NCBI GenBank assembly: GCA_963702025.1
Contig: OY969699.1
Coordinates: 448,001-512,000, forward strand
Direction: 5' to 3'
Source of the DNA: an uncultured bacterium
GTDB taxonomy: Bacteria > Babelota > Babeliae > Babelales > Vermiphilaceae
Length of the DNA stretch: 64,000 nucleotides
Both the position numbers and the translations under genes were made by a program. The notes beneath the pieces are model-generated. The model made no database searches. It had not been told where the DNA came from and worked only from the letters and a program-made list of their open reading frames with translations. Positions 1 through 64,000 of the stretch are shown piece after piece. Each line of letters starts with the position of its first letter. Position 1 is the first letter of the stretch.

Positions 1-373
1 GAATGCCAAACAAAAGGTAGAGCCCGATCGCTGAACCAATCACTTCAGCCAGGTCGGTTGCAATTACCGCAAGTTCGGCTAAAATCCATAATCCAAGGGC
101 AACTTTTGGATGATAATGATCGCGGCAAAATCGGGCAAGATCTTTGCCGGTTACAATACCCAGTTTTAATGCGCAAAATTGAAGCAGCATTGCCATAAAA
201 TTTGAGATCAGGATCACGCTTAATAAGGTGTACCCATAGCGAGCGCCACCAGCAAGATCGGTTGCCCAGTTACCCGGATCCATATAGCCAACGGCAATAA
301 GATAACCGGGACCAGTAGCGGCCAAGAATCGTTTAAAAAAAGGTTTTAGATGAAAAAAAAAGGGGATAATCAT
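1..373 (-). CDS. mntH: Nramp-family divalent metal (Mn2+) transporter, 5' part (runs off window)
   Basis: Manual translation gives [31 protein letters not shown]...[16 protein letters not shown] is the Nramp signature. ATG at 373. Confidence 0.93.
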
Positions 374-442
374 AAGCAAAGTATAGCCCTTTTAAGGCAT
401 TAACTCTATTCTGAACATTGAAAAAAAAGTAAAGGGAATCTT

Positions 443-1195
443 ATGGAAAATAATTTTTTATTTTTAAGAAATTCGTTTTTATATGCGATTAATGCTTTTC
501 TTTCGCATCCCGGTTTTTTTATTGTGGTGATGCTTGCTTTTGTTGGTACTATTCTGGCTGCTGCAATAGGTTTTTTTGCGGTCGCCCTTATTCCGGTTTG
601 GCTACTCCAATCAACGTTTTTATCCGCTTTAATAGCAATTTTTTATGGCCTTTTTTTAATAGTGTTTATTGCAAAATTATATTTTGGCCTTTGGAAGCTC
701 TTTCTTTCTTTTTATGACAATGGCAGTAAACCAGTTCCTCTTTCAACCATTTTTAGTGTAAACAATAAAAGGCAGCTTGGGCGTCTTTTTGGATTTTTAG
801 TTCTTTCTTCTTTGTTTTTTGCCATGATGGATATTTTGTTCTCGAGCCTTTTTACCGGAAAAGATTTATCATTATTAGTTTTGATTATTGGTATTCCATG
901 CACATATTACGCGGTTCGATTTATCTTTGGTATACTTTCTATTCTTGATAAGAATATATCGGTTATTAAAGGATTTAAACGAAGTTGCGCGCTCACCAAA
1001 GATAACTTTTTCGCGGTATTTTTGATTGTTGTTGCCTCATGGTTTATGCATCGGCTTGCTTCGCTGTTAAGTAAAAGTTTTGCCGGAACTAATAATCTGG
1101 TAATTGGTATAGTTTTTACGCTCATCGCGCTTATGATTATACCGATTACTCATCTGATGTTTGTATATGCTTATCGTGTGCTGGGGGAAAAATAA
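443..1195 (+). CDS. Polytopic membrane protein, unknown function
   Basis: 250 aa with about 6 hydrophobic segments. Confidence 0.7.
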   Translation: MENNFLFLRNSFLYAINAFLSHPGFFIVVMLAFVGTILAAAIGFFAVALIPVWLLQSTFLSALIAIFYGLFLIVFIAKLYFGLWKLFLSFYDNGSKPVPLSTIFSVNNKRQLGRLFGFLVLSSLFFAMMDILFSSLFTGKDLSLLVLIIGIPCTYYAVRFIFGILSILDKNISVIKGFKRSCALTKDNFFAVFLIVVASWFMHRLASLLSKSFAGTNNLVIGIVFTLIALMIIPITHLMFVYAYRVLGEK

Positions 1196-1735
1196 TTATT
1201 CCTTTATATTTTTTGCAAGCAGCGAAAGCATCACCAAAGACCAGCCGCTGAAAACAAGGTCAATCCCCACAAAAAGTCCGATAATATACAAGCTTGAATA
1301 GGGCCATTGATACAAAATAAGAATACCCAGTGCAAGGGTAACGATACCGCTGGTTAATACCCAAATCCAGTGCGTAAATTTTTTGGTTAAAGACATAACA
1401 ATACGCACAATGCCTTGAACTATAAACAAGAATGATAAAAATAGTGTTAGTGATGCAGCGCCAATGAGTGGGTTATACAAAATGAGACCACCGGCAACAA
1501 ATGAAAATAATCCTGTAAGTAATTGGAGTAAAAATCCACTCCAGTTGCGAGCCCAAAAAGCATAGCCGACTTGTATAAATCCGGCGAGTATCAAAAGCCA
1601 ACCCACCAGGAATACGGAAATAAAGGTTGTAGTAACCACTGAGTAGATTGCAAATATTCCTAGCGCAATAAGCCCAATGCCGAGCCCAAAAGAAAGACCG
1701 GCCGATTCTTTAATAGTACGAACTTCTGAATTCAT
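1196..1735 (-). CDS. hdeD: HdeD/DUF308-family membrane protein
   Basis: Repeated GxxxxxxG TM pattern and C-terminal WPxSSLYIIGLFVGIDLVFSGW typical of HdeD; GGAG RBS. Confidence 0.8.
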   Translation of the reverse strand: MNSEVRTIKESAGLSFGLGIGLIALGIFAIYSVVTTTFISVFLVGWLLILAGFIQVGYAFWARNWSGFLLQLLTGLFSFVAGGLILYNPLIGAASLTLFLSFLFIVQGIVRIVMSLTKKFTHWIWVLTSGIVTLALGILILYQWPYSSLYIIGLFVGIDLVFSGWSLVMLSLLAKNIKE

Positions 1736-1853
1736 GGTTTCTCCTTTTTATGAATATCCAGTACAAAATTCTAAAAAATTATAAAAGCCATTGTAAAGAA
1801 TTTTGATTCCTGAGTATAACCTTTGTGATGATAGTTATAAAAGAGGGATGTTT

Positions 1854-2513
1854 ATGAAAAAATTAGTAACGATTTTGTTCTTACTAGCCAACATTGCACC
1901 AGGAATGGAAAAACCGCTTGAGACGAGCAGTAAGAAAAATTCTCCTCGTAAAGAGAGTTCACCAGTTAACAATAGCCCATCAAATTCGCGTATTGGCAGA
2001 GAAAAAGGAGGAACGTTCAAACGCAAATCATTGGATATAAGCCATCTTAAAGAAGAACTTAATAAAATTGGTGGTCCGAGTTTAGAAGATAAACTTAAAA
2101 ATGCACAGCAATTAACACCACGCAGCAAAGAAAAAATATTTCAAGAAATTTTCTCTTTGCCAGACCACCCTGAATTTATACCTTATAAAGCCCGTGTTTG
2201 TGAGTTAAAATATAATGAAATGTTAGAGTTGGCAAAAGGCACATTAAGAAATATTAGTACATACCTTTCTATGAAGAATCTGAATTTTCAGCAAGAGGCA
2301 CGTGCGAGCATTTCAGTTTTTCCGAAGTATTATTATAATGCCAGACAAAACTTGATTAAGAAAATATCATACCAAAATTCCACCCTGACTGAATATGAAG
2401 GCGAGCTGGAAGCAGATAAGGATCTACTACCATTATTGTTCGAATATTTTACAAAATTTCATTGTCTTTTGGCGCCGATAAATAAGCAACCACCTTCGGG
2501 AAAAAGTACCTGA
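1854..2513 (+). CDS. Secreted hypothetical protein (signal peptide + GME motif), Ser/Pro/basic low-complexity N-terminus
   Basis: MKKLVTILFLLANIAPG|MEKP; start moved to the ATG after GAGG. Confidence 0.7.
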   Translation: MKKLVTILFLLANIAPGMEKPLETSSKKNSPRKESSPVNNSPSNSRIGREKGGTFKRKSLDISHLKEELNKIGGPSLEDKLKNAQQLTPRSKEKIFQEIFSLPDHPEFIPYKARVCELKYNEMLELAKGTLRNISTYLSMKNLNFQQEARASISVFPKYYYNARQNLIKKISYQNSTLTEYEGELEADKDLLPLLFEYFTKFHCLLAPINKQPPSGKST

Positions 2514-2601
2514 ACTAAAAATGCATTTTCCTTATTGACGCATATCATATGCCTGTGTTTAAATAGGATGATTTTCAGTATCAAATTATTAAAGAGAAAA
2601 T

Positions 2602-3258
2602 ATGAAAATAAAATTAGTACTGCTTCTCGTTTTATTGAGTGTTCTTAATTTACCAGCTATGGAAAAGAGTTCTGTGTCTAGAGTCCTTGATCCGGAAGGG
2701 TTCTATTTTGATGGTCTTGTAAATGGTCTGTCCGATCATCATAGAATAAGTAGGTTAACGCTTGCCCGCGAAGCACATTTAGAATTTCAAAAGAATTTTC
2801 CTTACTGTAAATGGGTATACGATTCATACGCCAAAGATGATGACTTCTCGGTAGTCGCAATAGCTAACCCAAAAAGTGAGGATAAGAACAGAGTATGGTT
2901 GCAAATGTTGCCTGTCACCGATGAGGGACAATGGCCTAAAATAAAAGTTGCTTGCCTTCGCTTAGATAATCTCTTTAAAGCGCAACCTGAAGCATATATA
3001 ATGCTTGCCTATACAATTGAAGAGAATGGTAAAAAATTATTTCAATCAAGAATTGCACCCGCACGAGATTCATATTTTGCCAATTCATCCGTTGTTTCTA
3101 GCCATGAATCGAATGAGCACAAGGATAAAAAAATAATGGCATTGTTAAAATTTTTTTTAGAAGAAAAAGAGCCTACAGTGGGACAGATTAAACTGGATAC
3201 CCAAATATTGCCCGTTATTCAAAATGAATTAGGTCCAAAAGTTACGTTAGATATGTGA
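2602..3258 (+). CDS. Secreted hypothetical protein (signal peptide + AME motif)
   Basis: MKIKLVLLLVLLSVLNLPA|MEKS. Confidence 0.75.
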   Translation: MKIKLVLLLVLLSVLNLPAMEKSSVSRVLDPEGFYFDGLVNGLSDHHRISRLTLAREAHLEFQKNFPYCKWVYDSYAKDDDFSVVAIANPKSEDKNRVWLQMLPVTDEGQWPKIKVACLRLDNLFKAQPEAYIMLAYTIEENGKKLFQSRIAPARDSYFANSSVVSSHESNEHKDKKIMALLKFFLEEKEPTVGQIKLDTQILPVIQNELGPKVTLDM

Positions 3259-3317
3259 GGTGCAGGAAAATATCTTCCAGAACTTGATTTTAGAAGAATG
3301 TAACTTTTGATTAGGAC

Positions 3318-5162
3318 TTACCGTTTAAACTTCTTTTCAATTTCATAAAGTGGCAATGCCCATCCGGTTGGCCGGCCATGTGGGCACGTGAAACGATTTG
3401 GGGTGTCTTCCAGATCATTGAGTAATTTTTGCATTTGTCCGGTAGTGAGTACATCGCCGGCCTTTACCGCGGCTTTACATGCCATCTGCGCGTGCAATTT
3501 TTCATGTATCTTTTTAGCAAACTCCGCAGAATCCAATTTTTGAAAATCGGTAATCCAGCCAATCGCTTGGCGTATGAGCTCTTCCAGTTGAATCTCTTTT
3601 AAATGTACCGGAACTGCTTGTATTGCCAGTTGATTATGTCCAATCGGCTCTATGAGAATATTATTATCGGCGAACAAATATAAATGGGGTTCAATAATTG
3701 CCAATTCTTGCCCACTTAATTGAATAACTTGAGGGAAAAGTAGTTGGACCGATGTAGATTCTTTAAATCGGTGGGCAAATTCTTCATAAAGAATGCGCTC
3801 ATGCGCAGCGTGCTGATCAACCAGAAAAAGACTCTCTTCTCGTTCTATCAAGATATAGGTCTTATTAAATTGGCCAATGATAGTGTATTCGCTTGATGGA
3901 GATGTTTGAATGTATGTTTGTTCAACTGTATTCACATCTTTTGTGATTTGAGGATCCTCTTGCCCAGCATTAAAAAGTGTCTGACGCGGGCCATCGTTCA
4001 AAATAATTTGTTGCGGCGTGATCGGTGAATAATTGGTCACATTTAAATTTTCGATTGCCTTGAGTGCTTGAGTTTGCTCTGGACTAAAGTTGTTTTTTCT
4101 TTCGGGCCACGTTGCAAAATTAGAAGAACGTATCGAGGGGTTAAAACTTACTTTTTTATTCAATTGCGCAGAAAGATGTGTTTCAAGAGCTTCTTTTACC
4201 ATTGCCTGCACCGCCGTTTCAATAATTCGTGGTTGCAAAAATTGTATCTCTTCTTTGCGCGGATGAATATTAACATCAATTAATGCCGGATCAATGGTAA
4301 TGTTGATCGCGGCAAGAGGAAATTTATCCGGCTGCAATACATTGAGATATCCTTTTAGAAGAGCTTTGCCCAAAAGATGATTTTTTACCCATCGTTTATT
4401 AACAAAGAAAAAAATGGCTGATCGATCATAACGGCTATAGGTATGATTGCTAACTACTCCCTCAAGAGAAAATGTTTCACTTTTTTTTTCAACTGATATC
4501 AATTGGGATGCTATGTTGTGATCCCATAATTGCGCGATGCGCGATGCGGCATGCGTGGTTGCTGGACAATTAAAGAGCAGATTCTCTTGAGAATAGAGTT
4601 TGAAGCTCACCGCTGTGTAGTGCAAACCAAATGATTGAAAGAGAGTGACAATATGGCGCCATTCTGTTTCAGTGCTTTTTAAAAATTTTTTGCGCGCGGG
4701 AATATTAAAAAAAAGATCCTGGATAGTAATATCGGTGCCGGTATTGCCAGTCGCCGATTCTTGTTGAGTGATAATTGCCTGATCAAGGGTCACTTTGGTG
4801 GCATGAAGACTTTCAGCTTGTTTAGTGGTTAATATTACCTTGCTTACCGCACTAATGCTCGAGAGCGCTTCGCCGCGAAATCCAAAAGTGTCCAAAGTTG
4901 CCAGATCTTCAACGCGGCTTAATTTGCTCGTTGCATGGTGCGTAAAGCAGGTGATAGCATCTTCTTGATCCATGCCGCATCCGTTATCAATAACGCGGAT
5001 CAATGATTTGCCCGCGTCTTCAATAAAGATGGTAATGTGTGTGGCCCCCGCATCAAGCGCATTTTCAACAAGTTCTTTTACCACATTTGCCGGCCGTTCG
5101 ACAACTTCTCCCGCCGCGATTTTTTGTGCTTCTTGCGCTGATAGTTGTTTGATGCGTCCCAC
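3318..5162 (-). CDS. mutL: DNA mismatch repair protein MutL
   Basis: IAAGEVVERPANVVKELVENALDAGA, GFRGEAL, DQHAAHER, ACK and CPHGRP motifs. Confidence 0.98.
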   Translation of the reverse strand: MGRIKQLSAQEAQKIAAGEVVERPANVVKELVENALDAGATHITIFIEDAGKSLIRVIDNGCGMDQEDAITCFTHHATSKLSRVEDLATLDTFGFRGEALSSISAVSKVILTTKQAESLHATKVTLDQAIITQQESATGNTGTDITIQDLFFNIPARKKFLKSTETEWRHIVTLFQSFGLHYTAVSFKLYSQENLLFNCPATTHAASRIAQLWDHNIASQLISVEKKSETFSLEGVVSNHTYSRYDRSAIFFFVNKRWVKNHLLGKALLKGYLNVLQPDKFPLAAINITIDPALIDVNIHPRKEEIQFLQPRIIETAVQAMVKEALETHLSAQLNKKVSFNPSIRSSNFATWPERKNNFSPEQTQALKAIENLNVTNYSPITPQQIILNDGPRQTLFNAGQEDPQITKDVNTVEQTYIQTSPSSEYTIIGQFNKTYILIEREESLFLVDQHAAHERILYEEFAHRFKESTSVQLLFPQVIQLSGQELAIIEPHLYLFADNNILIEPIGHNQLAIQAVPVHLKEIQLEELIRQAIGWITDFQKLDSAEFAKKIHEKLHAQMACKAAVKAGDVLTTGQMQKLLNDLEDTPNRFTCPHGRPTGWALPLYEIEKKFKR

Positions 5163-5261
5163 GATGCTCTTTCTGAAGTTTAAGAAAATAGTTATTTCTC
5201 TAGTTTAAATTTTTCCTTAGCTTTCTCAATCAGTTTTTTAAATATGTGCCTATTCTTTTTT

Positions 5262-6332
5262 TTAACTATCTTTTTTTTCAATTAATTTTTTGATTTTTAC
5301 CGTAAACTCTTTTTGCTCTTTGCGTAACGAGCTTTGTGTCTCTTTCAGTTTTTTTGCTAAAAATTCTTGCCATTTTAATTCTTTTGGGGTTTCTGAGTTC
5401 TGGGAAGTTAGAATTTTTTGCGTGTCAGGATCAATGCGTAATGATTCTCTTTTTCTGCGTGATTCTTGTGTATGTATTGTTTCAAGCCGTTTATAAAGTT
5501 GATCGGAAAAAATGGTTTGAGTTAAAATGGGGAAATACGTGCTCTCAAAAAATATAATATCTTTTAGAGCATAGGTAATATAAGGATAAGCCTTATAGCA
5601 TTTGTTTTGATAGGTTGAAATAAAAATATCAAGCGCTTGCTTATAGGTATCATGTGCTTCAAAAAGGCGCTCTTTTTCAGATTCTGCCAATGGCGAATCT
5701 TGTATAGATGCGGCGCGGGCAGATAATGCCACGCCATTATGGAGATCCATGCAAGAATATTCATCCATTGAATTACGTCTGACGCGTTCTGGGCTCTCAT
5801 CATTATCTTTAATTTCTAAAAAAGATTTATCTACCAGAAGTAACATGGAATCATACAGCCTATTAAAGTGGGATAGCACTCGGGGCGGATTGCTTACGGT
5901 GTCCAGAGCCTGTAAATGTAAGCTTTCTTCGGGTGATAAATGATCTTTTTTAAGAAATTCAAAAATAATTCTATGCAGGGGATGAATTGGCGCATTGGGA
6001 TTTATTTTTTGAATTTGAAACTCATTTCCTAAAAGCAATACCTGCATCTTTTTAATATGAACCATAATTTCCGGATCTTCTTTATTTTTTTCATAGGCGC
6101 TTAAAAAACATTTGAGCGCTTTAACATAACGAAGCTGAACCATATTTTTGGCAAGCAATTGTTTGCTTGTGCTATAGAAAATGTCTAGTTCAATTGCCTC
6201 TTGTTCAAGCTGGGTGCATTCGGAGTATTTTTTTTCTCGGGTGAAAGTCCTTTTTGCCGGTGACGGCGGGGGCAATTCCATAGTTAATGCGGCAGAAAAA
6301 TAGATAATCCATAAAATGGCCATTTTTTTCAT
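5262..6332 (-). CDS. Secreted helical hypothetical protein (signal peptide + TME motif)
   Basis: MKKMAILWIIYFSAALT|MELP; 356 aa; GGAGG RBS. Confidence 0.7.
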   Translation of the reverse strand: MKKMAILWIIYFSAALTMELPPPSPAKRTFTREKKYSECTQLEQEAIELDIFYSTSKQLLAKNMVQLRYVKALKCFLSAYEKNKEDPEIMVHIKKMQVLLLGNEFQIQKINPNAPIHPLHRIIFEFLKKDHLSPEESLHLQALDTVSNPPRVLSHFNRLYDSMLLLVDKSFLEIKDNDESPERVRRNSMDEYSCMDLHNGVALSARAASIQDSPLAESEKERLFEAHDTYKQALDIFISTYQNKCYKAYPYITYALKDIIFFESTYFPILTQTIFSDQLYKRLETIHTQESRRKRESLRIDPDTQKILTSQNSETPKELKWQEFLAKKLKETQSSLRKEQKEFTVKIKKLIEKKDS

Positions 6333-6368
6333 ATGACATCCCTCCCTACTACTTGAAAATATTTCCGT

Positions 6369-6881
6369 TTAGGAATAGCTCTGTTTCTTTAATATTGCCA
6401 CCATTCTATTTTTTTCAGCGCATTCAAGCGCCGTTATAGCAACGCCCTTACAGGGTTCATAGGCGCATAAACTTTGCGAAAAAGATACCAATTGCTTGCT
6501 GGTTGCTGCGCCAATTTTAATTTCAATGCCCTTTTTGTTATATGAAAGAGATTCAATGGTTGTGCCATTTTTAGCAAGTTTATTGAGCTGTTTTAAAAGA
6601 TCCGCGGGATTTGATTGATTGCCGAGCATATGGTTATAGAGATTTTGATGTGCCGTTTTTTGTTCACGGGCTTGATGCATTACCGTATCAAAATTTTTTA
6701 ATTCATTGCTCAGCATGCTTTGTTGATCGCGGAGCATTGTAAGATGCGTATAGTTAACCCATGATATGCCAGCAAAAATTGTGGCGATTAAACACAAGGT
6801 GAATGCCGTTAGTAATAACCACTGATTAACGCGCATTCTTTTTTTTTCGGTAGCATTTTTTACAAAATAAAACGGTTGCAT
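6369..6881 (-). CDS. PilN-like membrane-anchored coiled-coil protein (type IV pilus/T2SS alignment complex)
   Basis: N-terminal TM, coiled coil, then alpha/beta domain; directly downstream of a PilM-like gene. Confidence 0.5.
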   Translation of the reverse strand: MQPFYFVKNATEKKRMRVNQWLLLTAFTLCLIATIFAGISWVNYTHLTMLRDQQSMLSNELKNFDTVMHQAREQKTAHQNLYNHMLGNQSNPADLLKQLNKLAKNGTTIESLSYNKKGIEIKIGAATSKQLVSFSQSLCAYEPCKGVAITALECAEKNRMVAILKKQSYS

Positions 6882-6886
6882 TTACG

Positions 6887-7570
6887 TTACTCTCTTTCTT
6901 GATAATAAAGGCCGGCAAAGGTTAACAGGGTCTTTTTTTCTTGAATAGTATCAATGGATATCGATTGCGGGATTGTCATCAACCGACCAATCGTTTGATC
7001 GCTGATTACCGTTTCGAGATGATATTCGCTACGAGTTAGGTCTACGCCTAATTGTGATTGCCTGAATGCGGCGCCATACATTTGCCGATAGGCCTGTATG
7101 AGGGCCATATAATCGCTGGAAATACCCATCAACTGAGCGCCCACTTTTTGGGCAATCATATAATAGTGAGCGATCGCATGCCGGGTAATGCCGGCAAGAT
7201 AAAAAAGATGTTGCCCGTTATCCATGCTTAATAAATAACGGTATTCCCAAATTAATTTTTTTAAATTAGATGATGCAACATCTGCAATGCGTGGACTCAT
7301 GGTGGTAAAGCTCTGCAATTGCTCATAAATGAGTGGTGATTTGAGACTGATAATCAAGGGTGTATTTTGTGCCGTGTTTTTTTTAATAAAGTTTTTTATA
7401 AATGGCGCAATGTTTAAAAATGAATAGGTTTCAAGTGAATGGCGTTCAAACGCTTTTAATTTTGGGGTCTTACTATGCTCAGGAGAAAAACAACCGATCG
7501 CCAAATCATGATTGGATAGAGAAAGAGTTATATATTCTTGATTACGTTTTGTTAATGGCCACATTGTCAA
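6887..7570 (-). CDS. PilM-like cytoplasmic protein (divergent)
   Basis: Actin-like N-terminal strand pattern; paired with the PilN-like gene; weak similarity only. Confidence 0.4.
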   Translation of the reverse strand: MTMWPLTKRNQEYITLSLSNHDLAIGCFSPEHSKTPKLKAFERHSLETYSFLNIAPFIKNFIKKNTAQNTPLIISLKSPLIYEQLQSFTTMSPRIADVASSNLKKLIWEYRYLLSMDNGQHLFYLAGITRHAIAHYYMIAQKVGAQLMGISSDYMALIQAYRQMYGAAFRQSQLGVDLTRSEYHLETVISDQTIGRLMTIPQSISIDTIQEKKTLLTFAGLYYQERE

Positions 7571-8456
7571 CTCTCCCGGTTGCCACGCGATCTTTATTTT
7601 CTAGATCCTTCTTAATTGTTACTTCATTATACTGCCGCAAAGCAAGATAATCGGCAACAGCCTTTCCTTGACTACTATCAATTTCAAGAACCAGTTGCGG
7701 AATATGGCTTTTTTTCATCAGTTCATTGGGTTTGATATACAACGGCGCTTGATCAATAATGCGTTTGATAAGAGCCAGCCCGTTATCCGGCGCGATAAGT
7801 GCATTTTTATCTTCCCAGTTTCTCACCGAATTTTCGAGCGTTTGCCACTGACTTTCGGGGATATAGGGCGGATTGCCTACAATGAGATCAAATTTGAACT
7901 CTTTAGGAATTTGATCAAAACAATCAGAACGCAAAAATTGGACGTTGGCAATATGATTATGGCTTTTATTTTCATTAGCCAATGCGAATGCGGCATCGGA
8001 AATATCAGTGCCATACACTTTTGCTTTTGGTAATGCGTCAGCCAGCGCGAGTGCGATGCAACCAGAACCGGTACAAAGATCTAAGATCCATAGTGGTTCA
8101 TTGCGTATGTGGTGTAATTGATCAATAAGATTCGCGCACCATTCTTCTGTTTCCGGTCGCGGAATAAGCACGGGTGCTTTGGTGATAATATCTAAGCCAC
8201 AAAAGGGAGTTGAGCCAAGCAAATAACTGAGCGGCATATCCTGCTTGATGAGTTTAGTAAGTGCATCATCCAGCTTCTTTTGCTCTTCATCTGACCATCT
8301 AATATCGTTTTGGCTAATAAGATCCAATTCTTGCTTCTGGGTAATATATTCTAAAAGCCACCAGGCATATTGGGTGCAGAGTGTTGCGTCAGCGAATTTT
8401 TTTTGCAGTTTTTCTTCAATTGATGCTACAAGTTTTGTTATTTGAATGTTTTTCAT
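7542..8456 (-). CDS. prmC: Release factor glutamine methyltransferase
   Basis: VLIPRPETEE, LDLCTGSGCIA and NPPY motifs. Confidence 0.96.
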   Translation of the reverse strand: MKNIQITKLVASIEEKLQKKFADATLCTQYAWWLLEYITQKQELDLISQNDIRWSDEEQKKLDDALTKLIKQDMPLSYLLGSTPFCGLDIITKAPVLIPRPETEEWCANLIDQLHHIRNEPLWILDLCTGSGCIALALADALPKAKVYGTDISDAAFALANENKSHNHIANVQFLRSDCFDQIPKEFKFDLIVGNPPYIPESQWQTLENSVRNWEDKNALIAPDNGLALIKRIIDQAPLYIKPNELMKKSHIPQLVLEIDSSQGKAVADYLALRQYNEVTIKKDLENKDRVATGRVDNVAINKT

Positions 8457-8471
8457 TATAAACCTAAATTT

Positions 8472-9119
8472 CTACAATGTGTTACACCACCATTTTCGAG
8501 GTGGTTGGTCTAATTCTTGGCTTGTTTTTCCTTTGCCCATAATGAATGGCGACGGGTTGCTATTAAACTCATCCATGGCGGCTAAATAGGCAACTCGTTC
8601 AGCAGTCTTAAATTCTAACCATCGCACATATTCTTTTTTATGATTTACCAGCGGTATTGCAAATGTTTTGGGATTTATATTGCCCAGAACACAAAGCACT
8701 TTTAAATAGGTGCCGGCAGCCTGCACTATTTTTCGATCCGCGGCCGAGGATTTGATGCAATTAACAACATTGAGGATGGATTTATAGTACTCATGCTCCG
8801 GTTGAATGGCGATCAATTGTGCAAAGTTTTTGTTTCGGTAGAGGCGCAGAACGTAGGTCCATGGGTCTTTTATGCTTTCACCAGCACCATGATCCCGATA
8901 ACTCTGGATGAGTGCAAATGCTGTTTCATAATCTTCTTTGCCTGATTTTTTGTGTTCGATAATATCTTTGCGAACAGCATGGGGGCTTTGCTTCAATAGT
9001 TCTATAAGCAACTCATCTAATGTTTGCGGTGTGTATTTCACCACTGGTTTTTCAGTTGGTAGTTCCATGGCATGGAATCTCAAAAAAGTGCATAACAAAA
9101 ATATGCTTAATTTTTTCAT
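8472..9119 (-). CDS. Secreted hypothetical protein (signal peptide + AME), C-terminal CNTL
   Basis: MKKLSIFLLCTFLRFHA|MELP. Confidence 0.7.
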   Translation of the reverse strand: MKKLSIFLLCTFLRFHAMELPTEKPVVKYTPQTLDELLIELLKQSPHAVRKDIIEHKKSGKEDYETAFALIQSYRDHGAGESIKDPWTYVLRLYRNKNFAQLIAIQPEHEYYKSILNVVNCIKSSAADRKIVQAAGTYLKVLCVLGNINPKTFAIPLVNHKKEYVRWLEFKTAERVAYLAAMDEFNSNPSPFIMGKGKTSQELDQPPRKWWCNTL

Positions 9120-9120
9120 A

Positions 9121-9822
9121 CTATTCTCCAGACAGTGCTAACTTTAATAGGAAAATAGTATCAGCTAGTAAACTGGCTTTAACCCAAACTTTTTGTTTCT
9201 CATTTAAAAGTTCACCAATTCCTGAAAGGATGCTCCGATTATTCATATTTTCTAACTCTTTGATTACTAATCGCAGAAATTCTTTATATGTCATATTGGT
9301 TCTTTCTTGAATAATTTTCTTATTGATTGGCCAGTTATTGCGCAAGAAAAACCAAACGTCAAAAATATCACGATTTGCCTTGCCGATTCTTTCATGCATG
9401 GCGACCATTTTATGAGCTGCCATATCTTCTTGTACCATAACTTTCATAGGTATCCCAAGATATTGTTTTAATTCGTATCGGGATCCAAAATTGCGTTTAT
9501 TGATTTCTACTTTTATATTTTGTGCTCCGGTAGTCTTATTCGCATAAGAGAGAAGGAAAAAAAGACTGTATCGTTTTTTTTGTGCTTCCTTAACTTTTCC
9601 ATAATGTTCTAAAATTTCTTTGATGCGATTAAAAATATAATCTTCTTTATTTAAATCTAAAAGATCAAAATCTAAATCAACAGATAAACGTGTTAAACCA
9701 TATAAGAGAAACACTGCTGTTCCCCCCTTAAAACCAAGAAATGGACCTATGGTTGGATCAGTAAAAATATCTTTGAGTATTTGAATTAGAATATTAGTAT
9801 GTTGTCTTGTATCGATCGTCAT
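9121..9822 (-). CDS. abiEii: AbiEii-family nucleotidyltransferase toxin (type IV TA)
   Basis: GFKGGTA, RLSVDLDF, K...R...RDIFD motifs. Confidence 0.9.
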   Translation of the reverse strand: MTIDTRQHTNILIQILKDIFTDPTIGPFLGFKGGTAVFLLYGLTRLSVDLDFDLLDLNKEDYIFNRIKEILEHYGKVKEAQKKRYSLFFLLSYANKTTGAQNIKVEINKRNFGSRYELKQYLGIPMKVMVQEDMAAHKMVAMHERIGKANRDIFDVWFFLRNNWPINKKIIQERTNMTYKEFLRLVIKELENMNNRSILSGIGELLNEKQKVWVKASLLADTIFLLKLALSGE

Positions 9823-9835
9823 AACTCCCCCAATT

Positions 9836-10417
9836 TTATAATTGTTTTTTTCTTGATTTTTCTAATTGCTTAACTACTTTTTCCATTCGTTTATTTTTAT
9901 AGATTTTTAGAATTTCATAAATCTTATTCCAATTAAGCCCGGAAAGATTATCAAAGTGGTAATTTTTATTTAAATAGAGAGTATCTAAAAAAGCGCGTTC
10001 AGGACAAGCAATGCTGTATTGTTCTTTTATTTCAATTCCCATTGCATTCATCAGAGTTTCATTTTTAATTTTTCTGAATGTATAAGTTTTTCCATCGCAA
10101 ACAATATTTTTTGACTGATATGACGCAACAAAAATTTGTGTGTAGTATTGAAAAATAATTCCTGCGGATGCGAGTACCGTTTCAAAACTAATGTAGGATG
10201 GGCTCATTATTTTTGTAGCCAATTCAAGTGGGTCATAATTTTTATCTTTAGCATATAATCCGCGACGAATTCTATAAAGATCGCCTTTTTTTACATAGTA
10301 ATTAACGCGAGATTTAATATTTTTCGTCTCAATTGCAGGCCAAAGCAAGGAAAGTTCTTTAAATGAATAAACAGTTTTATCCGATCGTAATAGATCTTTT
10401 AAAAAGCTTTGAGCCAT
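9836..10417 (-). CDS. abiEi: AbiEi-family antitoxin/transcriptional regulator
   Basis: N-terminal wHTH with RIRRGLY, PSYISFETVL, ACPERAFLDTLY; directly upstream of AbiEii. Confidence 0.85.
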   Translation of the reverse strand: MAQSFLKDLLRSDKTVYSFKELSLLWPAIETKNIKSRVNYYVKKGDLYRIRRGLYAKDKNYDPLELATKIMSPSYISFETVLASAGIIFQYYTQIFVASYQSKNIVCDGKTYTFRKIKNETLMNAMGIEIKEQYSIACPERAFLDTLYLNKNYHFDNLSGLNWNKIYEILKIYKNKRMEKVVKQLEKSRKKQL

Positions 10418-10428
10418 TGGTTTCTCCT

Positions 10429-10473
10429 AATATGATCCAAAGGTTGGAATTATTCTTACCTTTAGATCATATT
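10429..10473. promoter_or_regulatory. Inverted-repeat operator upstream of abiEi
   Basis: AATATGATCCAAAGGT-N13-ACCTTTAGATCATATT (15/16 match), immediately 5' of the abiEi RBS. Confidence 0.7.
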
Positions 10474-10522
10474 ATACAACCAAGCCTCATTTTTCAAGAA
10501 TTTTAGTAAATGCTGATTTTTT

Positions 10523-11116
10523 CTAAGGAATCATTTTTATGCCAGAGATTAAGAAACAACGTAAATATTCTCGAGAAGGAATATTCTTTGCAAGAATCAC
10601 TAATGCTTTTTCATAATCAACAATAGCAGCCTTTTTTTCAAGCATTGCTTTAAACAATTGATAAAAATCCTGTTCTTCTGCGGGAGTATATGAACACTGA
10701 AGATAAGCAAGAAGATAATCCATCGGCATTTGCCCCGATCCATTGAAGTAGTTTGCATTGATATTTTCTTCTTTTAATAATCGCATAAGAAGAGGATAGT
10801 GTAAGCTGTCACCCTGCATGGCAAAATGAAGGGCGGAGCCACCTCCGGTGGTAACATTGATGGCGACATTTTGTTTGAGAGCTTCTTCTAGATCCGGAAG
10901 ATTATGAGAGAATGCTGCGTATAAAAACTTTTCTTGAAGAGGAGTCAATTTTTGATCGGCAATGAGCGGATCAAATAAATACTTTTTTTCCAGCGCAATT
11001 TCTTCTCCAGATTTATGCGCTGCAGCTAAATTTCCAACGGTAATAGTCGGTTGATTTTCCATAGCATGGTGATACCCGCTCCAAACAAGCAATAATATCA
11101 CCACATATTTCTTCAT
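10523..11116 (-). CDS. Secreted ankyrin-repeat protein (signal peptide + AME)
   Basis: MKKYVVILLLVWSGYHHA|MENQ; GGSALHFA and GQMPMDY ank-like motifs; start trimmed to remove overlap with the upstream gene. Confidence 0.75.
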   Translation of the reverse strand: MKKYVVILLLVWSGYHHAMENQPTITVGNLAAAHKSGEEIALEKKYLFDPLIADQKLTPLQEKFLYAAFSHNLPDLEEALKQNVAINVTTGGGSALHFAMQGDSLHYPLLMRLLKEENINANYFNGSGQMPMDYLLAYLQCSYTPAEEQDFYQLFKAMLEKKAAIVDYEKALVILAKNIPSREYLRCFLISGIKMIP

Positions 11117-11120
11117 GTTA

Positions 11121-12437
11121 TTACTTAATGTTAGGAAGTTGCCGAACTGATAAACTGCGTTCAGGATTAGAATTATACCAAATATATTTTCCATTGCTGC
11201 TAAAGAATTTGTTGCGCTCGAATGGATCTGAGGATGGTGATGGCGGTGCCTCGAAATCACCGGTAGCCACTATATCGCCGTTGGTATTATCAATTACTAA
11301 TTTTTTGGTAGAAGTATCGACGATGATATGGCGCGGTGAAGCATAGAAAAGATTTATGAGCGGAGAGTCTAAGTTGAGCGTGATGGTCCCCTTGTTTTTT
11401 GGATCTAGATTTCTTGATTGAAAAATAAGATCTTCTCCATTTGCGGTAATTGAATGAGAAAAATCGAGTGAAATAAATCCTTTTGTGATCGAATTGTTTT
11501 TCCAGGTGGAATCAGTTGAGCCAGCACTAACATTATAAACAGCGCCTTGATCTTTTTGATTGATGAGTAATTTGGTAGCAAGAGCATTAAATGCACACTG
11601 AGTAAGCGGAGAATCTGGCGCAGCAAGTTGGATCATATGCAATGTTTTAAATGCGCGGTCCAATAGTGCAATTTTTTTATCTGTTTGCTGTATCATGATA
11701 ATGCTGCCATCGGGTGAAAATGCCTGCAAATATCCGCAGATTATTTTAACCTTTTGGTCGGATAATAACTTGCCGAACTTTTTAATCGGGTAGAATTGTG
11801 ATGCATCATCAGAACGGGAAACGATATATTCGCTTTGCGGATCTTGAAGAGAAATATTTTTGTAAGAGCCCAATTTGTGCTTTTTACCCGATGAAATCTC
11901 AATGACCGTAACTGAATCATCATTAATTTTTTCTAAAAGATATTTGCCATCATACGTAAAATTTTCTCCACCCACCAGACGATCGCCGAGATTAACTACT
12001 TCCTTGCCCTGCGTATCCCAAACCGTTTTATTATAATGGAGTTCTTGCCCTAATGCTCTTTCTGCATAAAATTGGGTCCCTTGACGATTCCATGTCACGT
12101 TCCAACCGGAATAGGGCAGAGTCCAAAGATAGTGTTCTTTATCAATTTTATAGAGATGAAGTTTGTCATGCTTATCCCTAATTGCGATATGTATACCATC
12201 TGGAGCAATGTAGGGCTGCATTTGACAATCTTGCACGTTAAACTGTGCAAACCCATCTTGCATATTTGGATCGGCTTTTGCCTTGTCTTGTTTAGGGCTA
12301 AAGGCTTCCTTTATGGTATCTATTTCCTCAAGCGCATCAGCCACTCCGGCGATTAGTGTACCTTCTACGATTTTTTCCATGCTAGTAATAGGGAGATAAG
12401 ATATAAGCAATGCCAGAGAAAGAATGATTCTTTTCAT
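11121..12437 (-). CDS. Secreted beta-propeller (WD40/TolB-like) protein (signal peptide + SME)
   Basis: Repeated blade motifs APDG, WNRQG, FTYDGK, FSPDGS, FSSNGK. Confidence 0.7.
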   Translation of the reverse strand: MKRIILSLALLISYLPITSMEKIVEGTLIAGVADALEEIDTIKEAFSPKQDKAKADPNMQDGFAQFNVQDCQMQPYIAPDGIHIAIRDKHDKLHLYKIDKEHYLWTLPYSGWNVTWNRQGTQFYAERALGQELHYNKTVWDTQGKEVVNLGDRLVGGENFTYDGKYLLEKINDDSVTVIEISSGKKHKLGSYKNISLQDPQSEYIVSRSDDASQFYPIKKFGKLLSDQKVKIICGYLQAFSPDGSIIMIQQTDKKIALLDRAFKTLHMIQLAAPDSPLTQCAFNALATKLLINQKDQGAVYNVSAGSTDSTWKNNSITKGFISLDFSHSITANGEDLIFQSRNLDPKNKGTITLNLDSPLINLFYASPRHIIVDTSTKKLVIDNTNGDIVATGDFEAPPSPSSDPFERNKFFSSNGKYIWYNSNPERSLSVRQLPNIK

Positions 12438-12518
12438 TGGAATCCTTTTTTTTAATAACCATTAAATTTGTCTTAAGTCTTATAAAAATTATACGGGCAA
12501 GTCAAAGAAATGGTAACT

Positions 12519-13406
12519 TTAGTCGCCCAAAAGACTCGTAACATATTCAGTTGCATCAAATGCTTTAAACTGTTCCGGCTGTTCGCCATAAGAAATATAG
12601 GCGATAGGTATTTTGAGTTCATTGCAGATGGCAAAGACAATGCCTCCCTTACCCGTGCCGTCCATTTTAGTTAAAATGACTCCATCAATGGGAGTGCTTT
12701 CATGGAACAATCGCGCTTGATCAAAGGAGTTTTGCCCGAGCATTGAGTCGATAGTCAACAAGGTGGTGATTTTTTGGTGGGGCAGTTGTGCGGTGATAAC
12801 CCGCTTAATTTTTTCCAGCTCTTTCATTAAATTTATTTTTGTTTGCAAGCGGCCTGCCGTATCAATAATCAGCACATCATAGGTGCCCTGTTTGAACTTT
12901 TGAATGCCGGTAAAAATAACCGAGGCAGGATCTTGGCCCTCGGCACCCACCACAATATCAGCGCCTAATTTTTGGGCCCATTGCGCCAGTTGCTCGGTGG
13001 CAGCGGCCCTGAATGTGTCGGCAGCAACAAAAAGTACCCGTTTGTTTTCTTGCTTATATTGGTATGCCAATTTTGCCGCGGCAGTGGTTTTTCCGCTGCC
13101 ATTAATGCCAACTAACATGAACAAAGTACTCTTTGGCTCATACGGTTCGGCTTGCACTATCTTTTGTAATTCTGCTTGCAACAAAGATTGTAAATCAGCC
13201 CCTTCTTTGAGGCTACCATGCTTCCAGGCATCAGTGACGGTTGTCATGATTGCACGGGTTGTTTTTATGCCCGTATCGGCGCTGAGAAGAATTGTTTCTA
13301 GTTCTTTGAGTGCCTGCTCATCAATGGGGCGGGCAAAAAGCGCTTTGATTGGTGAAGAAACGGTGTTGTATATTTTGGTGAATGTTTTTTTAAAGAAACC
13401 GAACAT
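12519..13406 (-). CDS. ftsY: Signal recognition particle receptor FtsY
   Basis: GINGSGKTT, DTFRAAA, DTAGR, TKMDGTGKGG. Confidence 0.97.
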   Translation of the reverse strand: MFGFFKKTFTKIYNTVSSPIKALFARPIDEQALKELETILLSADTGIKTTRAIMTTVTDAWKHGSLKEGADLQSLLQAELQKIVQAEPYEPKSTLFMLVGINGSGKTTAAAKLAYQYKQENKRVLFVAADTFRAAATEQLAQWAQKLGADIVVGAEGQDPASVIFTGIQKFKQGTYDVLIIDTAGRLQTKINLMKELEKIKRVITAQLPHQKITTLLTIDSMLGQNSFDQARLFHESTPIDGVILTKMDGTGKGGIVFAICNELKIPIAYISYGEQPEQFKAFDATEYVTSLLGD

Positions 13407-13434
13407 CTCTGTAGCCTATGGTATCGCATTTTCC

Positions 13435-13517
13435 CCGTTCGCTTAGAGCGAAGCGTTAGCCGAGTCGAGAAGTTTTTTTATACCTCTCAAATCGAGCTTC
13501 GCTCACCTTCGAGAAGG
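13435..13517. repeat. REP-like palindromic element (degenerate pair)
   Basis: CCGTTCGCTTAGAGCGAAGCGTTAGCCGAGTCGAGAAG followed by a CTTCGCTC-containing partner. Confidence 0.6.
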
Positions 13518-13615
13518 ATGAAGATGATTTATATGTTTTTAAAGTTAGTAATTCATAGATTAGATCAAGTCTTGATCAATAGCTAGTGCAAGTAATGTTT
13601 TCTTAATTTATCCAT

Positions 13616-15026
13616 TTATGAAATTAAACAAGTTTCTTTTTGTGGCGGTTTTGGTGAGAATCGTTCTTGCAGAATCTCCTGAATGCGGGTATTTTGCGAA
13701 GCTTTGAGTACTTTGAGTAAATCTTTATTCAATGGTTCATTATTGGTTTGTTGCTTTTGCAATGTAATAAGAGCCAGCAGTTCATCAGGATTACTATGAT
13801 TATGTAATGCTTTATGGGTAACATGTTTATAAATATAAATTTCAAATGAATAAGTGCCAGGAGAAACAAAATAAAGTGCTTTATGAGTAGTAATGCCTCT
13901 AAAATACTTTTTATGGTTTTGGGCTAGATGTTCAAGTGCATCTCTTGAACATGAAAGTTTATTATTCGTACGCAGATAAAAATAAGTCTCGCCATCAGAG
14001 CATAGTGCTTGGGAATAATTTAAAATTTTATAGGTATTGGTATTGGTATCAATGACCATTGATTTACTTACTGGTTTTTGTCCTACTCGTTGATGGCTTA
14101 AATCAACATGAATCAGGCGGGGGTTTTCATTTCCTTCATCTAAATAAAGGGCGGGTGTTATTGAATTTACAAAGCTATTGTAATATGAAGTATTATAATG
14201 CAATGGCCCTGATCGTATAATGATTTCATCGTATGGCGGCGTGCAAAGAGCCCTTACCGGTGAGTTTTTTTGGTCGTAATATTTATTAAAATCAGCTGAA
14301 CTTGCAGGAATAGTAATAATTTTTTTAGGAATTTCTATAGCAAATTCACAATCGGCATTAGTGATAGTTTTGCTTAAAAATAAATGATGTATCGGTAACT
14401 CTGCTTAAATGCCCCAGATGATAATGGCCCCCTTCATGAAGCTTTATATATTCTTTTGTTTCTAAATCCAAGAGAAATACTTTTTGGGTAACCTGATGTA
14501 AAGGAGAGCGCACTAAAACATACCGCTTGCAAGGAAGTTCTTCGCAGAATAAAATATCACGAGCATCATTTTCCGGTTCATCTACCAGAGTTAGTCGGTC
14601 CGTTTCTAAATCTAAAAAGCGAATTTTGCGCTCGAAATAACTCATCATAACCAGATAATTTTTAAAGAGCTCAAGCTGAGGCATTATATCCAGGTTACTA
14701 CATACTTTTTTGGCTTCAGAGTTATTTATTTCTTCAAGTAATGGTGCTTCATTGTTAAAAATAAAATGATGGAAATGTGCTTGAATATCTTCCGGAAGAG
14801 CTTTTATTTTTTTAATAAGAGCAACCAGATCGGTAGCCCTGGTTTCTTTTGAGGTAAATTGGGCGATAATATTTTTGATTGCGATATCCATTAAGCTCGC
14901 TATGGTTGCCGGTTTATCTTTATCTTCTTGAGTAAGCTGAATTACTTTTGGCTCTGGCATCTCCATTGCCGTTGCCGCAAGTGGGCATAAGCAGGCGAGT
15001 AAAATGAGTGTTCTTAATAATTTCAT
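13616..15026 (-). pseudogene. Frameshifted secreted SOCS/BC-box-like effector paralog (ORFs 14358-15026 + 13616-14203), ends CLIS
   Basis: The downstream frame stays open back to the A5 run at about 14376-14380; joined length of about 470 aa and C-terminal THKAL...ELLALI match the neighbouring paralogs. Confidence 0.75.
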
Positions 15027-15042
15027 AATTCCTCCATTTTGG

Positions 15043-16353
15043 TTATGTGATCACGCACCTTTGTTTTTTATCGGTCTCTTCATTTTCATTAATCTCTTTT
15101 TGAATGGTGACGGACCCCTTGGCGGTCATAACCACTTCAGGCTCCTTTGAGAAGCATTCTTTAACAATTTCTTGAATACGCTCATTTTTTGAGTTTTTGA
15201 GTGTTTTAAAGAGATGTCGATTTAATACTTCATTATTGTTTTTTTGTTTTTGCAAGATAATAAGCGCAAGAAGTTCTTGGAGATTACTATTTTTTGTCAG
15301 TGCTTTATGGGTAATATATTTATATACATCTCCTTTTTTATCGATCATAAATAGATAGGTATCATCTATGAGTAAAGCAGGGTTAGCTTTCTCGGGAATT
15401 TTAATCTCTAGATCAAATGGCATAGATATACATTTGATTTCTTGAGAATTTAATTGCGGAATAGATAAGCAGCTAAGCTTTTTTTTGATAAAATAAAAAC
15501 CATGCGCTGCATCTGAAGTTATTACTGGTTGTTGCTTAATGATTGTATATGTTTGTGTCTGAGTATCAATAACTATCAAAAAATCAAATAAATCGGATTC
15601 TAGGTTTGGAATAACTATATTGGTGGTATTAAGACCAATTAGTATTTGTTGAGTAAGTTGATATTTTCTAGTGCAAGTAACTTGTATTAAATGTGGGTTA
15701 GGTTTATCTGCATCTAAATAGCGTACCGAGCATGAAAATTGTTGCGGGTCAATAGCGTCGTATGAAGTATCAAAAATAATTTCGGGTTCATTTACTTTTT
15801 TGACTGTGACACGAATAGCGCCATCTACTATACCCACTTCAATTTTTGTATTTTTATTAACTTCTGTTGGTGTTTCAAGCTTAACAGAATCAGGAAGCGT
15901 GATGGTGAGATTTTCAACGTTCCCGGTATCTCTATTTAATGCTTGCAAGATTATATTTCCATTTGATGCAGCAATTAAATTTTCTATGTGATAATTTCCA
16001 TTACTCAGTCTTGCGATATATTGAGGATCAAAATTATTAATCTCTTCAAGTATTAATGTTTCATGTTTAAATAAATAGACATACAAATAATCGACCAGAT
16101 CTTGCGGAATTTTGTTAATTTTTTCATAGAGCGCAATAAGCTCTTTTGTTGTGCATTGTTTTTCTTTAAATTTTTTAAATAAATTGTTGCACACAATATC
16201 TATTAATGGAGAAACTTTAGGAGTTTCTATCGTATTAGATGATTGCATAAGTGGTATATAGATTGGTTTATCATTGTTCGCCGGTATCTCCATTGCGGTT
16301 GCCGCAACCGGGCATAGGCCGGCGAGTAAAGTTACTATTCTTAATAATTTCAT
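15043..16353 (-). CDS. Secreted SOCS/BC-box-like effector paralog, ends CVIT
   Basis: MKLLRIVTLLAGLCPVAATA|MEIP; SPLIDIVCNNL...KIPQDL; shared C-terminal domain. Confidence 0.75.
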   Translation of the reverse strand: MKLLRIVTLLAGLCPVAATAMEIPANNDKPIYIPLMQSSNTIETPKVSPLIDIVCNNLFKKFKEKQCTTKELIALYEKINKIPQDLVDYLYVYLFKHETLILEEINNFDPQYIARLSNGNYHIENLIAASNGNIILQALNRDTGNVENLTITLPDSVKLETPTEVNKNTKIEVGIVDGAIRVTVKKVNEPEIIFDTSYDAIDPQQFSCSVRYLDADKPNPHLIQVTCTRKYQLTQQILIGLNTTNIVIPNLESDLFDFLIVIDTQTQTYTIIKQQPVITSDAAHGFYFIKKKLSCLSIPQLNSQEIKCISMPFDLEIKIPEKANPALLIDDTYLFMIDKKGDVYKYITHKALTKNSNLQELLALIILQKQKNNNEVLNRHLFKTLKNSKNERIQEIVKECFSKEPEVVMTAKGSVTIQKEINENEETDKKQRCVIT

Positions 16354-16370
16354 AAATTCCTCCACTGTTT

Positions 16371-18089
16371 TCATGATATCGGACAACCGAAAAGACTTTG
16401 CGATTCTTCGTTAATTTCTTCTATTTCTTCTTCATTTTCTACGTTCTGATTATGAACGAGTAATGATGCAACTGATTCCTGTGGTTGCAGCGGCGCGTAG
16501 CGTTCTTTTAGTATTTCTTTTATGCGATAATTTTTAGAGCAATTGAGTATGTTCCAAACATACGGATCAAGTTTTTTATGATTAATGTGCTCTTTTTGAG
16601 CGATAATCAATGCGAGTAGCTCTTCGATAGTAGAATCTTTTAACAGTGTTTTATGCGTAGCATACTTATAGAGGCATGTACCATCTATAAAAAATACATT
16701 TTCTCCATTGGGTGAGAGCCCCATCGGTTTTTGTGCAAATGTACTAAATGATCCGATATGTGATGTTATTGTTTGAGATTGCTTGTCCTGGGTTGTGCCA
16801 TGAAGATAATCATGGCATGCCAACTTTTTGCCATAGCGAGTAAATCCTAACAATGTGTCAGCCGTGATACAGATTTCATCGCAGTTGTTGACTGGTATGA
16901 AGGCGCAGGTGTCTTGATGAATAAATGCATTAGTGGAAATGGCAATCCAGTTTTGTATGTTTTTTAAAGACATAAAGTGTTTTGTTTTGAGCTGTGCACG
17001 TTTGATAGAAGAAGGATCAATATATACAGTTTTTGTTATGTTACCTTTTTTAAATGAAAAGGAAACAGATTTATCAGTATTTTCTTTAAAAGACGTTTTA
17101 TGTAAAAAATTGTTATTTTTATGAAGGCTTTCAGCAAGTCGAGTTAAACTTTCTTGTATGGAAGTATTCCGATCTATAGTAGTAATCGTTTTGGTGAGTT
17201 TTTCCTGATCCACAAAATACATATCCATTTCTTCTGCGTCCGGCTTATTAGCGTAGAAATTATTATCAAGTGCTATAGTAGTTACTTGGACGGTAGTATT
17301 AGGAAGTATTGTTTTGATGCACAAAGAGTGGCCATCTTTGGTAAAATATGCCTCTTGATAGGGTTCTTCTTGTTGCCAGAATAGACACTTTCTTTTAGTT
17401 TCCAGATCAATGATGTATAAGGAAGCTTTTACTGCTTCCGTCTGAGAATTTTTTTTACAAAAAAGAGCAATGTATCGCTTATTTGGTAACAAAATAGCCT
17501 CACAGGGGTAACCGGTAGTAGTTTTTCCTTCGGTTATGCTGTTATCTGCATAGTTTATGATGGCAAACTTACCCAAACCGCCATATATAGTGGCAGTATT
17601 GAAGAAGATTGATATATGGCTATCATCCAAAACATAAATCGCAGAATACTGATGCGTATGAGTTACAAGTTTATCGGTTAACAACAGTGGTTGTGAATCA
17701 TTTATCGATTCTAAAAGTTCAGCATGATATTTGAGCAGATATGCACACAAAGAATCTTTTATATCATGGGGCAAAAGCTTAATGTTATTGAGTAATGCAA
17801 TAAGTTTTTTGTTGCTCGCTGCATCAGATTTGAATTGATCAAGTAATTGTTGGCATGCTATTTCTTTTAAACTGCGCATTCCCGGTTCAAATGGTTTGGC
17901 ATGAATAACATCAGCCGGATCTTTTGGTATTGGCTCGGGCATTTCCATTGCGGTTGCCGCAAGTGGGCATAAGCAGGCGAGTAATGCTAATATGAGTCCC
18001 GTTCGCTTGCCAGCCTTCGTTAATGGTATCTCTCGACTCGCTTGCGCTCGCTCGAGATGAACGGCTGATAATATTCTTAATAATTTCAT
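16371..18089 (-). CDS. Secreted SOCS/BC-box-like effector paralog with in-frame REP insertion in its signal peptide, ends CPIS
   Basis: RSLKEIACQQL...LLPHDIKDSL; beta-rich middle region; shared C-terminal domain. Confidence 0.75.
   Translation of the reverse strand: MKLLRILSAVHLERAQASREIPLTKAGKRTGLILALLACLCPLAATAMEMPEPIPKDPADVIHAKPFEPGMRSLKEIACQQLLDQFKSDAASNKKLIALLNNIKLLPHDIKDSLCAYLLKYHAELLESINDSQPLLLTDKLVTHTHQYSAIYVLDDSHISIFFNTATIYGGLGKFAIINYADNSITEGKTTTGYPCEAILLPNKRYIALFCKKNSQTEAVKASLYIIDLETKRKCLFWQQEEPYQEAYFTKDGHSLCIKTILPNTTVQVTTIALDNNFYANKPDAEEMDMYFVDQEKLTKTITTIDRNTSIQESLTRLAESLHKNNNFLHKTSFKENTDKSVSFSFKKGNITKTVYIDPSSIKRAQLKTKHFMSLKNIQNWIAISTNAFIHQDTCAFIPVNNCDEICITADTLLGFTRYGKKLACHDYLHGTTQDKQSQTITSHIGSFSTFAQKPMGLSPNGENVFFIDGTCLYKYATHKTLLKDSTIEELLALIIAQKEHINHKKLDPYVWNILNCSKNYRIKEILKERYAPLQPQESVASLLVHNQNVENEEEIEEINEESQSLFGCPIS
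17998..18066. repeat. REP-like palindromic element inside a CDS
   Basis: CCCGTTCG...CTCTCGACTCGCTTGCGCTCGCTCGAGATGAACGG; absent from the two paralogous 5' ends. Confidence 0.75.
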
Positions 18090-18107
18090 AATTTCCTCCA
18101 TTATCTT

Positions 18108-18611
18108 TTAACTATTTTTCTTGATTTCGCGAAGCGGGATGCTCAGATGTACTGCGTGAAGCTTTTTGCCGCCGATGCGATAAGTATTTTCTTTTGTTGA
18201 AATCGGCAGATTAGGATCAAATTTTTGAATGAACCGTTTGTAGGATTCAAGTAAGTCATGCTGCGAGATGCCATCATCGGTTGGCACAACTTCCCATTCA
18301 ACAAGATTACCTTCGTGAGTTTTTATATCTTCTAAGCATTTCTTGAATAATAAAAAACCGGTCCCTTTTTTGCGATATTGTTTTTGAACATAAAATGAAT
18401 CGATTGTCCAGTTTGTGGGTAACATACAATTTTGACTATAGCAAATACTGCCTACTTCAGCATGAGCAGCGCGCGCAGAAATAACATAATTATCCCATAG
18501 TTTATCATAGACTGGGCTTGATATGATCACCGGATCGGTTTGAGCCGCTTTTTCCATTGCCAATGTTTGGAGTGCAAGAGTGCCGACAATGAAAAATAAT
18601 AAATGTTTCAT
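18108..18611 (-). CDS. Secreted GNAT-family acetyltransferase (signal peptide + AME)
   Basis: IDSFYVQKQYRKKGTGFLL acetyl-CoA motif A. Confidence 0.8.
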   Translation of the reverse strand: MKHLLFFIVGTLALQTLAMEKAAQTDPVIISSPVYDKLWDNYVISARAAHAEVGSICYSQNCMLPTNWTIDSFYVQKQYRKKGTGFLLFKKCLEDIKTHEGNLVEWEVVPTDDGISQHDLLESYKRFIQKFDPNLPISTKENTYRIGGKKLHAVHLSIPLREIKKNS

Positions 18612-19819
18612 TATTCTGCTCCCTTATTATTTTTAGACCTTTTTGCTATCTCTTGATCTTCAAGAGCAGGATTATCTTTTCGTTTAGCGCTATTATCCGT
18701 TGGAGTGTTTATTTTATCGTCACAACATGTTGCCATATGTTCTTCGAGTGCTTCCTTTGTTTGATGTACTTTACTGCAATTGCGGCATTGTAAGTGTATC
18801 AATTTATGCTCATACAGGGTTCTCTGAGTGGAGAGAACCTTGCCGCATTCATCACAAGTTCTTTCAGATTGAGATGGATTTTTGTCAGGGTTATGTTTGT
18901 TTAATGTGTGGTTATTTAAGATCCACTTGTCGGTAAATCTAAGTATACACTCCTCACATTTATACGGTTTAGCCTCCTGGACTGGCAGGTCATATTTTTC
19001 ATAATGTTCACCACGAATATGCGATATTAAATATGTGTTTGAAAACTGTAGATGACACCATTTGCATATTTTAGTATTTTTTGCGTCATCTTTAATTTGT
19101 TGCAGCTTATTTTCAACCATCTCTGGCTTTTGGGTTCTTCCCGAATTGTTATTTTCCTCAGACGCTATTTTGAGTTTATTGGAATTATAAAAAAGTGTTT
19201 CATCGCTATCTAAGTCATCTGAATCGATTCTTTCCTCAGATGCTCTGGGTTGGGCTAATTTTAAATTTTGTGGTGTTTTTTTCCGAGAGACTTCAGCATT
19301 TTCAAGCGAATTAATATAGAGCGTGGTGTTATTATCATCGGATGTTGATTCATCGTTACCGTGTGCCCTTTTCATATGCCGCGTTAGACCGTATCGTCTT
19401 GCAAAAGTTTTGGTACAATGCTCACATGGTAACTTTTCGGTATGATTTTTTTTGTGTTGATTAAGTTCCCATTGGGTACAAAATCGCAAAGTGCATTCAT
19501 CGCAGGCAAAAGCGAGTGCCTCTTCTTGCGTAAGTCCAATTTCTTCATAATGCTTCTTTAAAACATGGTTTTTTAAATAGTCATTCTTGCTAACTTCTGT
19601 TCCGCACCATTTGCATATATTGGTACCTTTGGTGTCTTCTTCAATCTTTTTTAATGCTTCATTGTGAGCCTTGATTTGGGTTGTCCTTGTGCATGCTGCA
19701 ACAAGTGCGGCAATCGTTTCTGGTCGTTTTTCCATTGCTCCAAGTGGGAAAAAGCCAAATAAACTAAAACAACTGATTAACAAAGTTTGGTCAATAGTTG
19801 AATTCATATAATTCTCCAT
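18611..19819 (-). CDS. Secreted multi-C2H2 zinc-finger protein
   Basis: Six CxxC-x12-Hx3-4H-type fingers plus one C2HC finger; ...PLGA|MEKR; C-terminal KRK-x11-KRSK. Confidence 0.85.
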   Translation of the reverse strand: MENYMNSTIDQTLLISCFSLFGFFPLGAMEKRPETIAALVAACTRTTQIKAHNEALKKIEEDTKGTNICKWCGTEVSKNDYLKNHVLKKHYEEIGLTQEEALAFACDECTLRFCTQWELNQHKKNHTEKLPCEHCTKTFARRYGLTRHMKRAHGNDESTSDDNNTTLYINSLENAEVSRKKTPQNLKLAQPRASEERIDSDDLDSDETLFYNSNKLKIASEENNNSGRTQKPEMVENKLQQIKDDAKNTKICKWCHLQFSNTYLISHIRGEHYEKYDLPVQEAKPYKCEECILRFTDKWILNNHTLNKHNPDKNPSQSERTCDECGKVLSTQRTLYEHKLIHLQCRNCSKVHQTKEALEEHMATCCDDKINTPTDNSAKRKDNPALEDQEIAKRSKNNKGAE

Positions 19820-19847
19820 TTTTTTACTTATTACTTTTTACTTCTAC

Positions 19848-20894
19848 TTAATTGTGCAATGGTATAGTTGCTGCAGTGCCAACACCAACTAATGCTGAAA
19901 CATTTGCAGAATGCTTGCGGTTATGAGCGATAAGGGCCGCTAAACCGCCCAATGCCAATGAGCCTCTTTCTATCCATGCTGATTCATTCTGTGCTTGCAG
20001 TTGATTTATCAAGCCGTTGATTGTGTTTCGATCTGAAATTTGTTGGTTGGCTAGATTTCTCATTGAAAGTTCATGATTATTTAATGCTTGTCTTGTACTG
20101 CTTTTATAAGCTAACAATCCGTTTGCTGCTTCTTGCATTTCTTGCTTGGTTGCAAATTTTTTCTCTGTCGCATTTATTTGATTAAGAAGCTCTTGTTCCC
20201 GTTGGGCCGCCAATTGAGCGTGGCATTGCAATTCATTAAACCGTTGTGCCAGTTGTTCATACGATTCTTTGAACATGGTAACGTTTTCTTGCGGGGCTTC
20301 GGTTTTAGCAGCCGTTGGCTTTGAGCTAAATACCCAACTTAAAAAACCGCCCTTATTATCTGCGGGAGCTTCCGTTTTACGTTGATTACAAAGAAGGCAT
20401 GATTGCAAGGTTTTATTGTTTGCAAAACATTTTTCATGAACCGCATGATTGCATTTATAAATATGTGGTTTGGTGCCATCATCAACCGGTTGTGCACAGA
20501 CAATGCATAACTCTTTTGCCACATTAATCGCACTATGCGGTTTAGGTTGTGGGGCACTTTGATTGCCGGCTTCAAGATCTGGTTCAGTGGATTCTTGTTG
20601 ATCCGGATAGTGGACCGTTTGATAAATAATGGTAGGAAATTCTTCCGGGTTTTCTTTACCCGTTTCAATGTCCTTGTTTTCGCGAAGAATGGCTTTGCAG
20701 TCTCGGCATCTATTTGCTCTGAAAGATAAAAGTGAAAAGGTTAAAGAATTTGAGTTAGGCTTTTCTTGCCCACAGGTGCCGCATATATTTTGGGAAGGCA
20801 TTTCCATGGCTGCTACTTGAGCAGGGATTGCAAGAGCGCCTACAATACCAATTGAAGAAAGAAATAAAACGCGTGATAACATAATAAACTCCAT
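19848..20894 (-). CDS. Secreted RING-H2 finger / coiled-coil protein
   Basis: CIVC-x14-CNHAVHEKC-x9-CLLC; N-terminal CGTC..CRDC; AA|MEMP. Confidence 0.75.
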   Translation of the reverse strand: MEFIMLSRVLFLSSIGIVGALAIPAQVAAMEMPSQNICGTCGQEKPNSNSLTFSLLSFRANRCRDCKAILRENKDIETGKENPEEFPTIIYQTVHYPDQQESTEPDLEAGNQSAPQPKPHSAINVAKELCIVCAQPVDDGTKPHIYKCNHAVHEKCFANNKTLQSCLLCNQRKTEAPADNKGGFLSWVFSSKPTAAKTEAPQENVTMFKESYEQLAQRFNELQCHAQLAAQREQELLNQINATEKKFATKQEMQEAANGLLAYKSSTRQALNNHELSMRNLANQQISDRNTINGLINQLQAQNESAWIERGSLALGGLAALIAHNRKHSANVSALVGVGTAATIPLHN

Positions 20895-20947
20895 TATCTA
20901 AGGGGGGTATAAAAATATCTATTAGTACTAATTCTACCTAAAAATAG

Positions 20948-21538
20948 CTATTTGTCAATAAAGGATTGCAGGCGTTGGGCAAATAGTTTTAACCTGCGGT
21001 AATCATTGCCAACCAGTAGTGAATAAGACTGTAAAAGCTCGCAAATGGCCTCATTTTTAAGTGTTTTTAGGGTATTTTGTTGTTTTAACAGGGCCAAAAG
21101 CAGTTCATCGATGGGTAAAGGGCCTGAAAAGCCAAAAAGAAGGGGAAGATAGCTGTTTTTTGCAAAAAAGAGTCTTGCCATCTCATCGTCGGCAATGCGC
21201 AAAAATGAATGGATTTTGGGGGGTTCAGGAGGGGTGATATAATAGATCCTTCCTTTATCTTGATATCCCATGCACAGGCAGGAAAAGCTGGTTTTTAAGA
21301 ATTCAAAAATCTGAGGCTGCTCAGCCCGCAATTCTTCATGGGTTTTTTGATAGGCAAAGGGATAGCGGGTGGGATCCATAGAGCCGGTTTGAATCTGGTA
21401 TACCAGGCCAAAAAGAGGACGATTGCCATTTTGGGCGATCACTAACGAGCCAAACTGTGGCATGATGTCCCATTGCCAGCATTGGCCCAGGAATGTTTGG
21501 AGGGAACTTTCTATGATTTCCGCGCAAGGTTTGGTCAT
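20948..21538 (-). CDS. HAS-barrel domain protein
   Basis: EIIESS..FLGQC..PQFGSLV..ELRAEQPQIFEFL..PPKIH pattern. Confidence 0.6.
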   Translation of the reverse strand: MTKPCAEIIESSLQTFLGQCWQWDIMPQFGSLVIAQNGNRPLFGLVYQIQTGSMDPTRYPFAYQKTHEELRAEQPQIFEFLKTSFSCLCMGYQDKGRIYYITPPEPPKIHSFLRIADDEMARLFFAKNSYLPLLFGFSGPLPIDELLLALLKQQNTLKTLKNEAICELLQSYSLLVGNDYRRLKLFAQRLQSFIDK

Positions 21539-21552
21539 GATTTATGTCTTTT

Positions 21553-22545
21553 CTAAATGTTCTTAATTTTTTCTATAACTTTATTTGCTAACGTCACACA
21601 AAAATTCTTTGTTGTTAATTTTCGGCCGGTTATTTCTTCCAGTACCTGAATATTTATGCCTTTTGCTTTTTCCAAAGCTTTTCGGGCTTCTTTATCAGAA
21701 ATGGTATGCTTTCTTTGCTGTTCAGGTAATACGGAAAATAATTCTGGCGGAAGCAATGAAAAATAGGTTGATTTATCTTTTTGTAATGCTTCAGCTATTT
21801 TTCGTGGCTGGCCAGTGACCGTTGTATGTTTAAGCAAAAGAATCATAGCAGTAATTTGATTACACCTTATAGCGATATCAAGTGGTGTTTCCTTTTTATT
21901 GTCTTTAGAGCCCAAGTAAACAGCCGGATTGGCTAACAAGCTGGGAACTAGTTCAGAGCATTTGCCGCCTGCGCACAGATGCAATGGTGTTAAATTATTG
22001 AAAGAGCTCGGGATGCTCACGCTAATTTTGGGATGTGCAAGAAGCAGCTTTGCGATTACAACATTTTCTTGCATAATTGCTTCAAACAACGGCGTTTCGC
22101 GGTTCACCTGAATGTCCTCATATGAGAGTAACAAACCCACCATTTCAGAATTGTTTGTTTTGGTTGCTAAAAATAACGGACTATAGTATCCAGCATGCTC
22201 AGCATTTATATTTGCACCACTGCTCACCAGAGTTTTAACTTTCTCTTTTTTATTATGTTGAATAGCATTCAATAATTGCATATCTAAACGGCGTTGATCG
22301 GCTTCTTTTTTCCGCTCTTCGCGGCTTGATTGGCGGCTCGAAGAAGAGGAAGTGTTTTCACTTTCATTACTTTTAGATGAACTGCCTGAGTCTTTAGATG
22401 AATCATCTGAAGATTCGGATGAATTTGAGTTATCGAATAACATTGGATTATAAGCCATTGCATTCAAGTAAGTTGTATTTGTTGCGAGTAACACTATTAA
22501 GAAAAATATATTTATAGGCCTGAGAGTTGATAAGAAATATGACAT
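21553..22545 (-). CDS. Secreted ankyrin-repeat protein with Ser-rich linker and C-terminal F-box-like motif
   Basis: SPLFLA/TPLFEA/TPLHLC/TPLDIA repeats; STYFSLLPPELF. Confidence 0.85.
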   Translation of the reverse strand: MSYFLSTLRPINIFFLIVLLATNTTYLNAMAYNPMLFDNSNSSESSDDSSKDSGSSSKSNESENTSSSSSRQSSREERKKEADQRRLDMQLLNAIQHNKKEKVKTLVSSGANINAEHAGYYSPLFLATKTNNSEMVGLLLSYEDIQVNRETPLFEAIMQENVVIAKLLLAHPKISVSIPSSFNNLTPLHLCAGGKCSELVPSLLANPAVYLGSKDNKKETPLDIAIRCNQITAMILLLKHTTVTGQPRKIAEALQKDKSTYFSLLPPELFSVLPEQQRKHTISDKEARKALEKAKGINIQVLEEITGRKLTTKNFCVTLANKVIEKIKNI

Positions 22546-22625
22546 GCTATTTTCCTTAGCAAGTGAGAATTTATTTTTTTTTATAGTCTATCATAATTGA
22601 TCAAGTTTTCTTTTTAGTTACATAA

Positions 22626-23087
22626 TCATTGTAGGCACGTAATAAGACTCTTTATCTTTACAGCATTCATATATCGGTTATAAAGCAGCTGCTTATGATC
22701 CATTGATTCCTTACTGCCCTTTTTAAGCAGTTGGTAGGCAGCCCAAAATAAGAATACCGTAGCCGCCTCATATGCCCTCCTTGGCTCAAGCCCGTCAATA
22801 AATCGAATTCCTAAAGTTGTAAGCGCTGTTGTAAGACATAGTGCGCCTCCGAGAAAAGCTAGAGGAAAAAATGGCTTCAATTTATTAAGTTCAATTTCTC
22901 CCCTTCGATAATTGACCATTTCACTGGCCATAATCAAATAAGCAGGGTCTGAAATCTTGCATCCATTTTCTTCAATTAAAGTCTGCAGCGTCACAAGATC
23001 ACTATCGAATATTGCAGTCTCAACCAAATCCCCATATACACTCTGAATAACCATCATTACAACAACTATTAAACTTATTTTTCTCAT
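22626..23087 (-). CDS. Exported/membrane hypothetical protein, paralog of the N-terminal half of 26834-28090
   Basis: DLVETAIFDSDL vs DLIEKAILESNL; RYMNAVKI vs KYENALKI. Confidence 0.65.
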   Translation of the reverse strand: MRKISLIVVVMMVIQSVYGDLVETAIFDSDLVTLQTLIEENGCKISDPAYLIMASEMVNYRRGEIELNKLKPFFPLAFLGGALCLTTALTTLGIRFIDGLEPRRAYEAATVFLFWAAYQLLKKGSKESMDHKQLLYNRYMNAVKIKSLITCLQ

Positions 23088-23135
23088 AATTAATCCTTGT
23101 AACCATCAGCATTATTTTCAATACAATCGTATATA

Positions 23136-24481
23136 TCAATGGTTCGGACATTTTTAACATCTGACAACTCCGGTTTCTATTACACTTTTTATCCCAGGGT
23201 GGAATTTAATCAAACTCAGGTCCAACCCTAAGATTGAAAAAATTAGATTTACCAGCATTTCATTATAGTTTCTCCTTTTGTGGCTTTGCATAGAAAATGG
23301 CGCTCTTTCATTGGTACCAGCCCCCGCTTCCGTCTCTTGAATTTTGGTCAAAAGAAGAGCGGTCGCTGAGGCATTTAAGTGGGCATGTATTTTTTCTTTA
23401 CTGCGGACTTGGAAGCCCAACAAATTGTTTTCCATCACGAAAGATGAACTCAATCTGAAAGCGTGAGCTATAGGTAACATGGATCTCCTGAGCGCTCAAA
23501 GTCAAATCGGTAGAGAACATGAGTACCAGGCCTTGCTTATTTTTACGCGTACGCACTAGACAAGCAACCTTAACCGTACACTTGAGATTTACACTATAAA
23601 AAGTTCCTTCATATAAATCATCTCCATCCTCAGTTGCGCATACAAAAGAGTAACTTTTCAAATCTTTCACATCAACTTTATCTCCATATTTTTTTGGCCG
23701 ACCTCTTCCTCCTTTTTTCTCAAAATTGAGGAACCGCAAATTAGCATCGCAACGCAACTTGCTTACTACGTGATAGCCGCATTTGCGAGCCATAGTGACA
23801 AACTTTTTGTTGGCAAAGTACGCATCAACAATGAGTAGCTTAATACTCAGAGGCAAGCCATGCAATTTCATCTTATTGAGCTGCTGTTCTGCGCAGTCAA
23901 CATAAAAATCCATTCGATTTGCTTCAGAAGCTCCAATCAACTTTTTGATTTCATCTTTTGGTGGTGTTTGGATCACCACGAGGGGATAAGCCGTATTTTT
24001 CTTAATATCGATAAGCGCGAATCCATTTCCTTCAAGACCCCTTTCAGACTTGCCGCTGGAGCCATTCCAAAATGATTCCAGGCCATAGGTTTTCTTGCCA
24101 GACTTTTTTATAAAAAACGGATCATAAGCTATTCCATAATGCCCATTTTCATCGATAATTTTGTTCACTGTCAAGCAATTGAATTGCAAGTAATCAAATG
24201 GCTTTTCAAAATTCCGAGAGAACGTTTTTTCGTCATAAGATGCATATCGCGCCATGTTACGAAAATTCATTCTTCCCCCCATCGATAATATCGTGCCAAG
24301 CATGCTTTCGATAAATTTTTTCTGAGGCTTATAAATTCCTGTCATTTTTTCTAAAATTTCCTGTATAATTTTCATTGCCGCATTTCAATCTTTTTTTAGA
24401 GGAAGTTTGATTGACTCCACTAATTATGGGTATGCGGTTTAAATTTTCAAGTTACTTTCAAAAAACTGTCCGAACTATTGA
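23136..24481 (-). mobile_element. Insertion sequence (IS701/IS4-like DDE superfamily)
   Basis: Terminal inverted repeats TCAATGGTTCGGACA / TGTCCGAACTATTGA (14/15 match); ATATA on both flanks as a probable target-site duplication. Confidence 0.85.
23154..24375 (-). pseudogene. Frameshifted DDE transposase
   Basis: YDP..KKSGKKTYG, VDAYF, GRGRPKKYG, YSSRFQIEFIFRDGKQ; the frame breaks at about 23415 and continues as QVRSKEKIHAHLNAS. Confidence 0.85.
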
Positions 24482-24681
24482 ATATAAAAGAGCTAGAATT
24501 AAATGCTTGGAAATACGGACAAAAAACAACTAATGGAAAAAATTGGAAAGTATTTAAAAGTAATGAAATAATAGGCGCCAACTCTGGTAAAGAAACATGT
24601 TTTATGAGAGTTGAATGTAGTGCCAACACTATACATGGTCATCCAATTTTAGAAAGTCAATATTTGGAGCTCATTAAATGA
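24482..24681 (+). pseudogene. Orphan polymorphic-toxin C-terminal fragment
   Basis: No own start (the TTG lies in the IS end); IGANSGKET..MRVE..TIHGHPI; overlaps the following immunity-like gene (ATGA). Confidence 0.6.
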
Positions 24682-25046
24682 AATCTAATAAAAAATTTAT
24701 TAAAAATCTAAAGATTCTAGATGGAATAATAATTTACGAAGATTTTGATATATCAGAGATGATTCCTTTTGAAAGCCAAAAGTATTCATTTAAAGAAGAC
24801 ATGCTTCAAATAAAATTTAACGATCGCTTCATTTTAGATGTAGGTTGGCAGCCGGAATTTGAAAAAAATGGATATTTTATCATCCGCGTTATTCTTGATA
24901 ATGATTGGCTTAATCCATTATTAGAAGCAAAAGCCCGTACGCTCAACGACTTGAAAAAAATAATAGAAAAGAGCGTTATCTTTGTAAAACAAGAAAAAGA
25001 AAAAAATTTACCTTATCGCAATATTGAATTTGAAAAATATGAATGA
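24678..25046 (+). CDS. Putative immunity protein
   Basis: KEDMLQI..LDVGWQPE motif; small; translationally coupled to the toxin fragment. Confidence 0.6.
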   Translation: MKSNKKFIKNLKILDGIIIYEDFDISEMIPFESQKYSFKEDMLQIKFNDRFILDVGWQPEFEKNGYFIIRVILDNDWLNPLLEAKARTLNDLKKIIEKSVIFVKQEKEKNLPYRNIEFEKYE

Positions 25047-25312
25047 ATTGTAGGCAGGATATTTATTACTTGAGACATTGTTTAGACGGAGTCAAGGCGA
25101 AAAATACTTTGAAATCAATCTTTTATAAGAATGAAAATATAATCGAACTTGCATTAGATGGATGGTCAAATGGACAATTTATTGATGCAAGCACTAAAGT
25201 TTATGATTGCGGTCGATTTATAGGCATTGACTTAATAGATAATCCTACAACGAAAATTAAAATTGTACTTAATGAAACTATGGACTCTTTTAGAACAGTA
25301 TTTCCGTGTTAG
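25043..25312 (+). CDS. Orphan toxin C-terminal domain (EndoU-like nuclease candidate)
   Basis: RH...KSIF...IG...TTKIKIV...RTVFP end pattern. Confidence 0.5.
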   Translation: MNCRQDIYYLRHCLDGVKAKNTLKSIFYKNENIIELALDGWSNGQFIDASTKVYDCGRFIGIDLIDNPTTKIKIVLNETMDSFRTVFPC

Positions 25313-25320
25313 GAATTTTA

Positions 25321-25625
25321 ATGGGAACAAATGTATCTGCAATGTCTTACAGCCCTAAAAAATGTATCGAAATTGCTCTATTTAGTGATGAGGAAATAAA
25401 AAGACTTAGAGAAATAGAAAACCAAAACGTGAAATTGGTTTCCTTAATCGATCCTTAGGATAATACTTTTTTTAATAAAAAACAGATAAAAATGCTTTAT
25501 GGTCAACTTGATTTAATTATCACTGAAGGATGCAGCGATAGCTGTTAAGAACTCTTGATAGCTTAAAGAATGCTATTGATAAAATGCCAGATGAGTATAG
25601 CTACCTTGTTTTTTTAGGAGATTAA
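25321..25625 (+). pseudogene. Degraded immunity-like gene
   Basis: MGTNVSA...LIDP*DNTFFNKKQ; frameshift, then ...YSYLVFLGD*. Confidence 0.65.
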
Positions 25626-25993
25626 TGGGAATGTCTTTTTGTATTATTAAAAGAATTGATGAGTTTGGAGAAATAGAGAAAATTTTTGAAAACATTGATT
25701 CTGGTTTTATTAAAAAAGTTAATGTATTTGCAGAGCGATTAAAGTTACTTCTACTTTCTTCGATAGATGGCGAGGACTGTAATATTTATAACATTATGCA
25801 ATTACAAGAAATAAAAAATGAATTGGCAGTTTTGCAAGCAAATATAAATATAGACAATTCCGGAATTCAAGTACTTCTGAAAGTTGTCGAAGAAACTATT
25901 GCAGAGGGCGATTACACGTATTTGAAAATATGTTCTATTGACAAAGATGATGAAATTATTGCGCCATTCCAACAATTTTTTAAGATCAAATAA
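25625..25993 (+). CDS. Immunity-like protein (ID..D..FN..Q family)
   Basis: LLSSIDGEDCNIYNIMQLQEIKNEL...YTYLKI. Confidence 0.6.
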   Translation: MGMSFCIIKRIDEFGEIEKIFENIDSGFIKKVNVFAERLKLLLLSSIDGEDCNIYNIMQLQEIKNELAVLQANINIDNSGIQVLLKVVEETIAEGDYTYLKICSIDKDDEIIAPFQQFFKIK

Positions 25994-26129
25994 ATCGTAA
26001 AAGTAATGACTTTTAAAGATACTATACGTTGTTAGAGAATGCATAGAATCAGGTAACTTCAAAACTATTATCGTCTTTGACTGAAGATGGAAAACGCATA
26101 GCCACTATGTTTCTAGTATAAGGATTAAA

Positions 26130-26465
26130 ATGTCGATTTATATATATATCTGTACTAAAAATAGTGTTTTTTTTGACTATGATAATCTACCATTAAATCT
26201 CGATCAGAAATATTTTGGCGCAATCGATACTTTTGATTCGAATTTTTATCTCAATATTAATCAACAGGATGTATATTTAATAAAATTTATTAATCATTCT
26301 AATAATGTTGTATTTAACAAAAAGCAAATGATTCGACTGCAAGGGGAAATAAATTCCCTTAAAAAAGGGACATTGGTAAAAGAATCAATTCTTATATTGC
26401 TTGAAACAGCAATCTCTTATGGGCTCCAGCAAGATGATGTCTATTTAAAATGCGAGATTGACTAA
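26130..26465 (+). CDS. Immunity-like protein (same family)
   Basis: LIKFINHSNNVVFNKKQMIRLQGEI...DVYLKCEID. Confidence 0.6.
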   Translation: MSIYIYICTKNSVFFDYDNLPLNLDQKYFGAIDTFDSNFYLNINQQDVYLIKFINHSNNVVFNKKQMIRLQGEINSLKKGTLVKESILILLETAISYGLQQDDVYLKCEID

Positions 26466-26777
26466 ATGATTAATCTAAAAATTATTGATGAATACAATGA
26501 GCTAATTCAAGATTATGGGCAACTAAACGTTCAGGATGTATTACGAGCTATAGATTATGCTGAAAAAAATAGCTTAATAAATATGAGTTGCGTTGATGTT
26601 TTTCAAGATACTTATTTCAATGCTAGCCAATTAAAAGACGTAAAACGAGAAATAGATATTTTGCAAAAAGTATCTCAAGATAATCTTAAAAACTTAATCG
26701 ATGTGCTTAAGCAAGCTATTGAGTTGATTTTAAAAGAAGGCGTTTTCAATTATCTCAAATTTGAAATTCGAGATTAA
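26466..26777 (+). CDS. Immunity-like protein (same family)
   Basis: MSCVDVFQDTYFNASQLKDVKREI...FNYLKFEIRD. Confidence 0.6.
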   Translation: MINLKIIDEYNELIQDYGQLNVQDVLRAIDYAEKNSLINMSCVDVFQDTYFNASQLKDVKREIDILQKVSQDNLKNLIDVLKQAIELILKEGVFNYLKFEIRD

Positions 26778-26833
26778 GAAAATTCATGTAAATAATAAAC
26801 AAAAAATTCTAACAATAAAAACTATAGGAAAAC

Positions 26834-28090
26834 ATGAAAAAACTACTTTTTACATTATCTATAATCACCTTCAACGCATTTGCGGATGATCTTATTGAAA
26901 AAGCTATTTTAGAAAGTAACCTGGATGTTCTCACCGCTGAAATTGAAAACAGAAAAAAAATGAATGCGCCTTTAACGCCAAATGAACAGTTAAAATATTC
27001 GGATCTGGGCAGCGAGGTGCTTCTTCGCCGAAGAGATCAGCTGGAACTGCCATTAGAAAGAAATACTGCTATGAAATCTGACAATCAAGAAATCTTCCCT
27101 TGGGCAGGCTTACAATTTCTTGTTGGTTTTATTGGATCAATTTGCATCCCATCGGCATTGTTTATCAAATTAATTGAACCCGATAAAAATTATTCTTTCA
27201 GAGAAAAAAGTGCTTTAATTGCCGGCGCGGTGTTAGCAGAAATTCCGTGCATTTGGCTAATGGGAAGATATGTTAAAGAAGTGGAAGAAAAGAAAAAAAT
27301 CCGTGAAGCCAAATATGAAAATGCGCTTAAAATTTGGCAAATATTGTTTGATAATCTTACTATTTCTGAAGAAATATCCTTAATCCCGCCTGTAGGTCAA
27401 GATGAAAAAAAATTTAAACGGCAGGCATTTTTCTGGGTAAGTTTAAGAGATTTAGACGGAATATCACAAAGTCTGCGCAATCCTGAATTCATAGATTTTT
27501 TACAGTGTCATGCGGATCCGATTGCAAATGAAATTATAATTGAGATGCGTGAATGGGAAAATCAAAAAAAAGAAGTGGTCCCTTTAACAACACAAGATAA
27601 AAAATTCGTTGATAGGGCCCTAAAGTATTTTTTCTCAAAAATGAATTCTACTGAAAAATACACTCGCTGCATCGGCACACAATTACAACAAGAGGTCCAT
27701 CTTCATATCGTGGGGCAGCTCGATCGGTGGGCAAATCTTGCGGAGAGATCTAAACAGTCTAACCATAATTTCTTAAAGCTAGCGGTCGAGGCAAGCCTCA
27801 TTATGTTTGAGGAATGTTGCATTGCGAATGCTGAAGAATATAGCGAATTGATAAAAAGTATGTGTTTCTTTAATGATGCTTTGCTTGAACTTATGATAAG
27901 CGTTGCTGAAAAAAATCACAATGCTATTCGGGCAGGATTTAAAAAACTGGGAGAAGAAGGCATAAAAGTACTTGAGCTACTAAAAAAAGAAAATAGCATT
28001 CTATTTCCAGAAGATTCATTTTTTTCCTTGCATACTGAAGCTCGCATAAAAAATATTGGCTACGAATATAAATTTTATAGCACAATGTAA
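26834..28090 (+). CDS. Exported/membrane hypothetical protein (signal peptide, 2 TM, extra C-terminal helical domain)
   Basis: MKKLLFTLSIITFNAFA|DDL; N-terminal half paralogous to 22626-23087. Confidence 0.7.
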   Translation: MKKLLFTLSIITFNAFADDLIEKAILESNLDVLTAEIENRKKMNAPLTPNEQLKYSDLGSEVLLRRRDQLELPLERNTAMKSDNQEIFPWAGLQFLVGFIGSICIPSALFIKLIEPDKNYSFREKSALIAGAVLAEIPCIWLMGRYVKEVEEKKKIREAKYENALKIWQILFDNLTISEEISLIPPVGQDEKKFKRQAFFWVSLRDLDGISQSLRNPEFIDFLQCHADPIANEIIIEMREWENQKKEVVPLTTQDKKFVDRALKYFFSKMNSTEKYTRCIGTQLQQEVHLHIVGQLDRWANLAERSKQSNHNFLKLAVEASLIMFEECCIANAEEYSELIKSMCFFNDALLELMISVAEKNHNAIRAGFKKLGEEGIKVLELLKKENSILFPEDSFFSLHTEARIKNIGYEYKFYSTM

Positions 28091-28135
28091 CATAAAGCTT
28101 GCTTAGAGCGTAATCAAAAAGAGGTTTGCACCGCG

Positions 28136-28240
28136 ATGCTTCGATCCAGCCTTCGCAAAAATGCTTCGATGAGCTCAGCACGAACGGGAATTCCCGATTA
28201 TATTGAGCGAGCATTAGCGAGTCGAAGGACACGAATGGTT
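28136..28240. repeat. Cluster of REP-like elements between convergent genes
   Basis: ATGCTTCGATGAGCTCAGCACGAACGGG and TTGAGCGAGCATTAGCGAGTCGAAGG. Confidence 0.65.
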
Positions 28241-28249
28241 TCTGGCGAA

Positions 28250-28879
28250 TTATCCACGTTTTTTGAGTTCATTGATAATAAGTTGCTTTTTAGCCTCACC
28301 AAATTCCTGGGCAATAGCAATTGCCTGTTGATCGCTAATTCTATATTTTTCTTTTACGTATAATTCCAGCTCATTCATTAGATCTTTTGGCAACAATGAT
28401 AGGTAACAAGTTTTTTCGGCGGATACTTGCTTGGCCCCAGACCATTCAAAAGAACTCTTTTTTTTATGATTCAGCAACAGAGATACGCTCGCGGATCCTT
28501 GTGCTGAGCACATTTGCAGTGCTGAATGCAGAGGACAAATAGTATTGGTCCCGGTTGCCATAACATCTATGGTAGGGCAATCAAGCAATAGTTTTATCAT
28601 GTCGGTTTTAAATAAATAAATGGCATGTTTTAACACGGTGCCGCCTACCGCGTCAAATGCATTGGGATTTGCACCTTTATTGAGCAATTGAGCGGCGGTT
28701 TGAATATCGCTGGCGCTTACTGCTTTTGCCAGATTCTGGCAAAGCTGCTCTTTGGCCCATATCTGTTGCAAAGCATCTTGATAACAATCGGTAAAATCCT
28801 GATTGCTCATTGCGGACGAGTGGGTTGCAACGAGTAAGTTGAGCGCAAAAAATGTGAAAACCCATAATCCATTTCTCAT
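28250..28879 (-). CDS. Secreted ankyrin protein with F-box-like motif
   Basis: SSA|MSNQ; LLNKGANPN; CYLSLLPKDLMNELELY. Confidence 0.85.
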   Translation of the reverse strand: MRNGLWVFTFFALNLLVATHSSAMSNQDFTDCYQDALQQIWAKEQLCQNLAKAVSASDIQTAAQLLNKGANPNAFDAVGGTVLKHAIYLFKTDMIKLLLDCPTIDVMATGTNTICPLHSALQMCSAQGSASVSLLLNHKKKSSFEWSGAKQVSAEKTCYLSLLPKDLMNELELYVKEKYRISDQQAIAIAQEFGEAKKQLIINELKKRG

Positions 28880-29736
28880 TCGATTTCCATAGTTTTTCTT
28901 TTTTTAATGGTGACACTTTTTTTAATCGCTTCACGCGCTAATGCTCGTTTTCTTAATTCATTCCGTATTATTGTTCTTACTTCGCGACTGCTGACTTGCT
29001 GCGCTATTTTCCGGGCTTGTTCATCAGTGATGCTATATGCACGCTGATATAGCCCACACGCACCAACCACCATATCATGTGGCATGAGTGAAAAGTAGGT
29101 GCTTGGGTCATGATTTAATTTTTTTAATAATTCAATTTTTTGCGTATCGGGGACCGTATGATTAAACAACAAAGTGAGTATTTCGCCATTTTCCTCTGCT
29201 AATGCTACCTTGAGTGGTGTTTCATTATCGTTAGCAGGAGTATGTATGTCGGTATGCGGGTGGCCAAGCAACAGTTTTATAACCTCACGCTTGTTATGCC
29301 GTGTAGCAAAAAATAGTGGGGTCCATCCAAAATCAGTTTTTTTATTAACATCAATATCAGCCCGCGTAAGTAACAATTTTATTATTCCAATATGGCCGCC
29401 CCAGATTGCTTTATGGAGTGGTGTTTGACCAAACTCATTTTGTACATTTACGTTTATATCGTGTGAAAGAAATAATTGTATTACCTCTTCATTATCATTA
29501 TCGGCAGCAACCAGCAATGCCCGATTGCGTCCGTTGCGCAGTAGGTTTGTTATTTCAGAAGATTTTTTTTCATTCTCTTCTTTTTGTTGTTTTTCAAGTA
29601 AATGCGCAACTTTATCCGTATCGCCTACCTTGGCAGCATGAATTAATTGTTTATTAAGTTCATCAATGGTCATCTCCATGCCGGCGGCGTTGCGCATAAG
29701 GGCGAGTGCGAGGATGATAATTATTTTAATTTTCAT
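28876..29736 (-). CDS. Secreted ankyrin protein with F-box-like motif
   Basis: AAG|MEMT; GQTPLHKA, GWTPLFFA; TYFSLMPHDMV. Confidence 0.88.
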   Translation of the reverse strand: MKIKIIIILALALMRNAAGMEMTIDELNKQLIHAAKVGDTDKVAHLLEKQQKEENEKKSSEITNLLRNGRNRALLVAADNDNEEVIQLFLSHDINVNVQNEFGQTPLHKAIWGGHIGIIKLLLTRADIDVNKKTDFGWTPLFFATRHNKREVIKLLLGHPHTDIHTPANDNETPLKVALAEENGEILTLLFNHTVPDTQKIELLKKLNHDPSTYFSLMPHDMVVGACGLYQRAYSITDEQARKIAQQVSSREVRTIIRNELRKRALAREAIKKSVTIKKRKTMEIE

Positions 29737-29763
29737 GTTTTTTCTCCATTATTTTTGCTCTTA

Positions 29764-30525
29764 TTATTTTAAGGTTGTTCGTTTATCCAATGCTTCTTGA
29801 ATATTCATTTTTCGCCACCAATCATTTGGATCTTTTGAATTCATGTATTTTTGAATATCTTCTTGGCTAAAGGTATATGCGGTTTTATACTGCGACAGCA
29901 TTTTAATTAAATCTTTTGGCAATAATGAAAAATAAGTTCCTGAGCGTTCATCACTGAGGGTTGATAATCCATTAATCACTTCCGGTGATAGGGCTAGCGA
30001 TTTATGACTGAGCATTAACTCTATAACGCCGGGGTAGCCATACTGGATAGCAACAGCCAAAGCCGTCTTTTTATCGTTATCCAGAGCGTGTCTGTGTATA
30101 TTTCTGTGATTAAGTAGCAAATTTACAATCTCCAGATCGCATCGGCTAGATGCACAATGAAGTGCTGTCCATCCCTTGTGCAAAGATGATGGTATTATTG
30201 CGTTTACATTAATAGTCTCTTGCTCAAGGAGAAGTTTTACTATGGCAGGGTTCTTATTCATGAGAGCATAATGAAGCGGTTTCATGCCTTCTTCATCCTG
30301 CGTATTAACATCAGCGCCTGCATTAAGAAGAGCTGCAACTTCTGATGCACTTCTATTCATTTTGATACAAGAAAGCAACAGACCATTGTTCCATTGTTGC
30401 TCATTTGCTTGCGCGACCGGATTATTGCTGGCAACTTGGTTTTTTTCCATTGTAGGCGCATTAAGGAAGGTGCTCAGTATAATAATACATGCCGAAACTA
30501 TTTTATTTTTCATCATGTGCTCCAT
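29764..30525 (-). CDS. Secreted ankyrin protein with F-box-like motif
   Basis: APT|MEKN; GMKPLHYA, GWTALHCA; TYFSLLPKDLIKMLSQY. Confidence 0.88.
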   Translation of the reverse strand: MEHMMKNKIVSACIIILSTFLNAPTMEKNQVASNNPVAQANEQQWNNGLLLSCIKMNRSASEVAALLNAGADVNTQDEEGMKPLHYALMNKNPAIVKLLLEQETINVNAIIPSSLHKGWTALHCASSRCDLEIVNLLLNHRNIHRHALDNDKKTALAVAIQYGYPGVIELMLSHKSLALSPEVINGLSTLSDERSGTYFSLLPKDLIKMLSQYKTAYTFSQEDIQKYMNSKDPNDWWRKMNIQEALDKRTTLK

Positions 30526-31096
30526 TTTTTTTTCGTTTTTCTAATGATGCATTTACAATGATAGTTTTTTGAGGATCATGTAGCCCATTCGTTGTCAATT
30601 TTTCAATCTCTTGGGTGCTAATACTGTATTCAGAGCAGGTAGGGATCAGTGAAATCAAATCGGCAGGCAGTAAGTTAAAATAGGTGCTTTTATCTTTAAA
30701 GAGAGTTTCAACAATCACCGTGTCAAGAAGCGGGCCATTTTTTGTGTGATTCAGTAATAAATTTAATATTTGCGTATTCTTGCTTAAAGATGCAGAAAAC
30801 AACGGATCAGAACCGTATCGGAATTTTAACATCACGTTAATTTTTGGCTGGCTCAAGAGGAGGGTGACCATTGGTATATCTTGATTGGTAACGGCAACTG
30901 ATAAGACGGTATTTTGACCATCTCGCGCATTAACATCGGCCCCTTGCTTGAGAAGTTGTTCAGCCTGCTCTACATTTTTTGTTTTTACTGCAGTAACAAA
31001 TTGCGTATCAAGTTCTTGCGGAACTTGCATGGCATAGGTTGTTGCAATCAACGAGCTGATTGCGCAGAATGTGATTATTGTTTTTATATTTTTCAT
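30503..31096 (-). CDS. Secreted ankyrin protein with F-box-like motif
   Basis: TYA|MQVP; LLKQGADVN; TYFNLLPADLISLI. Confidence 0.85.
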   Translation of the reverse strand: MKNIKTIITFCAISSLIATTYAMQVPQELDTQFVTAVKTKNVEQAEQLLKQGADVNARDGQNTVLSVAVTNQDIPMVTLLLSQPKINVMLKFRYGSDPLFSASLSKNTQILNLLLNHTKNGPLLDTVIVETLFKDKSTYFNLLPADLISLIPTCSEYSISTQEIEKLTTNGLHDPQKTIIVNASLEKRKKNGAHDEK

Positions 31097-31106
31097 CGTT
31101 TATCCA

Positions 31107-32039
31107 TTATGAAATTGAACAATTGTTTTGATTTTCATCGTAATCTTCCGGAACTGCTATCATAGTTTTGCCATGCATAATCAATTTCTTTTTCTTTTCT
31201 TGCTCAGCAATGGGCAATTCTTGCTTTTTTCTTTTTTGTAATGCAGCATTAAACAATGCTTTTATTTCGGGGTCCATGTTTTTTTGAGTTGTCATAATTT
31301 CTTGTATCTGCTCATTGCTAATACTGTATCCGAGATCGATCATATAGAGCGACAATAAAGAAATTAAATCTCCTGGAAGCACTGAAAGATAATTTGTTGA
31401 ATCGGAGTGTGAAATTTGAAGTGCCAGCATTTCTTTTCCTTTTTCTCCTTGCATATATTTTTTGAGCAGTGAAATGAGATCTGCCGGAAGCAATGAAAAA
31501 TAACTATCCTTTTTATTATTAGTTTGCAAATCTTTAATCAATTCTTGCTTTAGAATTGCTACCGGGCTTTGGTGATTAAGAAGTAATTCTATGATTTGTT
31601 TGAATTTAAAGTAACTAGCAATTTCTAATGGGGTAAGTCGATCACTACCACCTTGCAGATTTATTAAGATTTCAGGATGGGAAAGTAATAATTGCACCAT
31701 GTCGATATTATTAGAATTCACGGCAACGTGCAAAGCGTTCGATGTGCCTATCGCTGCATTTGGATGAATCTCTTTAATTTCAAGTAAAGCTCTTGCGGCC
31801 CAAGTGTTGTTTTTATTTACTGCATAAACAAGAGGAGTTTGAAATGATAATCGATTAAAACAAGAGTTTATGCGCGGGTTATTAGTAAAAATTTTTTTTA
31901 TTTCTTTAGTGTTTCCTTCATTCAGTGCCTGCAGAAATTGCTCTGCTTCTTGATCAGGATTTTCTGGTTTTTCCATAGCAAATAAGCACGAGGTCAGAAA
32001 ACAGAGGATTAAAGGGGTTAAAAATTGCATATTTTTCAT
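31107..32039 (-). CDS. Secreted ankyrin protein with two F-box-like motifs and CaaX-like end (CSIS)
   Basis: LFA|MEKP; TPLVYA/NALHVA/TPLEIA; YFSLLPADLISLL and YLSVLPGDLISLL. Confidence 0.88.
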   Translation of the reverse strand: MKNMQFLTPLILCFLTSCLFAMEKPENPDQEAEQFLQALNEGNTKEIKKIFTNNPRINSCFNRLSFQTPLVYAVNKNNTWAARALLEIKEIHPNAAIGTSNALHVAVNSNNIDMVQLLLSHPEILINLQGGSDRLTPLEIASYFKFKQIIELLLNHQSPVAILKQELIKDLQTNNKKDSYFSLLPADLISLLKKYMQGEKGKEMLALQISHSDSTNYLSVLPGDLISLLSLYMIDLGYSISNEQIQEIMTTQKNMDPEIKALFNAALQKRKKQELPIAEQEKKKKLIMHGKTMIAVPEDYDENQNNCSIS

Positions 32040-32184
32040 ATAAAAACTCCATTTTGTTTAAAGTAATACTATTCTATCTCTTATTTTATATAAAAAATTC
32101 AAATTGTCAATAATGAATTAGGGTTAAAATTGGGAGGGGTTTAAAGGTGTTTTTGGTTCAAAAGTGGTGATTTTTACCCCTGCG

Positions 32185-32764
32185 GGGTAGCAGCAAACGT
32201 GGGAATGTTTTCGCAAAATTATTTTAAACTGGAGGGATTCTTGTGAACCCCTCCAGACCACCGCACACTAAAGGGGGAGCCCTTTAGAATCCCCTATGCG
32301 CTAAACTCATCAACTCATCTCCCTTCGGGAGCTGCGTCGGTTCATACATATAGCGCAATCAGATCTAAACGTTTTATACATTAACTGTACGTAGAGCCCG
32401 CAACGATCCCCTCGACTTCGCTCGGGACTAAAGGCAAGCCGGGGCGCGAAAGCGCCCGAGCGGGCTCAGTTATTTTTTCTCTTGATCTCAATTGTGCTAA
32501 CTCAGGAAGTTTTTTAATAATGTTCTTTTGCTAGGGGTTTGGGGTCCCCCTCCAGCAAAAGCTATTTCCTTAGCATTCAAATGGTAGGGGTTAAATTCCA
32601 ACCTAGGCGGTACCGAGCTCGAATAGGCGAAGCCTATGAGTGGCGAGAGGTTGCCATGTCCGCTGAAAGCGGCATGTGCAGCCGTGATGAGCGCCGTCGG
32701 GATTCCTAAGGTGCCCCTTAGGTGAATGGGGGTGTGGGGGTATTTTCAAGAATACCACCACGTT
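32185..32764. repeat. Structured non-coding element, copy 1 (module A 32185-32480, module B about 32510-32764)
   Basis: GC-rich multi-hairpin sequence nearly identical to 33957-34572. Confidence 0.9.
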
Positions 32765-32905
32765 TTATTGCTGTACAAGAGGGATTTCGTCTTCAACTGC
32801 AGTAATAAATTGTTTATCAAGTTCTTGCGGAATTTGCATGGCATAGGTTGTTGCAATCAATGAGCTGATTGCGCAAAGTGTGATTATTGTTTTTATATTT
32901 TTCAT
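32765..32905 (-). pseudogene. Truncated duplicate of the 5' end of gene 30503-31096
   Basis: MKNIKTIITLCAISSLIATTYAMQIPQELDKQFITAVEDEIPLVQQ*; stop codon abuts the structured element. Confidence 0.85.
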
Positions 32906-32916
32906 AGTTTTCTCCA

Positions 32917-33810
32917 TTATGAAATTGAACAGTTTTGTTCATTATTTTTCTTATTGTTTTTTGTTACTTTAATCGTATGTTTTCCAGTTACAATTAATTC
33001 CGTGTCCTCTTCTTGTAATGCCCTCAGCGGTGATCGTTTTGTCAATTCATTCTTAATAACGGCTTTTATCGATGGATTAATAGTTCGATCCTTAAGTATT
33101 TCTAATGCCGCTTCATCTGTAACACTCTTGCAATGAAGATACGGGGCAAGCATGTCAAAAAGATCTTTATGCAATAATGCAAAGTATGTTTTGTCTGCTT
33201 GCAGTTCAGCAAGCAGTTTTTTTGATTTTTGCATTGTGGCGGATGAATGATCGCAATGATTCATAAATAATTGTATTAATGCCTCTTTATTTTTTACTGG
33301 AAAAAGTTCATTTTCATCCTTGCCACATGCTTTTTGGAATGCCGTAGCTCTCTTATAGCAATCATCATCCGCATATATCTTGTAGCAATGCTCCGCGTTA
33401 ACGTCCACGGCGGGGTGATCAAGCAGAAGCTTTACTATTTCTATGTTCTCAACTCGTGTCGCAGTCTCACCAAATGGTATAATCCGGAGCCAGTTGTTGG
33501 CAATTGCGCGATGAAGTGGTGTGCCATAAGAATCTTTTAAGTTTACATCAATGTGGGGATGAGCAAGTAAAAGTTTTATGATTTCTATGTTTTTGTTATA
33601 CACTGCCCAATGGATCGGGGTCCACTTGTCAACATCTTGTATGTTCACATTTATATCTTTATTTTGGAGCAGCGTGGCAACCTGCGCTGCATTATCTTGT
33701 TGTGCTGCTTGCAACAATTGTTGATTGAGATGCTCTATGGGCATTTCCATGCCCTGTGTTGTGCCGCCAAAGGCGAGCGCACAAGCGATCATTAGTATTT
33801 TACTTTTCAT
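32917..33810 (-). CDS. Secreted ankyrin protein with degenerate F-box-like motif and CSIS end
   Basis: TQG|MEMP; WTPIHWA, GTPLHRA; TYFALLHKDLFDML; QNCSIS*. Confidence 0.88.
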   Translation of the reverse strand: MKSKILMIACALAFGGTTQGMEMPIEHLNQQLLQAAQQDNAAQVATLLQNKDINVNIQDVDKWTPIHWAVYNKNIEIIKLLLAHPHIDVNLKDSYGTPLHRAIANNWLRIIPFGETATRVENIEIVKLLLDHPAVDVNAEHCYKIYADDDCYKRATAFQKACGKDENELFPVKNKEALIQLFMNHCDHSSATMQKSKKLLAELQADKTYFALLHKDLFDMLAPYLHCKSVTDEAALEILKDRTINPSIKAVIKNELTKRSPLRALQEEDTELIVTGKHTIKVTKNNKKNNEQNCSIS

Positions 33811-33956
33811 ATAAAACTCCATTTTGGGCTTAAAATAACATTGTTCTATCTCTTATTTTATATAGAAAGTGCAAATTGTCAATAATGAAAGAGGGTTAAA
33901 ATTGGGGGGGTTAAAGGTGTTTTTGGAATTAAAAGAGGGTGATTTTCCGCCTTGCA

Positions 33957-34572
33957 GGGTAGCAGCAAACGTGGGAATGTTTTCGCAAAATTATTTTAAA
34001 CTGGAGGGATTCTTGTGAACCCCTCCAGACCACCGCACACTAAAGGGGGAGCCCTTTAGAATCCCCTATGCGCTAAACTCATCAACTCATCTCCCTTCGG
34101 GAGCTGCGTCGGTTCATACATATAGCGCAATCAGATCTAAACGTTTTATACATTAACTGTACGTAGAGCCCGCAACGATCCCCTCGACTTCGCTCGGGAC
34201 TAAAGGCAAGCCGGGGCGCGAAAGCGCCCGAGCGGGCTCAGTTATTTTTTCTTGAAAACATTCTGTTTCTAACTTAGAAACTTTTTCATGAATATATAGA
34301 AAATAGATTGCCACACATTTTTTTAATAATGTTCTTTTGCTAGGGGTTTGGGGTCCCCTCCAGCAAAAGCTATTTCCTTAGCATTCAAATGGTAGGGGTT
34401 AAATTCCAACCTAGGCGGTACCGAGCTCGAATAGGCGAAGCCTATGAGTGGCGAGAGGTTGTCATGTCCGCTGAAAGCGGCATGTGCAGCCGTGATGAGC
34501 GCCGTCGGGATTCCTAAGATGCCCCTTAGGTGAATGGGGGTGTGGGGGTATTTTCAAGAATACCACCACGTT
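33957..34572. repeat. Structured non-coding element, copy 2 (module A 33957-34252, module B about 34319-34572)
   Basis: Module A identical by eye to copy 1; module B has 3 differences; the spacer differs in length. Confidence 0.9.
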
Positions 34573-34600
34573 GCTGGCCCTCGGCAGTAAAAAGTAACTG

Positions 34601-35368
34601 CTAGCCACAGAAAGTAATGTTTTCAAAGTGTATAACTTTGGGCATACTCTTCTCTTTTTCTTCAATGGTTTTGGCCAGCCATTTTTGTGCGTCCGGTTCC
34701 ATGGGAAGATAGGTGAGCCGTTTTAACAAGAGTAAAAGATATGCCGGTTCGGGAGGAAATGACATTTTTCCAAATTCAAAAGCACCCGGTTCAGTATCTA
34801 TAAAATAGGCAATGCCTTGCGCGGTGTTCACAATGTTTTTATCATGAACATCAAAATATCCTGTTTTTTGGATAATAATAACCAGTTGCTGTATCTGTTG
34901 TAAAGAAAAAGGAGCATTGGCAACAATAATTTTTGGTTCGACCGCATAGTCATTTGCTTGCTGATCAATATATGCTTTTTTTATCGGTATTTTTACTGCA
35001 TCGCAATGATATTCATCGGCGCATTGCTGAATCGCCAAAGCACCAATGAGGCGCGCTGCGCCATGCTTTTTAATAATATGTTCGGGAAGGGCAGAAGATT
35101 CATAGATATTTTTTGCCAGTTTTTTTACGGTGCCGTTATCAATGTTTTTTTGTAGAGCTTCTTTGTTAAAAAGATCATCAAGTGTTACAGCAACTTCCGG
35201 GCTCACGGTATGATTTTTTACTATTTCTTCCAACGAAATTTGGTCACTAAAAGTTGCATACCAGTATTTGCCATCATATTCTTGCTCCATTGCCTGGCTT
35301 TGGCCGGCAAAGAGAATGGCTAAGGATGCCAGCGAAATTTTGAGTATACTTTTAATTATTCTAACCAT
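34601..35368 (-). CDS. Secreted kinase-like protein, paralog 1
   Basis: SQA|MEQE; IIKK..RLIGA..KTGYFDVHDKNIV..YFIDTE; exact start uncertain (35368-35401). Confidence 0.6.
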   Translation of the reverse strand: MVRIIKSILKISLASLAILFAGQSQAMEQEYDGKYWYATFSDQISLEEIVKNHTVSPEVAVTLDDLFNKEALQKNIDNGTVKKLAKNIYESSALPEHIIKKHGAARLIGALAIQQCADEYHCDAVKIPIKKAYIDQQANDYAVEPKIIVANAPFSLQQIQQLVIIIQKTGYFDVHDKNIVNTAQGIAYFIDTEPGAFEFGKMSFPPEPAYLLLLLKRLTYLPMEPDAQKWLAKTIEEKEKSMPKVIHFENITFCG

Positions 35369-35385
35369 TGTAGCATGCATATTTT

Positions 35386-36202
35386 TTAAATAATCATGCA
35401 ATTTAATGAACTATTCTGAGTTTTTTCTGTTGATGGTGACGGTTCAATTCTTGTTGATAATTGTGATTGTAATAATTTTTGTTGCCACTTGTTGATTTTT
35501 TTATCGAGCCATGAACATGCGTCTACCGTTAAAGAGCCATCGAGTCTTCTTAAAATGGTTAATGCATTTATAAGACTTTTTAGATGAAAAAATTTTGGAG
35601 GAAAAATTGGATTTTCAGAAAATGATCTTTGCTCAGTATCAATGATATAGGCAATGCCATCTGCAGTATTTAAAATATTTTTTACGGGACCAATCGGTGT
35701 ATCCGGTTTTTATGGTTATTTTATAAAATTGTTTTACTTGTATTTTTGAAAATGGTTCATCTACTGATTCAATTTTAGGAACAATGGTATACCAATTCCC
35801 CGAAGCATCTTGATATACTTTTTTAATCGATGTTTTTACTGCGTCGTAATGATTCTCATCTGCGCATTGTTGAATTGCTAAAGATCCAATAACACGATCG
35901 AAACCTATTTTTATGATAGTGTTTGCAGGTGTTAAAAGTTCATAAATTCCTCTTGGGGCTAATTGTTTAAGTTTGCCGGCTAAAAGATCTTGTTTATATG
36001 TTTCATTAATTTCTTTTTCAACTTCCGGACTTACTTTATGATTCTTTATTATCTCATCCAAAGGCATTTGGTTGCTAAAATTGGCATACCAATATTTGCC
36101 CTTTAGCTCCATTGCGTGGCTTTGGCCGGCACAGAGAATGGCGAATAATGCCAGCGAAATTTTGAGCATATTTTTAAATAGTTTAGACATTGCAATCTCC
36201 AT
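35386..36202 (-). pseudogene. Secreted kinase-like protein, paralog 2, +1 frameshift in a homopolymer; restored C-terminus CMII
   Basis: T6 run at 35678-35683; removing one base restores DWSRKNILNTADGIAYIIDTE and reads through to the stop at 35386. Confidence 0.75.
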
Positions 36203-36206
36203 TTAT

Positions 36207-36977
36207 TTATCTTTTTAACGTTGTATATATTAATAAAACAGCGGGCACTATTAAGCTAAGAATCTGAGTAGTATTTTTGAATAGCGCGGGATATTTTTTG
36301 CCTGGATTTTCTATGTTAAGAACATGAAGTATTTTTGATCCGTCGCAAATTTGATTATGCAATCCAAAAAGCTGTTCGATATCATAATATGCACATAAAA
36401 TAATCATTACTTGAATGAAAGGATTTTGATCCTTATTTAACAATGGTCTTTGAAAGCCATTTAGTAGGATATTTGAAAAAGCATTATTATTTGATGAGAT
36501 ATATTCATTGAGAATATTATTTGTTTTTAATAAGCAATAGCAGCTTGCTAATCCAAAAAGTGGCCCCATTAGAAGCGTAAGCACAAGCCGTGATGCGTAA
36601 TTTTTATCATATGTATATTTATTAATGCTGCCAATTTGAGTGGAAAAGCATGTGTCGCCTTTCATTGGAAAAGCCAAAGGATTCTTCCATGGCGCTTTTA
36701 GAGGAATATTGATTTTAATATCTTTTACATTTAATAAAAGTTTCGCGGTCAATGCGTGGCCACATTCATGGCTTAATGTACTCAAATAAGCGGTTGCGTA
36801 GATCTGTGCATAAGTTAAGCCGCTTTTGGCTAAAAAACCAAGAGCTTTTGATAGGGCTGTTGATTCTTTTTGCATTGCATAGCTTGGCATACCTATATTG
36901 CTCATCAAAAGGAGAAGCAAAGTCAAATACGGAACTTTTTGTAATTTTTTAATTATTTTAGACATTGCACTCTTCAT
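36207..36977 (-). CDS. Secreted/membrane HExxH metallopeptidase (M50-like)
   Basis: LSHECGH, hydrophobic LMGPLFG segment, downstream CDG; SYA|MQKE. Confidence 0.6.
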   Translation of the reverse strand: MKSAMSKIIKKLQKVPYLTLLLLLMSNIGMPSYAMQKESTALSKALGFLAKSGLTYAQIYATAYLSTLSHECGHALTAKLLLNVKDIKINIPLKAPWKNPLAFPMKGDTCFSTQIGSINKYTYDKNYASRLVLTLLMGPLFGLASCYCLLKTNNILNEYISSNNNAFSNILLNGFQRPLLNKDQNPFIQVMIILCAYYDIEQLFGLHNQICDGSKILHVLNIENPGKKYPALFKNTTQILSLIVPAVLLIYTTLKR

Positions 36978-37736
36978 TTATAATTTTGCCAGCATAAGTT
37001 TTTTCTCTTTAATTCTTTGCTCGAGCCATTTTCTTGCATCATTTTCCATAGACAGCCTAGACAGTCTCTTGAGATTGAATGAATGCGTACATGATGCAGT
37101 TTTGGTTTCCTTTGGATCAACTGTACAATAGTCAAAAGAACGTGGTTCGGTATCGAGGATGTAGGCAATTCTTTGTACCGAATTGACAATGTTTTCATTA
37201 TGACCATCGGCATAGCCAGTTTTTTCAATAACAATACAGAGCTGTTTGATTTGTTTAAGTGAAAACGGATCTGAGACGATAGAAACTTTTGGTTCGACCA
37301 CATACCCGATTCCTTGTTCATCAATGTATGCTTTTTTTATCGGTGTTTTTACTGCATCGCAATTAAATTCAGCTGCGCATTGCTGGATTGCTAAGGCGCC
37401 AATGATTCTATCAGCGCCATATTTAATGACAGTATTAGGAAGTCTGTAAGATTCGTATACCTTATTGTTATCGTACAACAATCTTTTCAAGCTGCCGTTT
37501 GCAATATTTTTTGTATAATTAGTTCCAGCAAAAAGATCATTGATTATCATTTCAACTTCCAGACTCACTTTATATTTTTTTAATATCTCTTCAAACGGCA
37601 TCTGTTTTCTAAAATTTGTATACCAGTATTTGCCAGCGCATTCTTGTTCCATTGGCTGGCTTTGGCCGGCAAAGAGAATGGCTAATGATGCCAGCGAAAT
37701 TAGTGCATTTTTAACTATTGGCATTGAAATCCTCAT
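36978..37736 (-). CDS. Secreted kinase-like protein, paralog 3
   Basis: SQP|MEQE; VIKYG..RIIGA..KTGYADGHNENIV..YILDTE. Confidence 0.6.
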   Translation of the reverse strand: MRISMPIVKNALISLASLAILFAGQSQPMEQECAGKYWYTNFRKQMPFEEILKKYKVSLEVEMIINDLFAGTNYTKNIANGSLKRLLYDNNKVYESYRLPNTVIKYGADRIIGALAIQQCAAEFNCDAVKTPIKKAYIDEQGIGYVVEPKVSIVSDPFSLKQIKQLCIVIEKTGYADGHNENIVNSVQRIAYILDTEPRSFDYCTVDPKETKTASCTHSFNLKRLSRLSMENDARKWLEQRIKEKKLMLAKL

Positions 37737-37822
37737 TTTTTATACAAATTAGACTATTAGCTACATTCTTGAATTTAGCAGGAATTGGGGCCTTGTCAAT
37801 TTTTTTATTCCAATTTGTAAAT

Positions 37823-38611
37823 TTAATAGGCTGATGAACCTATAACGTGTTCAATCTTATCATGTGGCTCACTTGGTGCATCAGGGGCGGCCAGCAGATT
37901 TTGCTGGCCAAGAGGGATTTCGTCTTCAGTTTCAGAGGTTTGCAGGGATTCCAGGCGGGCAAGATAGGTGTCTCGATGAATAATCAAGTGTTGGCCGCTT
38001 TCGCGAATAATGCGTTTATGAGGGGGCGTGCTATACCCCTTGTGGGAGGCAAGCAAATAACCGGGAAATAGGGCGTCCATTCTGCGCATCATCGCATCGC
38101 GCGTTACTTTGGCCACAATTGAGGCGGCTGCAATAGTGCTTGATCGGCGCTCGCCAAAGGGAAAATAATGGACCGGAATATCGTTAAATGAGGTGTCTGC
38201 CAGGTTCAAGGGCATAGCATCGGTAATGATGGCGCTTGGCTTTTGAGGGGCGGTTGCCAGCAGGTGAACCAGTGCCTTTTTCATAGCGATTAGGGTGGCG
38301 TGCCAGACATTGCGAGAATCGATGGTGCGATGATGGACTATACCTATGCTGTATTGGCAGTTTTTCTGAATCCAGGTAAAGGCTTTAATCCGTTCCTCAG
38401 GGGTCATGAGCTTGGAATCTTTGAGCAATCGATGGGTTTTGCCGGGAGGCAAAATCACCGCAGCAGTGACAACAGGGCCTGCCAAACAGCCCCTGCCCAC
38501 TTCATCAAGCCCACAGATAAGTTGATTCTGCGCCCAGGCTTGTTCTTCAAAATAATTCTTATTGAAACGTTGGCGAACCTTAGTGATCCTGCCAGTTGTT
38601 TCTGAAATCAT
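37823..38611 (-). CDS. rnhB: Ribonuclease HII
   Basis: GLDEVGRGCLAGPV, DSK, IAAASIVAKVTRD, HKGY. Confidence 0.96.
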   Translation of the reverse strand: MISETTGRITKVRQRFNKNYFEEQAWAQNQLICGLDEVGRGCLAGPVVTAAVILPPGKTHRLLKDSKLMTPEERIKAFTWIQKNCQYSIGIVHHRTIDSRNVWHATLIAMKKALVHLLATAPQKPSAIITDAMPLNLADTSFNDIPVHYFPFGERRSSTIAAASIVAKVTRDAMMRRMDALFPGYLLASHKGYSTPPHKRIIRESGQHLIIHRDTYLARLESLQTSETEDEIPLGQQNLLAAPDAPSEPHDKIEHVIGSSAY

Positions 38612-38621
38612 ACTTTCCCAT

Positions 38622-38649
38622 TTGACAAGTCGAAATTAATGTGTACTAT
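38622..38649 (+). promoter_or_regulatory. Sigma70-like promoter for the XRE regulator
   Basis: TTGACA-N16-TACTAT upstream of an AGGAGG RBS. Confidence 0.55.
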
Positions 38650-38711
38650 TAGTATTAATAGCAGTATTTAACTAGTTAATAATAATACTATGATAACAGG
38701 AGGAGCACAGT

Positions 38712-39389
38712 ATGTCATCAAGATCTACTGAACTACGCGTAAAAGAGCTTTTACGAGAAAAAGGGTGGACAACCAAAACGCTTGCTGAAAAAACAGGCAT
38801 GTCGGAAAGTTATCTAACCCATATTAAAAATGGTACTCGTCGTTGGAACGAAGATTCGTTAAGGAAACTTGCCAATGCATTTGAAATCAGTCCAATCGAT
38901 CTGTTTGCGCAACGTCGCAAAAGAACCGATAACATTGATAGCAATGTGAGTATGCCAGAAAAATCGGATGTCGAACTTAAGGTGCAAGTGGTGCCAGTAG
39001 TTGGCGACATTCCGTCAAACCCATCACCTTATAATAACCAATTAATGCAAATTACCACCGGTTATAAAGATATTTTTATCCCGGTTCTCAATACCACCGA
39101 TAATTCAATGTTCTCATTGTGCATTGATCACAACTTGATGGCCCCAACCTTTGTGAAGGGCGATTGTTTGATCATATCCCCAGAAACATGGGCACGCTCA
39201 GGTGATATTGCTGCTGTTGAATATGGCAACGATACCCCAATTCGTGGCATTGTTCAGGTTACCTACACTGATGATTTTATCGTTATTGAATCGGTAAACC
39301 ATAAATCTCCGCCAATAGCATTGGTTCGTGGCAAGGATCATTTTAGAATCATTGGTCGCGTTATTGAGCGCCATCAAAGACTCGCCTAA
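38712..39389 (+). CDS. XRE-family HTH regulator with S24 (LexA/CI-like) C-terminal domain
   Basis: HTH LLREKGWTTKTLAEKTGMSESYLTHI; VPVVG..MAPTFVKGD..GDIA..RIIGRVI. Confidence 0.85.
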   Translation: MSSRSTELRVKELLREKGWTTKTLAEKTGMSESYLTHIKNGTRRWNEDSLRKLANAFEISPIDLFAQRRKRTDNIDSNVSMPEKSDVELKVQVVPVVGDIPSNPSPYNNQLMQITTGYKDIFIPVLNTTDNSMFSLCIDHNLMAPTFVKGDCLIISPETWARSGDIAAVEYGNDTPIRGIVQVTYTDDFIVIESVNHKSPPIALVRGKDHFRIIGRVIERHQRLA

Positions 39390-39392
39390 TCA

Positions 39393-39435
39393 CCATTCAT
39401 GGTGAGTGATTGCGATAGCAATCTTATCGAACCAT
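39393..39435. repeat. REP-like element
   Basis: CCATTCATGGTGAGTGATTGCGATAGCAATCTTATCGAACCAT, matching the copies at 49935 and 59779. Confidence 0.8.
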
Positions 39436-39443
39436 AAAAATTA

Positions 39444-39488
39444 AAGTACCAGAAAGCTGGATTTTTCCAGTATTTCTGGTACTTTTTT
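39444..39488 (+). terminator. Rho-independent terminator
   Basis: AAGTACCAGAAA..TTTCTGGTACTT hairpin followed by a T-run. Confidence 0.65.
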
Positions 39489-39566
39489 TATATTAACTAA
39501 ATAAAACAGCATGGTGTTGTTTTATAGTGTAAAAACACTTCCATTTAGTTCCTAAAGGGCTTATGT

Positions 39567-39995
39567 ATGTCAAAACGTTACGAAGCATTAATGCTTACAG
39601 TTCCTGAAATTACTGCCGACGAAACCAAATCGATCGAGCAGCAATTTGATCGCGTTGTCGCTGATCATAAAGGTTCTATTATCTCATTTGAACGCTGGGG
39701 CAAATATCGCTTGGCGTATCCGGTTAAAAACAATGATTATGGTGTCTATTTCCTGGCACGCTTTGAAAGCGCTGCGCCACAAACCATCATTGAAGATGTA
39801 AAAAATCTACTCAACGTTAAGCTTCATGAAGTAATTATGCGTTCCATAATTGCCAAGATTGAAGATGGTCAATCGCTTGTTTATCAGCGCCCTCAATCTC
39901 TTGAAGAAGCGCCGGCGCGAGAAGTTGGCTCTTTCTTGAAAGAAAGCAAAGCTGACATGATGCATGATTCTGATGATATGGCCAACCAAGACTAA
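39567..39995 (+). CDS. rpsF: 30S ribosomal protein S6
   Basis: RYEALM..WGKYRLAYPV..GVY. Confidence 0.95.
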   Translation: MSKRYEALMLTVPEITADETKSIEQQFDRVVADHKGSIISFERWGKYRLAYPVKNNDYGVYFLARFESAAPQTIIEDVKNLLNVKLHEVIMRSIIAKIEDGQSLVYQRPQSLEEAPAREVGSFLKESKADMMHDSDDMANQD

Positions 39996-40004
39996 GGATA
40001 CCCC

Positions 40005-40292
40005 ATGACAAAGAAAATCAAACTTAAAATAAATGCCCGTTTACTCAAAAAAAGATTCCGCAAACAGGGCTTTGGCGGCAAAAAACATTGCAGATTTTGT
40101 AATACCAATGAACAATCTGTTTTGCTCGATTACAAAAATAGTACATTTTTAAAGAGTTTTTTAACCGAGCGTGGTAAAATTTTACCGGCACGAATTTCGG
40201 GTAATTGCAGCCTGCATCAGCGTGCGCTTGCTCGTGATATTAGAAAGTCTCGCGTAATGGCATTGTTGCCGTATTCAGCGGGTCATTTCTAG
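40005..40292 (+). CDS. rpsR: 30S ribosomal protein S18
   Basis: CRFC..LDYKN..FLTERGKILPARISGNC..HQR..MALLPY. Confidence 0.96.
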   Translation: MTKKIKLKINARLLKKRFRKQGFGGKKHCRFCNTNEQSVLLDYKNSTFLKSFLTERGKILPARISGNCSLHQRALARDIRKSRVMALLPYSAGHF

Positions 40293-40329
40293 TCCTTCGC
40301 ATTTCATCCGAAAATTATTATAAATAAAG

Positions 40330-40353
40330 GCGGCAGGGTTCAAATCCTGCCGC
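40330..40353 (+). terminator. Hairpin after rpsR
   Basis: GCGGCAGG-GTTCAAAT-CCTGCCGC. Confidence 0.55.
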
Positions 40354-40427
40354 TCTTATCTTGACAAATAGAATTTTTGTGTTAATTTTAGATTATGAAA
40401 ATAAAATATATTAATTTAATTAATCCG

Positions 40428-40465
40428 CGTCATCCTGAGGAATGCCGAAGGCATGTCACGAAGGG
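40428..40465. repeat. REP-like element in the typA leader
   Basis: CGTCATCCTGAGGAATGCCGAAGGCATGTCACGAAGGG. Confidence 0.6.
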
Positions 40466-40474
40466 GGAAAAGCC

Positions 40475-42271
40475 ATGAATACAGATCGTTCACATATTCG
40501 TAATATCGCTATTATAGCGCACGTTGACCACGGTAAAACTACCTTGGTTGACCAATTACTCAAGCAATCAGGAACCATCAAAGCTGAATCAGCTGAACGG
40601 GTGATGGATTCAAATGATCTTGAGCGTGAGCGTGGTATTACGATTTTGGCCAAAAATACCGGTGTTGCCTATAATGGGTATTCAATTAATATCGTTGATA
40701 CCCCGGGACACAGTGATTTTGGTGGTGAAGTTGAACGAACTCTGCAAATGGTTGAAGGCTTTTTATTATTGGTGGATGCAGCAGAAGGGGTATTGCCCGG
40801 TACGCGATTTGTGTTGCAAAAAGCGCTCGCATTAAATTTAAAGCCAATTGTTTTGATTAATAAAATTGATCGTAAAGATGCTGACATTGAAAGAACGGAG
40901 AGCGCAATCCAAGATCTCTTTTTAGATTTGGCGCTCAATGAAAATCAGCTTGAATTTCCCCATTTATATGGTTCGGGAAGAAGCGGTTATGTATCAACCG
41001 ATTCATCATCACGATCAGGCGACATGACGCCACTTTTTGAAGCGATTATTAAACATGTGCCGGCACCTGTGGCAAAAGCGGATCATTTACAATTTTTAGT
41101 TACCAATTTGGATCACTCTGATTTCTTAGGGCCCATTGCAATCGGCCGTATTTTTAGTGGCTCCATGAAAGTTGGTCAACAGGTTATTTGTTGCAAAGAT
41201 GATAAAGTAAGTTCGCCGATAAAAATTACCAAAATTTATACCTTTGTTGGACTCAATCGTGTTGAAACCGAAACAGTTAGTGTTGGTGACATTGTTGCCA
41301 TTACCGGATTTAATGAACCGGTTTCAATCGGAACCACTATTTGTGATGTTGGTCATCCGTTGCCTCATCCCTATGTGAAGGTTGATGAGCCAACCGTATC
41401 CATTTATTTCTCAGTGAACGATTCTCCCTTTAGCGGTAGAGATGGCACCTTCTTAACATCGCGCCATTTAAAGGATCGTTTGGAAAAAGAGCTCCGCACC
41501 AACGTTGCATTGCGTGTTGAGCCGACGGCCAGCCCCGAATCATTTAAGGTTTCTGGGCGTGGACAATTGCACTTGGGTGTTCTTGTTGAAAATATGCGCC
41601 GCGAAGGATTTGAATTACAACTTTCTGCGCCGGAAGTTATTTACAAAACAATTAATGGCGTAAAAAATGAACCGATTGAATACGTGCTGCTTGATATTCC
41701 ACAAGAATCGCAAGGCGTAGTCATGGAAAATATGGGACGTCGTAAAGCGCAAATGATCGGCATGCATATGTATGATGACGGGCGCATGCGTTTAGAATAC
41801 CATGTTCCGTCCCGTGCATTGCTCGGATTTAGAAGCCAATTCTTAACCGATACACGTGGTAACGGTATTGTAAACTTTAGTTTTCATGGCTATGAACCGT
41901 ATAAAGGTGATATTCAAACACGTAACAAAGGCGCTATCGTTTCTATGGAAGCAGGCAAAGCAACCGGTTTTGCGCTTGATAACCTGCAAGATCGCGGCAC
42001 GCTCTTTATTCGTCCAACCGATGAAGTGTATGAAGGCATGATCATTGGTGAATCGAGCCGTGATGATGATATGGATGTTAATCCGTGCAAAGAGAAGAAA
42101 TTAACCAATATGCGCGCATCAGGTTCTGATGAGGCTATTAAATTGGCCCCGGCAAAAACCATGGATCTTGAAATGTGCATGGAATGGATTCGCCCTGATG
42201 AGCTTATTGAAGTTACGCCGGAACACATTCGTTTGCGCAAGAAAACTTTGCGCGCCGCATTGCGAAAATAA
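40475..42271 (+). CDS. typA: Translational GTPase TypA/BipA
   Basis: IAHVDHGKTT, ERGITILAKN, DTPGHSDFGGEVER, KKLTNMRASGSD. Confidence 0.98.
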   Translation: MNTDRSHIRNIAIIAHVDHGKTTLVDQLLKQSGTIKAESAERVMDSNDLERERGITILAKNTGVAYNGYSINIVDTPGHSDFGGEVERTLQMVEGFLLLVDAAEGVLPGTRFVLQKALALNLKPIVLINKIDRKDADIERTESAIQDLFLDLALNENQLEFPHLYGSGRSGYVSTDSSSRSGDMTPLFEAIIKHVPAPVAKADHLQFLVTNLDHSDFLGPIAIGRIFSGSMKVGQQVICCKDDKVSSPIKITKIYTFVGLNRVETETVSVGDIVAITGFNEPVSIGTTICDVGHPLPHPYVKVDEPTVSIYFSVNDSPFSGRDGTFLTSRHLKDRLEKELRTNVALRVEPTASPESFKVSGRGQLHLGVLVENMRREGFELQLSAPEVIYKTINGVKNEPIEYVLLDIPQESQGVVMENMGRRKAQMIGMHMYDDGRMRLEYHVPSRALLGFRSQFLTDTRGNGIVNFSFHGYEPYKGDIQTRNKGAIVSMEAGKATGFALDNLQDRGTLFIRPTDEVYEGMIIGESSRDDDMDVNPCKEKKLTNMRASGSDEAIKLAPAKTMDLEMCMEWIRPDELIEVTPEHIRLRKKTLRAALRK

Positions 42272-42355
42272 TTAAAAAGATTAAATTAGTGCGTTCTCCA
42301 GAGATATTTTGGATTTTGTTAACACAGATGGTGTGAATTAATTCAATATCTAAAT

Positions 42356-42809
42356 CCGTTCGCCTCGATGGAGGCTCCGAAGGAGCCGAATGGAGAGGTA
42401 CAAAAAAGCTATGTTGCAATTTTATGTTTATATTCTTAAGTGTAGTGATGGCTCGTATTATACTGGTCATACCGATGATTTAGAAAAACGAATTGCAGAG
42501 CATAATGCAGGAACTTATATGTGTTATACCGTAACGAGGTTGCCAGTTTTTCTTGTATTTGTACAAGAATTTGCCTCAAGAGCTGAGGCATTAGAAGCGG
42601 AAAGAAAAATAAAAAAATGGGGAAAGAGAAAAAAAGATGCTTTGGTATATAAAGGGTGGGATGGAATCATTGCATTACGCAAAAGAAAATGAACCTCTCC
42701 ATTCGCTCTTTTCTCTCGCTGCGCTCGCTCAAGAGCTCCATCGAGGCGAACGGGGGAATGGCATATTCGTTTACGCAAGAAAATTTTGCGCGCTGCATTG
42801 CGAAAATAA
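42356..42809 (+). mobile_element. GIY-YIG cassette: inverted REP-like arms (42356-42398, 42694-42753) plus a second copy of the typA 3' end (42762-42809)
   Basis: 18-bp and 12-bp perfect inverted matches between the arms; 44/48-nt direct repeat of 42224-42271. Confidence 0.7.
42411..42692 (+). CDS. Small GIY-YIG nuclease (UPF0213/YhbQ-like)
   Basis: FYVYILKCSDGSYYTGHTDDLEKRIAEHN..ALEAERKIKKW. Confidence 0.92.
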   Translation: MLQFYVYILKCSDGSYYTGHTDDLEKRIAEHNAGTYMCYTVTRLPVFLVFVQEFASRAEALEAERKIKKWGKRKKDALVYKGWDGIIALRKRK

Positions 42810-42854
42810 AAATATAAGAGTTTAATAAAAATAATATGAGAAGGAACTTTTCTT

Positions 42855-43307
42855 ATGAAGTTACGATATATTATTAGTATAACTTTTTTAACACTAGCAG
42901 CCTCGAGTTTTTTAGTTATTAACAATTGTAATAGCACGACACAATCTGATTCTTATGCGCAAGCTCATTGCGTTTTTTGCAAGATTGTTGCCGGGCAAGA
43001 GCCGGCAAAAGTTATTGCGGAAAATGAGGATGTTTTGGTATTTCAATCTATTGCGCCCCGTTATCCTTCTCATTGGCTCATAATTCCTAAAAAGCATATT
43101 AAAGATCTTAAGTCTGCTCAACCGGATGATACTTTGGTGCTGGGGAAATTATTAAAAGCTGCCGGTGATTTGGGTAAGCAATTACAAGAACCAAAGGCAT
43201 TTAATATTCAAATTAACGAGGGTGCGCAAGCCGGCCAGACGGTATTTCATCTGCATCTTCATTTTCATTCACAAAGCAAATTAGCAACAAATAATCCAAA
43301 AATTTGA
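42855..43307 (+). CDS. HIT-family nucleotide hydrolase with N-terminal signal/anchor
   Basis: CVFCKIV..HWLIIPKKH..GQTVFHLHLH. Confidence 0.92.
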   Translation: MKLRYIISITFLTLAASSFLVINNCNSTTQSDSYAQAHCVFCKIVAGQEPAKVIAENEDVLVFQSIAPRYPSHWLIIPKKHIKDLKSAQPDDTLVLGKLLKAAGDLGKQLQEPKAFNIQINEGAQAGQTVFHLHLHFHSQSKLATNNPKI

Positions 43308-43317
43308 AAGGTTTGGC

Positions 43318-43572
43318 ATGAATATGCGTAATTATGCACTCGCATTTAGTCTTTTGCTATTTCTTACGCCACAATCTGCTCTTAAAGCAGATCATCTTGA
43401 TCACTATTCCCATGCGCAATTAAAAGAAATTATTGAATTGCAGCGTTATGAAATCAAACAACTTAAAGACCAACTATTCTGGAACAAATATAAACATCGT
43501 ACGCAAGGAATTGGTTTTGGCGCATGCGCAGTAATTGGCGGCTATTATTTGAATAAGTTTTTCTTTAAATAA
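43318..43572 (+). CDS. Small exported coiled-coil protein with C-terminal TM
   Basis: Signal peptide; YSHAQLKEII coiled coil. Confidence 0.6.
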   Translation: MNMRNYALAFSLLLFLTPQSALKADHLDHYSHAQLKEIIELQRYEIKQLKDQLFWNKYKHRTQGIGFGACAVIGGYYLNKFFFK

Positions 43573-43594
43573 ATATTAATAAAGGGAGAAGATA

Positions 43595-43825
43595 ATGAAG
43601 CGTGTGATCATTGTGATGATTGGTTTTTTGTGTGCGCCGGTAGCATCTGCCTATCACAATTTTTCTAAAGAAGAACTTGTTGAGATGGTGGGCATTCTTT
43701 TGCAACAAAATACCAAACTAAAAAATGAACTAAAAAAAGCCAAGGTTGAATTAAACGAAGAACATGCAATTAATCGGTTGGAAAAAGAATTGCAAAAATT
43801 TAATAGAGATATTGATCTGAAATAA
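43595..43825 (+). CDS. Small exported coiled-coil protein
   Basis: Signal peptide ASA|YHN; GGAG RBS. Confidence 0.6.
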   Translation: MKRVIIVMIGFLCAPVASAYHNFSKEELVEMVGILLQQNTKLKNELKKAKVELNEEHAINRLEKELQKFNRDIDLK

Positions 43826-43828
43826 AAC

Positions 43829-44587
43829 GTGAAGAAATATAAAATTATAATCTCCTACGATGGCACCGATTATTTTGGGTGGCAGGTGCAAGCCGATAAA
43901 GTAACTATTGCCGGCACCTTGCAAGACAGCTTTAAATCTGTTTTTGGCAAGAATATTATCATTGCCGGTGCTTCGCGTACCGATGCAGGTGTGCATGCGC
44001 TCGGACAAACTGCCACCTTTAGTGTTGATTTAACCATTACTGCCCAGCAACTTCTTTTTGCCTGGCAAAATGTGCTCCCTGAATCCATCCTCATTGGCGA
44101 CATACAAGAAATACCGCTTGATTGGAACCCGCGCCACAATGTGCGCCAAAAAACATATAAATACCATTTTTTTACTAATCGCCCGTTGCCTTTTATTGCG
44201 CGCTATGGCTGGCATTATCGGCATCCGATTGACCAAGAGAAATTAAAAGCATGCTTTGCCGTTTTTATTGGCACCCATGATTTTAGATCTTTTTGTACCG
44301 GCGATGAATACGAAAATACGGTGCGCACGATCGATGAAATTTTTCTAGAATATGATGCAGCATGGCAGACATATGTGATCGTGGTAAAAGGGCCGGGGTT
44401 TTTGCGCTATATGATTCGTAGAATTGTTGGCGCTTGCTTAGAGGCTGCATCTCGTGATACAGTAACCATCGATGATTTACAAAAAGCGCTCGACCAAAAG
44501 AATCCGTTGCAATTATTGCCAACGGCACCGGCACAAGGATTAGTGTTGTATCAGATTGACTATTTTAAAGAAGAAAATGCATCATGA
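43829..44587 (+). CDS. truA: tRNA pseudouridine(38-40) synthase
   Basis: YDGTDYFGWQ, SRTDAGVHA, GTHDFRSF, FLRYMIRRIVG, TAPAQGL. Confidence 0.97.
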   Translation: MKKYKIIISYDGTDYFGWQVQADKVTIAGTLQDSFKSVFGKNIIIAGASRTDAGVHALGQTATFSVDLTITAQQLLFAWQNVLPESILIGDIQEIPLDWNPRHNVRQKTYKYHFFTNRPLPFIARYGWHYRHPIDQEKLKACFAVFIGTHDFRSFCTGDEYENTVRTIDEIFLEYDAAWQTYVIVVKGPGFLRYMIRRIVGACLEAASRDTVTIDDLQKALDQKNPLQLLPTAPAQGLVLYQIDYFKEENAS

Positions 44588-45141
44588 GAAAAAAAATTAT
44601 TAAAGCCGCGGCGGTTATTATTGGATTATCAACAGCAGCAGCTGTTATCTATTATCATTTGCCACAACCGGCAAATCAGTTTACCAATGACAAAGTATTG
44701 GTTTTTGATGACAAACGGGACACGCAGGCAATTTTGAACATTTTTAAAGATGATTGGTATTGGCTGGTTTCCAGTGATGATTATTCACCGGAATTTATGC
44801 TCAAAAACCGAGCCCCCAATAAAGATCCGCGCTATTTTGGTAAACTCAATATTCGCGTTTTATACGATCAAGATAATTTTGTTGGCTTTATTTGCTATTA
44901 CATGAAAAACTTTTTTATAGGCCAAATTTTATTTATTGACGTCAAAAAAGAGTTTCGGGGCAAAGGATTTGCTCAGCATTTGATGAAATATGCGATTGCC
45001 GACCTTAAAAAGCAAGGTGCTACGATGATCACTTTGGTCACCCGCACCAGTAATCTTGACGCGCAACGGGTCTATAAGAAACTTGGCTTTACAACGATGC
45101 TCGAAGAAGATGGATTCGTTTACTTTGAATTGCGGCCGTGA
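44584..45141 (+). CDS. Membrane-anchored GNAT acetyltransferase
   Basis: VKKEFRGKGFA..NLDAQRVYKKLGF; N-terminal TM. Confidence 0.88.
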   Translation: MRKKIIKAAAVIIGLSTAAAVIYYHLPQPANQFTNDKVLVFDDKRDTQAILNIFKDDWYWLVSSDDYSPEFMLKNRAPNKDPRYFGKLNIRVLYDQDNFVGFICYYMKNFFIGQILFIDVKKEFRGKGFAQHLMKYAIADLKKQGATMITLVTRTSNLDAQRVYKKLGFTTMLEEDGFVYFELRP

Positions 45142-45345
45142 TTATTCTGCAGTGAGGCACGCAAGTCCCTTTATTTTTGAATGTTTAAACGCAACAACAA
45201 AGATAAGCAGTGAAAGAATTGCGTAGGTAATGCTCATTATTTAGCCAATACCAATTGATGATGCGTCAAATATGCTGGTGGTTACATATGTTCGCAATGC
45301 GCTCATAATATAGGTCATGGCAATACAGTTAGGCGATATAAATAA

Positions 45346-45372
45346 AGAAGGGAAGGCAGATGCCTTCCCTTC
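45346..45372 (-). terminator. Terminator of the fibre gene
   Basis: GAAGGGAAGGCA-GA-TGCCTTCCCTTC perfect hairpin, followed by a T-rich tract on the minus strand. Confidence 0.7.
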
Positions 45373-45393
45373 GGTTAAAAGTTAATTACTAAT

Positions 45394-48300
45394 TTATCGT
45401 GCCATTTTTTCCAATACTCTCATAACCTTAGCCATTTTTTGCTCACATTCTTGTAAGCGCATTTCTTGGCTTTGGATTTGTTTGATTAAGACTGGAATGA
45501 AGGCCGTATAATCGACTGTTACTATTTCTCCCTTGCTATCCAAGCAGATCATCTCAGGATATACAGGAGCCACTTCTTCAGCAATCAAGCCGCAACGGGT
45601 TGCTTCGGTTTGATCATTGATATATTTGAAGGTGACCGGACGGAGCTCCATGAGTTTTTCAGCTTGACATGGCATTGGTTCAATATCTTTTTTCAAGCGA
45701 CGAGAAGAGTAACATATACCAAGTTGATTCGTCGCAGGATCTATGTACACAGCCGCTTGGTGCGCAATTTGTGCATTGCCTATACCGGCGATATAGCAAG
45801 CATTTTGGACGCAAGTAGATACATCTGGAAATTGGCAAGGTCCTGTGCAGTAGGTTGATCCGATTCTTATGGTGCGTGCTTCGCCCGCTACTCCCGGATC
45901 GCCAATATAGATATTCTCAGATTCACCGGCAGTAAGATTAAAACCGGCCAGATATCCTATAAGGATGTTACTGGTACCAGTAGTTAATGAAATTCCTGCG
46001 GTAGAACCTACTACCGTATTTTGGCCTGCGGCTCCTCCAAGGCGGTTAAAATTTTGCAATGCCCCATGGCCCACGGCAACGTTATCAGGGCTAACAGTGA
46101 GGCTGTTCAGTGCAAAGTCACCAATAGCGGTATTATTAAAGCCGGTTGTGCACTTTAAGAGCGCTTGATAACCAAATGCTTGGTTGGCAGTGGCTCCATT
46201 GGCTGCGGCCAGTGCTTGATAGCCAACTGCAGTTTGAGCTGTTCCGGTGGTTTCGCTGCTCAGCGCGCTCCATCCTACTGCCACGTTGCCGGTTCCGGTA
46301 GTGAGGTCCGAAGCCGCGTAAGCACCTACTGCGGTGTTTTCGCCGGCTGTGCTGGTTGCCAGAGCAGCGTATCCTACGGCTACGCTTCCAATTCCTACTG
46401 TATTAAGAGAGAGAGCGGTAGTACCGAGTGCGGTATTGTTACTGCCGGTGGTGTTAGAAAGAAGTGCGCTTTGGCCAAATGCAATGTTATTATCACCCGT
46501 TGTATTTGCGGCAAGTGATGAGACGCCCACTGCGCTATTGTAAGTTCCGGAAGAGTTTAAGGCTAATGAACTGTATCCTACTGCGGTATTATTATCACCC
46601 GAGGTGTTGGATGCTAACGCAAAGGCTCCCACGGCAACAAGAGATGTTCCGCTGGTATTGAGTAATCCGGCTTCATAACCAAGTGCGGTGTTACCGGAGG
46701 TTGCTGAAGCGGCTGATAATGCCTGGAATCCGACTGCGGTGTTGAAGCTGCCGGTGTTTGCGCCGAGTGCGCTTAGCCCAACTGCTACATTTTCTATTCC
46801 TGTTGTGTTGGCAGCAAGCGAACCTACCCCGACCGCTACATTGTCTGTTCCTGTTGTGTTGGCAGCATTAGCGCCTGATCCTACGGCAGTATTATTAGCC
46901 CCACTTGTATTCGCCAAGAGAGCATTGTATCCAAGTGCGGAATTATTAACACCAATCGTATTCGCTGCTAATGCAGTGTACCCAACTGCTGTGTTATTTG
47001 AGCCAGTAGTATTGTTTAATAATGCTGAGGTTCCTATTGCGGTAATAGCTGTTCCGGTTGTATTAGTACCTGCTGCTTGATAGCCGAATGCAGTGTTAGA
47101 GTCAACGGTGTTTGCAGTAAGGGCTCCATATCCACCGGCGGTGTTAAAGCTTCCGCCGCTGTTATCCAGGAGTGCATACATACCGATTGCGGTGTTTTCA
47201 AAACCTGTTGTATTGCGAGCAAGGGCACTGTAGCCAACGGCAGTATTGTCTGCAGAGGTATTTGCTGCTAATGCTGCACTACCCACAGCGGTATTGGCCC
47301 CGCCGTTACTTGCAGCTAACGCAAAGTTACCAACAGCGGTATTATCATTAGCGGTACCGTTTGCTGCGCCGGCATTTACGCCAACGGCGGTGTTACGGGT
47401 ACCTAAAGTGTTTCCCGTCAAGGCTTGCAATCCGACGGCAGTGTTATTATCGGCAGTACTAGTAGCAAGAGCGAGCGCGCCGATTGCCGTGTTATTTGAA
47501 TTGGCTACGTTTGCATTAAGAGCGCTGTAACCCACTGCTGTATTATGAAGACCTGGATCGGTATTTTCAGCCGCCAAAGAGCCAACTGCTACGTTGAATG
47601 ATGCTGTGGTGCCCGCAGCGTTCAAGGCTAAATAACCTACTGCGGTGTTATCGGTGCCCGATACGTTTGATCCGCCTGCGCCGTTACCCACCCATGTATT
47701 ATCTGAACCATTTGCTACCAATCCGCTACCAAATCCAACTTGTAAGTTAGTGCCGGCTGCATCAAGAACACGGATACAGGTAATCTCATAATCACCGTTA
47801 GTATTTATACCGGTTCCACATACGGTTAAGAAACCGCCGATGCTTACACCACCTCCAACAACCAATGCTCCTGTTGCGCATCCGGTTGGACTACAAATTG
47901 CAGGAAGCGTGGAAGGAATAATTAACGGTCCGGAAAAGCTTATGCCACCGCTTGCGCTGATACTGCCACAAACATTCAAGTTGCCACCAACACCGGCGCC
48001 GCCAGCTACAACCAATGCGCCGTTTGTGCAACCGGTACTTTGTGTGGTGCTACAAACGTTTAAGTTGCTGCCAATTGACGCGCCGCCATTTACTACTAAG
48101 GCGCCATTTCCACAGCCGGTGCTTGGAGCAGTACTGCAAACATTAAGATTTCCGCCGATTGCTGCGCCGCCATTTACCACTAAGGCACCGTTTGTGCAAC
48201 TGGTACTAGGAGCAGCACTGCAAATGTATGCCGTTTGAGCGCTTAACGGACCGCCAATATTAGCAGCGCCCGTTACGCAAATGTTACAAAAATTGGCATT

Positions 48301-48666
48301 TCCCACACCGGCGCATGGAACGCAAAAGACTCTTTTTTGATCATCTTGGAGAATCATAACCGGTGATTCTGAGTTTAATAATTCATGCAATTCATCAAGA
48401 ACTTCTGAGGACATGCTGATTGGTTGTTGTTCTTCTAGAATTGGAGCCGGCGCCTGTGCTTGCGCGGCTGCTTTGGCTAAAGCCTCTTGTTGTTCTATAT
48501 AGCCCACCAATTGCTCAAGGTTGGTGCCCACCGGCAAATGCTCGGAAATGGGAATTGCTAAAACCGGTTTTGGCTTAGCTTTATTAGATGAAGAGGGCTT
48601 TGCTTGTATCATCGGACAACCGATAATAAGCAAAAGACAATAAAGATTAGACATACGTAACTTCAC
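45394..48666 (-). CDS. Secreted trimeric beta-helical fibre/adhesin with C-terminal peptidase-S74-like intramolecular chaperone
   Basis: Signal peptide; GALVVxGG repeats; dozens of about 14-aa NTAVG..AL..NT.G repeats; SSRRLKKDI..LRPVTFKY..GLIAEEV..VDY..LIKQIQ. Confidence 0.85.
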   Translation of the reverse strand: MKLRMSNLYCLLLIIGCPMIQAKPSSSNKAKPKPVLAIPISEHLPVGTNLEQLVGYIEQQEALAKAAAQAQAPAPILEEQQPISMSSEVLDELHELLNSESPVMILQDDQKRVFCVPCAGVGNANFCNICVTGAANIGGPLSAQTAYICSAAPSTSCTNGALVVNGGAAIGGNLNVCSTAPSTGCGNGALVVNGGASIGSNLNVCSTTQSTGCTNGALVVAGGAGVGGNLNVCGSISASGGISFSGPLIIPSTLPAICSPTGCATGALVVGGGVSIGGFLTVCGTGINTNGDYEITCIRVLDAAGTNLQVGFGSGLVANGSDNTWVGNGAGGSNVSGTDNTAVGYLALNAAGTTASFNVAVGSLAAENTDPGLHNTAVGYSALNANVANSNNTAIGALALATSTADNNTAVGLQALTGNTLGTRNTAVGVNAGAANGTANDNTAVGNFALAASNGGANTAVGSAALAANTSADNTAVGYSALARNTTGFENTAIGMYALLDNSGGSFNTAGGYGALTANTVDSNTAFGYQAAGTNTTGTAITAIGTSALLNNTTGSNNTAVGYTALAANTIGVNNSALGYNALLANTSGANNTAVGSGANAANTTGTDNVAVGVGSLAANTTGIENVAVGLSALGANTGSFNTAVGFQALSAASATSGNTALGYEAGLLNTSGTSLVAVGAFALASNTSGDNNTAVGYSSLALNSSGTYNSAVGVSSLAANTTGDNNIAFGQSALLSNTTGSNNTALGTTALSLNTVGIGSVAVGYAALATSTAGENTAVGAYAASDLTTGTGNVAVGWSALSSETTGTAQTAVGYQALAAANGATANQAFGYQALLKCTTGFNNTAIGDFALNSLTVSPDNVAVGHGALQNFNRLGGAAGQNTVVGSTAGISLTTGTSNILIGYLAGFNLTAGESENIYIGDPGVAGEARTIRIGSTYCTGPCQFPDVSTCVQNACYIAGIGNAQIAHQAAVYIDPATNQLGICYSSRRLKKDIEPMPCQAEKLMELRPVTFKYINDQTEATRCGLIAEEVAPVYPEMICLDSKGEIVTVDYTAFIPVLIKQIQSQEMRLQECEQKMAKVMRVLEKMAR

Positions 48667-48860
48667 AAGAACTCCTTTGATAAAAAGTTATACGATGCTA
48701 AAAATAACATTAGAAATTTTGTAAACAAAAAACAAGGTTTTTTTTACGTGCTATTTTAATAATAAAGGAGGGGGCAGGCGCAAACCCTTTTAAATAAAAG
48801 TTTTATCTTGTTTTTTCTTACTGTAGAAAAATTTAAGTTGAATAAGCAAGAGTTGTAGTT

Positions 48861-49826
48861 TCATTCTCTAACTATTAAAGATTCGCCATCAATGATGAGA
48901 CTAATTTCATCTATGATTGTTGCATTATCCTTAACCGTGCCATGGTGCGGCACTATCTCTATCCTATAATTGCCCAGTTTGGATGCAATAAAAGAAAAAT
49001 TGGAGTGGGTACGGATCAAACAATCAAAGTGTGTTAATGCAAAAAAATCATCCAAAACATAGAGAAAATCATAATTTTTTGTTGTGCGACAATCAAAAAC
49101 CATTCTTTCACACGCAACCGCTTGCCGGTATTTTTCTGCCAGTTGGGCAGGGTTACAATGATCGGTAAAAAGGTGTACATAAATTGCTTGATCTGGGAAC
49201 AGTGTTGATATTCTTTTTAGTTGATTAATATAAAACGAATCGGGTGCGAATAATAATGGATGTGCCGCAGTAAGCTTTTCCGGTGTCGTGCGACTATTGG
49301 GGACGTCCCAACTAGTTCCTTTGCGTACATGAACCGCTACTGTCAAATAGTTTTCGGGTAATTGAGGGAGATTTAATGGGGCTATGGGAGCAATCATTTT
49401 TTGCAAAAGAGATTTAAATGTCGGGTTTGTCCAATCAATGGTAAATAAATAAGGGAATTTTGTATTGCTGAAATCTACCATTGATTCGGGGAAATAAGGA
49501 ATTACATATAAATAACCGGCATAAGGATCAATAATACAATTGGGTGTGTATATAATAACTTTTTCAAACGTTCTTTCTAATTCAAGATCATAGGGAATTT
49601 CCAAAAGATGCATCATGAGTTGCTCGGAATAGCCAAATCGCTTATAAAGCAACGGAATATTATAGATATAAGAAATCCATTTTGCATGACAATAAGCAAG
49701 AAGATTATCTCCAAATCTTCCACCACTAAAAGTATAGGTGACGGCGCTGGGGATCCCGGATGAATCCGACACAAAAAACAGGCAAGTTATAATAATGATA
49801 ATAAATTCTTTTTTGTTACTTTTCAT
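48861..49826 (-). CDS. Glycosyltransferase, GT11 (fucosyltransferase)-like
   Basis: GGRFGDNL, AVHVRKG, FTD, DDFFAL..SNFS motifs; signal peptide. Confidence 0.7.
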   Translation of the reverse strand: MKSNKKEFIIIIITCLFFVSDSSGIPSAVTYTFSGGRFGDNLLAYCHAKWISYIYNIPLLYKRFGYSEQLMMHLLEIPYDLELERTFEKVIIYTPNCIIDPYAGYLYVIPYFPESMVDFSNTKFPYLFTIDWTNPTFKSLLQKMIAPIAPLNLPQLPENYLTVAVHVRKGTSWDVPNSRTTPEKLTAAHPLLFAPDSFYINQLKRISTLFPDQAIYVHLFTDHCNPAQLAEKYRQAVACERMVFDCRTTKNYDFLYVLDDFFALTHFDCLIRTHSNFSFIASKLGNYRIEIVPHHGTVKDNATIIDEISLIIDGESLIVRE

Positions 49827-49934
49827 GAATAATTCTCTTCCTTTTTTTGACTATATTTCGAATATACAGAAAAAAATGATATTGTCATTTTGATTAAGCA
49901 AAAATGAACCAATAAAAAAGGAGTTCGCCAGAAA

Positions 49935-49978
49935 CCGTTCGTGGTGAGTGCTGCGCGAAGCGCAGTGTATCGAACCAT
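49935..49978. repeat. REP-like element
   Basis: CCGTTCGTGGTGAGTGCTGCGCGAAGCGCAGTGTATCGAACCAT. Confidence 0.8.
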
Positions 49979-50012
49979 TTTTTAAAAAGGCGAATAAGTT
50001 GATAGGAGAAGG

Positions 50013-50921
50013 ATGGAAAATGTGAACATGAGGTATCTATTATTCTGTATAATTTTATTTCCCATATCCTGCATATTTCATACGGCAAATGCTCAAATAT
50101 ATGATTGTTTTTTGTTTTACAATGAAATTGAAATACTCACTATTCGTTTAGATGAACTCTATGACCATGTGGATAAATTTGTCTTGATTGAGTTTGATGA
50201 GACGTTTCGCGGCGATCCAAAACCATTATATTATCAAGAAAATAAGCATTTATTTGAGAAGTTTGCCGACAAAATTATCCATGTGATTGTTGAGGGACAT
50301 TTTGAGCCTCAAAGTACGGTGCCGGTGTGGGCAGCAACGGAACGGGAAAATTATCAACGTAACCAAATTGCCAGAGGACTCAAGGATTGTGCCGATAAAG
50401 ATATTATTCTTATTTCTGACGTTGACGAAATTCTTCGCGTAACAACTATTAAGGAAATTAAAAATAATATTGATTTGGTTCCGGCCAACCAATTTAAATA
50501 TATAGTCTGTATGCTTAACTATTATGGTTATTATTTTAATCGCTTTAATGATAAACAAACGCCATGGTTTGGATGCTTAGCGGTGCATTATGAAGATTTA
50601 AAAAAATATTCCCCAACCCATTTTCGCAGAAATCGAAACAGGGCATTTGCTATTAAAAATGCCGGTTGGCATCTTAGTTATATGGGTGGGCATGAACGCG
50701 TTTTGAGTAAATTATCTGCCTTTGCCGATTTTTATCTCGATACACCGGAAAATAGAGATTGGCAAAAAGTGAGGAAAAAAATAGATGCTATGCCACTGGT
50801 GCCAATTGATGAGAGCTTCCCGCGTCTAATTTATGAGAATCAAAAGGAATATATAGAAAAAGGTTTTATAGATGTGCCGATTGCGGTAATGAGCCAAGAA
50901 GGAAAAAGATGGAGAATGTGA
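50013..50921 (+). CDS. GT17-family (MGAT3-like) glycosyltransferase, copy 1
   Basis: IYDCFLFYNE..VDKFV..TFRG..SDVDEI..GWHLS. Confidence 0.85.
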   Translation: MENVNMRYLLFCIILFPISCIFHTANAQIYDCFLFYNEIEILTIRLDELYDHVDKFVLIEFDETFRGDPKPLYYQENKHLFEKFADKIIHVIVEGHFEPQSTVPVWAATERENYQRNQIARGLKDCADKDIILISDVDEILRVTTIKEIKNNIDLVPANQFKYIVCMLNYYGYYFNRFNDKQTPWFGCLAVHYEDLKKYSPTHFRRNRNRAFAIKNAGWHLSYMGGHERVLSKLSAFADFYLDTPENRDWQKVRKKIDAMPLVPIDESFPRLIYENQKEYIEKGFIDVPIAVMSQEGKRWRM

Positions 50922-51775
50922 ACATGAGGCATCTATTATTCTGTATAATTTTTGTGGGGACCATTTCTACTGCTCGAGCCAAAATATACGATTGTTTTTT
51001 GTTTTATAATGAGCTTGAAATACTCAATATCCGATTGCATGAACTCTATGATCATGTAGATAATTTTGTGCTGGTTGAATCGGAGGAAACTTTTCGCGGC
51101 AAGCCCAAACCGCTTTATTATCAAGAAAATAAGCATATGTTTGAAAAGTTTGCCGATAAAATTATACACATAATTGTTAAGGGTCATTATGAGTCTCAGA
51201 ATAAAGCAGCATGGGCGCCATATTGGGAAAGAAATTTTTTTCAGCGTGATCATATCATGAATGGACTTGTCGGTTGTCGGGACGAGGACATCATTATTAT
51301 GTCTGATGTAGATGAAATTTATAGGGCGCAAATGATTAAAGAGATCCAAAATAAAATTGATTCGGTGCCGGCCCATCAATTTAAATGTATTGTTTGTATG
51401 CTTGATTACTATGGCTATTATTTTAATCGCTTTGACGCAAAACAAACTCCCTGGCTTGGTGCATGCGCGGTCCATTATGAAAATTTAAAGAAATATTCTC
51501 CTAGCCACTTTCGTAAAATGAGAAATAGGGCACTCATGATTAATAATGCCGGCTGGCATTTTAGTTATATGGGCGGTTTTGAATATGTGGTCAATAAATT
51601 AGGAGCTATTTGTGCAGCTAATATTGATACGCCGGAAAATAGGGATCGGGAAAATATACAAAAAAAAATTGATGCATTAAAACTGGTGCCTATCGATGAA
51701 AGCTTTCCGCATGTTATTTTTGAAAATCAACAAGAATATATTGATAAGGGGTTTATTGATGTGCCAAAGAGATAA
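50909..51775 (+). CDS. GT17-family glycosyltransferase, copy 2
   Basis: Same motifs. Confidence 0.85.
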   Translation: MENVNMRHLLFCIIFVGTISTARAKIYDCFLFYNELEILNIRLHELYDHVDNFVLVESEETFRGKPKPLYYQENKHMFEKFADKIIHIIVKGHYESQNKAAWAPYWERNFFQRDHIMNGLVGCRDEDIIIMSDVDEIYRAQMIKEIQNKIDSVPAHQFKCIVCMLDYYGYYFNRFDAKQTPWLGACAVHYENLKKYSPSHFRKMRNRALMINNAGWHFSYMGGFEYVVNKLGAICAANIDTPENRDRENIQKKIDALKLVPIDESFPHVIFENQQEYIDKGFIDVPKR

Positions 51776-52664
51776 ATACTTTTTGTTGTTACTATTATTT
51801 TCTTCAGTAGCTTACGCCAAAATATATGATTGTTTCTTGTTCTTTAATGAGTTTGAAATACTCAATATTCGGCTGCATGAACTGTATGATCATGTTGATA
51901 AATTTGTGTTGGTAGAATCCGAAGAGACATTTCGCGGAAATCCTAAGCAACTTTATTATCAAGAGAATAAACATTTATTCGAAAAGTTTGCTGATAAGAT
52001 TATTCATGTGGTAATTGATGGGCATTATGAAACCAAGACCCAGAATGAATATGGGAAGGCGTGGGAACGGGAGTATTTTCAGCGTGATCAAATTATGCGC
52101 GGGCTAACCGAGTGCCAAGACAATGATATTATCATCATATCAGATGTGGATGAAATTTTGCGCGCGGAAACTCTTAGTGAAATTGATCGGCTGATTCATT
52201 TATTCCCTAGCTCTACTGCTCCCTATAATAAATGTGTTGCCTGTCAGCAAACCTATTACAAATATTTTTTTAACCGCTATTGCCCGGAGGCATCGATAGG
52301 GACCACGTATGTAACATATCCAAAGGAAATGCCGTGGATTGGTCCGGTGGCGGTGAGTTATAAAGATTTAAGAACGTCCGCTGGTCCTCAGTACTTTAGA
52401 AGAATTAGGTTTTATAGACCGGTAAAGATTGAAAATGCCGGATGGCATTTTAGTTCTATGGGCGGGCATGAATCGGTGATAGAAAAGCTTGCTGCTTTTT
52501 CTCATTCTGAGCTGGATACTCCGGAGAACCGTGATAAGCAATTGAGAGAAAAAGAAATTGAATTGCTCCCGCTAGTGGAAATTGATCAGACATTTCCCCA
52601 CATTATTTATGAAAATCAACAAGAATATATCAATAAAGGTTTTATCGATATGCCAAAAAACTGA
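51759..52664 (+). CDS. GT17-family glycosyltransferase, copy 3
   Basis: Same motifs; start chosen just before the signal peptide. Confidence 0.85.
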   Translation: MCQRDKYFLLLLLFSSVAYAKIYDCFLFFNEFEILNIRLHELYDHVDKFVLVESEETFRGNPKQLYYQENKHLFEKFADKIIHVVIDGHYETKTQNEYGKAWEREYFQRDQIMRGLTECQDNDIIIISDVDEILRAETLSEIDRLIHLFPSSTAPYNKCVACQQTYYKYFFNRYCPEASIGTTYVTYPKEMPWIGPVAVSYKDLRTSAGPQYFRRIRFYRPVKIENAGWHFSSMGGHESVIEKLAAFSHSELDTPENRDKQLREKEIELLPLVEIDQTFPHIIYENQQEYINKGFIDMPKN

Positions 52665-52720
52665 GTACAAAAAAGATTTTTTACCATCAATTTTCCAGTT
52701 CTATAGAAAAGGAAATTAAA

Positions 52721-53584
52721 ATGTATGGCAAATATCTGCTGCTGTTAATGGTGCCATGTTACGTTCAACCAAAAATCTATGATTGTTTTTTGTTCTTTAA
52801 TGAGTTTGAACTATTAAAAATTCATTTACATGAGCATTACGAGTATGTTGATAAATTTGTACTGGTAGAATCAGAAGAAACCTTTCGCGGCAAGCCCAAA
52901 CCGCTTTATTATCAAGAGAATAAGCATTTATTCGAAAAATTTGCTGATAAAATTATTCATGTGATAATTGAAGACCACTTTGAATCGAATAATAAGAGAG
53001 ACTACTGGAAGGTATGGGAACGAGAATATTTTCAGCGTGATCAAATTATGCGTGGGCTCATCGAGTGCCAAGACAATGATATTATTATCATATCAGATGT
53101 GGATGAAATTTTGCGCGCAGAAACTTTTAGTGAAATTGGTCGGTTGATTCGCTTATTCCCGTGCTCTGCCCCCTATAAATGTGTCGCCTGTCAGCAAATC
53201 TATTACAAATATTTCTTTAATCGCTATTGCTCAAAAGAGATGCCGTGGATCGGTCCGGTTGCGGTGAGTTATAAAGATTTAAGAACGTACGCTGGTCCTC
53301 ATTATTTTAGAAAAATTAGATTTAGTAGACCGGTAAAGATTGAAAATGCCGGATGGCATTTTAGTTCTATGGGCGGGCATGAATCGGTGATAGAAAAGCT
53401 TGCTGCTTTTTCTCATTCTGAGCTGGATACTCCGGAGAACCGTGATAAGCAATTGAGAGAAAAAGAAATTGAATTGCTCCCGCTAGTGGAAATTGACCAG
53501 ACATTTCCTCACATTATTTATGAAAATCAACAATATTATAGTGAAAATGGATATATTGATACCTCCGGTAAAAAAAAGAGATAA
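52721..53584 (+). CDS. GT17-family glycosyltransferase, copy 4
   Basis: Same motifs. Confidence 0.85.
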   Translation: MYGKYLLLLMVPCYVQPKIYDCFLFFNEFELLKIHLHEHYEYVDKFVLVESEETFRGKPKPLYYQENKHLFEKFADKIIHVIIEDHFESNNKRDYWKVWEREYFQRDQIMRGLIECQDNDIIIISDVDEILRAETFSEIGRLIRLFPCSAPYKCVACQQIYYKYFFNRYCSKEMPWIGPVAVSYKDLRTYAGPHYFRKIRFSRPVKIENAGWHFSSMGGHESVIEKLAAFSHSELDTPENRDKQLREKEIELLPLVEIDQTFPHIIYENQQYYSENGYIDTSGKKKR

Positions 53585-53587
53585 AAA

Positions 53588-54484
53588 ATGAATAAATTTA
53601 CACATATCTTATTGTTTTGTATTAAGCTTGTTTATTTTGTGGCGCATGAGGCTGACGCAAAAATTTATGATTGCTTTTTGTTTTATAACGAGATTGAAAT
53701 ACTCAATATTCGGCTGCATGAAATGTATGATCATGTCGACAAATTTGTTTTGGTAGAATCAGAAGAAACATTTCGTGGTAAGCCTAAACCGCTCTATTAT
53801 CAGGAAAATAAGCATCTTTTTGAAAAATTTGCAGATAAAATTATCCACGTGGTTGTTGAAGGACATTTTGAATCGGATAATAAAAGCGACTACTGGAAGG
53901 TGTGGGATCGGGAATATTTTCAACGTAATCAAATTATGAGGGGGTTAACTGATTGCGGGGATGATGATCTTATTATTATCTCAGATGTTGATGAGATTTT
54001 ACGCTCGAGCGCTATTCAAGAAATTTATGATATGATTCATTCCATTCCGGCGCATCTAAATTATAAATGGATTGTATGTGAACAAACCTATTACAAATAT
54101 TTTTTTAATCGGTATTATCCCAAGGAAATGCCCTGGATTGGCACCACTGCTGTTTTTTATAAGGATCTTAAGAACTATGCACCGCCCCAATATTTTAGAA
54201 GAATTAGACGAGGCAATCGGCCCTTTGTTGTAAAAAATGCGGGGTGGCACTTTAGTTATATGGGTGGATATAATAATGTGGTTAACAAATTGGCCGCTTT
54301 TTCTCATCAGGAATGGGATATTCCTGAAAATCGAGAGAGAAACAATATGAGAAAAGAGATAGAATCCTTGCCATTAGTGGTTATAGATGAAAGTTTTCCA
54401 CGTATTATTTATGAGAACAGGCAGGAATATATTGATAAAGGGTTTATTGATGCGATGTCTATGGATCCGGGGTCAGCATCATGA
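53588..54484 (+). CDS. GT17-family glycosyltransferase, copy 5
   Basis: Same motifs. Confidence 0.85.
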   Translation: MNKFTHILLFCIKLVYFVAHEADAKIYDCFLFYNEIEILNIRLHEMYDHVDKFVLVESEETFRGKPKPLYYQENKHLFEKFADKIIHVVVEGHFESDNKSDYWKVWDREYFQRNQIMRGLTDCGDDDLIIISDVDEILRSSAIQEIYDMIHSIPAHLNYKWIVCEQTYYKYFFNRYYPKEMPWIGTTAVFYKDLKNYAPPQYFRRIRRGNRPFVVKNAGWHFSYMGGYNNVVNKLAAFSHQEWDIPENRERNNMRKEIESLPLVVIDESFPRIIYENRQEYIDKGFIDAMSMDPGSAS

Positions 54485-55326
54485 TAAATATGAAAAAAAT
54501 ATTATGTTTCAGTATTTTGGTATTAGCTTGTTTTGAGGTGGATGCAAAAATATACGATTGTTTTTTGTTTTATAACGAGCTTGAAATACTCACGATTCGA
54601 TTACATGAATTATATGATCACGTTGATAAATTTGTGCTGGTGGAAGCGGAAGAAACATTTCGCGGCAAACCAAAGCCGCTCTATTATCAAGAAAATAAAC
54701 ATCTTTTTGAGAGATTCGAAGATAAAATTATTCATGTAATTATTAAAGGCCACTATGAGCTTTCTTCAGGGGGGATGTTTGAGCGAGAGTTTTTTCAACG
54801 GAATCAGATTCTCAATGGGCTCACCGATTGCTCTGATAATGATATTATCATCATTTCGGATGTTGATGAGATTTTGCGTGCCAATGCTATTCGAGAAATT
54901 CAAAACATGATTGCTTCAGTTCCTGAAAAAACGCCAAAATGGATCTCTTGCATGCAAACCTGTTATTCTTACTTTTTTAACCGATACGATTTTCAACATA
55001 CTCCCTGGCGCGGTTCAATGGCCGCCCCTTATGAGGATATAAAAAAATATTCTCCTCAATTTTTCCGCAATATACGAGGAAACAGGCCATTGCTTGTTAA
55101 AAATGCCGGGTGGCATTTGACCTCCATGGGAGGGTTTGAACGGTTTCTTGATAAACTTTCTGCATTTTCCGCGATTTACTGGGATACGCCGGAATATAAT
55201 CAATGGGAAAATTTGAAAAAAAAGATTGAGGCAATGACTTTGGTGCCAATCGATGAAACATTTCCGCGTCTTATTTATGAAAATCAAGCAGAGTATATTG
55301 CAAAAGGGTTTATCGATACGGTATAA
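54481..55326 (+). CDS. GT17-family glycosyltransferase, copy 6
   Basis: Same motifs. Confidence 0.85.
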   Translation: MINMKKILCFSILVLACFEVDAKIYDCFLFYNELEILTIRLHELYDHVDKFVLVEAEETFRGKPKPLYYQENKHLFERFEDKIIHVIIKGHYELSSGGMFEREFFQRNQILNGLTDCSDNDIIIISDVDEILRANAIREIQNMIASVPEKTPKWISCMQTCYSYFFNRYDFQHTPWRGSMAAPYEDIKKYSPQFFRNIRGNRPLLVKNAGWHLTSMGGFERFLDKLSAFSAIYWDTPEYNQWENLKKKIEAMTLVPIDETFPRLIYENQAEYIAKGFIDTV

Positions 55327-55328
55327 AA

Positions 55329-56843
55329 TTACCGTTTCATTTCGGATGGAATAGGAATACTCATCTGCTTTAAAATAAACGGGGCAACATCCGCAAGTCC
55401 GTGTAATTCATGAAGGCTATTTTGCTTGTTGAATGTTTCTTTGCTCACCCAGATAAATGGTACCGGGTTGGTGGTGTGTGCCGTGTGGGGTTGTCCGATT
55501 TTTTCGTCATACTTCAGCTCCGCATTACCATGGTCAGCGGTAATAAAAAGGGTGCCGTCCATTTGGGTAACTATTTGGTAATAGAGCTGTTCCAGCTGAT
55601 TGTCTAGGCATTCCACCGCTTTTATTGTTGCCGGGAGATTACCTGTGTGCCCAACCATGTCGGCATTGGCATAATTTACCAGATAAAAATCACACGGATC
55701 TTTTTTGAGTGAATGAATAAGCGCGTCAGTAATTTTTTGGGCGCACATTTCCGGGTTCTCGCTATATTTTTTGAGCGGCAATGAAGGAATGAGGATTCGC
55801 GTTTCACCGGCAAAAGGTTTTTCTCTGCCATCAGCAAAGAAATAAGTTACATGAGCATATTTTTCTGTTTCGGCAATGGAGAAAATAGTTTTGCCTGCAG
55901 CACTGAGCACTTCTTTGAGAGTATCGGCAACGGGTGTAAGAGCCAATAAAACGGGATTATTAAAGTCTTGTTCATAGCGTATCATGGATATAAAGAATTG
56001 AAGTGAAAGAGGAGCGATAGAGCACGGGGTCATGCTTGGTTTTACAAAGCATGCGGCCAGTTGGCGCGCCCTATCTTCTCTAAAATTGGTAAACACTACT
56101 GCATCATTGTCATTTATGGTGCACCCTGAATGTAAAAGGATAGGAGGTATAAATTCATCGGTTATATTTTCTGAATAATAATGGGCGAGCACTTCCTGCC
56201 ATGAGGCAAACCTTGGCTCTGTTTTATGGGTGAGCATGGTATAGGTGGCGCAAGTTCTTTCCCAATTATGATCCCTGTCTAATGCAAAATACCTGCCGGT
56301 TATTGAGCCAAGGCTAATGTTTTGGTGCATGCGCATATATTCTTGCAACCGGGTCAGATAGCGTGCGGCAGATTTGGGCGCAACATCTCTGCCATCCAAA
56401 ATAGCGTGAATTACCACTTTTTTTATTCGATGGATAATGGCGGCTTGTAGAAGGGCATAGATTATTTCTTCATGGCTTTGCACCCCCGCATCAGAAAGTA
56501 ACCCGATAACATGAAGTGTATTTTGAGTGGTTGCCAGATATGAAAAATGCTCAACAAGCAGCGGATTGGTAAAGAAATCACCTGATGCGATAGCGTTATG
56601 CAAAAGAAGGTAGGCAGAGGGGACAATGCGTCCTGCACCTAAAGTGCAGTGGCCTACTTCTGAATTGCCGATGGCTCCGGGGGGCAGGCCAACTGCACTG
56701 CCGGATGCCTGCAGCAAGGTATGAGGATAATGGGCAAGAAGATAATCGAGGGTCGGTTTTTTTGCCTGCGCAATAGCATTGTATTTTGTTTCGGGGCTGT
56801 AGCCAAAGCCATCAAGTATTACGAGTGCTGTCGGTTGCTTCAT
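55329..56843 (-). CDS. gpmI: 2,3-bisphosphoglycerate-independent phosphoglycerate mutase
   Basis: LVILDGFG, GNSEVGH, DGRD, AETEKYAHVT, DMVGHTG, TADHGNAE; start trimmed to MKQPT. Confidence 0.97.
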   Translation of the reverse strand: MKQPTALVILDGFGYSPETKYNAIAQAKKPTLDYLLAHYPHTLLQASGSAVGLPPGAIGNSEVGHCTLGAGRIVPSAYLLLHNAIASGDFFTNPLLVEHFSYLATTQNTLHVIGLLSDAGVQSHEEIIYALLQAAIIHRIKKVVIHAILDGRDVAPKSAARYLTRLQEYMRMHQNISLGSITGRYFALDRDHNWERTCATYTMLTHKTEPRFASWQEVLAHYYSENITDEFIPPILLHSGCTINDNDAVVFTNFREDRARQLAACFVKPSMTPCSIAPLSLQFFISMIRYEQDFNNPVLLALTPVADTLKEVLSAAGKTIFSIAETEKYAHVTYFFADGREKPFAGETRILIPSLPLKKYSENPEMCAQKITDALIHSLKKDPCDFYLVNYANADMVGHTGNLPATIKAVECLDNQLEQLYYQIVTQMDGTLFITADHGNAELKYDEKIGQPHTAHTTNPVPFIWVSKETFNKQNSLHELHGLADVAPFILKQMSIPIPSEMKR

Positions 56844-57089
56844 GGGTTCCCTTTTTATTTTTAAGCTATAAAGTATTGCTTCTTCTTGTGAAGGGATGAC
56901 TTGCCTTAGCCTGGAGCGACGGCTGGAGATGAGTGGAAGGACGCCTTTAGTCCTGAGTTTAACGAAGGGTTTAGCGACGGCTGGGTTGCTAAGATGATCG
57001 GGAGCTGCTAAAGTGAGAGAATAAAGGTTCAAATTTATTTAATTGTCCATTCGATCTGCATACTGATATCACACCTTGTTACTTCTTAA

Positions 57090-57422
57090 ATGGTGAAATT
57101 GGGTTTTTTTATGAAAATAACTACTTTTGCAATCATTATATTAAGCGTTTTCTTTGGGGAGTCTTGCGCGCAACAGTTAAATGTGACAGATGTCAATTTT
57201 TTTGATGATCTTGAAAAGCAAGCGATGGAAGTACACCTCTTTGAGAACATAGTTCATAAACCGCCTCATCCTGTTATGGTATGGGCGCGCATACTTGGAT
57301 TACCCTTATTAAATGTTTATTTGAACACTACACAAAAAATAAAAGATTCATGGCAGTGGTTCTTTAATCGAATAGTAACCAAAAGACAGATTATTAATCA
57401 TGAAAAAGTTTCCCATTTCTGA
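57090..57422 (+). CDS. Small exported hypothetical protein
   Basis: Signal-like N-terminus; overlaps the rsmE start. Confidence 0.55.
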   Translation: MVKLGFFMKITTFAIIILSVFFGESCAQQLNVTDVNFFDDLEKQAMEVHLFENIVHKPPHPVMVWARILGLPLLNVYLNTTQKIKDSWQWFFNRIVTKRQIINHEKVSHF

Positions 57423-58152
57423 AAAACATCAGTTTGCCTTTTATGTGCCAAATCTTGATTCTTTTCTTCAAGGTGAAAAAAACCATATAGAGTTATTCGA
57501 TCCCGATCTTATTCACCGAATAATTACCGTATTACGCATAGAAAAGGGCCAGACTCTTATCTTATTTGATCAGCAAAATAATTGCGTTGCTCAATTAGCC
57601 GGAAACACTAAAAAGAGCATCACATTTTCTTTACTAAAAAAAAATAAAAATACTATTCTCAGACCCTCAATTACCATGATATTACCCTTGCTTAAAAGAG
57701 AGGCTTTTGAAGCTGCACTTTACTCTTTGGCAGAGCTGGGGATAAATAAAATCCAGCCGGTCATAACACGCAAAAGCCAACAGAATTGGAGCCAAAAAGA
57801 TGCGCAGCGGGCGCATAAAATAGTGGTATCCGCTGCTGAGCAATCCAAAAATTTCTCTTTTCCGGAAATCGTGCCTACGATCCCTTTTAATGAAGCGATA
57901 ACAACCCTTTACGATAACATCGATGCAAAAATATTTTGTGATCCGGCCGGAGAGCCTTTTTCTGAATTCCTTGCAGCTAATAAGCACTCTAACTCAATTA
58001 TTCTGTGCGTAGGCCCTGAAGGGGATCTATCCCTCGATGAAAAACAATTAGTACTAAGACATGCATTTGTCTTTTGTGCATTAACGCCTACAGTGTTGCG
58101 GGCATGCCAAGCAACTGCATTGGCTGCGGGTATTTTGCGAACGATGCTCTAA
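57400..58152 (+). CDS. rsmE: 16S rRNA m3U1498 methyltransferase
   Basis: HRIITVLR, ELGI, AAEQS, VGPEGD, VLRA. Confidence 0.93.
   Translation: MKKFPISEKHQFAFYVPNLDSFLQGEKNHIELFDPDLIHRIITVLRIEKGQTLILFDQQNNCVAQLAGNTKKSITFSLLKKNKNTILRPSITMILPLLKREAFEAALYSLAELGINKIQPVITRKSQQNWSQKDAQRAHKIVVSAAEQSKNFSFPEIVPTIPFNEAITTLYDNIDAKIFCDPAGEPFSEFLAANKHSNSIILCVGPEGDLSLDEKQLVLRHAFVFCALTPTVLRACQATALAAGILRTML

Positions 58153-64000: not shown

Follow-up and report, generated by a model that had tools for sequence, protein, structure and literature searches.

A dispersed, gene-less two-armed repeat beside ankyrin genes of a Babelota bacterium, probably mobile and folding as single-stranded DNA

What are the two nearly identical, hairpin-rich non-coding blocks that lie beside ankyrin-repeat genes in this uncultured member of the Vermiphilaceae, and do they act as RNA, as DNA or as mobile elements? 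The window, by which we mean the whole 64,000-nucleotide stretch analysed, belongs to a genome of 1.6 Mb and 39% GC, and the initial annotation described in it a twice-present element of two modules, held to be either a novel pair of ncRNAs or a non-autonomous mobile or recombinogenic element folding as ssDNA. Its description of the sequence is accurate: module A is identical letter for letter over 296 bp (32185-32480 and 33957-34252), module B (32510-32764 and 34319-34572) has 3 differences, the spacer between them varies from 29 to 66 bp, GC content is 50-51% against 38% across the window, and all 10 of the hairpin motifs named occur in both copies. An assembly artefact is unlikely, since spacers and flanks differ and since run X1, possibly the source sample, matches the copy-1-specific stretches 32390-32529 and 32547-32774 at 0 differences, with no piece bridging both copies. 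The element is indeed nearly invariant, but the adjacent ankyrin coding sequences, which had been taken for a strongly diverged duplicate, are not a young one, since their proteins are 25-29% identical and thus no closer than other paralogues of the cluster. Outside the element, the flanks of the two copies are about 90% identical over some 130 bp of promoter region and some 130 bp at the 3' end of the ankyrin gene.

Copy 1, consisting of arm A, spacer and arm B, extends over 32175-32764, including a small outer hairpin (32175-32189) that is missing from its B end. The terminus of arm A, which is supported by covariation and scores 63.3 bits with model R1, folds on the minus strand, i.e. the outward one, at 32208-32296 and comprises a GGGATTC tag, hairpin 2 (32268-32287), a linker and hairpin 1 (32229-32256), while outside the present A end the remnant of an older terminus, half of a hairpin 1 cut at the loop, is found on the same strand (32195-32218), and the same remnant recurs in copy 2 (33967-33990) and at 1216 kb of the genome. 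The body of arm A and the AT-rich centre follow on the minus strand at 32297-32509 and contain on the plus strand a small CGTC/Ssn-type palindromic repeat (32408-32435), a member of a separate repeat family inserted in the arm and missing from the copy at 858 kb. On the plus strand the multi-stem body of arm B (32510-32695), whose C-GAA-G and T-GAA-A loops become GTA or GCA in other copies, leads to a terminus at 32696-32764 (R1 72.9 bits) with tag, hairpin 2, GGGGGT linker and hairpin 1. The junction 3' of copy 1 (32765-32910) consists of 28 nt resembling 37901-37928, which lie within an RNase HII gene, and then of a partial copy, 93% identical, of 30987-31101. Copy 2 occupies 33947-34593, with its A terminus at 33980-34068 on the minus strand and its B terminus, here with the small outer hairpin, at 34504-34593 on the plus strand. 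Both neighbouring ankyrin-repeat genes are on the minus strand, one adjoining copy 1 (31107-32039) and having a promoter-like TTGACA-16-TAAAAT at 32110-32083, outside the element, and the other lying between the copies (32917-33822) with a promoter-like site at 33882-33855.

Elements of this kind have two inverted arms of 150-300 bp that set out from an AT-rich centre and have a conserved terminus at their far end. Read outward, this end opens with a GGGATT(C) tag and hairpin 2, after which come a linker of 9-11 nt with GGGGT as its last letters, then hairpin 1, whose loop is for instance GCGA, GCAA or ACAA, and finally a small outer hairpin with A-rich sequence behind it. Of 120 ends, 58 have GGGATT as the tag and the others a variant of it. 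The proposed homology between the outer end of A and that of reverse-complemented B, with compensatory changes, is borne out, and the suggested covariation check was favourable, in that the stems covary among homologues: with 23 ends aligned by MAFFT on a hand-set structure, 88.9% of cells are paired, as compared with 75.9% after shuffling, and 14 of 21 pairs have double changes. When 118 distinct ends are fitted to the model, 95.4% are paired and 20/20 pairs have double changes, a fit that leans towards the structure. A pseudoknot between ATTC in the loop and the downstream GAAT is on the other hand not supported, being possible in 10 of 120 ends where 7.1 are expected. Folded as DNA, copy 2 has a z score of -7.4, none of 20 shuffles being as good. 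The folding signature is found on the outward strand of each arm, so that each DNA strand has one structured arm at its 3' side.

The element is not confined to two copies, as had been assumed. BLAST and the covariance model give 9 loci in this genome, of which 8 are two-armed and one is a solo arm, of a third type C and without a complete partner, altogether with 17 complete ends and 1 remnant, and the pairings are A+B (four), A+C (three) and B+C (one). The association with ankyrin genes is likewise only local, other copies adjoining thrS, trxB/rpmH, umuC and further genes. For eight of the nine loci the nearest other one lies no more than 10 kb away, a degree of clustering reached in 5 of 200,000 random placements, and the clustered loci bracket ankyrin, WD40-like and other genes that look variable by eye; local duplication alone could give such clustering. 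From the loci read, 60 two-armed copies were assembled, or 59 after dropping one locus that had been fetched twice, and these measure 328-771 bp (median 488) and share no recurring ORF, an ATG frame of 80-157 codons being present in 7 of them. At least six arm types recur among the congeners, namely A (21 arms, the count covering fetched loci from both the genus and metagenomes), B (11), C (7), D (10), E (6) and F (5); they pair in at least nine ways, and most arms of other genera are left without an assigned type. The arm bodies have covarying stems, with thin RNAalifold support in the case of A, and arms are truncated at variable inner positions. Of 50 scored sites, 44 lie between codirectional or convergent genes, i.e. 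mostly 3' of genes.

The covariance model of the end, R1, has matches in 35 of the 80 family genomes at E <= 0.001 and in 32 of the 150 genomes that sample the phylum at E <= 1e-4, both counts including the present genome. A pattern scan of GTDB returned 104 stretches, 80 of which were fetched, mostly from Clostridia-type Bacillota and furthermore from Chlamydiae (Chlamydiales), Desulfovibrionaceae, Acetobacteraceae and Babeliales, and the best end matches of the collection scan are named Ca. Babeliales records, from which we take the present genome to belong to the Babeliota (Dependentiae). Five genomes from these taxa have 9-55 ends each (E <= 0.01), and their elements range from short doublets to non-coding mosaics of 1.2-1.4 kb. 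Twelve metagenome stretches gave 8 further two-armed copies, viral scans yielded 0, 4, 0, 0 and 3 stretches, one viral contig pair has a two-armed copy, and BLAST against plasmids and phages gave nothing useful. The distribution is patchy and the sites are variable.

Related strains from peat and permafrost (runs X5, X6 and X7, with contigs about 90% identical in the ankyrin gene) have the left flank of copy 2 joined to the B end on the opposite strand, 7 letters at the foot of hairpin 1 being common to both sides, and in X5 and X7 the right flank is joined to the A end. The order of the arms at the copy 2 site is therefore opposite in these strains, as judged from short metagenome contigs of 85% likeness, and since the contigs never span the element, an independent insertion in the opposite orientation is as possible as an inversion. 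X7 furthermore skips 31098-32909, that is the first ankyrin gene and copy 1, X6 agreeing by 8 letters only, and a joint from 32913 to 30907 was set aside as a likely effect of repeat mapping. Copies can also persist at a site, since the gap between trxB and rpmH, empty in this genome, holds D+E copies in the same orientation and with altered ends at loci L076, L135 and L147. At several termini an older one lies immediately outside, cut at the loop of hairpin 1 or close to it; a regular expression for such nesting flagged 6 of 120 ends, of which 3 are clear remnants.

The initial annotation had suggested looking for autonomous copies in which a gene for a transposase, HUH enzyme or RT replaces the spacer; none was found, and no enzyme that could mobilise the element was found in this genome, its congeners or the loci read. 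Genes for Y1 transposases/RAYTs are absent from this genome, from each of the 5 congeners that were searched and also from two distant genomes, in which 15 and 43 ends occur; no locus read has a Y1 gene between ends, and no element end lies near the 30 best Y1 loci, which are mostly IS200-like. This genome gave no RT, TnpB or IS110, nor a Y2 in a search whose control also gave no signal, and none of its two tyrosine and four serine recombinases adjoins an element. Long end-to-end pairs were considered as autonomous copies and rejected, since an IS3 and a group II intron are insertions into an element and the other pairs either belong to two separate elements with host genes between them, or enclose ordinary host genes, or are longer mosaics without coding sequence. 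Clustering of the proteins over loci L036-L185 showed housekeeping neighbours and no recurring transposase. In three Clostridia-type loci an HTH gene and a serine recombinase gene adjoin one end. The present genome also has seven small GIY-YIG genes, most of which are flanked by CGTC/Ssn-type repeats; one of them (42390-42692, plus strand), of Ssn type and with its own short inverted repeats on the flanks, encodes a candidate trans-acting ssDNA nuclease whose action on the present element is putative, and R1 matches none of the seven GIY-YIG loci.

A text search with 12-mers of the terminus led to the RRS of Escherichia coli, 222-bp repeats at which lagging-strand gaps form when the G-rich strand is the lagging-strand template (bioRxiv 10.1101/2023.10.01.560376, PMC11194060), and which, as TRIP1, are described in PMC10888264 as present in zero to five copies and as mediating rearrangements. 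PMC13308219 reports no more than two bacterial sequence elements that trigger replication gaps. We found RRS/TRIP1 at 10 places in one Escherichia record. The reported G4 motif, GGGGGTGCAGGGGGCGGCGG (PMC11194060), makes up, in the RRS sequence, a linker and one half of the 12-bp stem at its 3' end, arranged like the linker and hairpin 1 of our termini: the end of RRS has a GGGGGT linker and a GCAGGGGG stem with GCGA in the loop, and it is on the G4 strand that R1 and R2 score it. The R1 scores are weak (E 0.0035 and 0.0073 in 10 kb), and a scan of the whole E. coli chromosome under strict filters gave no match, so that the resemblance lies below genome-wide detection with this model. For model R2, built from 120 non-enterobacterial ends, the match takes in part of the 3' end of three RRS copies, with scores of 21-27 bits and E values from 2.2e-6 to 1.6e-4 in 57 kb, the next score outside RRS in the same 57 kb being 10.6 bits, but the reverse strand of RRS reaches 15-16 bits, and part of the score would therefore be given by any GC-rich stem; moreover the three copies are close relatives and amount to about one observation. 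The 3' G-rich motif of RRS, GGGGGTGCAGGGGG, is represented on the active strand of 12 of 116 ends by the exact 12-mer GGGGTGCAGGGG, the window's own four ends carrying variants.

RRS is moreover a structured, GC-rich non-coding repeat of about 220 bp that acts on one strand as ssDNA, varies in copy number and serves as substrate for rearrangements (PMC11194060, PMC10888264), in all of which the present element would resemble it. RRS is however a single arm at a few fixed loci, whereas the present elements are two-armed and modular, and it is described as an enterobacterial G-quadruplex element, whereas the G-run is here one side of a covarying stem. Tests of the orientation of solo arms by GC skew disagreed, giving 21/58 and 14/21 on the G-rich strand when judged over short flanks, and 16/21 (p 0.027) or 14/21 (p 0.19) in one Chlamydiales genome; two-armed copies by symmetry always offer one G-rich strand as lagging-strand template. 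As judged from these sequence comparisons, the Babeliota element is at most a distant relative of RRS and possibly related to it. A more far-reaching notion, which we regard as rather doubtful, is that RRS/TRIP1 would be the domesticated single arm of a widespread and so far unrecognised superfamily of selfish, ssDNA-folding elements. Its two-armed Babeliota form, with interchangeable arms, would lack a transposase; it would stall the lagging strand in either orientation and use the gap so formed to copy itself, to swap arms and to drive the exchange of variable genes nearby, those for ankyrin proteins among them.

On balance we lean, with moderate confidence, towards the gene-less two-armed repeat being a non-autonomous mobile element that folds as ssDNA and recombines at its common hairpin ends; of the two options in the initial annotation it is the ssDNA element that gained support, from the dispersion, the empty and occupied sites, the opposite arm order, the shuffling of arms and the strand-specific loops, and the ncRNA pair that lost it. 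The latter would consist of two divergently transcribed structured RNAs, one per arm and each ending in the terminal hairpins, and strand-specific folding and covariation would suit RNA as well: the arms beat shuffled sequences when folded as RNA (z = -2.3 for arm B, -3.1 for arm A on the minus strand), their multi-stem structure and unpaired motifs are kept across species, and GNRA is enriched among their tetraloops (33/245). The same tetraloops however include UNCG just once (1/245), and the triloops speak for DNA, since d(GNA) loops are, according to PMC3201870, unusually stable in DNA and best closed by C-G. The counts, which are inflated by kinship, the elements being related and not independent, cover 116 arms from 58 elements and leave out copy 2 of the window and the locus fetched twice. 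GNA makes up 105 of the 306 three-nucleotide loops of the outward strand and 11 of the 306 read inward, about a tenfold difference, and the 50 C-GNA-G loops amount to 1.71 per kb, about 40 times the 0.04 per kb measured over the genome's first 400 kb. An earlier set of 100 arms had 80 GNA loops, with all four middle bases in use, as compared with 7.8 +/- 2.2 in shuffles, and the ratio of G.T to A.C in arms is 174:56. The opposite pattern is shown by the genome's own 16S rRNA, a small control without 23S, with GNA in 0 of 4 triloops and 4 GNRA and 3 UNCG among 13 tetraloops. In addition, promoter-like sites are absent from the spacer of the window copies and nothing resembling a terminator is seen at their ends, the arms run out into A-rich and not U-rich sequence, and arms that are interchangeable and cut at variable inner positions are not what a pair of RNA genes would lead one to expect. 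The suggested Rfam check brought no known family to light, with nothing at gathering score in the window and chance matches only at E up to 10, and with one tRNA and two sub-threshold matches at 20 other loci; resemblances to the FMN riboswitch and the twister ribozyme were dropped, since Rfam has no match to them here. The enrichment of outward-strand GNA triloops and the near absence of UNCG thus make it more likely that the element functions as ssDNA, and we consider the ncRNA pair quite unlikely.

If the element does act as DNA, it may belong to the classical MITEs, REPINs or TIR repeats and owe its mobility to a known transposase encoded elsewhere, be it a DDE enzyme, a RAYT/TIRYT Y1 or an IS91-type Y2, and the two inverted ends, which match each other in 13 of 58 elements where 4.4 are expected by chance, the same-type inverted arms of some genera and the DDE-like ORFs seen by eye in this genome fit such a scheme, as do the TIR repeats of TIRYT, which in PMC3733652 have a GGGGWSAS motif and can be double palindromes. 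We nevertheless hold it to be very unlikely, given the absence of Y1 genes described above, the lack of a GTAG tag and the lack of target duplications beyond chance, with 9 of 58 elements as compared with 8.2 after shuffling, a test in which the boundaries are model-derived and short duplications may escape. Alternatively, the elements may be domesticated, RRS-like host signals that make ssDNA gaps, for relief of topology or as recombination hot spots in clusters of variable effector genes, and whose spread would need no dedicated enzyme, gene conversion and local duplication being its only routes. This agrees with the match of the RRS end to the model, with the 12-mer GGGGTGCAGGGG of the RRS G4 motif being exact in 12 of 116 ends, with the finding, in PMC13308219, that gap formation at RRS needs the replisome alone, with the pairs that bracket variable genes and with the failure to find an enzyme in the searches above; the low copy number of 2-17 ends per genome in this phylum and the sites kept across species also fit a host function. 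The patchy occurrence (45 of 80 family genomes have no match), the variable sites, the nested remnants and the shuffling of arms look selfish, however, RRS lacks the GGATTC-YAAGG signature of hairpin 2, its 222-bp body matches none of arms A-F by blastn or profile (best E 0.44), and a G4 pattern of 4xG3 fits only 4 of 116 ends, although RRS fails that pattern too; all in all we find such domestication unlikely.

Under the preferred reading, that of a non-autonomous element folding as ssDNA, an arm would fold once its strand is exposed as lagging-strand template, and with two opposed arms one would be exposed whichever direction the fork comes from. The folded arm may then stall synthesis and leave a gap, by analogy with RRS in E. 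coli, whereupon hairpin 1 might be nicked in trans by a hairpin-specific ssDNA nuclease, an Ssn-type GIY-YIG enzyme being our best, if tentative, guess. Recombinational repair by the host could then copy arms to AT-rich intergenic sites and swap or invert them, and repair at the arms might help the exchange of variable genes beside them.

We found no published description of this family in a search that covered few subscription papers, and as judged by their diagnostic features it belongs to none of the REP, MITE, Ssn and Rfam families; we regard it as an undescribed REPIN/BIME-like family, which it would still be if the link to RRS should fail. As described in PMC6006769 and PMC3733652, REPINs and BIMEs are likewise non-coding, intergenic inverted doublets and mosaics of hairpin units, presumed to be ssDNA substrates, but they consist of palindromes of 20-40 bp and number hundreds, whereas the arms here are multi-stem domains of 150-300 bp present as few ends per genome. 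Examined as REP sequences, the elements are intergenic non-coding inverted doublets that have neither a short palindrome with a GT[AG]G foot (no GTAG/GTGG tag was seen) nor a cognate repeat-flanked Y1, the sampled genomes of the carrier genus having no Y1 gene. The TIR motif differs from our linker, GGGGT(G/C)CAG, by one extra base of the latter, and an overlap with one of the TIR families is possible. The BOX elements of Streptococcus pneumoniae and the NIMEs of Neisseria also have modular subunits in varied orders, the NIMEs being associated with variable genes, but BOX subunits are in tandem, whereas the present arms stand back to back with a common terminus. The family adds a large, modular and apparently enzyme-less class of repeats to reduced intracellular genomes, at the edges of variable ankyrin-gene blocks, and its hundreds of natural variants of an RRS-like end allow direct tests of whether elements that form gaps occur widely, and of whether a G-quadruplex or a covarying stem like the present one accounts for the block at RRS. 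Finally, the NTS/SRM (CGTC-type) repeats of Ssn GIY-YIG nucleases are ssDNA hairpin repeats too, as stated in PMC11893778, but the ends of the large element have another sequence and do not flank the 7 GIY-YIG genes. The small CGTC/Ssn-type repeats look like passengers in the large element, and they are found inside 16 of the 59 two-armed copies as compared with a background of 4.9%.

The junction that follows copy 1 of the element (window 32765-32795) matches part of the RNase HII gene (37901-37928), at a distance of 5 kb, over 28 nt, 26 of which are identical, and short overlaps flank this match on either side; the junction looks like the scar of a template switch. The ankyrin genes at 31107-32039 and 32917-33822 are only 25-29% identical to each other; their promoter and 3' flanks are about 90% identical and their last codons the same, in the manner of exchangeable cassettes. 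At 34601-37736 lie four paralogous ORFs in tandem, whose starts resemble signal peptides and for which no Pfam match was found, and a LexA/phage-repressor-like gene with HTH and peptidase S24 lies at 38712-39389. A further element copy adjoins umuC/umuD-like genes at 858-861 kb of the genome.

A near-palindrome of the TTCTAACTTAGAA type (32490-32510 and 34262-34280) and, likewise in these segments, a TAAACGTTTTAT(A/C)CA motif are kept across species in A-type arms, and both are possible protein-binding sites.

Several element copies of another genome, G017, are interrupted by an IS3-family element (loci L067 10876-14773, L068 5109-9200 and L069 1572-3714), in two cases together with a group II intron reverse transcriptase gene. 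In three Clostridia-type contigs (L145, L171 and L179) an end, the conserved hairpin terminus of an arm, has an HTH gene and a gene for a large serine recombinase as neighbours, and the arrangement is possibly an integrative element. The genome G260 holds 43 ends, and its loci L252-L255 are non-coding mosaics of 1.2-1.4 kb with the same hairpin grammar as the elements; a search of this genome for Y1 transposases, the class of REP/RAYT systems, gave no match.

Across the whole genome that contains the window, the sign of the GC skew switches near 350, 750, 870 and 1100 kb, which suggests that the stretch at 750-870 kb is inverted or misjoined.

Ten places resembling RRS, the E. coli replication-gap repeat, occur in the Escherichia record NZ_CP134663.1, which is listed as a plasmid although 4.9 Mb long, and one such copy (L301 1501-1722) carries compensatory stem changes relative to K-12.
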